IMG/VR virus record: IMGVR_UViG_3300008255_000272
Location: 1 to 35,788 of that record
Length of the DNA: 35,788 nucleotides
From: a virus
Lineage: Duplodnaviria > Caudoviricetes
Direction: 5' to 3' (one strand)
Shown here: piece after piece, positions 1 through 35,788 of the stretch
How positions within the stretch are numbered: the first letter of the stretch is position 1
Layout: each line of letters begins with the position of its first letter
The notes under the pieces: model-generated
The model's database searches: none
Seen by the model: only the letters and a program-made list of their open reading frames with translations
What the model was told of the DNA's origin: nothing
Program-made: the position numbers and the translations under genes

Positions 1-12
1 GACTTATCCACA
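1..12. repeat. Terminal direct repeat GACTTATCCACA (left copy); contains a perfect DnaA box TTATCCACA at 4-12
   Basis: Identical to 35777-35788; the helicase ORF continues across the joined ends, consistent with a circular overlap. Confidence 0.9.
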
Positions 13-1250
13 TAAAGCTTTTCGTCAAAATCCTGCTTATTTTTTAATGCATTGTGAATCGCCATGTCGATTTCACTCTTTGCAATCAAGTTTATATACA
101 GATTTTTCTTTAAATGATTTGCTCGAAGAATTCTTCCAAGAGCCTGAGAATAATCCACGAATGAATAATTTCTTGAAGCAAAGATCATCACCGGACAATC
201 AGGAATTTCCCACCCTGCACTGATTTGTGACTGGCATATAAAAACATAATCGTCACACGCATTCACCTGCCGGAATAATTCTCCACGATCTTTTGTTTTT
301 CCAGTAAGAGTGAAAACTTTCTTCCCTTCTTTTTTAAATGCTTTTTCAAGGTTTTCAATTTGTGTCGTGTATTTTGCAAACACAATCATTCGAGGAAATT
401 CAATTGAATAATCAAGAAGTCTTTGAGTTTTATTTTCTTTGAAAACTTGAGCCTTGTTGTAATCATCACCGGCGAGAATTCCATTTTCAATCTGATTGAT
501 TTTTCCAATAGCAACAATTGGATCAGGATAATCTAATCGTGCTTCTTTAATTGCTTTCTTTTGGTCAACTGTTAGATCCACGTATTCATCATGGAATGTT
601 TGTTCTGGAACATCGAAGTAGTCTTCGAGTCTTCCGACAAATCCAATTGTCTTCACGAGTCTTGCGAGTCGCTCTTTTGTTTCTTTATCACTCTTTGGAG
701 AATAAACTTCTCTTCCTGCCATTGGCAACCTGACATAATAGATTGATCTGAATTTATAGAATGATTCAATTCCTCCGGACCACGCTCCAAGAATTACACC
801 TGCTCCCCACACTGTCATTGGAGATTTTACAATTGTCGCTGTCACCAAATACACACGCTCAGGCTTTGTCTTCTCAATGAATTCTTTCAATGAATAAAAT
901 AGTTGTGAAGCCTTTGGTCGTGGCATTCGGTTTTTGAAATGTGTTGATGGTGTAACTCCAAGACATGTGTGAGCTTCATCCACAATCACTGTGTCGAACT
1001 TTGGAAGTGTTAAAACATCCCTTCTAAATTCCTCCTTGCTCATTACAGTAAGATCAATATCAAGTCTGAGCATCTTTGCTTCCCTTTGCCAGTTCTCATC
1101 ATCTCGTTGAGTTTTCGGACAAACAACAAGCACCCGACCTGTTGCCAGAGCGAGTGCTGTTCTTGTTTTTCCACTTCCACATCCTTGAAATATTCCAGAT
1201 TTCTTTGGATCTGCTTCAACTATTTCTTTTTGGTGTTGGTACAACTGCAT
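1..1250 (-). CDS. Superfamily 2 (SNF2-like, DEAH) helicase; wraps the circular junction and stops at 35769-35767
   Basis: Manual translation from ATG 1250: MQLYQHQKEIV...GCGSGKT (motif I), VIVDEAH (motif II), VTAT (III), QALGRILR (VI). Ends ...KLYVDKSLN* across the junction. Absent from the ORF track because it runs off the window. Confidence 0.9.
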   Translation of the reverse strand, partial: MQLYQHQKEIVEADPKKSGIFQGCGSGKTRTALALATGRVLVVCPKTQRDDENWQREAKMLRLDIDLTVMSKEEFRRDVLTLPKFDTVIVDEAHTCLGVTPSTHFKNRMPRPKASQLFYSLKEFIEKTKPERVYLVTATIVKSPMTVWGAGVILGAWSGGIESFYKFRSIYYVRLPMAGREVYSPKSDKETKERLARLVKTIGFVGRLEDYFDVPEQTFHDEYVDLTVDQKKAIKEARLDYPDPIVAIGKINQIENGILAGDDYNKAQVFKENKTQRLLDYSIEFPRMIVFAKYTTQIENLEKAFKKEGKKVFTLTGKTKDRGELFRQVNACDDYVFICQSQISAGWEIPDCPVMIFASRNYSFVDYSQALGRILRANHLKKNLYINLIAKSEIDMAIHNALKNKQDFDEKLYVDK

Positions 1251-1372
1251 TTTGAATTTATAAGAAAGTGTATAACCTCGTAGAGCTTCATATCTAGAAT
1301 GGCGGACCATTTTCTGATGGCAAGATAATCTGCTTCTTTTATCTTTATATTTCTATATTTTGATTGCAACAT
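1220..1372 (-). CDS. Small ribbon-helix-helix-like DNA-binding protein (50 aa)
   Basis: From ATG 1372: alternating beta strand YRNIKI followed by helices EADYLAIRKWSAILD and MKLYEVIHFLI; overlaps the helicase start. Confidence 0.55.
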   Translation of the reverse strand: MLQSKYRNIKIKEADYLAIRKWSAILDMKLYEVIHFLINSKCSCTNTKKK

Positions 1373-1497
1373 TTGTCTTTTAGTATTTAAAATTTTATAA
1401 ACAGAGAACGAGATTCTAATAACTAGATGTTCCAGCGTTCTCGCTACCAAAACATAAGTCCTAAAACCCCACTCACTGCTTACATAGGTAGAATATG

Positions 1498-1818
1498 CTA
1501 CTTTCTTCCATCTGTAAAAAGTTTAACTTTGTCACCTGTGGACAACTTTTTTAAAGACACTAATTCAATGATGTCTTGATCAGTTATCTCAACAAATTCA
1601 GATCTCTTGATTCCCTGTCTTCCAAAGAATCCGTCGAACTCAGATTCACCAACCCATCCATTTAAAAGTTGTCCGGATTCATTGTCTTTTATTATTTCCC
1701 AATAAAGCAATCCTACTTTATATCTTACGACTGAAGAAAAATCATCCATAACATCTAGCACCATTCCTGATTCTCCATCCCAAATTTTTTTCATATTAGT
1801 TAAGTGCAGTCGATGCAC
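1498..1818 (-). CDS. Hypothetical protein
   Basis: 106-aa ORF; true start possibly the internal MKKIWD. Confidence 0.55.
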   Translation of the reverse strand: MHRLHLTNMKKIWDGESGMVLDVMDDFSSVVRYKVGLLYWEIIKDNESGQLLNGWVGESEFDGFFGRQGIKRSEFVEITDQDIIELVSLKKLSTGDKVKLFTDGRK

Positions 1819-1854
1819 AGAGTGCGAGGATTAAAAAAATTATTATGTAAATGA

Positions 1855-1983
1855 TTATTGTTCTATACATTTTATTATTGCATCAATTTGTTCAGGAAAA
1901 TATATTGGAGAATATATTTTGTAAATTTCTTCGAGTTGAAAACCCTGTCGATGAAGCTCTTTTATCTGTCCTTCGTAATCCAT
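1855..1983 (-). CDS. Small hypothetical protein (MDYEGQIKELHRQG...)
   Basis: Non-overlapping 3' part of track ORF 1855..2157; preceded by minus-strand TGATATTAT extended -10. Confidence 0.5.
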   Translation of the reverse strand: MDYEGQIKELHRQGFQLEEIYKIYSPIYFPEQIDAIIKCIEQ

Positions 1984-2018
1984 ATTTATTGTTGCTGTAA
2001 TAATATCACGAAATTCTT

Positions 2019-2031
2019 GCGAACTGTTCGT
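2019..2031. promoter_or_regulatory. Palindromic operator copy 1 (GCGAACTGTTCGt)
   Basis: 12/13 match to GCGAACWGTTCGC; lies between divergent genes; adjacent to TTATCCCCA (2031-2039). Confidence 0.7.
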
Positions 2032-2068
2032 TATCCCCAGTTTTAATTTGTAGAATATTTTTTTCAGG

Positions 2069-2077
2069 TGATATACT
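2069..2077 (+). promoter_or_regulatory. Extended -10 promoter (TGATATACT) for the primase; probably leaderless
   Basis: -10 hexamer ends 6 nt before ATG 2084. Confidence 0.6.
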
Positions 2078-2083
2078 TTCGAC

Positions 2084-3004
2084 ATGCACTTAAATAAATT
2101 ACACCACGACTGGTTGAGCCGACAAAAAATTACTGAAAATGTTTTGGCGGAATTCAATCTCTACTCAACTGAAAGTGGAACAATTGCTTTTCCTGTTTTA
2201 GATGGGGAAGGCAACTTTGTTTTTAATAAGTATAGAAGATCTCCGGAGAATGATAAAGGTCCAAAATACACTTACGATTTTGGTGGGAAGATGACACTCT
2301 ACGGATGGTTTAAAGCAAAAGATCACGACACAATTTTAATCACTGAAGGAGAAAAAGATTGCCTTGTTGCATGGAGTCACAATATTCCGGCGGTCACTTC
2401 AACTGGAGGTGCGATGTCATTTCCTCTTGAGTGGGTTGATGTCCTTCAGGGGAAGAACATAATACTTTGCTTCGACAATGACAAAGCCGGAGGTCAAGGA
2501 ATGGCGAAAGTTGCAAAGATGTTTGGACTTGAAAATGTGAAAATCTTATTCCTTCCAGAGCGATCAGGTATAAAGGACATTTCGGATTATGTCCTTAATG
2601 GAGGAGATTTGCACACTCTTATAAAGACAGCAAAAGTTATAAAGGACATTTTGTCCGATAGAGGTGATCGTGTGAGCCTTTGGCAATCAACATATTTCCA
2701 TGATGAATTCCTGAAGGAGGATAAGCCTGTGGAACAAAAAATTGGTAAACGAAAACATTCAGATGATGTCCTTTTGAGTGCAAAGTCATTTCCGATTCCA
2801 CATCTTGAAGGAATCAAATTTAACAAAACCGGCAAAGCGGTTTGTCCTTTTCACAATGAAAAAACTGGATCACTTCAATATTATCCAAAGACCAACACCT
2901 GCTACTGTTTCGGACAATGTGGGAAGAATTACGATGTCATTGATATGTACATGAAAATTAATGATGCATCATTTACTGAAGCAATTAATAAATTAAAAGA
3001 ATAA
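2084..3004 (+). CDS. DNA primase: TOPRIM domain plus C-terminal CHC2 zinc finger
   Basis: ILITEGEKD, ILCFDNDKAG and KDISD TOPRIM motifs; CPFHNEKTGS...YCFGQCG zinc-binding domain at the C-terminus. Confidence 0.88.
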   Translation: MHLNKLHHDWLSRQKITENVLAEFNLYSTESGTIAFPVLDGEGNFVFNKYRRSPENDKGPKYTYDFGGKMTLYGWFKAKDHDTILITEGEKDCLVAWSHNIPAVTSTGGAMSFPLEWVDVLQGKNIILCFDNDKAGGQGMAKVAKMFGLENVKILFLPERSGIKDISDYVLNGGDLHTLIKTAKVIKDILSDRGDRVSLWQSTYFHDEFLKEDKPVEQKIGKRKHSDDVLLSAKSFPIPHLEGIKFNKTGKAVCPFHNEKTGSLQYYPKTNTCYCFGQCGKNYDVIDMYMKINDASFTEAINKLKE

Positions 3005-3471
3005 TGAAAAAGAAATTTTATAAAACAAAGTCAATTGATGAAGCAGTGTATTTGGTGATGAATGGTTTTAAATACGAAACAATGACAATCATTCCTTCCG
3101 CAGTAAAATCTTGCGAATGGATTTTTATTCTAACTCCTTCTCTTAAAAAAGCATCCAACAATTTTTGGAATACAAATGTTCAGGTTGATCTTCATCGTTG
3201 GATGTCTGTTCGACAACAACTTAAATATCAGAGAATTTCAGAAATTCAACCCAGTAAAACTTTTCAAAAAAATGTTAGAAAAAATGTAACAAGCGAAATC
3301 AGAAAACACGTTAATAAAGATTTAACTTATTATTTCAAATCAGAAACAAGTAAGGTATTAATGAAATGTTCAATCGGCGAAGGCAAAGTTTATGATGACT
3401 CAACTCACTGGAAAAGATACACCGCCGGAAATATGTTCTTGGATAATCAAGGACTTGTAAAACGACCATGA
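3004..3471 (+). CDS. Hypothetical protein (N-terminus possibly DUF5659-like)
   Basis: Translationally coupled to both neighbours (TAATG and ATGA overlaps). Confidence 0.6.
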   Translation: MKKKFYKTKSIDEAVYLVMNGFKYETMTIIPSAVKSCEWIFILTPSLKKASNNFWNTNVQVDLHRWMSVRQQLKYQRISEIQPSKTFQKNVRKNVTSEIRKHVNKDLTYYFKSETSKVLMKCSIGEGKVYDDSTHWKRYTAGNMFLDNQGLVKRP

Positions 3472-4748
3472 AACTTCCTGCAATCAAAAAAGAAATACAG
3501 AAATATCAATACTTTGAGGACACTTCAATTATTGATTTAACTTTGGCTTCAATCATCTCTAATCGTTTGAAAATTGGTGATCCAGTGTGGCTTGTAATTA
3601 TTGGTGCATCATCAGGAGGAAAATCACAAATCTTGCGACCTATGGCGTTGACTGATGAAACATTTATTCATCGTGTTGATGATCTTACTGAGAACACTTT
3701 CCTTTCTGCAAAAGCCGGAGATAAAAAAAATTCACTATTGCACCGAATCGGAACACGAGGAATTATTGCAATCTCTGATCTTACAGTTCTATTTTCAAAA
3801 AATTCCGACAGCAAGAACGCCATCCTTTCACAATTTCGTATGATTTACGATGGTGAGATGACTAAAATGTCCGGAAACGACACAACCGCCAACACATGGA
3901 AAGGAAATCTAGGAGTGATCTCCGGAGGTACGCCGACACTTTATGAAAAATTTGAAGAAGTGGCGGACATGGGAGAGCGATTTATCTACTACAGAATGAA
4001 GGATTATGATCCTGAGAAGGCAACTGAAATTGCTCTTAACCGGAAAATGTATGGAAGAGATTTGGATGAAAAACTTGCGAAGCTTTATGGTGATTACATC
4101 ACAAATGTTGCGATGGAATGTACTGATAAAGAATTGGACCTTGAGCTTGATAAAGAAACAAAGCATCGAATTGTTGAAGTTTCACTCCTTGCCGAAAGAA
4201 TAAGAACAGTTGCAAAGAAAGATTGGAAAGGTGAAGTGATCATCAAAAAGCCAGTTCCGGCGATGCCTATGCGTATTGCGTTGCAATTATCTAATATTGC
4301 AAAAGGTTTGATGGCTATTAAATTTTATGAAACCGGAGCGACAAAACTTGAAGAAGCAGAACTTCACATTTTAGATTGGTGTGCTTATTCACTTGCTAAT
4401 GAAGAAAAAAGAGCGTGTCTTGATGTTATTGCAAAGCATGACTTTGGATTAGCTGTTAGAACAACAACTATTGCGGATGTTGTTGGACTTGATACTGATG
4501 TAATCCGAAACATCCTTCAGAATCTTTCTGCGGTTGGAATATTACAGCGTACAGGAGATAGTAACAGCCTACACTGGGCTTTTACTAAAGAAAGTGATTG
4601 GAAGGTTTTAAGAAGAATTTGCGACATCAAAGAAAGTGAGAATTTAATCTCAAGAGAAATAACCGAAGAAGAAGGTCATGAAGGTGAATCAGGATTTGAT
4701 ACTTTTGATGAAAATTTTATTAATTCATTTGGAAATCAACAACAATGA
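3468..4748 (+). CDS. P-loop ATPase, probable replicative helicase (MCM/AAA+-like) with C-terminal winged helix
   Basis: Walker A IIGASSGGKS; Walker B-like IIAISD; GERF arginine-finger-like motif; C-terminal TTTIADVVGL...LQNL HTH-like segment; in the primase operon. Confidence 0.7.
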   Translation: MKLPAIKKEIQKYQYFEDTSIIDLTLASIISNRLKIGDPVWLVIIGASSGGKSQILRPMALTDETFIHRVDDLTENTFLSAKAGDKKNSLLHRIGTRGIIAISDLTVLFSKNSDSKNAILSQFRMIYDGEMTKMSGNDTTANTWKGNLGVISGGTPTLYEKFEEVADMGERFIYYRMKDYDPEKATEIALNRKMYGRDLDEKLAKLYGDYITNVAMECTDKELDLELDKETKHRIVEVSLLAERIRTVAKKDWKGEVIIKKPVPAMPMRIALQLSNIAKGLMAIKFYETGATKLEEAELHILDWCAYSLANEEKRACLDVIAKHDFGLAVRTTTIADVVGLDTDVIRNILQNLSAVGILQRTGDSNSLHWAFTKESDWKVLRRICDIKESENLISREITEEEGHEGESGFDTFDENFINSFGNQQQ

Positions 4749-4915
4749 GAGCCGAAAGAAAATACCATGCCGGTCAAAAAAAGAAAAGAGGGTTTGCATT
4801 TGTGAATCCAAACTGCATTGTGTGCAAAAAAGAAATTAAAGCAAAACAGTTGTATTATAATAAAGTAGGACACGAGGTACATGTCAAGTGTGTGTCGAAA
4901 GATTTAATAGAATAA
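4745..4915 (+). CDS. Small zinc-finger protein (56 aa)
   Basis: Manual translation MRAERKYH...CIVCKK...HVKC; ATGA overlap with the ATPase stop. Confidence 0.6.
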   Translation: MRAERKYHAGQKKKRGFAFVNPNCIVCKKEIKAKQLYYNKVGHEVHVKCVSKDLIE

Positions 4916-4926
4916 CAATAATTAAT

Positions 4927-5082
4927 ATGGATGAATTCTGTCCAAAGTGTGGTGATGAACTGTACGACAATGGAAATAAATTCGAATGTGAGTGTGGGTT
5001 TAGAGTGAGTTGTAAATTATTTCTCGGAATGGCACAGCCAAAAAGAAAGCTCGACAATCAGGAATATTTAAGTAGTTTGTAG
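4927..5082 (+). CDS. Small zinc-ribbon protein
   Basis: MDEFCPKCG...CECG. Confidence 0.6.
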   Translation: MDEFCPKCGDELYDNGNKFECECGFRVSCKLFLGMAQPKRKLDNQEYLSSL

Positions 5083-5694
5083 AACTTCGTTACACAATTG
5101 TTCAGGAATCATTGAGCGTTCATAAGAGCCTTTTCTTCCTTGAGTTCCAGTCTTACTTCCACGAGGTGCGGATACATGACAAGGCATACCATTTTTACAC
5201 ATCGGTTTTGGAATCCATTTTTCGTTATTAGTCCAAATATCAGTAGGTTTCATTCTTTCATCTCCATACTGGCAATATGTAATTGTGTGTCTAATAGGCA
5301 AAAGTTTGACAACATCTAATTTTCTTAAAACTCCACGAGGATTTTCTATATACCAAATCAAATTTGGATTTAACTTTTGATAATAATCTATAATCTCAAT
5401 AGTTTTTTGTACTAACTTCATACCCAACAAAGCTCCTTCTGTTTTTGGCTCATACCCCCTATAACCTCCACCCCAATGTGTGCCAATAGAAGCAACACTG
5501 AAAGAAGTACAAGGAGGTGAAGCCCAAATCACATCAGGAATGAAAGGCACATTTTTATAATCAAAATCCAAAATATCAACGACATAATCAATCCTTCCAA
5601 ATTGTTCAATATCACTAGAAAACGATACCCCCCCCATTTGCTCAGTGGCTTTTCCTATCGATCTACTTCCTGCGAATAATTCAAGAACTTTCAT
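5068..5694 (-). CDS. DNA cytosine-5 methyltransferase (short phage type)
   Basis: Start reassigned to MKVLELFAG (motif I); ASPPCT (motif IV, catalytic PC); IENP (motif VI). Confidence 0.9.
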   Translation of the reverse strand: MKVLELFAGSRSIGKATEQMGGVSFSSDIEQFGRIDYVVDILDFDYKNVPFIPDVIWASPPCTSFSVASIGTHWGGGYRGYEPKTEGALLGMKLVQKTIEIIDYYQKLNPNLIWYIENPRGVLRKLDVVKLLPIRHTITYCQYGDERMKPTDIWTNNEKWIPKPMCKNGMPCHVSAPRGSKTGTQGRKGSYERSMIPEQLCNEVLQTT

Positions 5695-5695
5695 G

Positions 5696-5890
5696 TTAAT
5701 TAAAAGGATTATAATGTTTTGAACATTGATAGCCATGTTTGTGTTCGCAAAGCCCATTGTCATAAAAACATTTTTGACAATGAGGAACATTTGATTCTTC
5801 GCTGGAATTGAATTCATTTGAAAAATCATGTTCACAATCGAACCCTTCTCCACACACAGCACAATCTAATTTTGTTTTAACTTCTTTCAT
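5696..5890 (-). CDS. Cys/His-rich small protein
   Basis: CAVC, CEH, CQKC and CEH motifs; coupled to neighbouring genes. Confidence 0.6.
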   Translation of the reverse strand: MKEVKTKLDCAVCGEGFDCEHDFSNEFNSSEESNVPHCQKCFYDNGLCEHKHGYQCSKHYNPFN

Positions 5891-6432
5891 AATTTTCTTT
5901 TAGCAAAGCGTGAAGGTTTGCAATCAGTACAAATCGGCTGATAATTGTCCTTGTTAAATATTGCTTCATCTTTCATTGCTTCATTGATTGTAAGAATCCT
6001 TTTTTTATTTAAATAGCAAGGAATGTTAAATAGACATCGCACAAATAATGGATAAATAGTTCGTGGATGATCTTTCTTAAATTGTTTGCGAGTGGGGAAT
6101 TGGTGTTTGCATTCAGAGCATGTGTTCTTGTGAGCTTCCAATACATCCTCCTTTAACAACTCGTGCTTCAGAGTCTTTCGGACCTTGTTGAATAGTAAAA
6201 CATCTTTGGCTTCTTTATATCCTCCATCGAAATCTACATTTATATTATCACTAGGTTTTACGCTAGACTTTTTCTTTTGTTTTACAGTATCCAATGATGT
6301 GTATTTTTCATATAGTTCCTCAATCACTTTTGTTTGAAATAGACTTTTTGCGTTACCAAAAATGACTTCATCCTCTTCGGACATCTTTCCATCTAATCGG
6401 ATATTATTCAATTTTGTGTATTTTTCATCCAT
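5887..6432 (-). CDS. Hypothetical protein with degenerate HNH-like zinc site
   Basis: CSEC...NYQPICTDC matches the HNH treble-clef spacing, but canonical His residues are not evident. Confidence 0.55.
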   Translation of the reverse strand: MDEKYTKLNNIRLDGKMSEEDEVIFGNAKSLFQTKVIEELYEKYTSLDTVKQKKKSSVKPSDNINVDFDGGYKEAKDVLLFNKVRKTLKHELLKEDVLEAHKNTCSECKHQFPTRKQFKKDHPRTIYPLFVRCLFNIPCYLNKKRILTINEAMKDEAIFNKDNYQPICTDCKPSRFAKRKL

Positions 6433-6449
6433 TTTTTGTAGGGGTTGCC

Positions 6450-6556
6450 GGCTCTAGGGAGTGGCTTAGAGCCAGATTCCAGTTCGGCTTTGTTCTTCAA
6501 GCTTCTTGCAAGGGGTTTACTACCCTAAGGGTAGTTCCCCTCTGCTAGAGCTGAAC
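6450..6556 (+). other. Nested inverted repeats / stem-loops upstream of terS
   Basis: GGCTCTAG/TTAGAGCC (6450-6473); GTTCGGCTTT/AGAGCTGAAC (6482-6556) enclosing AGGGG/CCCCT and the palindrome ACTACCCT-A-AGGGTAGT (6519-6535). Confidence 0.7.
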
Positions 6557-6683
6557 ATATAGCCAGTTTATACTTTCCTTATCGGAATTGCAAGTGGGAA
6601 GTGAGGTCATACAATATAAAATTTGGATTGTCAAAAACTGCGTTTGTTTCTTGACTATTTGTTTTTTGTGTTATTATTAATGC

Positions 6684-7133
6684 ATGGAAAAAGAAACTAC
6701 TAAAAAGAAAAGAGGTCATGAAACAACTTACACTGATGCTTACAATAAGAAAGCAAAAGAGTATTTGCAAAACAGCGTTGATGTTGTTACTGAGTTTCAT
6801 AAAACTCGTGGTGAGAAAAGCGATTCTTACGAAAGAATTATTGATGTGAAAATTCCGTCAGTTGCCGGTCTTGCAATTTATTTGAAGGTTGCGAGATCAA
6901 CTATTTACAAATGGGCAGATGAACAGCCTAATTTCTCGGACACTTTGGAGCAAATTCTTGCGACACAAGAGGAAATTTTGACTTCTAATGGGCTTGGTGG
7001 ACAGTATAGTCCGGTGATTACAAAACTGATGCTTTCAAACAATCATGGTTATAAAGAAAAAACTGAAACTGATGTGACTTCTAAAGGAGAAAGAATTTCC
7101 GGCTTTAATTATATTGATCCGACAAAAAAGTAG
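6684..7133 (+). CDS. terS: Terminase small subunit (P22 gp3-like DNA-packaging protein)
   Basis: PSVAGLAIYLKVARSTIYKW HTH; GLGGQYSPVITKLMLSNNHGY; DVTSKGE C-terminal motif; upstream of terL. Confidence 0.88.
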   Translation: MEKETTKKKRGHETTYTDAYNKKAKEYLQNSVDVVTEFHKTRGEKSDSYERIIDVKIPSVAGLAIYLKVARSTIYKWADEQPNFSDTLEQILATQEEILTSNGLGGQYSPVITKLMLSNNHGYKEKTETDVTSKGERISGFNYIDPTKK

Positions 7134-7190
7134 TTTTATCATCACAATAAGAAAGGATTTTGTTATCACAAATCTCGTAAAGGTGGTAAA

Positions 7191-7424
7191 ATGTATTTAT
7201 TGATTTTTATGCCGGACCATCCTTTTGCAACCAAGAAGGGTTATGTCAGAGAGCATAGATTGATTATCGAAAATAATGTCGGTCGACTTTTATTAAAAAA
7301 CGAAGTTGTTCATCACAAAGACGGAAACACTTTAAATAATTCTTTGGACAATCTCGAACTAATGACTGCAAGTGAACATTCTCGTTTCCATGTCAAAGAT
7401 AATGTTCATAAGCGGTGGGAATAA
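7191..7424 (+). CDS. HNH endonuclease (HNH_3 type)
   Basis: PDHP...GYVREHRL...EVVHHKDGNTLNNSLDNLELMTASEH. Confidence 0.9.
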   Translation: MYLLIFMPDHPFATKKGYVREHRLIIENNVGRLLLKNEVVHHKDGNTLNNSLDNLELMTASEHSRFHVKDNVHKRWE

Positions 7425-7441
7425 ACTCCCTCTTGCATCCG

Positions 7442-7549
7442 ATGGCGAAACCAACAATTTCCCCAACATTGAAACAGCATTCTGCGTATCAATACCTCCA
7501 AGACGATACAACAAAGTATCTACTTTTTGGCGGTGGTGCGGGGGGGGGT
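7442..7549 (+). CDS. terL: Terminase large subunit, N-terminal segment (36 aa, ends inside Walker A)
   Basis: Manual translation MAKPTISPTLKQHSAYQYLQDDTTKYLLFGGGAGGG, then TGA at 7550; includes the PTxKQ adenine-binding motif. Confidence 0.85.
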
Positions 7550-7559
7550 TGACTAAACT

Positions 7560-8915
7560 GGAAAATCGTGGCTTGGTTGTGAATGGTTGATCACTAATTG
7601 TTATTTCTATCCGGAGTCAAAATGGTTTATTGGAAGAAACGAATTGTCACGACTGATGAAGTCTAGTTTCATCACATTTAAAAAAGTCTGTAAATATCAT
7701 GGAATTCCGGACACTGATTGGAAATTAAATGGTCAGTATAATTATATTGAATTTACAAATGGATCTCGAATCGACTTACTCGATGTTGCGTATAAACCTT
7801 CTGATCCTGATTATGAAAGATTCGGATCACTTGAATACACTGGAGGATGGATTGAAGAAGCAGGTGAGGTTGAATTCAAATCATTCGATGTTCTGAAATC
7901 TCGTATTGGAAGACACATGAATAAAGATTATGGAGTGATGTCAAAATTGCTTCTAACTTGTAACCCTAACAAAGGGTGGTTGTATCGTGTGTTCTATAAA
8001 CCATATAAAGATAAAACACTTCCAGACAATTATCGTTTTCTGCAATCATTATATTCGGACAATGAATACACAGCAGATGAATATGAAGATAACTTGAATG
8101 AAATTTCCGATGATAAAACACGAAAGCGTTTGAAGCTCGGAGATTGGGAATACGATACTGATGCAATGAATATTTTTCATTACGATTCTTTGGTTGATGT
8201 ATTTACAAATACAGTCATAAAAACTGGTCAGAAATATTTGGTTGTCGATGTCGCAGATGATGGAGCAGACAAAACTGTTTTCTCGTTTTGGGAAGATCTT
8301 GAAGAATACAAGCGAGAAGAATTTTCTGGATTCAATACTGATAATATTATCGACAAAATTCGTGAGTACGCATCGGCTGAAAGAATTCCTTATTCACATA
8401 TTTGTGTTGATGCGATCGGTGTTGGAACAGGAGTTGCAAAGAGTTCAATGCTGAATGGTATAATTGGTTACAAATCTTCGTATGCACCAATCAAGACTGA
8501 TGCAAATATTGTTGAGCTTCCAAATGTTGGATCATTAAGTCATGCACCAAAGTATGTTTCAGATTATAAAAATTTGAGATGTCAGTGTGTATTTACTTTA
8601 GGAGATTTGGTGAATAGACACTTGGTTGCTTCACGAGTTCCAGATAGTCAACGAGATACAATTATTCAAGAGTTATCACAATATAAAGATGTGACAGTGC
8701 CGGACCAGAAAAGAACTGCGACTTCAAAAGAAGAAATTAAAGATGCTATTGGAAGAAGTCCTGATCATTCCGACACTTGGCTCATGAGAATGTATTTCGA
8801 GATTCGTGCTGAGATGGTGAAAGATGATTCAATCGAAAGAGTGGAAATTAAAAATAAACAAATTCAAATTCTCAACAGAAATCGAAACAACATTGTTTCC
8901 AACTCAACAAGGTAG
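7560..8915 (+). CDS. terL: Terminase large subunit, main segment (begins GKSWLGCEWL)
   Basis: Frame open from 7557; Walker B WIEEAGE, coupling motif LTCNP, nuclease motifs VDVADDGAD, CVDAIGVG and RSPDHSD. Confidence 0.92.
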   Translation, partial: GKSWLGCEWLITNCYFYPESKWFIGRNELSRLMKSSFITFKKVCKYHGIPDTDWKLNGQYNYIEFTNGSRIDLLDVAYKPSDPDYERFGSLEYTGGWIEEAGEVEFKSFDVLKSRIGRHMNKDYGVMSKLLLTCNPNKGWLYRVFYKPYKDKTLPDNYRFLQSLYSDNEYTADEYEDNLNEISDDKTRKRLKLGDWEYDTDAMNIFHYDSLVDVFTNTVIKTGQKYLVVDVADDGADKTVFSFWEDLEEYKREEFSGFNTDNIIDKIREYASAERIPYSHICVDAIGVGTGVAKSSMLNGIIGYKSSYAPIKTDANIVELPNVGSLSHAPKYVSDYKNLRCQCVFTLGDLVNRHLVASRVPDSQRDTIIQELSQYKDVTVPDQKRTATSKEEIKDAIGRSPDHSDTWLMRMYFEIRAEMVKDDSIERVEIKNKQIQILNRNRNNIVSNSTR

Positions 8916-8924
8916 TGGTATAAT
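8916..8924 (+). promoter_or_regulatory. Extended -10 promoter TGGTATAAT
   Basis: TGnTATAAT recurs in intergenic positions at 12920, 17917, 20107, 23560 and 26106. Confidence 0.65.
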
Positions 8925-8962
8925 TTTATTAACATTTTTATTAACTAATTATTAAAAACAAA

Positions 8963-10432
8963 ATGGCAAACATTAGTGGGGCAAAATATGATAACCGAAC
9001 AGCTTCAGGTATCGTAAAAAGTGGTGTAGGAAAAGTTTTCGGAATTATTGTAAATTCACACACATCAGGAACATTCGCCTTGAATGATGGATTGAGTTCA
9101 AACGATGAGTCAGCCAACAAAGCGGTTGTGACTCTTACTTTGACAGGAGCTATTACAGCAGGAGTTCATGCAGAAAGCAAAGTGACAGTTGACACTATTG
9201 CAAACGGAAATGAAATCGAAATTGGTGACATTACATATACTGCGGTGACAGCTCTATCAACAGAGCCGGCAGTTCCTTATGAAGTTTTGATTGGAGCAAG
9301 TGATGCAACTTTCTTGGACAATCTAAAATCTGCTATTAACGGAACAGCAGGAGCAGGTACAACTTATTCAACAGGAACAGTTGCTCATCCTTTGGTGATT
9401 GCAACAACAAATGCTGATGCAACTCAAATTGTTGTTTCAAGAACTGTTGGAATTGGAAACAATGATGTTGTAACAACTGGAACAGCAACTCGTGTTGTTT
9501 GGGAAGACACAACTCTTGGAGGTGGAACAGGAGATTCAACAGCCGGAGTTGATGGCGAAACAGTCACAATTTCAACTCTTGAATTTGCAGAATCAGTTTT
9601 GACAGCCAATGGAACTATTTCAGATGGTGATGAAATCACAATTGGAGATAAAACTTATGTTGCGAAAACTGCTCTTTCAAGTGCAGTCCGACCAAACGAA
9701 GTTTTGATTGGTGTATCAACAGCAGTGTTTCTTGATAACTTGAAATCAGCTATTAATGGATCAGCCGGAGAAGGAACAACTTATTCAACAGGAACAGTTG
9801 CACATCAATTTGTTGAAGCTACTACAAATACAGATACAACTCAAAAAATCGTTGCGAGAATTGCAGGAGAAGATCAAAACACTTTGGCAACAACTGAAAC
9901 ATCAGCGAGTCTGTCTTGGGCGGATACAACTATTGGTGGAGGAACAGGAAATTCAAACCCTGCTCACAACACAGTTGATTCTCAAACATATACTTTCGTA
10001 ACTGCTCTTTCAGAAACATCTGGAGCGACAGCAGTTCCAAATCAAATCTTGTTTGGAGCATCTAGTGCAACAGCATTGGATAACTTGAAACTAGCTATTA
10101 CAGGGGGAGCTACTGAAGGAACAGAATACTCAACTGGATCAAGCCAAACTTCACTTGTGACAGCTACAACAAATGCGGACACAACTCAAATTCTTGAAGC
10201 ATTGTTTGCAGGAGTTCAAGGAAATTACATTAATGTTTCAGACACAATTGCAAACGGAGCGTTTGGAACAGGAACATTAATTGGTGGAGTTGATGCAACA
10301 ACTATTATTACAACAACATGGACACTCGCTTCTGGTCCTCAAATGATTACATTTCCAGAGCCTATCGAATTTTACACAGGTCTTTACCTTGTTGTTGGTG
10401 GAACACTTGATTGCACAGTTCTTTACGCATAA
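8963..10432 (+). CDS. Virion spike/decoration protein with three internal repeat domains
   Basis: Three copies of (F/A)LDNLKxAIxG..GxxYSTG...ATTNxDxTQ; Thr/Gly/Ala-rich; between terL and portal. Confidence 0.65.
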   Translation: MANISGAKYDNRTASGIVKSGVGKVFGIIVNSHTSGTFALNDGLSSNDESANKAVVTLTLTGAITAGVHAESKVTVDTIANGNEIEIGDITYTAVTALSTEPAVPYEVLIGASDATFLDNLKSAINGTAGAGTTYSTGTVAHPLVIATTNADATQIVVSRTVGIGNNDVVTTGTATRVVWEDTTLGGGTGDSTAGVDGETVTISTLEFAESVLTANGTISDGDEITIGDKTYVAKTALSSAVRPNEVLIGVSTAVFLDNLKSAINGSAGEGTTYSTGTVAHQFVEATTNTDTTQKIVARIAGEDQNTLATTETSASLSWADTTIGGGTGNSNPAHNTVDSQTYTFVTALSETSGATAVPNQILFGASSATALDNLKLAITGGATEGTEYSTGSSQTSLVTATTNADTTQILEALFAGVQGNYINVSDTIANGAFGTGTLIGGVDATTIITTTWTLASGPQMITFPEPIEFYTGLYLVVGGTLDCTVLYA

Positions 10433-10445
10433 CCTATAAAATAAA

Positions 10446-12272
10446 ATGTCAGAGCAAACTTCAGCAAAGAATAATGATGTTGGAGCTTTAGTTCGAAAAC
10501 TCGAAAGCGATTATCAAACTGGAGTCACAACAATCTCAAAACATGTGCAATTCAATCTCTTGGAAAACCTTGAGAGGATTGATGCATACGCAAACTCAAA
10601 ACATATTTCAGGCGACACTGATTCATTAGGAAGAGAAAAACCTTTCTTCAATATTGTTACAAGTGCAATAAATATTTGGTATCGAGCGACTGATATTGAT
10701 AGACGAGATATTAGAATCAAACCAACGAAACTAAAAGATACAACACGAGCATTTATTGCGACACAAAAATTGCAACAATGGATGCGTGATGAAAATTTTG
10801 GAAAGATCTTAAATAAATGGGGAAGGACTTTGGCAAAGTACGGATCATCTGTATTAAAATTTGTTGAAAAAGACGGAAAGCTTCATCCGATGGTTATGAA
10901 CTGGAATAAAATAATTGTGGATGCAATTGATTTCGATTCAAACCCAGTGATTGAAGTCTTGGAATATACTCCGGCACAACTTCGAAAACAAAAAGGTTAC
11001 AATCAGGAAGTTGTAAAAAGCCTACTCGCTTCTCTTTCGGCTCGTGAAACTCGTGATGGACAAAAGAAAGATACAAATGCAGGTTTCATCAAAGTTTATG
11101 AAATTCATGGAGAACTTCCAAAGTCATATCTTACAGAAAAAGAATCTGATGAAGAGAAATATGTGCAACAAATGCACGTTATGTCTTATGTTGAAACTGA
11201 TACAGAAGGCGAATACGATGATTTCTGTTTGGCGAAAGGAAGAGAACAAAAGAGTCCTTACATGATTACTCATTTGATTGAAGAAGAAGATCGTTCACAA
11301 GCTATTGGTGCAGTAGAACACTTGTTCGAATCACAATGGATGCAAAATCACTCAGTGAAAGCTATTAAAGATCATTTGGACCTTGCAAACAAATTGATTT
11401 TCCAAACGGCGGATGATACTTATGTTGGACAAAATGCTCTTTCAGCAATTGAAACAGGAGATATTCTTGTTCATGCGGACAATAAACCAATTACACAAAT
11501 CAATAATTCATCTCACGACATCACAACTTACCAAAACTTTGCAACAATGTGGAAATCACTTGGAAACGAAATTACAGGTATTTCAGAAGCGATGCTTGGG
11601 AAGACTCCGAACTCTGGAACAGCTTGGCGACAAACTGAAGCGGTATTGAGTGAATCACACGACTTGTTTGAATTAATGACAGAAAATAAAGGACTTCACA
11701 TTGAAGAAATGATGAGAGTATTTATTCTTCCACACATTAAGAAACAACTTAAAGATAGAAAAGAAATCATTTCGGTATTAGATGATCACGACATCAAACA
11801 AATTGATGCACAGTTTATCAAAATGGAAACTGATAAGAGAATCAAAAAAGAAGTTATTGATTCACTTGTTAAAGGAGAACTTCCGGTTTCAATGGATGTT
11901 GAAGCGACTCAAGAATCAGTTCAAAAAGAACTTGCTGAAATGGGCAACATGAGATCATTTGTTCCTTCAGAAATGACAGATAAACAATGGGATGATTACT
12001 TTGATGGTTTTGTTTGGGAAACAGAAGTTGAAGTTACTGGAGAAGCTTCAAACACTCAAGCTCACTTGACTACTTTGACAACAGTGTTGCAAACAATTGC
12101 GACAAATCCTCTTGTACTTACAGATCCAAATGCAAAAATGTTGTTCAATAAAATCCTTTCAATGACTGGAGCAGTTTCTCCAATTGAAATGACAACAGCA
12201 ACTCCTTCAACTCCAACATTAAGCACACCTGCAACAGCTCCGCCGACAGAAGGCACTGGCGTTGCGGTGTAG
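10446..12272 (+). CDS. Portal protein (P22-like)
   Basis: 608 aa after the terminase; KPFFNIV, LAKYGSSVLK, VYEIHG and EITGISEAMLG...SGTA motifs typical of podovirus portals. Confidence 0.82.
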   Translation: MSEQTSAKNNDVGALVRKLESDYQTGVTTISKHVQFNLLENLERIDAYANSKHISGDTDSLGREKPFFNIVTSAINIWYRATDIDRRDIRIKPTKLKDTTRAFIATQKLQQWMRDENFGKILNKWGRTLAKYGSSVLKFVEKDGKLHPMVMNWNKIIVDAIDFDSNPVIEVLEYTPAQLRKQKGYNQEVVKSLLASLSARETRDGQKKDTNAGFIKVYEIHGELPKSYLTEKESDEEKYVQQMHVMSYVETDTEGEYDDFCLAKGREQKSPYMITHLIEEEDRSQAIGAVEHLFESQWMQNHSVKAIKDHLDLANKLIFQTADDTYVGQNALSAIETGDILVHADNKPITQINNSSHDITTYQNFATMWKSLGNEITGISEAMLGKTPNSGTAWRQTEAVLSESHDLFELMTENKGLHIEEMMRVFILPHIKKQLKDRKEIISVLDDHDIKQIDAQFIKMETDKRIKKEVIDSLVKGELPVSMDVEATQESVQKELAEMGNMRSFVPSEMTDKQWDDYFDGFVWETEVEVTGEASNTQAHLTTLTTVLQTIATNPLVLTDPNAKMLFNKILSMTGAVSPIEMTTATPSTPTLSTPATAPPTEGTGVAV

Positions 12273-12305
12273 AATTATTAAAAAAAGGTGTAACTAAATA
12301 AAAAA

Positions 12306-12899
12306 ATGGCAGAAAAAATAGAAGAAAAAAAAGATGAAGCTCCAAAAGGTAGAGTTCCAATGAGATTCAATGAACAGGATTTACTTTTGATTAAAAATCT
12401 ATTCAAAGGCAACGAGCCTTTGTTATACGCTTTGCGAAAAGTGTTCTTTCAAGTTGAATTGACTGAGGAAGATTTAACAATCTTAAAGCCGATTATTATT
12501 TCTGAAGAAGCTCTAAAAGTTTTGAATAAAACTTATTATCCGGAGATTGATTTGAAAGCTCCTTTCGGACAAGTGATCGATTTGTGGTTGACTATTGATT
12601 CAAAAGATAAAGATCCAGAAGAAGTTTATAACGCTCTTCTTGTTAGAGATAGGCTGATGCAACTTATTCAATCAGGATTAAAAAGACTTAAAGGAGAAGA
12701 AACTACTCTTGAAAAAATTGTTGACTTCAAACCTGATTTTGACAAATGTGCGTTGGATAACTATGTCGAATATACTGCGAGAAACGCATTGATTAGTCAT
12801 ACAGAAATGCAATTGACTCAATTATTAAGTCTTGCAAATCGGACAGAAGAATCAGTTGAAGAATTACAAGCACGATTTAAGAAAAACAGTGCAAAATAG
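12306..12899 (+). CDS. Hypothetical head-module protein
   Basis: Helical 197-aa ORF between portal and scaffold. Confidence 0.65.
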   Translation: MAEKIEEKKDEAPKGRVPMRFNEQDLLLIKNLFKGNEPLLYALRKVFFQVELTEEDLTILKPIIISEEALKVLNKTYYPEIDLKAPFGQVIDLWLTIDSKDKDPEEVYNALLVRDRLMQLIQSGLKRLKGEETTLEKIVDFKPDFDKCALDNYVEYTARNALISHTEMQLTQLLSLANRTEESVEELQARFKKNSAK

Positions 12900-12914
12900 T
12901 ATTGCACAATTTAA

Positions 12915-12930
12915 ATGTGTGGTATAATTT
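12915..12930 (+). promoter_or_regulatory. Promoter ATGTGTGGTATAATTT for scaffold/capsid genes
   Basis: 16-mer identical to 23555-23570. Confidence 0.7.
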
Positions 12931-13009
12931 TATTATAAAAGTATAGACAACAAAATGTCTTTAAATGGCGAACGCCTCCTCGAAAAGGAAATGAATAACA
13001 TGACAAAAC

Positions 13010-13543
13010 ATGCCTGACGAAAATGAAAAAAAAGTTGTAACAGAGGAAGTTGATGAAGCGATTGATCTTGAATCAGAAATAGAACTTGGTGACAGTCCTA
13101 CTGAAGATGAAAAAGACAAGGCAATCAAAACATTGAAAGCACAAAAGGATCATTGGAGAAAAAAAGCGACTGATCCAAAACCAGAAGTTAAACCTGAAGA
13201 GAAAAAAGAAGTTCAACAAGGTGATGCACTTTCAACAGAAGATTTATATGCTCTTATGAACAACAAAGTTGCTCAAGAGGATATTGCGGAAGTTAAAGAT
13301 TATGCAAAACTGAAGGGAATCTCAATCTCTGAAGCTCTAAAATCTCCAATTGTGAAAACTATACTCGAAACTAATGAGGAAGCTCGAACTGTGGCTCAAG
13401 CAACAAACACTGGAAAGACTGCGAAGACTCAAACAGGAATTTCAGATGAAGAATTGCTATCAAATGCAAAGAAAGGGCAAATGCCTGAATCTGATGCAGA
13501 CATGGACCGACTAATCCGACTTAGAACTGGAAAGAAAAATTAA
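13010..13543 (+). CDS. Capsid scaffolding protein
   Basis: Acidic, charged and helical; immediately upstream of the capsid gene. Confidence 0.7.
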   Translation: MPDENEKKVVTEEVDEAIDLESEIELGDSPTEDEKDKAIKTLKAQKDHWRKKATDPKPEVKPEEKKEVQQGDALSTEDLYALMNNKVAQEDIAEVKDYAKLKGISISEALKSPIVKTILETNEEARTVAQATNTGKTAKTQTGISDEELLSNAKKGQMPESDADMDRLIRLRTGKKN

Positions 13544-13580
13544 AAAATAGGTGAATTATTAATATATAATTCACACTTTA

Positions 13581-14435
13581 ATGCTTAATACAATTAGTTC
13601 ACGAACATATCGTGACAAATTTCGAAAAGCAACACTTGAACAAGCGTTGAGAAACAGATTAGTAGCAGAAGCGATTTGTGAAGTTGATCGATCAGACAAC
13701 AAACGAATCCAATCTCCATACGGATCACAACCAACAGCAACAGTTCAAGCTATTGCAGGAACTTACTCAATCGACACATTTACAACAACAGATGACACTC
13801 TAACAGTGACAGATGAAGTTATTGTGGCGGAACACATCTTCGACTTTGAAGACATTTTGACACAATTTGATTTGTTCGCTTCAAGAACAGATGAAACTGT
13901 TTATCAAGTTGCAACAAAAATCGACAGATTCGTACTAAACAACCTTTGTGAAGATGGAACTGGAACTTACACAACTCCTGCCGGAGGTTTCACAACTGCT
14001 TCAAACATCAATGTGATCATGTCAAACCTTCTTTCAAAGGTTGCAGGTTACGCTGAAGTTTACAAAGGACTTTTCTTGGTTATCGAGAATACAGACATGG
14101 TTGGTTTCGCTCAAGCTCAAGCTACAAACGGATTCAACTTTGCTGACTCTGCACTTAAGAACGGATTCATGAACTCTTACATGGGTGTTGACATCTATGT
14201 TGTTCGAACAGGAACATTCGCTTCAGAAACTCTAGGAACAACTACTTACACAAATGACGGACACAGAGTGTTCGGTGTTAAGAATGTTGCAACTTACGCT
14301 TCTCCACGAGGTGTTCGATTCGAAGAAAAAGCTGTTTCAGGAAAAACAGGAATGGAAGTTGTAACTTATGGTTACATCGGATTCAAACTATGGACTCCAA
14401 AAGCAGGATTGATCATTGACATTACACTAGCGTAA
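13581..14435 (+). CDS. Major capsid protein (HK97 fold, P22 coat-like)
   Basis: 284 aa; DDTLTVTD, VATKIDRFVL, YMGVDIYV and C-terminal YGYIGFKLW pattern; position in the module; strongly biased codons. Confidence 0.8.
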   Translation: MLNTISSRTYRDKFRKATLEQALRNRLVAEAICEVDRSDNKRIQSPYGSQPTATVQAIAGTYSIDTFTTTDDTLTVTDEVIVAEHIFDFEDILTQFDLFASRTDETVYQVATKIDRFVLNNLCEDGTGTYTTPAGGFTTASNINVIMSNLLSKVAGYAEVYKGLFLVIENTDMVGFAQAQATNGFNFADSALKNGFMNSYMGVDIYVVRTGTFASETLGTTTYTNDGHRVFGVKNVATYASPRGVRFEEKAVSGKTGMEVVTYGYIGFKLWTPKAGLIIDITLA

Positions 14436-14444
14436 TTATCCACC

Positions 14445-14535
14445 TCCTTTGTTGGGGGTGTGGAGGTTGTAGTTAAGGCAGTTTTATTCACCTATTTCTG
14501 CACGAGATTATAACTTCCACATCCTCCGCAAAGGA
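14445..14535 (+). ncRNA. Long G-U-rich RNA stem-loop downstream of the capsid gene
   Basis: 29-bp stem 14445-14473/14507-14535 with 6 G-U pairs and 1 mismatch; inner GCAG/CTGC stem. Confidence 0.75.
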
Positions 14536-14550
14536 ATAACTACTAAAAAA

Positions 14551-14796
14551 ATGGCAAGAACTAAAAAAAATGAACAAGCTCCAAAGGAGAAAGAAGAAAC
14601 TCCAGTTGAAGTTGAAGCATCTCAAGAAGCTCCGGTTGTAGAAGCAGTTGTTGAAGAAACAGTTGTTGAAGCTCCAAAGGTTTCTGGCTCATACGCAGAA
14701 TTCGCAGATTTTATTGAAAGATATAAAATCCAAAATCCTGTTAAATACGAGCAAAAGAAAGAAGTATTATTGGCTCAATTAAACGCTTTAAAATAA
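14551..14796 (+). CDS. Small acidic hypothetical protein
   Basis: Glu/Val/Ala-rich ORF in the structural operon. Confidence 0.7.
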   Translation: MARTKKNEQAPKEKEETPVEVEASQEAPVVEAVVEETVVEAPKVSGSYAEFADFIERYKIQNPVKYEQKKEVLLAQLNALK

Positions 14797-14797
14797 T

Positions 14798-15211
14798 ATG
14801 GCAAATCCAAACGGACTAAACCCACATTTTTACGGATTGACATTGGAATCTATTGCATTAACACCTGATGATTCAGCTAGTGTTATTAACGTAATTCCAC
14901 CATCAGTTCGATCAGTATCAGTTGGGGCAAATGTGAATGGTGTGAACGACTTTATTGTTCTTCCATCACTTGCAGATGTTCCAAATGGTCATGTAATCAC
15001 AGTTATTTCAAACTCTGCCGGACACGAGGTAAGAACTCCTGCCAGTTCTGATGAAGAAATTAACTCAGAAAACAGTGACGGAACAAAAGAATATGCGATT
15101 GCTTCAGGCGGTCAAATCCACACTTTCACAAAAATCGATAATACTATCGGTTGGATGGGACAAGGATTTACAGCTATCGGGGCGATTGTAACGGCGGTCG
15201 TTCCTGACTAA
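14798..15211 (+). CDS. Putative head decoration / minor capsid protein
   Basis: Beta-rich; IVLPSLADVPNGHVITV motif; follows the capsid gene. Confidence 0.55.
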   Translation: MANPNGLNPHFYGLTLESIALTPDDSASVINVIPPSVRSVSVGANVNGVNDFIVLPSLADVPNGHVITVISNSAGHEVRTPASSDEEINSENSDGTKEYAIASGGQIHTFTKIDNTIGWMGQGFTAIGAIVTAVVPD

Positions 15212-15226
15212 TGAATTACACTCAAC

Positions 15227-15278
15227 TTAATTGTTGGGGATTGGTTGTGAAAAATCATATCCAATCCTTGCTAATTAA
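15227..15278 (+). other. Intergenic stem-loop (processing, stability or termination element)
   Basis: TTAATTG..GGGGATTGG..TGTGA / TCATA..CCAATCCTT..TAATTAA with G-U pairs on the + strand. Confidence 0.6.
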
Positions 15279-15286
15279 TAAATAAC

Positions 15287-16042
15287 ATGAGCATTTCATT
15301 TTCAGACACAACAAACAAATCAGGACTAATTCAAAACATCGAAGATGAGTGTGGTTTCAATGATGGCGACATCTCTGGAAACGCAACAAAGCTAAAGAAA
15401 TTTACAGCAGATATTAATAATGCAATGGATGAAATCTTTGCATTAATTTTTAAGACTGGAGGAACATGGCAATTTGACGATTCAAATCATACGAAATATC
15501 CAATAATTACAACAGCAATAAATGCAGGACAAAGAGATTATGCATTTACGACAGATGAACAAGGGAATCTTGTTTTGGATATTTACAAAGTGATGATCAA
15601 AAATGAAGAAGGAGTTTTTGTTGAAATCTATCCAGTGGACCAACAATCTGCAAACAATGCAAATTATAATGTTGATTCATTTTCGGATGGATTAGATACA
15701 GAGGGTGTTCCAGTTCGTTATGACAAAACTTCAAACGGAATCTTCCTTGATCCAGTTCCTTCTTATACGGAAGCGGTCGGATTAAAGGTATTTATCAATC
15801 GTGAAGCATCATATTTCACTTCAGCAGACACAACAAAGAAAGCCGGATTCTCAGGCTTATTCCATTATTTGTTGGTATTAATTCCGGCTTATAAATATGC
15901 TCGAATTCATCTTTCTCCATCTGATAGAGATCGGTTGAAGATTGATATTGGAGAAATGAAAGCTGAATTAATCAAGCATTATGGGAAAAGAGAAAGGGAT
16001 ATTAAAAGAAGTTTCCGACCTAGTGTCGAAAGCTGTAAATAA
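15287..16042 (+). CDS. Head-to-tail adaptor protein
   Basis: ADINNAMDE, GQRDYAF and IFLDPVP...FHYLLV pattern of podovirus adaptors; position in the module. Confidence 0.65.
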   Translation: MSISFSDTTNKSGLIQNIEDECGFNDGDISGNATKLKKFTADINNAMDEIFALIFKTGGTWQFDDSNHTKYPIITTAINAGQRDYAFTTDEQGNLVLDIYKVMIKNEEGVFVEIYPVDQQSANNANYNVDSFSDGLDTEGVPVRYDKTSNGIFLDPVPSYTEAVGLKVFINREASYFTSADTTKKAGFSGLFHYLLVLIPAYKYARIHLSPSDRDRLKIDIGEMKAELIKHYGKRERDIKRSFRPSVESCK

Positions 16043-16065
16043 TTAATTAATTAACACATAAAAAC

Positions 16066-16476
16066 ATGGCAACATTTACAAAAATCAATTCATTCGTAGA
16101 GTTTTTAGCAGAAAAGAGAATCAACTTAGGGTCAGATCAGCTTGTGATTGCTCTTACAAACACAGCACACACATCAACTTGGGATGAACTAGCAGACTTG
16201 ACTCAAGTAGCTTACACAAACTTGTCTTCAAGAAACATTACAACAACATCATCAGCACAAACAGCAGGAACATATAAACTAACTCTTACAGATTTAGTTT
16301 TGACATCATCAGGTGGTACAACTGGACCATTCCAATACATTTATGTTTACGATGATACAGCTACAAACGATGACTTAATCGCTTACTACGACTACGGATC
16401 AGCAATTACACTTCAAGATGGTGATACATTCACAATTAACTTTGACGATTCAAACGGATTTCTAACAATCGCTTAA
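16066..16476 (+). CDS. Small tail/fibre-associated structural protein
   Basis: Beta-rich; YIYVYDDT...LIAYYDYGSAITLQDGDTFTINF. Confidence 0.65.
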   Translation: MATFTKINSFVEFLAEKRINLGSDQLVIALTNTAHTSTWDELADLTQVAYTNLSSRNITTTSSAQTAGTYKLTLTDLVLTSSGGTTGPFQYIYVYDDTATNDDLIAYYDYGSAITLQDGDTFTINFDDSNGFLTIA

Positions 16477-16497
16477 TAAGCTAATCAATTTTAGCTT

Positions 16498-17916
16498 ATG
16501 GCAATAGCATTTGATGCAGTCAGTGTAGGTTTAAAAGCTCCAGCTTCTGGAACTCCTTTAACATTTGCACATACTTGTACGGGTGCTAATAGAAAACTAT
16601 TCGTTGGACTATTTAAAACAGCAGGTGACACTGTAACAGGAGTTACTTATGGAGGAGTTTCCATGACTCTGGTTGATAAAATTGCTAACGGGACTGAATA
16701 TGTTTACTTGTATGAATTGATTGCTCCGGCAACAGGATCTAATAACGTGGTGATTTCATTCACATCAAATGCAATTGTTAGAGCACACGCTATTTCTTAT
16801 ACAGGGGTAAAGCAAACAGGAAGCGTTGACGCTTCTGCTAAAAACTCAACATCAGGAACTACAATTACAACAACGCTGACAACTATTGAAAATAATTGTT
16901 GGACAGTTGAATATTGTCGAGCAGGAGGGGATATTACAGCAGGTGCAGGAACTACTTTAAGGGGGACTTCAACAACATCAAACCCTCTAGACTCTAATGG
17001 TCCAAAAACACCAGCAGGTTCAACTTCACTTATAGCAAATTCAAGTGTGAGTTATTTAATGGCAACTGTTATGGCTTCTTTTGCTCCTGCAACAGATGAT
17101 TATCCAATGGTTGCTTCACTTGGAACATTCACATTGACTGGAATCGCATCGATTCTATCTTTTGGAAGAAAAATGGTTGCAAGTCTTGGAACATTTGCTC
17201 TAACAAGCGTGAATACAATCTTATCTTTTGGAAGAAAAATGGTTGCTTCACTTGGAACATTTGCTCTAACTGGAATTGATGTCATTTTCTACTATGGGAA
17301 AATGATTCTTGCTTCTGTTGGAACATTCACATTGACTGGAATAAATGCAACATTTGGAGTGACACTTACTATGATCGCTTCAGTTGGAACATTTGTTTTA
17401 ACAGGATTTGCAACAGCACTTGGAAAAGGCTTCATAATCTTGGCGAGTCTTGGAACATTCACATTGACTGGAATTGATGCATTATTTGCAATGGGGTATG
17501 GAGTAATTGCTTCTGTTGGAACATTCACACTAACTGGAATAAATGCATTGTTTAATTTTGGAAGGACAATGATCGCTTCAACTGGAGCTTTTACATTGAC
17601 TGGAATTAACGCTTTGTTTTCAATCGGATATGCTTTTCTGGCTTCACTTGGAACTTTTACATTGACTGGAGTGAACGCAACACTGGCTTATGGAAGAGTA
17701 TTAATTGCTTCTGTTGGAGCATTCACACTAACTGGAATAAATGTGACCTTTGGAGTTACTCTTTCAATCGTTGCTTCTGTTGGATCATTTGTTGTAACAA
17801 TGCAAAATGTAATTTTTAGAGTGACGGGATGGAGAAATCCTTTTGCTAAAAATAATATTTCAGCAACAAATACAACAAAAAATAGTGAAGATTGGATTAA
17901 CCAAGACAAATCTTAA
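16498..17916 (+). CDS. Putative fibre/adhesin with N-terminal beta-sandwich and 11 ~22-aa repeats
   Basis: Repeated AS(L/V)GTF(T/A)LTG motif in the C-terminal half. Confidence 0.65.
   Translation: MAIAFDAVSVGLKAPASGTPLTFAHTCTGANRKLFVGLFKTAGDTVTGVTYGGVSMTLVDKIANGTEYVYLYELIAPATGSNNVVISFTSNAIVRAHAISYTGVKQTGSVDASAKNSTSGTTITTTLTTIENNCWTVEYCRAGGDITAGAGTTLRGTSTTSNPLDSNGPKTPAGSTSLIANSSVSYLMATVMASFAPATDDYPMVASLGTFTLTGIASILSFGRKMVASLGTFALTSVNTILSFGRKMVASLGTFALTGIDVIFYYGKMILASVGTFTLTGINATFGVTLTMIASVGTFVLTGFATALGKGFIILASLGTFTLTGIDALFAMGYGVIASVGTFTLTGINALFNFGRTMIASTGAFTLTGINALFSIGYAFLASLGTFTLTGVNATLAYGRVLIASVGAFTLTGINVTFGVTLSIVASVGSFVVTMQNVIFRVTGWRNPFAKNNISATNTTKNSEDWINQDKS
17107..17820 (+). repeat. ~66-nt coding tandem repeats (11 degenerate copies)
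   Basis: Recurring GCTTC(A/T)(C/G)TTGGAACATT(C/T)ACATTGACTGGAAT. Confidence 0.85.
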
Positions 17917-17934
17917 TGGTATAATAATGTCAAC

Positions 17935-18078
17935 ATGCTAACTCCAACAGAGAAAAAAGAAATAGATGAGTTAAAAAGAAAGGTTAAAACCATTGAAGAT
18001 TGGATTAAACAAAAAAAACTACAACAGATTACACGACCACTCGATGAATCTTCTAAAAATATAATTAACGAACTCTAA
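17935..18078 (+). CDS. Small coiled-coil protein (47 aa)
   Basis: Manual translation MLTPTEKKEIDELKRKVKTIEDWIK...; 9 nt after the TGGTATAAT promoter. Confidence 0.6.
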   Translation: MLTPTEKKEIDELKRKVKTIEDWIKQKKLQQITRPLDESSKNIINEL

Positions 18079-18079
18079 T

Positions 18080-20101
18080 ATGACATTTATAATTCCGAAT
18101 CAAGAAACAAAAACTCATCTTCAAGAAAACAAAAACAATTTGTCAGGTACTATTTTCAAATCTAAAAATATTGATTTAGACGATGAAGGTTACATTACAA
18201 TGGCAGAGCCTTCTTTTGCTGTAATGACAACGGATGATGATGCTGATTTGGATGATGTGGATGCAATGTTGGCGAGTGCTGATACTATCTTTTTTAATTC
18301 GGATGAAGTATTTAGTGGCGACATGAATTTAAACACTCTTACCAACAGAGCATCTGATACAGATCAACCTACTCCATCTATCGAAGAAGATGTTGTTTTC
18401 TTCAATGACACTGAAGTTGTTTCAGATGCCGGAGATATTTATTACAGAGCAGGAACAACATGGACTCAAGTTTCAACAAATGTTTCTTCAACCGCTCCAA
18501 CTGTAATGTGTACTTGGGAAAGTGAAGCAACTCTTGTAGTTGGTGCAGACAATACTATTAAATTTGTAAATACATCATGGGCAATTCACGCAACAGTTTT
18601 AACACTTCCAGTCGATTTTCAAGTATCATCTCTGTGTGTGCAAGGAAATCAATTATTTGTTGGAACAAGAAGTCAATCAGGACAAGAAGCTAAAATGTTC
18701 ACAGTTTCGACAATTCAAGTTGGTATTGATTTTGCTTATGGAGTTGGAACATTTGAAATCATGTCAATCAAGCCTTTCAAATCATCAGTTGTTGCCATCA
18801 CATCACTTGGACAACTCTTGCGATTTAACGGAGGAGGATTTGACCAAATAGGACAACTTCCAGTTTATAACACTTCTATTGAATGGGCAGATGCAAACAA
18901 TGATTATTCAACAGTTGCAAACAGAGCAATGGTTGTTGATGGAGATCTTGTTTATATTAACCTTGCAAGTTTTACAGAAAACGGAAGATGGAAAATTCTT
19001 CCAGACTTTTTGAGTGGAATTTGGTGCTATGACGATACAAATGGATCTCTTTATCATAAATTTGCTCCTAGTTCTACAACAATTCAAAGAATTACTGGAG
19101 GAAGTGTCACAGTAGATGCAACAGATAATGATTTTACTTTGACTTCCGGAAATTTAAACAGTGTCATTACAGGAATGCCAGTATTATTTGATCAAGGCTC
19201 TCATGCAATCGGAGGGTTAAAAGAATCTGTTTGCTATTTTATTATTAAAGATAGCTCAACAGTTTTTCGGCTCGCTTCTTCTTATGCGAATGCGATTGCA
19301 GGAGATGAAATAGACATCACCGCACCTTCAGGCACTACTCAAACATGGTTTATTTTTAAAACAAATGATTACGGATGGGGAGCTTACGGAAACAGAATGG
19401 CGATGGCTATTTTGACTAATAGATTATTTGACAGCAACACATGTGGAAGAATTTGTTTTTCAGCGACACTGAATGCGAAACAAAATTTTTCAACAGAATT
19501 AACTGTGATTAATGGTATTTCTCCTTTCCTTCCAAATAGATCTTATTTCGTAACACCTAGACTTACATCATCAAATATAACTGATGCTTATGGAAATGTT
19601 TGCATTAAATATTTTCCACTTGGACCAGATGACGAAATAATTATCAAATATAAAGACATCGACAAAAAAGATTATCCTTTTAGTTCAATTCAATATAACG
19701 ATACAACAAATTGGAATGGAACTTGGACATCAACAACAGTTTTCACTTCAGTTGCCGACCTTTCAATGGTTGTGGCAGGAGATGAAATTGAGATTATTGC
19801 AGGAACAGGATCAGGACACATTGCAAATGTTGCTTCAATCGCAGAAAATGCAGGAACTTATACAGTGACACTCGATGAAGATTTTCCTTTTGCAGTTGCA
19901 AATGATTTGATGAGATTTAATGTAGATAATTTTACAGAACTTTGTCGAATTACAGCAGATTCAAATGAAGATACAAAAGGAACTTACAAAATTCCATTGA
20001 GTAGAAAATCAAAATTTGTTCAATTGAAAGTTGAGATGAGAGGAACAAGGATAAAGATTGAAGAGTTAATTATCAACAATACAGCAGAAAAAACAGCATA
20101 A
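18080..20101 (+). CDS. Tail stabilisation/nozzle protein (P22 gp10-like beta-propeller)
   Basis: 673 aa, beta-rich; C-terminal SKFVQLKVEMRG...IEEL motif; precedes the ejection proteins. Confidence 0.65.
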   Translation: MTFIIPNQETKTHLQENKNNLSGTIFKSKNIDLDDEGYITMAEPSFAVMTTDDDADLDDVDAMLASADTIFFNSDEVFSGDMNLNTLTNRASDTDQPTPSIEEDVVFFNDTEVVSDAGDIYYRAGTTWTQVSTNVSSTAPTVMCTWESEATLVVGADNTIKFVNTSWAIHATVLTLPVDFQVSSLCVQGNQLFVGTRSQSGQEAKMFTVSTIQVGIDFAYGVGTFEIMSIKPFKSSVVAITSLGQLLRFNGGGFDQIGQLPVYNTSIEWADANNDYSTVANRAMVVDGDLVYINLASFTENGRWKILPDFLSGIWCYDDTNGSLYHKFAPSSTTIQRITGGSVTVDATDNDFTLTSGNLNSVITGMPVLFDQGSHAIGGLKESVCYFIIKDSSTVFRLASSYANAIAGDEIDITAPSGTTQTWFIFKTNDYGWGAYGNRMAMAILTNRLFDSNTCGRICFSATLNAKQNFSTELTVINGISPFLPNRSYFVTPRLTSSNITDAYGNVCIKYFPLGPDDEIIIKYKDIDKKDYPFSSIQYNDTTNWNGTWTSTTVFTSVADLSMVVAGDEIEIIAGTGSGHIANVASIAENAGTYTVTLDEDFPFAVANDLMRFNVDNFTELCRITADSNEDTKGTYKIPLSRKSKFVQLKVEMRGTRIKIEELIINNTAEKTA

Positions 20102-20124
20102 TTTTATGTTATAATTTTATCAAT

Positions 20125-21543
20125 ATGGCAATACTAGACACACTAAAGCAAAATAAAACAGATCAAGTTGCATCATTAGATTCATTAAAATCTAATTTGT
20201 TTACTTCTCCAAAAGCAGGTAATAAAATTGATATTTCAAAATTTGAAGGTTATCAAGCTCCATCAACAGTGAGCAATAATTTAATTGCATCAAATATTGG
20301 AAAAAATCCAATTCCTGCGGATAAACTAAACGAGCCGGTGGTAAGTCCAATGCAGATTCAAAGCACAGTAAATAATGCACTTGCATCTTCTCAATCAGGC
20401 TTCAATGCTTCGGCTTCGAAAGTTGCACAAGAGCCAGTTGTTATTGCTGAAAAACCAAAATCAACACGAGAACAAATTCAAGAAGGAATGATTGGTCTTT
20501 TAGGAAAAGATAATAGTCTTGCAAAAGATGCTATTCGAAAAGAAGCTCAAGTTGAAGAAAAAGCTAGAACTGCCAATCGTGTTTTAAATGAATTGCGATC
20601 TATTCGTGCAAATTACGAAGACAAGAAAGATAAACTTGAAACCACAAACAAGGAAGGTCGTTCAATGGGTGCAATTAATAATGAAATTAATCAACTTACA
20701 AAAGAAACAAATAAAAACCTTGCGTTCAAGTCTATTGAATATGATATTGCTAATAATGATTATGTTTCAGCTCAACAAACAGTTGATAATCGAATCAAAG
20801 ATATAAATGATGAAGATAATAGACAAATTCAACTTTATAAAACTCTTTATGATTTTGTTCAAAATGACATGTCAGAAAGCGAGAAAATGGCTTCACAACA
20901 AGCGTTTCAGGAGAAACAAGCGGAACTAGACTTTGGAAGACAAAAAGAAATTGCACAACTTAATTCAACGCTTCGAAGAGGTGATATTGCTTATGAAAAT
21001 AGCTTGGCTCAGTCATTAATGAATTCTACTGGAGCAATTCTTACAGATGCAGGAAAACCATTGAACGATGCTCAAAACACAGCACTTGGCTTTGCAGAAA
21101 GAACACTTCAGTCTAATTCTATATTTGATTCTATTGGATCTAAATTTACAGGAGTAAAGTCCTATGTTGGACAAATGTTGCCAAACTTTTTAAAGACAGA
21201 TGATAGACAAAAATTTGAACAAGCTGAAAGAAACTTTATCAACGCTGTTTTAAGACGAGAATCAGGAGCTGTTATTTCACCAGAAGAATTTGCAAACGCT
21301 CGTGAACAATACTTCCCTAGAGTTGGAGATGGGGCAGAAGTTCTAGCTCAGAAGGCACAAAACAGAGAAACAACAATAAAAGGACTTTATCAAAGTGCCG
21401 GAGTTGCCGGTCAAATGCAAGGGTCACTTAATGTTGCAAAACTTTCAAATGATGAACTTCTTGATAGTATTGTAGAAGAAAATGTGGCAGGTCAAAGTAA
21501 TGAAGACTTCTTTAATAGCATGGTTAACTCACTTCAAAAATAA
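20125..21543 (+). CDS. DNA ejection / internal virion protein
   Basis: Helical, Gln/Asn-rich; NFINAVLRRESGAVISPEEF motif. Confidence 0.6.
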   Translation: MAILDTLKQNKTDQVASLDSLKSNLFTSPKAGNKIDISKFEGYQAPSTVSNNLIASNIGKNPIPADKLNEPVVSPMQIQSTVNNALASSQSGFNASASKVAQEPVVIAEKPKSTREQIQEGMIGLLGKDNSLAKDAIRKEAQVEEKARTANRVLNELRSIRANYEDKKDKLETTNKEGRSMGAINNEINQLTKETNKNLAFKSIEYDIANNDYVSAQQTVDNRIKDINDEDNRQIQLYKTLYDFVQNDMSESEKMASQQAFQEKQAELDFGRQKEIAQLNSTLRRGDIAYENSLAQSLMNSTGAILTDAGKPLNDAQNTALGFAERTLQSNSIFDSIGSKFTGVKSYVGQMLPNFLKTDDRQKFEQAERNFINAVLRRESGAVISPEEFANAREQYFPRVGDGAEVLAQKAQNRETTIKGLYQSAGVAGQMQGSLNVAKLSNDELLDSIVEENVAGQSNEDFFNSMVNSLQK

Positions 21544-21544
21544 C

Positions 21545-23344
21545 ATGGCAGATATAAAAACAGCAATCGAATATGCAAGACAAAATCCCAATTCACCTTT
21601 CGCAACTGAGCTTCGTGGAAGAATTCAATCAGGAAGGATGAATGAGGAACTTTCTAATGCAGGATTAAGCAATCCAATGAATCCTCCAAAAGACGAGGGC
21701 TTTGTTGCTGATTTGAAAGGAATTGCTTCTGGAATAAAGGAGTCTGCTATTAAGCGTTCTGATAACTTTGGCGAGATTGATGAATCAGTTGCAACAGGTG
21801 AAACAACCAAAGCTCGATCCCTACTTCAAAAATTCGGACAAGGTGCAGGTTTTGCTTCAGATATTATTGGTGAAACAATCATGGGAGGAATTAAAGCTCT
21901 TACTCCACAAAAAGTTCAAGAAAAAGTTGGAAGTGCTGTTCAAACAGGTGCTGAAAAAGTTGCTGATACTGAAACAGCTCAGCGAGTTATTGGATGGTAT
22001 AGTGGTCTTGATGAAAGTTCTAAAAAAGATGTTGATGCACTTCTTGGAACTCTGTCACTTGCAACTGATGTTGTTGGAGGTGCAATTGTTAAAAAACCAC
22101 TTCAAGAAGGTGCTGAAGCAACCATCAAAGCAGTTGGAAACACTATTGATAATGTTGTTGACACAACAACAGATGTTATGAAAACAGCAAAAGGGGCTGT
22201 TGATACAGTTAAAAACATTGCTGATCCAATTACAAGTGTTCCTCGTAGAGTTGCAACAAATGTTGCAACTAAAATGGATGCTGAAAAAGCAATAAAAGAA
22301 CTCCCTTCTAAAATTGCACAACGGGCTGTTCGTGATGATATAGATATTGTTGATGTTAAAAACCTTTACACTATTCCAAAAGAACAAGGTCCTGCTCTTA
22401 AAAAACTTGCAGAAAATGTTAAGCAATTTGAAGTTGGAGCAACAAAAAGTAATCCATTAGAAGCTGTTGGAAAACCTATTGTTAATAGATTGAAGGAGCT
22501 TGATGCAAAAAGAAGTGAAGTTGGAAAGAAATTGGGAAGTATTGCAGATGGTCTTGGGGACGTAAATCAAATTGAACTTGAGCCAGTTGTTCTTTCTAAG
22601 CTTCAGGATCTTGGCGGAATGGATGGTCTTCGACTTTCAAAATCAGGCGAACTTGATTTTTCAAATACAAACCTTGCTTCTGAGTTGTCAAAGTCTGATC
22701 AAGTGGCAATTCAAAAAGCATTCACTGAAGCTGTAAAAGATGGCTCAGGAAAATCAAAACACTTACTTCGACAAGAGCTGTTTGAAATTCTCGGTGGGAA
22801 AAAGAAGTCATTGGCAAATATTACAGATACTCAAGAACGAGCCTATGAAGCTATTCGTTCTGCTCTTTCTGATGTACTTGATACAAAAAATGACAGTTAT
22901 AAAGCTTTGAATAGTGAATACCGACAAATTGTGACTCCATTAAATGAAATGCGTAAATTCATGAAGGGTCTTGAAGGTGCGGATGAAGATATTTTGGAAA
23001 TGAGTGCAGGACTTCTTGCAAGACGATTGGCAAGTAATTCAGCAACAAATCCACGACTTCAATTAATTCTTCGAAATCTTGATAATGCAACAAAGGTTAA
23101 AGGAAAATCTAGCTTACAAACAAAAGAACTTATTGATTTTTACAATATTCTTGAGAAATATTATGATATTGCTCCTAAAGCAGGGTTTCAAGGACAAATC
23201 ACTGCCGGAATTGAAAAGGCTGGAAATCTACAAGGAGTTATTATGGATAAATTAAAAGATGTTGCAGGAAGAAGTAATCCGGTAAGACAAAAAGCTTTAG
23301 AGGATCTATTAGAGGAATTATTTGGAACAGTAAAAAAGAAATAA
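21545..23344 (+). CDS. DNA ejection / internal virion protein
   Basis: Start reassigned to ATG 21545 (MADIKTA), directly after the previous stop; helical, Ala/Gly/Lys-rich. Confidence 0.6.
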   Translation: MADIKTAIEYARQNPNSPFATELRGRIQSGRMNEELSNAGLSNPMNPPKDEGFVADLKGIASGIKESAIKRSDNFGEIDESVATGETTKARSLLQKFGQGAGFASDIIGETIMGGIKALTPQKVQEKVGSAVQTGAEKVADTETAQRVIGWYSGLDESSKKDVDALLGTLSLATDVVGGAIVKKPLQEGAEATIKAVGNTIDNVVDTTTDVMKTAKGAVDTVKNIADPITSVPRRVATNVATKMDAEKAIKELPSKIAQRAVRDDIDIVDVKNLYTIPKEQGPALKKLAENVKQFEVGATKSNPLEAVGKPIVNRLKELDAKRSEVGKKLGSIADGLGDVNQIELEPVVLSKLQDLGGMDGLRLSKSGELDFSNTNLASELSKSDQVAIQKAFTEAVKDGSGKSKHLLRQELFEILGGKKKSLANITDTQERAYEAIRSALSDVLDTKNDSYKALNSEYRQIVTPLNEMRKFMKGLEGADEDILEMSAGLLARRLASNSATNPRLQLILRNLDNATKVKGKSSLQTKELIDFYNILEKYYDIAPKAGFQGQITAGIEKAGNLQGVIMDKLKDVAGRSNPVRQKALEDLLEELFGTVKKK

Positions 23345-23476
23345 TTATTTCTTCTCTTTATTCAGTTCTTTGTGAATCATAACTCCTTGAATTATTTTTA
23401 AAATAATTAATAGGGCAATTGGAATAACATAAGCGATTACGAAATATCCAACTATGATTGCAATTATTATTGACAT
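23345..23476 (-). CDS. 43-aa single-pass membrane peptide, antisense to the late operon
   Basis: Manual translation MSIIIAIIVGYFVIAYVIPIALLIILKIIQGVMIHKELNKEKK; own promoter TTGCTT-N17-TATAGT. Confidence 0.65.
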   Translation of the reverse strand: MSIIIAIIVGYFVIAYVIPIALLIILKIIQGVMIHKELNKEKK

Positions 23477-23611
23477 ATAAACACTATACCACAATTAAAT
23501 AAAAAAAGCAACTAAAAGATAACTGTGTAGAAAAACATAGTTATTTTTTTATACATGTGTGGTATAATTTAGGCAATTAAAACCTTATTATTAGCACTAA
23601 AATGGAGTTCA

Positions 23612-23929
23612 ATGAAACTACTACCGGAAGTTTATCAGGCAATCATTCTACTAGGAGTTATTATATTTGGATCGATTGTCCACGCCACAAGCCAACTGAA
23701 AGTTGCAAGAGATAGTCGAACAAATTTCACGAGAATCGACTTCTTAATTCTTTTTGTTCTGGCTCTTTTTTCCGGTGGAGTGTTCGGTTTAATTGCTACA
23801 ATATTGTTTGAACAGCAATATCTTGTAATTTTATTTTCTGCGGTGGGATCATTCTTAGGAATGGCAGGATTGAATCGAGTGGCGAATATATTATTGGATA
23901 TTCTTTCAGGTGTAATGACTAGAAAATAG
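23612..23929 (+). CDS. Holin-like membrane protein (three hydrophobic segments)
   Basis: Hydrophobicity pattern; first gene of the lysis cassette. Confidence 0.65.
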   Translation: MKLLPEVYQAIILLGVIIFGSIVHATSQLKVARDSRTNFTRIDFLILFVLALFSGGVFGLIATILFEQQYLVILFSAVGSFLGMAGLNRVANILLDILSGVMTRK

Positions 23930-23933
23930 GCTT

Positions 23934-24092
23934 ATGAGAAAATTTATGAGAAAACTAAAGCAACATGTAACTTTTAAGGATTTAATCATCGCCTTTTTAG
24001 GATTAATAATTGTTTTTATTTTGCTGACTCCATTAATTTTCGCAACCGAATATGTCTGCAAAAAGTATTTTGACATTGATGTGTTAAAATAA
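23934..24092 (+). CDS. 52-aa membrane protein with dual-start-like N-terminus (MRKFMRK)
   Basis: Manual translation; one hydrophobic segment; lysis cassette. Confidence 0.55.
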   Translation: MRKFMRKLKQHVTFKDLIIAFLGLIIVFILLTPLIFATEYVCKKYFDIDVLK

Positions 24093-24115
24093 AATTATTA
24101 ATAACCTTAAGAAAC

Positions 24116-24295
24116 ATGGAAAACATTTTCAAATCAGCATCAAAAATCGTGTTCATACTTTTAACAGTAACCGCCTGTGCAGGATTCGTTTTGGAACTCT
24201 TGCCGGTGGACCAATTCATGCTTTTAGCAGTTGGAGCTTCATCATTTTACTTCTCACATAAAGGAAGTGAAGGAGATAATTATCTAGGAAAATAA
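24116..24295 (+). CDS. 59-aa two-helix membrane protein (holin-like)
   Basis: Manual translation MENIFKSASKIVFILLTVTACAGF...QFMLLAVGASSFYFSHK; directly upstream of the endolysin. Confidence 0.65.
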   Translation: MENIFKSASKIVFILLTVTACAGFVLELLPVDQFMLLAVGASSFYFSHKGSEGDNYLGK

Positions 24296-24296
24296 C

Positions 24297-25289
24297 ATGC
24301 ATAAATATTCAGGAATTATAGACGATCCACGAAAGGATCTTAAAGTTATAAATGGATGGAGCGTGGATGAAGTTTTACCACAATCTGCATCCTTTGAATG
24401 GAAGAAAAAAGACAAATTAAAAAGTTATCCTGTTTGGAATCAAGCAGGATCATCTGCGTGTGTAGCTTTCTCAAAAGCAAAGCAACTATCAATTAAAATA
24501 TTCATTCTTACTGGAGTGTGGATTGATTTTTCACCTGCTTCTATTTATCAGCTTCGAATTAATCAAGGACAATTAGGGATGCACATTCCAAACGCCAATG
24601 AAATCGTTGCAAAGCGTGGAGCAACACTTGAAGCACTCATGAAGAGCCAGAATTTGACTGAGGATCAAATTAATACAGTGAAACGAACAAAGGTTGCTGA
24701 TCTCTTTGCAAAGGCTATTGCTGAGGCTGTGGTGGCTTATTTCTACTTTCCTCAAGGTACAAACATTGATCGTCTTGCTCAGGCTCTTGAAGCCGGAAAG
24801 AATCCAACTCTTTTGGTTTACGGAACATACGCAGAATGGTCAAAAAAAGTTCCTGTCATTCTAGATTCAAATGTGACTTATGAAGGAGCAGAAGTTCGTC
24901 ATGAAGTTGTTTGTGAAGACTATTACCTAAACAAAAATGGAGTGAAATGTTTGAAGATTGGAGATTCAGCACACTTTGGAGGTTATACCGAAAGAGAAGT
25001 GACAGAAGATTTTTTCAACAAGCGATGTATTCTTTCGGATGTGATTGAAACATTCTCATTTGAAGGAGGAGAAGGCGACAAGCCAAAATATGATGGATCA
25101 ATTATATCAGTTCAACGATGTCTAAAATATGAAGGACTCCTTGCGGTTGAAGTTCCGGAGATTGAAAACTTCGGACCATTGACTCAACAAGCCATTATGA
25201 AATTTCAAGTGAGATATGGTTTACATCCAACTGGAGTTCCAAACATTGGACCGATGACTCGTGCAAAACTTCAAGAATTGTATTCTTAA
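24297..25289 (+). CDS. Endolysin candidate: papain-like (C1) cysteine peptidase plus C-terminal peptidoglycan-binding domain
   Basis: NQAGSSACVAFS (oxyanion Gln, catalytic Cys); RHEVV (His); GDSAHFG; FGPLTQQAIMKFQVRYGL...GPMTRAKL. Confidence 0.8.
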   Translation: MHKYSGIIDDPRKDLKVINGWSVDEVLPQSASFEWKKKDKLKSYPVWNQAGSSACVAFSKAKQLSIKIFILTGVWIDFSPASIYQLRINQGQLGMHIPNANEIVAKRGATLEALMKSQNLTEDQINTVKRTKVADLFAKAIAEAVVAYFYFPQGTNIDRLAQALEAGKNPTLLVYGTYAEWSKKVPVILDSNVTYEGAEVRHEVVCEDYYLNKNGVKCLKIGDSAHFGGYTEREVTEDFFNKRCILSDVIETFSFEGGEGDKPKYDGSIISVQRCLKYEGLLAVEVPEIENFGPLTQQAIMKFQVRYGLHPTGVPNIGPMTRAKLQELYS

Positions 25290-25390
25290 TATAGTATAAT
25301 TATTTGCAGTTGTTCTTTCCCACTGTAATGCAAAAGCAAAGATTTCTTAGTCGATTATTTTTGTAATGAGAAGGTCTGGAAGAATTTAAT

Positions 25391-25840
25391 GTGAGGCTTA
25401 TAAAAAAAATCATTATACTAATCGCAACTGTTCTCCTTTTACTAGCAATCCCTGTGTTTGCTCAAGGTCCAGAAGAAATAATTGTTCTGGAAGAAGTAAA
25501 GGAAGAGTTGCCAGTTAAAAAACAACTTAATACTGAAGAGAAAATAAAAGAATATTTTAGTGATGTGCCGATTATGATTGATGTCGCAAGATGTGAATCA
25601 ACTTACCGGCAATTTGATGAAAATGGTGAGATCTTAAGAGGAAAAGTAAACTCAAAAGATGTTGGTGCATTGCAAGTGAACGAATATTGGCACTTGGAAA
25701 CTTCAAAAAAATTAGGTTTAGACATTTACACTTTGGAAGGGAATTTGGCTTACGGAAGATACTTGTATTCTCAAAACGGAACAAGAGATTGGAATGCTTC
25801 AAAGCATTGTTGGAATCCATACAGAGAAGTCACTTTATAA
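25391..25840 (+). CDS. Lytic transglycosylase (SLT/lysozyme-like) with signal peptide
   Basis: VARCES (catalytic Glu); DVGALQVN; GTRDW; hydrophobic N-terminus. Confidence 0.82.
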   Translation: MRLIKKIIILIATVLLLLAIPVFAQGPEEIIVLEEVKEELPVKKQLNTEEKIKEYFSDVPIMIDVARCESTYRQFDENGEILRGKVNSKDVGALQVNEYWHLETSKKLGLDIYTLEGNLAYGRYLYSQNGTRDWNASKHCWNPYREVTL

Positions 25841-25855
25841 TTAATTTACAAAACT

Positions 25856-25954
25856 ATGAGTGAAAACGAAATTCAAGACAATACAGTTGCAGAAACTCCG
25901 GCTGAGCCAATGGCTGATCCTGCAGAAGCAAATGTTTGCGATTCTTGCCAATAG
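25856..25954 (+). CDS. 32-aa acidic peptide ending DPAEANVCDSCQ
   Basis: Manual translation; followed by stacked stops TAG TAG TAA. Confidence 0.65.
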   Translation: MSENEIQDNTVAETPAEPMADPAEANVCDSCQ

Positions 25955-25995
25955 TAGTAAAATAAAATAGTTTCATCGGTTGGAACGACTAACTC

Positions 25996-26028
25996 CGCAT
26001 TATGAATAAGGTGCGGTGTTTTTCTTTT
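25996..26028 (+). terminator. Rho-independent terminator of the lysis operon
   Basis: CCGCAT...GTGCGG stem followed by TGTTTTTCTTTT. Confidence 0.6.
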
Positions 26029-26138
26029 GTGATAAAATATTGAGGTTGAATATCGACCTTCAACATAGGAAATCCACACATCATACCTGTGTGGATTTTC
26101 GTTTGTGTTATAATTTGGTACTGAAAGGGGGTCTTTTT

Positions 26139-26333
26139 ATGAGTAGTCTAGAAGAAGAAGTTTATTACCAAAGTGAGTTGTTTGGCAATGATCCAGAATT
26201 TCCACCGAACTACCAATTCGGAGGATTACAATGGGGAGCTGTCGAAGACAAACTCATCGACGACACAACGGAAGTTTCTTCCGTCTATCGGAAATCGAAG
26301 TTTCAAGAGGACTTTGAGGAAGGATTCATTTAA
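26139..26333 (+). CDS. Small acidic hypothetical protein (64 aa)
   Basis: Promoter TGTTATAAT at 26106; SD-like AAGGGGGT before ATG 26139. Confidence 0.55.
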   Translation: MSSLEEEVYYQSELFGNDPEFPPNYQFGGLQWGAVEDKLIDDTTEVSSVYRKSKFQEDFEEGFI

Positions 26334-26349
26334 CAAGTACAATTCGATT

Positions 26350-26485
26350 CTAAAACGAGTCTAATTATACTCGAAACAATTTGTCCGAAGTGACAAGTGC
26401 CGAAATAGGTTCGCTACCGAAAGGAGGTATACATCTAAGAGGGCTGGTGACAGCAGTGTCCGATTTGGGCTGATCCCCCAAAGCA
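26350..26485 (+). ncRNA. Candidate structured non-coding RNA
   Basis: Serial hairpins including CC-GAAA-GG and GCTG-GTGA-CAGC GNRA tetraloops in an ORF-free, GC-elevated region. Confidence 0.4.
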
Positions 26486-26486
26486 A

Positions 26487-26528
26487 AAATCTCCCCTATG
26501 AGATGCTAATAACATTGAGGGGAGATTT
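26487..26528. terminator. Bidirectional terminator-like hairpin between convergent units
   Basis: AAATCTCCCCT / AGGGGAGATTT perfect 11-bp inverted repeat with A and T tracts. Confidence 0.7.
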
Positions 26529-26535
26529 ACTTTTG

Positions 26536-26925
26536 CTAGGCTTCAATCATGTCTGTAATACATTTCACGAGTGATCCAACCATATATGCTCCATATTCTT
26601 CATCTTTCTCTAATGAATATTTTCTAATAGCATGTGAAACTGCGTGATAAGATTCATGAGATATTGTATCAATATCATTTGAAGCGAGTTTTATTTCCTG
26701 TTTCAACCAATAATATTCTCCATTATTACCCCTTGTTCTTGTATTTTCAAAAGATATTTTTATTTTATGGTTGAACTCCGGAAGCACACAATTATTTTCA
26801 TTTCTTAAAAAGTTCATCTGCCAATATTCATATTCTCCATCTACTTTATTTTTGGACCATTCTGAGATATTTATCATAATGTTTACTATGATAAGCACAA
26901 TGGAAATCACAACAACATATTTCAA
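26536..26925 (-). CDS. Membrane-anchored HExxH metallopeptidase-like protein
   Basis: N-terminal hydrophobic helix; HESYH...EEYGAY. Confidence 0.65.
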   Translation of the reverse strand: MKYVVVISIVLIIVNIMINISEWSKNKVDGEYEYWQMNFLRNENNCVLPEFNHKIKISFENTRTRGNNGEYYWLKQEIKLASNDIDTISHESYHAVSHAIRKYSLEKDEEYGAYMVGSLVKCITDMIEA

Positions 26926-26926
26926 T

Positions 26927-27741
26927 TTATCGAGAAATTAATAGTCCAGTAGAAGTGTCTAGTCCGCAGTATGAAGTACACCCTGCTCCATTCCATTTAG
27001 AGATTTTTTGAAGTTCTACGTAATCTGCACCTCCTTGTGAGTTAATGGCTTGTGCTTGAATTTTGATAGCTTCGGCTTCCGCTTTGGCTGTTTCAATTCT
27101 TTGTTGTGCTTCAAATTCAATTCTCTTTAAATCGTTTTGAGCTTTAAGTGCTTCTTGTTGTGAAGTCACCTTTGCTTCAATTGCTTTGTTGAAAGATTCT
27201 GAGAAAGCAAGGTTTGTGATGTTTGATTGTTCAAAAATCACTCCTACTCCTGTAAAGTTTTCTGTAAGTGTTGAGTCGATAACTGAGTTATATTCTGCTC
27301 GTTTTGTAACCAATTCCTCTGCTGTATAAAGGGATGTAGTTTCCTTAATCTCTTTTTTAATGATTGGCTTCAAAACTTGCTCTTCAAAATTTTCCTCTGT
27401 TCGATATTGTTCAAACAATTCTCGAACTTTCAAAGGATCAATTTTGTAGTTTACAACTGTTGAAACTCTAACATCCTGTAAATCTTTTGAAGCTGACTCC
27501 AAAGGATTGTTTGAAAGTGTTTTACCATCTTCATTTACATAATGTTCGTTTTTGATTGTTCGTGTTCGTACATCAATTTTATAAACTTTGTCGATGAAGG
27601 GTGCTTTGAAATAAAGTCCTTGCTCAACTGTTCCTGTGATCTTCCCCAGTCTAACTTTAACTCCTCGTTCACCTGCTCCAACGATTCCGAAAGAGCCAAA
27701 GATTAAAATCAGTCTCCAAATAATTTAAAACCTGAATCCAT
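26927..27741 (-). pseudogene. SPFH/prohibitin (Band 7) family protein with frameshifted N-terminus
   Basis: Frame open from 27724 encodes FGIVGAGERGVKVRLG...GLYFKAPFID...SKDLQDV...AIEAKV. The only upstream ATG (27741) is in another frame and stops after 10 codons. Confidence 0.7.
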
Positions 27742-27927
27742 TTTTTTAATTTTTAATTATAAATAGTTTACTGTCATTCCGGACAACAAACTATTTATCT
27801 TCCATAAAGTTCCCAATTACATTTTTCATAACTCCAAATATAAACTAAATTGTCTTCTCCTAAACCAAATATTTCATGTCCTTCTTCCGTAGCAGATGAT
27901 GAAAATTGAATTATTTTTGATGTCATA

Positions 27928-28227
27928 TTATTTCTCTTCTTTTGGAGCATTAAATACTAATGATAAAACTTTTGTTTCAACCGCAACGCCGGTCTGTTGT
28001 TCTTTTTCTTTTAGCTTTGAAAGCTTCACTTCCATCTTTTTTACATCTTCAGAATAAGTCCATCGTGGTAATTCATTAATCCTAAAACTTCCAAACTCTG
28101 TTGGAATTTTATCCTGTCCTTTTTCTTTCATCTCTTTAATGATCAATGGCTTCTTTTCTTCAATTGCATCTGCAATAATCTTTTCTTGTTTCTTCAACTC
28201 TGCGTATTCAATAAATATTTTTTTCAT
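27928..28227 (-). CDS. Coiled-coil early protein (possibly Gp157/Gam-like)
   Basis: YAELKKQEKII...GSFRI...WTYSEDVKKME; downstream of operator copy 2. Confidence 0.55.
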   Translation of the reverse strand: MKKIFIEYAELKKQEKIIADAIEEKKPLIIKEMKEKGQDKIPTEFGSFRINELPRWTYSEDVKKMEVKLSKLKEKEQQTGVAVETKVLSLVFNAPKEEK

Positions 28228-28278
28228 GTTTGTGTTAGTGAATAGAATTCACATTACTTGATAACAATATCTATTGTA

Positions 28279-28291
28279 GCGAACAGTTCGC
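28279..28291. promoter_or_regulatory. Palindromic operator copy 2 (GCGAACAGTTCGC)
   Basis: Perfect palindrome abutting a minus-strand TACAAT -10. Confidence 0.75.
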
Positions 28292-28574
28292 AAATAACAA
28301 GTGATACTTTTCCCCAGTTAGAGATCACCCATAGCTCGAGCCACTTTGTCCGCAGTTTTTTGAGTTATAACCAGTCCTCTAGTCATTGATTTTGGAATAT
28401 TGTTGTTCTTAATATTCTTTGCTTTCAAATACCTTTTTCGTCTAGCTTGTTGTTTAACTTTGTTGCTCATCTTGTTGTTTCTTTAATCTTCGTGCTTCAA
28501 CTGATTTCTTTTGAAGATATTGATAATACTCCTTTGTTCTAAACTCTGCTTTTGCACTTTTCTTCCCCATGTTT

Positions 28575-29243
28575 CTATAATGCTCCTTGATTATTTTTTC
28601 TGAATCTTTCATAGTCTTCTTGAATTTCTTTAGCGACCTTTATAATATCCCTTTTGATTGCATCTCGTTCCCATTGTGCAATGGTCCGTTTAAATTCTTT
28701 AACTTCTCCGGTGAGTTTCAATCCCTTGTTCACCGCTTCAAGTTGCCTTCCTTTATAATGGATATACGACTCCTGCGTTTCCAAATAAATCAATTTGCAT
28801 TGATTTTGCACTGTGCCATATTTTTCTTGAATCAACATTGAATAAAAATCAAGTTGCTTATGTTTGGAAACTGCTAAATCGGTCCAGTTGTGTTTTCCAT
28901 CTTTCGTCTTGTGTGATGTTTTATATTCCAAAAATCTCTTTTTCACTGGATCGAAGTTGTCGAGATAACCGATAACTTTAATTCCTTCAATTTCGACACT
29001 GATTTTATGTTCAGGATTTTTATATTTCTCGACATGCTTCACTTCTGGATGATCTTCTTCTAAATATTTACCAATCTTTTTGCCAAAGATTGTTTCAGGA
29101 GTTTCGAATCGTGGTCTTTCCGGATGATAATACTGATCACGATAACCTTCCTTTCCTGATTTCCATTTTGAATAAGAACTCCACGACAAACTATTTTTCT
29201 GATAACCATATATGCTTTTATATTCTTCTTTTTTTTCTGTCAT
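28575..29243 (-). CDS. PD-(D/E)XK (Cas4/RecB-like) exonuclease
   Basis: LSWSSYS; FGKKIG; GYLDN...LEYKTS; QLDFY motifs. Confidence 0.8.
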   Translation of the reverse strand: MTEKKEEYKSIYGYQKNSLSWSSYSKWKSGKEGYRDQYYHPERPRFETPETIFGKKIGKYLEEDHPEVKHVEKYKNPEHKISVEIEGIKVIGYLDNFDPVKKRFLEYKTSHKTKDGKHNWTDLAVSKHKQLDFYSMLIQEKYGTVQNQCKLIYLETQESYIHYKGRQLEAVNKGLKLTGEVKEFKRTIAQWERDAIKRDIIKVAKEIQEDYERFRKNNQGAL

Positions 29244-29265
29244 GTTTTCCCCATTGTAGCAATTG

Positions 29266-29280
29266 TGCGAACTGTTCGCA
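29266..29280. promoter_or_regulatory. Palindromic operator copy 3 (TGCGAACTGTTCGCA) centred in a bidirectional promoter
   Basis: Flanked symmetrically by TGCTACAAT (minus strand) and TGATACAAT (plus strand). Confidence 0.78.
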
Positions 29281-29338
29281 ATTGATACAATAGTAAATGT
29301 GTGAATAACACAACATTAAAAATAATTCATAAATACAC

Positions 29339-30007
29339 ATGGCACGAGAACAAAAAAGCAATGCTGATTTTGTATCAATTCTAGGAAGCGATGCAACATT
29401 CAGACTTGTAGTTCCGGAAGGGACAGAGGGTGCAGAAGTTAGAGAATATGAAACACCGGATGGAGTTAAAGGATCAAAGAATGAAATTGTCTTCAAGGCA
29501 CTTTCAGGGAAGATCACAAAGGTAGCGTTTGCAGATACAACTTTCGGAAGACTGTTGCAAGTTACAATTAATGATGAGAACGGAGATCTTATCATCTCAA
29601 CACCAGTTGGAAATAACTTTGCAACTGACTTGATGAAGAAACTTCCTTCAATGGATTTCTCAAAAGTTTATCGTCTTGCTCCTTACTCAATTGAAAAGGA
29701 TGGAAAGACAAATCGTGGAATTTCAATTATCGAAGGAACAAAACAGGACAAAGAAGCTCCACGAGTTGAAAATTTCTTCTATGATAAAACTGCGAAGAAA
29801 GAACTTCATGGATTTCCTGCTCCAAAAGGAGATATTGAAAAGTTTACAAAGAACAAGTGGAAGGCATATTTCGGTGAAGTTGAGGATTTCTTAATTGAAT
29901 ATACTGAACAAAATTTAATCAACAAACAGGCGGAGAAAACAGGAATCGAAGCCTTTGAGGACATTGATCCGGAGAAGGAAGCGGAAGAATTAATGGGTAA
30001 GAAGTAA
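29339..30007 (+). CDS. Putative single-stranded DNA-binding protein
   Basis: OB-like beta-rich core; acidic C-terminal tail; next to nuclease and resolvase. Confidence 0.5.
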   Translation: MAREQKSNADFVSILGSDATFRLVVPEGTEGAEVREYETPDGVKGSKNEIVFKALSGKITKVAFADTTFGRLLQVTINDENGDLIISTPVGNNFATDLMKKLPSMDFSKVYRLAPYSIEKDGKTNRGISIIEGTKQDKEAPRVENFFYDKTAKKELHGFPAPKGDIEKFTKNKWKAYFGEVEDFLIEYTEQNLINKQAEKTGIEAFEDIDPEKEAEELMGKK

Positions 30008-30010
30008 CCA

Positions 30011-30394
30011 TTAGTAAATCACTTCAATAGTTGAAATAGCTTTGGCTCTAACCCAGTCAAGGCTTTTTCTTTTAGATCTCTCTGATTCCAAAACAAATGT
30101 TTCGACATCAATAATGACAAAGCCTTTTTTCTGATACTTGATCACAATCCATGCGAAGACTCCATTCAAAAAGAAAAAGTCAAAGGGCTTCACACCTCTG
30201 GAATCATCCGGAATTTTGTACAATATTCCCTTTCCTCGAAGTTTTGATGCTAACAAGGCATTGATTTGATGCTCCTTAACGGCTGAAAAGGGCAATAGTG
30301 CTGTTGTTTGCTTCAACTCGTAGGCACTTGTCGGCATTGGATTTGCTCTCAACCACGATCTAAATTCCGGTCCAAACGATGCTTCTTTCTTCAT
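30011..30394 (-). CDS. RecU-like Holliday junction resolvase / PD-(D/E)XK nuclease
   Basis: KEASF; AYELKQT; FSAVKEHQ; YKIPD...KPFDF. Confidence 0.7.
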   Translation of the reverse strand: MKKEASFGPEFRSWLRANPMPTSAYELKQTTALLPFSAVKEHQINALLASKLRGKGILYKIPDDSRGVKPFDFFFLNGVFAWIVIKYQKKGFVIIDVETFVLESERSKRKSLDWVRAKAISTIEVIY

Positions 30395-30723
30395 ATATTC
30401 TTAATTATTTTAATAAAATATTCATCATTCCCAAAATCTTCAATCAATTCTTTTTTAAACAACAATCCAACTTTAATATCTTCTTTCCACATTTTTATTG
30501 AAATATCTAGTTTTCTTTTTGCTTCAACTAAAGGATTTAATTTGGTATGCATTCCGACTCTAATATTATTCTTGCCGGACACAGTCGCTTCAATAAATGA
30601 TTGAATTTCTTGATCTGTTGGATTAATCTTACCAAATTTTATAAGAAAATTAATTTCTGATTTTTGTTTATTTGTCATTCTCTTTGACATACAAATATTC
30701 TGTTTCGGTTTATATTTTTTCAT
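30391..30723 (-). CDS. Hypothetical protein
   Basis: ATGA overlap with the resolvase start. Confidence 0.55.
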   Translation of the reverse strand: MKKYKPKQNICMSKRMTNKQKSEINFLIKFGKINPTDQEIQSFIEATVSGKNNIRVGMHTKLNPLVEAKRKLDISIKMWKEDIKVGLLFKKELIEDFGNDEYFIKIIKNI

Positions 30724-30855
30724 GTTATTTATCTTAAGTGGAGGTGACTAAAATGATCTTCTTCATACCAATCCTCACAAATACTACAATACACCGGCAA
30801 TCCGATATTTGCCATTATTTTTTCTATCGCTTTTTCTATTTTTTTGAAGTCCATA

Positions 30856-31068
30856 TTATTCATTATCCCAATTACACAATGCACAAGTTTTTGGATTGTG
30901 TCCGTCTTCAACCACTTCTTCGCAGTGAATACATCGACCTCCAAACATTCCATCGCAGTTGTAAGGGTGCATATCATCTGCCATACAAACATGAATTTTA
31001 TCTGGTGTGGCGTTGTGCTTTTTACTTATTGCTTTAATTGCTTTTTCTCGTGATTTTTTAAGTGTCAT
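30856..31068 (-). CDS. Cys/His-rich small protein
   Basis: HVC, CIHC and CALC motifs. Confidence 0.55.
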   Translation of the reverse strand: MTLKKSREKAIKAISKKHNATPDKIHVCMADDMHPYNCDGMFGGRCIHCEEVVEDGHNPKTCALCNWDNE

Positions 31069-31919
31069 ACTAATAATGTTTAGGTGTAATTCCTTGTGCT
31101 TCTACAATTTCGTTTATTAAGATTTCCATATGTTATATTTCCTTTATCGTAATCTTCTAATCTATCTAAAACTTTCTCTACTTTCTTTTTTGCTTTCCTG
31201 ATTTCTTTATCTGTAAGCATATTGTTATTTCATACACACAAAGCTACAAGGCTTTGCATAAGTTTTAGCGTCTGTTTCTCTTAAATCTTTTGCGACACCT
31301 TCAAGCCAAAATATAATTCTAGCTTTATTTCTTTCTGTGAGTTCTGGTACTGTTAATTTTGCGATTTGTTTTTTCATACTTACTTGTTATTTAAAAAATC
31401 TATTACTTCATTCAGTTTTTGAACTACATTTAGTAGTACCTCTGGAATACTACTATAATAATCTACTTCTATTTTTTCAATCTTACTCATATTACTTGTT
31501 ATTTAATTTATTGATAATCTCGTTAATTTTCTTACCTAATTCGTAAATAGTCGCTAAGTGTTCATCTATATTTTCAATCTTACTCATCTCCACAATATCC
31601 TTCTCTTTCTTTTCTAGGATAGCTTCAAATTTTGTCAGCCACCATTCTGCTGTTTGAAAAGGGTTATATTCTACTTCAAGGTTTAACCACTCTTCTTTGA
31701 TTTTATCTTTTTCTGTATCTGATAGTTTCATATTATTTATTTGACTAGTTATTGTAGAACCAGTATCCATCGCACTCTTTGTATTTTGTACACCTGTTAC
31801 ACATTTCGTCACCTCCTCCATTCCACATATCATTGTGGAAACGATGACCGAATAATGAACACCACAACCTAGCAAGTATTAGGCGTTTGTAGTATGTGAT
31901 TAGCAATTTTCTTTTCATA

Positions 31920-32138
31920 TTATTTAATCATCTCTTTAGCTTGTAAAAAATCCTGTTTCTTTACTCCACAATTCATACACTTCCATAATTCTGGTGGAAC
32001 ATCTTTATCATCTCTATACACTATTCCACTCTCTGACAGTGTATATACCCAACGATGTCTATTTTTTGAGCAGTCGTATCTCTCCAACTTTTCAAAAAAC
32101 CAGTAGATAAATCTATCAATCCAATTTTGTTCTTTCAT
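31920..32138 (-). CDS. Small zinc-binding hypothetical protein
   Basis: C...HRW...CMNCG. Confidence 0.6.
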   Translation of the reverse strand: MKEQNWIDRFIYWFFEKLERYDCSKNRHRWVYTLSESGIVYRDDKDVPPELWKCMNCGVKKQDFLQAKEMIK

Positions 32139-32485
32139 TTCAATAATTCTTTAGCTTGTAATAGTTCTTGTTGTTTGTGGGATATTTCTTCTTCTATTGC
32201 ATCGTTATACTCCTCATCTCCAATCCAAAGCTCGCAATATTGGTGGTTATCTTCGGTTGGGTTTCTTTGACAATTAGGAGTGTGGCTTATTCTCTCTGTT
32301 CTTTTCATTTTCTCTAATCTCAAAATAGATTTCTCAAGATATGCTATGTGAAACAATACAATGTCCTTTATCATATTTGATTTTATTCCTTGTGGGATTG
32401 GTACAAATGCTGATATTTTTGAATTCCAAACCTCCTTGTATTTAAGGTCAAATATTTCAGTTGCTTCTTCTAGGTGTGTAGTCAT
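32135..32485 (-). CDS. Hypothetical protein
   Basis: Tightly packed in the early operon. Confidence 0.6.
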   Translation of the reverse strand: MTTHLEEATEIFDLKYKEVWNSKISAFVPIPQGIKSNMIKDIVLFHIAYLEKSILRLEKMKRTERISHTPNCQRNPTEDNHQYCELWIGDEEYNDAIEEEISHKQQELLQAKELLK

Positions 32486-32487
32486 AG

Positions 32488-33156
32488 TTAGTTAATTTCA
32501 CATTCTCTAATAAGCTCTAATAGTTTCTCTGACATTACTATGAATTGTTTTTCATAATCAGCCCCAGCCCAAGCCCCAGCCCCAGCCCAAGCCCCAGCCC
32601 AAGCCCTAGCCCCAGCCCAAGCCATAGCCCAAGCCCTAGCCCCAGCCCAAGCCCTAGCCCAAGCCCCAGCCCCAGCCCAAGACCTGTCAATTTTCAAGTA
32701 CAGCTCATAAAACTCATCTTCTGAAACTTTTTCAGTTAAAGTTCTTTTGTAAAGTGCTACTACTTCTTCGCATAATTCATAAACTTCTTTATCTTCTTGC
32801 ACTTCCTTAATATTTTTTAGCCCGTATGCTTCATCTTCAAATTGCCAAATAACAAACTTTGCTACTACTTTTGATAGGTCTGCTTTAACAGGGACTGCTT
32901 CCAAAAATCTCAATGGAAAAGTCATTGCTAATTCATTTGGTAAGTTCTCAAAAATAGTATCTTCTAAATACGCAATTTCTTTTGGTATTCCTAGTTCTTT
33001 TTCATACTTAGAATGGTCTGAACCTTCTATTGTGCAACCCACTGCACAACCTTTTCCATTCTCCCAATATTGACCTTTAATGATTTGGTCTGCCTCTTGA
33101 TGTGCTTTTACTCGTGCAATGTATTTATCTTTGGTCTCTTGTGTAAATGTTCTCAT
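32488..33156 (-). CDS. Phage protein with Trp/Gly/Arg-Ala low-complexity tract
   Basis: GCAVGC N-terminal motif; [10 protein letters not shown] repeats. Confidence 0.75.
32560..32679. repeat. 20 tandem hexamers AGCCCN (one AGCCAT)
   Basis: Directly visible; encodes (W/G/R/M)-A dipeptides on the minus strand. Confidence 0.92.
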
Positions 33157-33158
33157 AC

Positions 33159-33488
33159 TTATGATGTTAGGTTTTGAATAATTTTCAAAGTGTCTTTTAC
33201 TCCCTGTTCATATATTGCCACTTTTTCTGCCTCTCCTGCTTTTCCCTCCCAAACTACAAATGGTAATTTTCCACCTGATAAAGACATCACATTTTTGTAA
33301 TACCCTAAAACAAACTTCTCAATCTCCTCAACAATTAACTTTTCTATTTCTGGGATTTTATTTCTAAGGTCTTGTTTTGCGTGGTTGTAATGATTCCAAG
33401 TTTGTTGGCATAATTCGCAGTTCTCTGTGCATTGGATTTTCCTATCCTCCCCAATAGCTTCTGAAATTATTTGTTGTATTTTACTCAT
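33159..33488 (-). CDS. Hypothetical protein
   Basis: Coupled to neighbouring genes; CxxxCxxC motif. Confidence 0.6.
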   Translation of the reverse strand: MSKIQQIISEAIGEDRKIQCTENCELCQQTWNHYNHAKQDLRNKIPEIEKLIVEEIEKFVLGYYKNVMSLSGGKLPFVVWEGKAGEAEKVAIYEQGVKDTLKIIQNLTS

Positions 33489-33898
33489 AGCTCTTCGCAG
33501 TTAATCTTAAATTTTCTATCGCCAATGTTCAAAATCAAATGGTCAATGTTCAGATTCAATGTGTCAGTATTCCCGAAAAGCACTACACGGCTGTCAGAAG
33601 ACCAATCGTTCCTAGCCCAGAGACCGTAGCGGCGCCACTCACCGTCGTTCCAGCGGCCACACGGCACATCCCACTCACCGTCCGAGCGGCGAAACGCAGA
33701 ACCAAAAAAGAAGTAGAAATTACCGTCCTTAAATTGTTCAGGGATTTTATCAGGATTTTCTTCAAAGAATTTTGAAATATCTTCTGTTGCTAATCGGTCT
33801 TTGTAGTTTTCGTTTAAGTGGTCTAGTAGTTCTTGAATTTCTTTTCCTCTAAACTCTGCAAATTTTAGTACCTCTAATGTTTTTATTTTGTCTTCCAT
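33485..33898 (-). CDS. Protein with C-type-lectin-like, DGR variable-region-like segment
   Basis: FYFFFGSAFRRSDGEWDVPCGRWNDGEWRRYGLWARNDWSSDSRVVL, encoded by a GC-rich, NNC-codon-rich patch; start reassigned to MEDKIK. Confidence 0.6.
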   Translation of the reverse strand: MEDKIKTLEVLKFAEFRGKEIQELLDHLNENYKDRLATEDISKFFEENPDKIPEQFKDGNFYFFFGSAFRRSDGEWDVPCGRWNDGEWRRYGLWARNDWSSDSRVVLFGNTDTLNLNIDHLILNIGDRKFKINCEEL

Positions 33899-33899
33899 C

Positions 33900-34070
33900 T
33901 TAATTTTCCTTAATCTTATAAAGCCCCTCAAACTCTGCTTTGGTCATTACCTCTGTAACATCATCTGGTAAGTAGCCATAGACGTGTCTTCCGAAGTAGT
34001 CGTCACAATGTATTACTTCTACTTCTTCTCCTGTACCTATATTTATTGCTTTTGATTTGAAGTTTGACAT
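33900..34070 (-). CDS. Small hypothetical protein
   Basis: MSNFKSKA...DDYFGRHVYGY. Confidence 0.6.
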   Translation of the reverse strand: MSNFKSKAINIGTGEEVEVIHCDDYFGRHVYGYLPDDVTEVMTKAEFEGLYKIKEN

Positions 34071-34071
34071 A

Positions 34072-34590
34072 TTAGTTTTGTGGAACATTCCAGTTAATTC
34101 TTTCGTCTGTAATATGTACCCTGTCTTTGTCTAGCCATTCATCTTCTTCGTCATCTCCTACTAGAGATGGATATAAATCGGGCTGATAAGGCTTTCCATC
34201 AAGCCTACGGAGCATAACTTCACCATCATTAACATATCTTTCTACGACACTGGGTATTCCGCCGTGATGTACTTTCTTTCCAACTATTTCCTCTTTCCAG
34301 TTCTCCAGTTGCACTCCAAATAATTCAAAATGGCATTGCAACTTATGTAGACCCCCACTCAAAAGCATTAAGGCTCTTTCTGGACTTCTGCAAAATTCGT
34401 TTAATACACAATCACCATTGAGATAGATTTTTACCTCTCCTCCCTTTCTCCATTGGTCACCACTATACTCACTTTCTTTCAAATAAGTCTTTGGATTATA
34501 TTCAAGTTTCCATTCTACAAAATGTCCGTCAAAATCAACTCCGTCTATTTCGTGTCTGTGGGTTTTTTCATTGTATATTGGTTTTCTCAT
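34072..34590 (-). CDS. Hypothetical protein
   Basis: 172-aa ORF in the early operon. Confidence 0.7.
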   Translation of the reverse strand: MRKPIYNEKTHRHEIDGVDFDGHFVEWKLEYNPKTYLKESEYSGDQWRKGGEVKIYLNGDCVLNEFCRSPERALMLLSGGLHKLQCHFELFGVQLENWKEEIVGKKVHHGGIPSVVERYVNDGEVMLRRLDGKPYQPDLYPSLVGDDEEDEWLDKDRVHITDERINWNVPQN

Positions 34591-34722
34591 ACTTATTTTA
34601 AGTTATATCTATTAAGTGTTTCTATGATTTCGTTTATCTTGTTTGCAAGTAGTAAAGCGTTAGAGTCAAATTCAATGCTACTAATATCTTTTATTTCTGA
34701 CCTTTCTATTTTTTCGATCATA

Positions 34723-35016
34723 TTAATCTTTAAAAACATTAATTAAATAACCTGATTCATCGATCCTGTCAGAAATTGCTTTTTTAGCTTCATCCGAAAG
34801 CTTATTAGAAAGCTTCAATTGATTACCGGCGTCGAACATTGCAACAATAAACATCACATTATCTTCAAAGTTTTTAATGTCTTTAATTCTGTTTATTTTT
34901 TCTGTTGCATAACCAAACTCATCATTGTCAGTATCAACTTCTTTCCACAATTCCATCGCTTTTTCTTTTACTTCTTCAAAAACTTCATCACTCGGAGATA
35001 CATAATATAATTTCAT
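34723..35016 (-). CDS. Hypothetical protein
   Basis: 97-aa ORF in the early operon. Confidence 0.65.
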   Translation of the reverse strand: MKLYYVSPSDEVFEEVKEKAMELWKEVDTDNDEFGYATEKINRIKDIKNFEDNVMFIVAMFDAGNQLKLSNKLSDEAKKAISDRIDESGYLINVFKD

Positions 35017-35028
35017 ATTATTTTAATT

Positions 35029-35304
35029 TTATTTAACATCACCTAATAAATGATTCCGGAGAATCGCTTCGAGATCAATAATTGTTGTTTCTGGACTAAG
35101 ACATTTCTTCGCTTGATCTTTATATACCGCAGTTTTGAAATCTACCATTATAGCTTCCAACATTTCGAGTTCATTTATATCTCTATTTTCGAGTTCGGCT
35201 ATTTGTTCCTTCCAACAAAGACAAACACATTCTGGGTTTATTTCTAAAAGACATTTGTGTTCCTCTATTTTCTTTTGAAGTTCTTTAATTCGTGTGTGTC
35301 GCAT
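35029..35304 (-). CDS. Hypothetical protein
   Basis: 91-aa ORF with Cys cluster. Confidence 0.6.
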   Translation of the reverse strand: MRHTRIKELQKKIEEHKCLLEINPECVCLCWKEQIAELENRDINELEMLEAIMVDFKTAVYKDQAKKCLSPETTIIDLEAILRNHLLGDVK

Positions 35305-35589
35305 ATCATTTTAGTGTTAAACTAATAAAATATAAACTTACAAATATTATTACCGCAACAATCTTCATTATTTTAAAAATCTTCTTTTGTTTTATTCTTT
35401 TGTTGATTCCGTAGTGTTTTGGCATATTAGTTTAGAGTACAACTTACTGCAAAAGCGTGGATTAATAAAATTGCACCAACAAATACCGCCAACAGAATAA
35501 AACTCTGCATGAATACTTCAAATTTCTTCAATCTATTTCTACGATCAAACTCAGCTCTTAATTCACTTTTTGTTTCAAAAATTTGCATA

Positions 35590-35727
35590 TTAGTTATCAT
35601 CATTAATTGGATAAATACAGTCCGGACAAGGTTTTGTTCCGATCACATCGTATTCGAAATTATCTCCATCACCCATAATTTCTACAAATCCATCACCATT
35701 ACAATTTTCACACTGATTATTTCTCAT
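35590..35727 (-). CDS. 45-aa DnaJ-type zinc-finger protein; first gene of the early operon
   Basis: Manual translation MRNNQCENCNGDG...PCPDC. Confidence 0.65.
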   Translation of the reverse strand: MRNNQCENCNGDGFVEIMGDGDNFEYDVIGTKPCPDCIYPINDDN

Positions 35728-35741
35728 ACCTATTCATAATA

Positions 35742-35754
35742 GCGAACAGTTCGC
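35742..35754. promoter_or_regulatory. Palindromic operator copy 4 (GCGAACAGTTCGC)
   Basis: Perfect palindrome abutting a minus-strand TATTAT -10. Confidence 0.75.
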
Positions 35755-35776
35755 AAATGTGCAACATTAATTTAAA

Positions 35777-35788
35777 GACTTATCCACA
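35777..35788. repeat. Terminal direct repeat GACTTATCCACA (right copy)
   Basis: Identical to 1-12. Confidence 0.9.

Follow-up and report, generated by a model that had tools for sequence, protein, structure and literature searches.

To our knowledge, proven natural translational bypass is nearly limited to gene 60 of phage T4 and the mitochondria of Magnusiomyces. In gene 60, a 50-nt bypass goes together with the HNH element MobA, and the gap is reported to block self-nicking and protect from the nuclease (Manning and Atkins, 10.1101/2022.08.31.505936; statements on this preprint and on the papers cited below refer to the parts of their text that were available). Pairing of the exiting mRNA in "driver" stem-loops of gene 60 has been proposed to push the ribosome (Wills 2024, 10.1101/2024.12.09.627546). 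Bypass of short blocks (7-10 nt) has also been described in the terminase genes of phiHau3, StrepC.1 and S. catenulae (Antonov 2023, PMC10732093). A short bypass proposed for a Streptomyces phage terminase was also mentioned in the original prediction for the present locus. For Hau3, mass spectrometry in E. coli demonstrated bypass when UAA replaced UUA; for these actinophages a rare UUA trigger, an internal Shine-Dalgarno sequence and a regulatory role were proposed, and the available text mentions no endonuclease. On our reading of the printed sequences, the first Hau3 junction (KGWG/KDP) looks like the G/K step of a Walker A motif. Synthetic stop-hops, in which 9 nt are used for one amino acid, are low-level and unassisted, and no natural in-frame stop-hop was known in 2016 (Atkins 2016, PMC5009743, in the part available).

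Here we describe a large terminase gene (terL) whose Walker A motif, or P-loop, is split by a 13-nt gap in a groundwater phage record of 35,788 nt, the whole of which was analysed and is called the window below. Comparison with related genes indicates that the gap is real, selected and mobile, and that it is most likely decoded by a short ribosomal hop. The reading favored here, with a probability of about 0.75 that extends to the hop itself, is that a mobile HNH cassette sits at the P-loop with its own terL 5′ end, that the gap likely blocks self-cutting, and that ribosomes likely stop-hop across it.

The locus works like MobA/gene 60 without belonging to it and is a non-homologous, miniature counterpart. 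Common to both are an HNH gene linked to and lying in an essential gene, an element-borne new copy of the N-terminal target flank followed by the gap, Gly take-off (here predicted) with an immediate stop, followed in 10 of 13 alleles here by a matching or synonymous landing codon and in three by an unmatched one, repeated independent, polyphyletic insertion, and decay of the nuclease while the gap stays. In contrast, the target is the terL Walker A motif rather than the topoisomerase large subunit, the gap measures 5-13 nt rather than about 50, the nuclease is an HNH_3 protein of ∼150-160 aa with a Cys-rich N terminus rather than the 269-279 aa of MobA, and Ala is used for take-off as well. 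There is no take-off stem-loop, the structure is instead a predicted 95-nt-range helix with the start region, and it is the upstream remnant that is discarded. Driver stem-loops are local, whereas here one long-range helix has the translation start region as its 5′ strand. The gaps resemble those of Hau3 terL in length and position, but they start with TGA, TAG or TAA and not with the UUA of the Hau3 type. The word "terminase" occurs 0 times in the available text of 10.1101/2022.08.31.505936, and no paper on this terL gap/HNH family was found in the open literature; for the novelty of the family, the metagenomic tables accompanying the 2022 preprint may also be relevant.

Interruption of the terL Walker A Motif

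Features of the locus are collected in Table 1. Read from its ATG, terL begins MAKPT...KYLLFGGGAGGG up to the GGT codon that precedes the gap, and the +1 frame that follows the gap reads GKSW... over 451 codons and ends at TAG 8913-8915. This +1 frame matched TerL in profile searches (phrog_2, E 1e-25; Terminase_3, E 1.5e-9). The earlier description of FGGGAGGG, TGA plus 7 nt, and GKSW is confirmed. Exact removal of the gap gives a canonical loop, here as in all 13 interrupted alleles known, and a predicted TerL of 486 aa compared with 485 aa in the intact relative L006, whose TerL had no sequence match in the PDB. The span from Phe to Lys is 37 nt in the window and 24 nt in 14 of 14 intact relatives aligned, and the junction peptide predicted for a hop, with no extra residues, is YLLFGGGAGGGK.

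Table 1. Positions in the window of terL, its predicted recoding elements and nearby genes
Feature	Position	Strand	Remarks
DNA methyltransferase	5068..5862	-	C8 run at 5628
terS (small terminase subunit)	6684..7133	+	PF16677, E 9e-20
HNH_3 endonuclease, decayed	7134..7424	+	96-codon open frame; PF13392, E 6e-14
Leader strand of predicted long-range helix	7424..7439	+	pyrimidine-rich (C-rich); -18 to -3 from terL AUG
terL segment 1	7442..7552	+	36 codons, ending FGGGAGGG + TGA stop
P-loop strand of predicted helix	7535..7550	+	G-rich; ends on U of stop codon
Putative take-off codon GGT (Gly)	7547..7549	+	role predicted
13-nt gap	7550..7562	+	TGA 7550-7552, CTAAACT, predicted landing codon GGA 7560-7562
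terL segment 2	7563..8915	+	450 codons from Walker A lysine (AAA 7563)

The junction was found unchanged in independent assemblies. IMG/VR contig L001 carries it identically, and contigs of four of seven aquifer runs (X2, X4, X5 and X8) bridge it with 0 differences; contigs of X3, X6 and X7 did not cover the junction, and the aquifer runs may represent one campaign.

In the window, terL is single-copy and is accompanied by capsid and tail genes in addition to terS and the HNH frame. The last codons of terS read GFNYIDPTKK, and the gene is shorter than in intact relatives, in which terS overlaps the terL start. The terS end at 7115-7133 (IDPTKK and stop) resembles the start of intact terL (I-x-P-T-x-K-Q) and is perhaps a fused trace of a former terL 5′ end, the match not being significant.

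A bacterial host is suggested by a peptidoglycan-binding protein encoded in the window. The TerL sequence shares 69% identity with a protein from a WWE3 genome, encoded on a 2.7-kb contig, and the capsid protein is 80% identical to one from the Parcubacteria group and 78% identical to one named Blastocatellia. Matches at E<=1e-30 occurred in 5 of 401 genomes of the phylum to which G001 belongs; G001, G003, L304 and L305 have an intact P-loop, whereas none was found by motif in L303. Loss of bL9 raises hopping (PMC6815119, in the part available). A host lacking bL9 was considered and is unsupported, L9 being missing only in G001, one of five incomplete genomes. Shine-Dalgarno-like words precede 4 of 33 gene starts in the window, the leaders being A/T-rich, and a tRNA search of it found no tRNA genes.

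Interrupted Alleles in the TerL Family

Thirteen distinct Walker A inserts of 2-13 nt were identified in this TerL family, that of the window and 12 others (Table 2). Ten alleles came from scans anchored on conserved residues after the loop, in which no stop was required; an HNH-only pattern contributed L316, a stop-requiring pattern yielded L322 and L330, and one further search added none. When loci were scanned with no selection of alleles, 4 of 119 (3 alleles) were interrupted. Left out of all counts were L003 (contig starting at the Lys), L286 (chimeric-looking), and L278 and L156 (short flank); six chance matches that were not terminases were also removed, and non-terL rows of the later scan were ignored.

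Table 2. Interrupted Walker A alleles
Allele	Take-off	Stop	Extra length (nt)	Landing
Window	GGT	TGA	13	GGA
L149	GGT	TGA	8	GGT
L142	GGT	TGA	8	GGC
L170	GGT	TAA	9	GGT
L150 and L330	GGT	TAA	6	GGC
L151 and L316	GCT	TAG	5	GCT
L146	GCC	TAG	5	GCC
L322	GCC	TAG	5	GCT
L140	GCT	TAG	5	GTA
L160	GCG	TAG	6	TAG
L152	GGG	TAG	2	GTA

As in programmed translational bypass, an in-frame stop comes immediately, and it does so in 13 of 13 inserts, a random triplet of the same composition being a stop in 7%. The landing codon just before the canonical resume codon is identical to the take-off codon in five alleles and synonymous in another five, four of the latter being U/C third-position swaps. The GGU-to-GGA pair of the window is the only U-to-A case, and GGU and GGA are not normally read by one tRNA. 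No matched landing codon is present in L140 (GCU to GUA), L160 (GCG to UAG) and L152. The take-off site itself shifts between alleles from the third to the last Gly of the loop. L150, L170 and L330 are candidates for natural in-frame stop-hops, and the GGU UAA GGC of L150 and L330 is exactly the layout of the synthetic stop-hop (PMC5009743, in the part available).

Several loci depart from the common pattern. L152/L155 have a 2-nt insert (GGG TA GGA GGA AAA) with neither HNH gene nor leader helix, and after a matched 5-nt hop the loop would lack one Gly; they are possibly an end state or use a different mechanism. In L160/L162 an in-frame double TAG follows Ala, and a perfect GCG is present at +10 but out of frame, which makes this pair the best test case for landing without pairing. 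In L012 and L013, just before the match start (L012:3001), intein-like sequence occupies the same Walker A motif and ends ...VVTHN before TWLGCEW, which would make it a mobile element of another type at this site. In L286, from a Saccharibacteria bin, a transporter-like frame on the reverse strand near 1804 continues directly into GGGAGGGKTWLGCEW at the contig end, the result either of misassembly or of recombination at the P-loop. TerL residues 197-451 span 1620 nt in L020:3001-4620, ∼850 nt above need, with an intein or intron in the nuclease half as a possible cause.

Association with an HNH Endonuclease Gene

The HNH gene adjoining terL at 7134-7424 had not figured in the earlier account of the locus. 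In the window it has an ATG at 7191 (77 aa) and has lost its N-terminal third, the Cys-rich ∼55-60 aa of full-length relatives. With a profile built from six HNH proteins of the family, a strong match directly 5′ of terL was obtained for 11 of 13 interrupted and 0 of 52 intact alleles (42, plus 10 added with the later alleles), giving a Fisher p of 9e-11 in which kinship is ignored. Of the two exceptions, L170 retains a six-residue HNH tail that is not significant and L152 no trace. In a scan for HNH tails, 14 of 14 loci preceded an interrupted terL, 13 of them with already-known alleles. L322 and L330, which were found after the idea was fixed, have full HNH genes (E 3e-63 and 7e-63, respectively). 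A general HNH search returned 80 loci, 73 of them without a match to this terL. The terminase-helper HNH proteins of cos phages are conserved, intact and needed together with terminase, whereas this gene is absent from the 52 intact alleles and broken in four of nine carriers read. In L165, an intact terL with the divergent loop WGAGAGSGKS is preceded by a 23-residue HNH remnant, upstream of position 2023; possibly substitution confers immunity here, or the gap has been lost.

Interrupted alleles are scattered over the TerL tree, and the inserts look independent. A quick tree with 78 rows, built from the downstream segment, requires 9 changes for the ten interrupted rows (shuffled mean, 9.7), and strong branches force six of these. 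HNH and TerL identities are uncorrelated (rho 0.16), and a riverine relative in X21 that is ∼90% identical has neither HNH gene nor insert. In L160 and L330, an old terL 5′ end that still overlaps terS stops at the Phe-Gly codons or just short of them and is followed by the HNH gene and a second terL start; the cassette therefore enters at the P-loop and brings its own terL start. No such old copy was found in the other 11 alleles, the window included. Across scattered lineages, gap and HNH gene occur together with the complementarity described below, and the nuclease decays, being truncated in the window, while gap and predicted helix persist.

Predicted Pairing of the terL Leader with P-loop Codons

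The tract just 5′ of the terL start is predicted to pair with the codons up to the stop. In the window this helix comprises 16 bp, five of them G-U, with no mismatch, and it appears in both the minimum-energy and the centroid structure, the z-score of the whole-region fold being only -2.2. A duplex of -28 kcal/mol or lower was obtained for 12 of 13 interrupted alleles (not L152) compared with 2 of 52 intact alleles, L024 and L346, neither of which is far from its own shuffles. A leader's own P-loop is its best partner in 9 of 10 rows, and the converse holds in 8 of 10 columns; 0 of 200,000 permutations were as good, although the helix register was picked by folding and local copying could yield such locus specificity. 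Third codon positions are compensated: the first Gly codon has T opposite A, C opposite G or G opposite C. Three third positions that are A in the empty relative are G in the window cassette, despite GGA being the usual Gly codon of the genome (345 of 563). The many G-U pairs favor selection at the RNA level on the + strand.

Local 5′ or 3′ hairpins near the gap are not conserved across alleles, and the small hairpin originally proposed reaches only -1.3 kcal/mol; in its place, the modeled long-range leader helix, which is new here, is kept with the gap and is locus-specific, as an RNA stimulator of bypass would be. Whether it drives the hop is, on these models, close to an even question. It is rather unlikely, and this probability is partly contained in that given above for the hop, that the hop is real with an unassisted stop-hop sufficing and the helix acting only as a repressor of terL initiation or being a by-product of the cassette. 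That the leader strand spans -20 to +4 of the AUG across alleles would suit such a role, as would the L152 gap with no helix and the 22-bp helix of L149, which is a perfect inverted copy. Against it, in 9 of 10 alleles the strict helix ends between 0 and +4 relative to the first base of the take-off codon (rho 0.60, p 0.07) although the take-off codon moves over 12 nt. The tightness of this tracking depends on helix definition: with weak extensions the end lies at 0 to +12 (rho 0.63, p 0.03), and at +7 to +12 in four alleles. Unassisted stop-hops have, moreover, been described as low-level (10.1101/2024.12.09.627546, in the part available).

Proposed Mechanism

In the favored reading, the 13-nt gap is likely the right end of a mobile homing cassette that enters terL at the P-loop and carries a terL start of its own. 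By analogy with MobA, the nuclease would cut the P-loop codons of empty alleles and the gap would protect the occupied allele, providing immunity inside a motif that is unchangeable at the protein level. Full-length TerL would be made by a hop from GGU over the gap to GGA, probably helix-aided. The ribosome would stall with the stop codon in the A site; the outer helix would nucleate on exited mRNA, zip toward the take-off codon and push the ribosome 3′; and peptidyl-tRNA would re-pair at a synonymous codon that is the recipient's own Gly codon, which would explain landing codons that are synonymous rather than identical. Pushing of the ribosome would likewise account for L140 and L160, which have no matched landing codon. 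By masking the AUG region, the same helix would prevent another ribosome from loading behind the first, or space ribosomes.

The hop that was originally proposed gains comparative support from the stop-first inserts, the 10 identical or synonymous landings and the five alleles beyond frameshift repair, and would now be helix-based rather than small-hairpin-based. For the suggestion that it sets TerL stoichiometry or timing or evades defences no evidence was found, and HNH self-immunity is a simpler reason.

Alternative Explanations

A micro-intron, in which a host or phage nuclease and a ligase would remove the gap from the mRNA at a site marked by the helix, is quite improbable. Exact removal restores the loop even in the three alleles without a matched landing codon, and the conserved helix ends near the 5′ junction. 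The gaps of 2-13 nt nevertheless share no 3′ end, and splicing needs neither an in-frame stop first nor synonymous codon pairs. A bulge-helix-bulge site, in which two bulges flank a 4-bp helix for the archaeal endonuclease, needs about 7 nt or more, so that gaps of 5-6 nt fall below it, and the peptidoglycan-binding protein argues for a bacterial host. No Rfam match was found at E<=1 in 6400-9200, and the micro-intron option of the original prediction is not supported; its view that the junctions do not fit a group I intron agrees with this search and with the gap sizes, and the same applies to group II.

Equally improbable is readthrough, frameshifting or both, giving a working TerL with 1-4 extra loop residues. 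The G9 run at 7540-7548 lies beside the gap, distant terminase-like matches have a loop one residue longer (9 codons in some), and 8 of 13 alleles have an open resume frame, where a -1 shift would give a longer loop. However, the other five alleles are beyond repair by frameshift because a stop lies in the resume frame. In the window, TGA blocks the zero frame and TAA 7554-7556, inside the CTAAACT stretch, closes the resume frame, so that no slip in the G9 run repairs terL, as had been argued from the start. In L160 and L170, readthrough of two stops would be required, and all 14 intact relatives aligned have a 24-nt loop. There is no recoded stop, since TGA, TAG and TAA all terminate long window genes (6, 6 and 20 of 32).

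Slightly less probable still is that terL is dead and that the phage persists through a helper terminase or rare DNA deletions of the gap. Among six L141-type contigs, all seven variable codons downstream of the stop are synonymous (7:0) in one population, some members of which have a frameshifted HNH gene. The HNH gene decays and terL does not. The other alleles have almost no variation, with one non-synonymous change in L166. Against sisters pN/pS is 0.07-0.21 over 0.57-0.87 (0.15-0.21 versus 0.58-0.87 for intact sisters), a signal that partly predates the inserts because they may be recent, and to that extent a dead gene would be compatible with it. Downstream frames of 412-474 codons in 13 of 13 alleles, 13 different gaps with one layout and a compensated helix with G-U pairs speak against loss of function, as does the lack of a gap-less variant among contigs of the aquifer runs (low depth).

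An assembly or sequencing artefact, to which the homopolymer adjoining the site might point, is refuted by the bridging run assemblies, the same letters in L001 and the 12 different inserts that other phages carry in the same loop.

Implications

The favored reading may extend to a portable bypass module comprising the first natural programmed stop-hops, over gaps down to five bases, with one long-range helix as an RNA "winch". This helix would zip the start region onto the take-off codons and push the ribosome over the stop, allowing landing without a matching codon, shutting out following ribosomes and having been re-tuned by compensation 12 times; this extension is tentative and somewhat less probable than its negation. 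The leader helix would make the model in which exiting-mRNA pairing drives the ribosome testable in a cassette of ∼150 nt. The 13 natural alleles amount to a ready-made mutant series that varies in gap (2-13 nt), frame (0, +1 and +2), stop, take-off residue and landing match. Such terL genes are miscalled as truncated genes or pseudogenes in viral catalogues. For homing nucleases, the cassette would represent a second, independent means of residing within invariant protein motifs, one that requires neither introns nor inteins.

Follow-up and report, generated by a model that had tools for sequence, protein, structure and literature searches.

Described 5'-3' pairings and the capsid locus

The closest described analogue of the element reported here is the rep pseudoknot of ColIb-P9 (IncI-alpha) and related plasmids, where pseudoknot-dependent translational coupling is activating (PMC4705826). 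According to the available parts of that source, a local structure masks the rep start, the loop of a stem-loop ~100 nt upstream pairs long-range with a sequence 5' of the start that belongs to the masking fold, and an upstream ORF stops beside this target; termination there exposes the word, and the pairing keeps the start open. The phage locus described below resembles this arrangement in that the loop of a stem-loop pairs long-range with a leader word belonging to a fold predicted to mask the start. It differs in that the loop lies behind a whole gene of 855 nt, and in that the gene encodes a phage capsid rather than a plasmid Rep. The plasmid gene has a Shine-Dalgarno (SD) sequence, whereas the phage family shows no SD use, and an antisense Inc RNA competes for the plasmid loop, whereas promoter-like sites in the region here stand at chance level. 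Because its loop is downstream and no SD is used, the element is not a member of the ColIb-P9 system.

An earlier note on this DNA had likened the element to a kind known from plant RNA viruses, and this likeness fails on host and genome. In the part of PMC5382211 that was available, the plant-virus 3'CITEs (BTE, TED, ISS, and YSS) resemble the phage element in that a 3' stem-loop makes a kissing contact with the 5' region of its own RNA, bracketing the ORF. They differ in that they replace the cap in eukaryotic positive-strand RNA viruses, whereas the present DNA comes from a tailed dsDNA phage with terminase, primase, and HK97-fold capsid genes. They also recruit eIF4F-type factors, whereas here the cistron is internal to a late operon and the 5' partner is an arm of a predicted hairpin.

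Pairing across a whole ORF inside one bacterial mRNA is a feature that the element shares with icaR, hbs, and the aapA/hok toxin mRNAs. In the accessible text of the respective sources, 5'-3' UTR pairing in S. aureus icaR represses by covering the SD (PMC7821165), the aapA/hok mRNAs show repressive 5'-3' pairing together with metastable hairpins that guide co-transcriptional folding (PMC6733600), and bacterial mRNA forms long-range pairs spanning hundreds of nucleotides in living cells (PMC12697547). The 3' element of icaR and aapA/hok pairs with the SD, whereas the phage family has no SD enrichment and the start region is left free. According to a review, as far as it is excerpted, hbs and a number of further functional 3'UTRs lack conservation among close relatives (cited with PMC7821165, PMC5737220, and PMC6733600); unlike these, the leader-loop pairing described here covaries across capsids with identities as low as ~46%. 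No dsDNA-phage precedent was found in the literature searched, where most subscription papers are missing. The IMG/VR catalogue of viral candidate RNAs clusters single intergenic regions, to judge from the accessible material (PMC10690425); the loop and word motifs were absent from the seven supplementary files searched, and the hairpin alone may be catalogued there.

We analyzed a virus record of 35,788 bases (CheckV completeness 100%), referred to here as the window, whose genes include a primase, a methyltransferase, a terminase, and a capsid gene by phrog matches. The features discussed are collected in Table 1. The capsid identity proposed earlier was borne out by the phrog_267 match and by an AlphaFold model (pLDDT 84.5) whose best Foldseek matches were HK97-fold phage capsids (E 3.4e-13). 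The 177-aa upstream gene gave no match in PHROG and Pfam searches; it is likely the scaffold, mainly on the basis of its position between portal and capsid, and the nearest named Atlas cluster, 'Scaffolding protein' (0.89), is a lead only. PHROG and Pfam searches with the 81-aa gene downstream were likewise without a match.

Table 1. Features of the capsid region in the window
Feature	Position	Strand	Basis
Likely portal gene, 608 aa	10446..12272	+	Atlas neighbours named portal, 0.96-0.98
Upstream gene, 177 aa, likely scaffolding protein	13010..13543	+	ORF; stop codon 1 nt before target word
Target word AAATAGGTGAAT	13545..13556	+	Exact complement of loop; covarying columns map to 13546-13555
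Local leader hairpin (lock)	13551..13574	+	Predicted fold; ends 6 nt before ATG at 13581
Major capsid protein, HK97 fold, 284 aa	13581..14435	+	phrog_267, E 3.4e-9
P1, short alternative hairpin right behind capsid stop	14439..14464	+	Predicted -14.0 kcal/mol
Long stem showing loop	14445..14535, arms 14445-14473 and 14507-14535	+	Pairing plus fold prediction
Apical loop word ATTCACCTATTT	14486..14497	+	Exact complement of target word; covarying columns map to 14487-14496
Next gene, 81 aa	14551..14796	+	ORF; start 15 nt past stem

The capsid and portal proteins had no match among 50,697 GenBank phage records, in which cultured relatives were sought. Two GTDB matches were contigs of 6 kb, one in a Caldisericia MAG and the other in a Saccharibacteria MAG, and both may be misbinned phage contigs; among 401 sampled genomes of the phylum of the Saccharibacteria MAG, the one match was that same genome. 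One member of a distant cluster (representative 45% identical) sits on a 1.92-Mb contig. SD 4-mers stood upstream of 5.2% of 611 ORFs (49 loci) compared with 4.4% after shuffling, and the scarcity of SD sites remarked on earlier thus extends to the family as an absence of SD enrichment.

Elsewhere in the window, a 472-aa tail-type protein (16498-17916) matches phrog_2106 in its first part and consists of ~27-residue repeats in its second half; its first ATG was the most closed predicted start (11.7 kcal) among 13 late genes tested. Further exact inverted matches less than 1 kb apart, of 15 and 14 nt, lie at 16099-16113/16833-16847 and 28279-28292/29266-29279.

Covariation and conservation of the leader-loop pairing

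In the window, the 12-mer upstream of the capsid ATG is the exact reverse complement of the loop 12-mer, as had been noticed from the letters; each occurs once, and the match is not extendable on either side. The target word consists of a free 6-nt toehold (13545-13550) followed by 6 nt (13551-13556) within the leader hairpin, and the hairpin and the long-range helix are mutually exclusive. The loop 12-mer lies inside a 16-nt loop, which a short upper stem (14478-14481/14498-14501) closes in the centroid structure. Below it, the long stem contains 22 Watson-Crick and 6 G-U pairs and one U-C mismatch; the earlier count of six G-U pairs therefore stands, and the stem of 29 bp becomes 28 pairs over 29 positions. 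For the segment 14436-14550, the fold energy was -49.3 kcal/mol on the + strand (z -8.08; none of 200 shuffles equalled it) compared with -27.8 kcal/mol on the - strand (z -1.38, not significant), in agreement with the proposal that the stem folds on the mRNA strand. The alternative leader hairpin was also recovered where it had been placed, with a predicted energy of -9.1 kcal/mol (z -2.48, 4 of 200 shuffles as good).

The match in the window is unremarkable by itself, because the window holds 252 inverted 12-mer pairs, 21 of them within 1.5 kb with overlaps counted; the word-loop pairing is taken as real because it is conserved and covaries in relatives. The Rfam 15 covariance models gave no match in the window at the gathering score, and a scan of 13400-14700 returned just two weak matches (E 2.1 and 5.3), both outside the element. 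Stop-codon readthrough was considered and set aside, as in the window the frame past the capsid stop closes after 25 codons.

We gathered 222 related loci and added the window, 223 in all; short flanks, truncated matches, or a missing start codon excluded 14, and the remaining 209, reduced at 95% protein identity, left 124 representatives. Of these, 120 have a stem of 18 bp or more (median 27 bp; 10th-90th percentile 23-35 bp), which starts at a median of 10 nt past the capsid stop. G-U pairs made up 432 of 2,988 pairs in the long stem, which was more stable on the + strand in 105 of 116 loci, and the consensus held no conserved feature besides the loop word and the stem base. When the loop motif was located without structure, it lay no more than 6 nt from the stem apex in 93 of 101 loci. 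The duplex of each leader with its own apex averaged -18.0 kcal/mol, compared with -14.0±0.27 in 10,000 permutations. With the stem kept and the pairing covarying across the representatives, the complementarity is conserved in relatives.

The element was also found in more distant loci (L224, L227-L231, L234, and L244), down to ~46% capsid identity. It was absent from L235 and from the folded loci L238, L240, and L243, three of the six loci of a capsid clade of ~38% identity. These three carry a short terminator-like hairpin and a U tract after the capsid stop, at the boundary of the element's range. Distant-clade scans with P0006 and P0007 returned no close loci.

Separate alignments of the leader motif and of the loop motif were made for 118 loci, of which 97 lay above the score cut; the 21 left out for low motif scores mostly carry rarer variants or insertions, and several are visibly complementary. 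Six core columns were Watson-Crick in 562 of 582 cells, compared with 479±4.8 after permutation (maximum 499 in 2,000 permutations, 97 loci). In a mutual-information map made without motif seeds (MAFFT alignments, 118 rows, 7,638 cells), ranks 1, 2, 3, 5, 8, 10, and 11 fell on one antidiagonal, that is, 7 of the top 11 cells, which maps to 13546-13555 versus 14487-14496. This structure-blind map recovered the register of the long-range pairing given in the earlier note. The pair variants include AGGTGA/TCACCT (the window), CGGTGG/CCACCG, CTGGTGG/CCACCAG, CGACGG/CCGTCG, CAGTGG/CCACTG, CTGATGG/CCATCAG, and GCTGG/CCAGC. On a FastTree capsid tree, same and opposite changes, counted as averages over independent pairs, numbered 4.1 versus 0.0 of 10 pairs in column 4 (median p 0.125), 4.7 versus 0.0 of 10 in column 5 (median p 0.06), and 5.5 versus 0.0 of 14 in column 11 (median p 0.03), among the columns listed.

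The covariation between leader and loop that had been put forward as a check on the capsid loci was thus found by permutation, by the mutual-information map, and by tree pairs. The permutation and Wilcoxon values overstate significance because the rows are related; chance is excluded by the permutation result together with the structure-blind map. As read from the alignments, this covarying complementarity links the 3' loop and the leader word in one antiparallel register. Within the core of the long-range helix, G-U cells outnumbered A-C cells 12 to 3, and 12 of the 20 non-Watson-Crick cells were G-U; in a wider set the counts were 31 and 40, and the duplex energy of the helix did not favor the + strand (53 versus 67). 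The strand evidence inside the helix is weak, and RNA on the + strand is supported mainly by the stem.

Predicted folding around the capsid gene

Masking of the start, seen in ColIb-P9, is predicted here as well. The local leader fold was predicted to reach position -12 or nearer in 71 of 92 loci, and the capsid start was more closed than other late starts, taken as the first ATG of each ORF (median opening cost 7.7 versus 4.9 kcal; 359 ORFs, 35 loci). A long-range helix of -7 kcal/mol or better was found in 108 of 115 loci (median 9 bp), a few of which are probably spurious (e.g. L045); four of the seven loci without it carry an insertion that shifts a partner out of range. In 71 of 92 loci the helix occupies at least 3 nt of the local fold in the leader; in 17 of 92 the two have no overlap.

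A comparison of the folding energies of the two states, as the earlier note had recommended, showed that opening the start is predicted to be cheaper when the word is captured. The median cost of opening -15..+12 in the family was 7.7 kcal/mol while the word was free and 4.7 once it was captured, a control block giving 7.3 (108 loci), and in the window the cost fell from 7.5 to 2.3 kcal/mol when the word was removed from local pairing. Word capture lowered the cost by more than 1 kcal in 76 of the 108 loci, as the control block also did in 34, and raised it by more than 0.5 kcal in 10; the start was already open (<4 kcal) in 12. Net pairing energies are modest: the median is -4.5 kcal/mol, 99 of 108 loci have a negative value, and the window stands at ~-2.8; these figures omit the cost of closing a loop of ~900 nt. 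Of the two roles first offered for the loop, that of an anti-repressor is the best fit to the overlap and to the fall in opening cost, both of which are folding predictions.

The usual 30S footprint extends from about -20 to +15. In 103 of 108 loci, 19 nt or more separate the long-range helix from the start downstream of it; the helix thus lies clear of this footprint, which argues against repression. On the other side, the distance from the upstream stop to the word is at most 10 nt in 79 of 104 loci and greater in 25; among 33 long leaders, it was at most 6 nt in 18 and 17-59 nt in 15. Compact gene spacing could explain this proximity, which by analogy would also fit help from terminating ribosomes, though it is not universal.

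P1, the short hairpin right behind the capsid stop, is predicted with an energy of no more than -8 kcal/mol in 114 of 119 loci (median z -3.0 versus mononucleotide shuffles), and its 3' arm re-pairs within the long stem in 97 of 104. In simulated transcripts ending just past the loop (88 loci), mispairing of the loop word with a G-rich arm rose from 1.5% with P1 to 45% with P1 blocked; P1 is therefore likely a metastable folding guide, predicted to be displaced by the long stem as transcription proceeds. In guiding folding it may resemble the metastable hairpins of toxin mRNAs (PMC6733600, in the text available). An intrinsic terminator was rejected as the role of P1, since the following 8 nt held a mean of 1.9 T and five T in just 3 of 104 loci; no terminator-like site was called at the element. 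The 5' arm of P1 (14438-14450 in the window) resembles what we take to be the canonical 16S rRNA 3' tail, a likeness that is probably incidental because the exact sequence is not kept in relatives.

Endonuclease-type genes have been inserted on both sides of the capsid gene in some relatives. Inserts of HNH or NUMOD3 type (L056:851-1450, L121:9311-9973, L132:9342-9965, L083:10661-11140, L162:2376-3002, and L215:1275-1460) had Pfam matches in four of the five scanned, L162 having none and L215 being outside the scan; on visual inspection, several of them seem to carry sigma70-like promoter boxes. An endonuclease-like ORF separates the word from the start in L056 and L215, leaving it ~735 and ~293 nt away, respectively; the word still matches the loop, and the word region is predicted to pair with capsid-start bases (p 0.99-1.0). 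In L056 the insert interrupts the leader hairpin, and pairing of the two arms over ~700 nt is still predicted; of three endonuclease insertions, two leave the predicted lock in place. The hairpin of L083 and of L162 stands behind the inserted gene, 600-700 nt past the capsid stop, and its loop still matches the word. L045 has lost both word and loop, and its start is open (1.4 kcal). L121 has kept word and loop although the start of its capsid gene, at a distance of ~760 nt, is open; L132 and L188 show no clear pair, yet closed starts (9.6 and 7.6 kcal). By these predictions, the three loci would count against a pure lock.

Extra copies of the word occur as well. Tandem copies, two to four per leader, were present in 15 of 97 loci and in 0 of 968 coding windows (leaders of L043, L046, L047, L060, L062, L227-L229, L244, and others). 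A weaker second word, with a match of at least 7 nt to the locus's own loop, lies at the portal 3' junction in 17 of 50 loci, compared with expectations of 5.7 from other loops and 1.2 from portal coding windows. These sites covary with the loop (8 of 33 variant-loop loci versus 2.0 expected from other loops) and lie ~1,200-1,400 nt before the capsid start, for example in L016, L019, L032, L098, and L117; in some loci the site directly adjoins the next start codon, and in some it begins a hairpin that covers this codon. The portal junction of the window has just a 5-nt match (12286-12290). Neither the tandem copies nor the portal-junction site is required by a simple lock. In L014, downstream of the capsid hairpin, a leader-like word and a small hairpin stand just before the start of the next gene.

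Proposed mechanism, alternatives, and significance

On these data, the word appears to have two alternative partners, namely the loop and the nucleotides just before the start codon. We consider it on balance probable that the 3' loop acts as a key in cis that captures the leader word, opens the predicted lock over the start, and switches on capsid translation, a direction of effect that is taken wholly from thermodynamic prediction. In the predicted sequence of events, the new leader would fold into a lock reaching ~5 nt before the start. Past the stop codon, P1 would form first and prevent the G-rich arm from pairing with the C-rich loop word, up to the point where the long stem displaces P1 and displays the loop. 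The loop would then dock on the free 5' half of the word and invade the lock, so that an A/U-rich start region would lie open to a ribosome that initiates with no SD pairing. Ribosomes terminating at the scaffold stop, usually a few nt before the word, may help to expose it, in the manner of the ColIb-P9 coupling. The purpose may be high capsid output only from messages with the whole gene and with upstream translation; such gating would avoid truncated or unscaffolded capsid protein.

Other explanations account for parts of the same evidence. In one that seems to us unlikely, the capsid cistron is cut from the late transcript, and the helix with its flanking hairpins shields the ends, raising the mRNA level and not the translation rate. 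It would suit a bracketed cassette in which the word stays at the upstream stop and the hairpin at the far end despite insertions, as well as L121, which keeps the pair without a lock; P1 could also cap the 3' end were the long stem cut, and there is a precedent in the 14-bp 5'/3' UTR pairing that modulates RNase Y cleavage in B. subtilis hbs (available text of PMC5737220). The second partner of the word, next to the start codon, is left unexplained by it. Somewhat less probable again is an enhancer in which the rigid stem, at the edge of the terminating ribosome, holds the leader or binds the 30S subunit and so recycles or delivers ribosomes, with lock opening secondary. The short distance from stop to stem, the fairly narrow range of stem lengths, and a family that uses no SD pairing are consistent with such a closed loop; tandem targets and a second docking site fit docking, and plant 3'CITEs act via kissing of this kind (PMC5382211, in part). 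The hairpins of L083 and L162, however, match the word from behind another gene, and a consensus with nothing conserved besides loop word and stem base also speaks against it. This explanation is compatible with unlocking of the start and does not exclude it.

We regard as improbable a small RNA, in which a double-strand nuclease (e.g. RNase III) would free the top of the hairpin to act in trans on the capsid leader and the secondary sites while P1 seals the upstream message. Stems of 23-35 bp are long enough for RNase III, P1 is conserved, and the secondary sites covary with the loop; yet the hairpin is always in cis just downstream, the folding-guide role suffices for P1, and promoter-like sites in the region are at chance (6 found versus 8.0 expected). 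Repression, in which the word would be a remote SD-like site that the hairpin draws near, and the loop an anti-SD that silences the full-length message, as in icaR or type I toxin mRNAs, has in our view a very small probability. The commonest word contains GGTGG, which we take to resemble part of an SD, but the variants with GACGG, GATGG, and GCTGG still pair with the loop while losing that likeness, SD sites are not enriched in the family, and the helix ends well upstream of the start. The second site at the portal junction does abut the next start codon in L016, L019, and L032, and repressive 5'-3' pairings are known (PMC7821165, PMC6733600, and PMC12697547, each available in part). Just as improbable are inverted sites acting at the DNA level (promoter, protein-binding, or recombination sites) that co-evolve with a phage protein, or a chance resemblance. 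Tandem and secondary copies are typical of protein sites, and the G-U bias in the long-range helix is weak; against this, the 3' copy crowns a stem that is rich in G-U pairs and predominantly more stable on the + strand, the non-Watson-Crick core cells are mostly G-U, and the permutation result and structure-blind map exclude chance.

Beyond unlocking by the loop in cis, we can tentatively envisage a wider role, about which we are doubtful, as a prokaryotic 3' enhancer: the capsid message would be looped, the hairpin would both unlock the start and return terminating ribosomes to it, and the weaker word copies would tune neighboring head genes, so that one RNA arm might set virion protein ratios without SD pairing.

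Judged by its covariation, this is a real, strongly covarying long-range RNA element, for which we predict a function in opening the capsid start. The whole-gene bacterial 5'-3' pairings found in the literature searched, as far as those sources were available, repress translation or modulate cleavage, and the activating pseudoknot found there, that of ColIb-P9, acts from upstream over ~100 nt. Because the element is small, modular, and tolerant of inserted genes, it could be used in reporter tests and for gating expression on full-length mRNA. If the proposed mechanism is true, activation from behind the gene in more than 100 phage lineages would amount to closed-loop translational control in a bacterial cell. 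It would also give these phages a route to the most abundant virion protein without SD sites, and an RNA-only check on the completeness of the message before it is translated.
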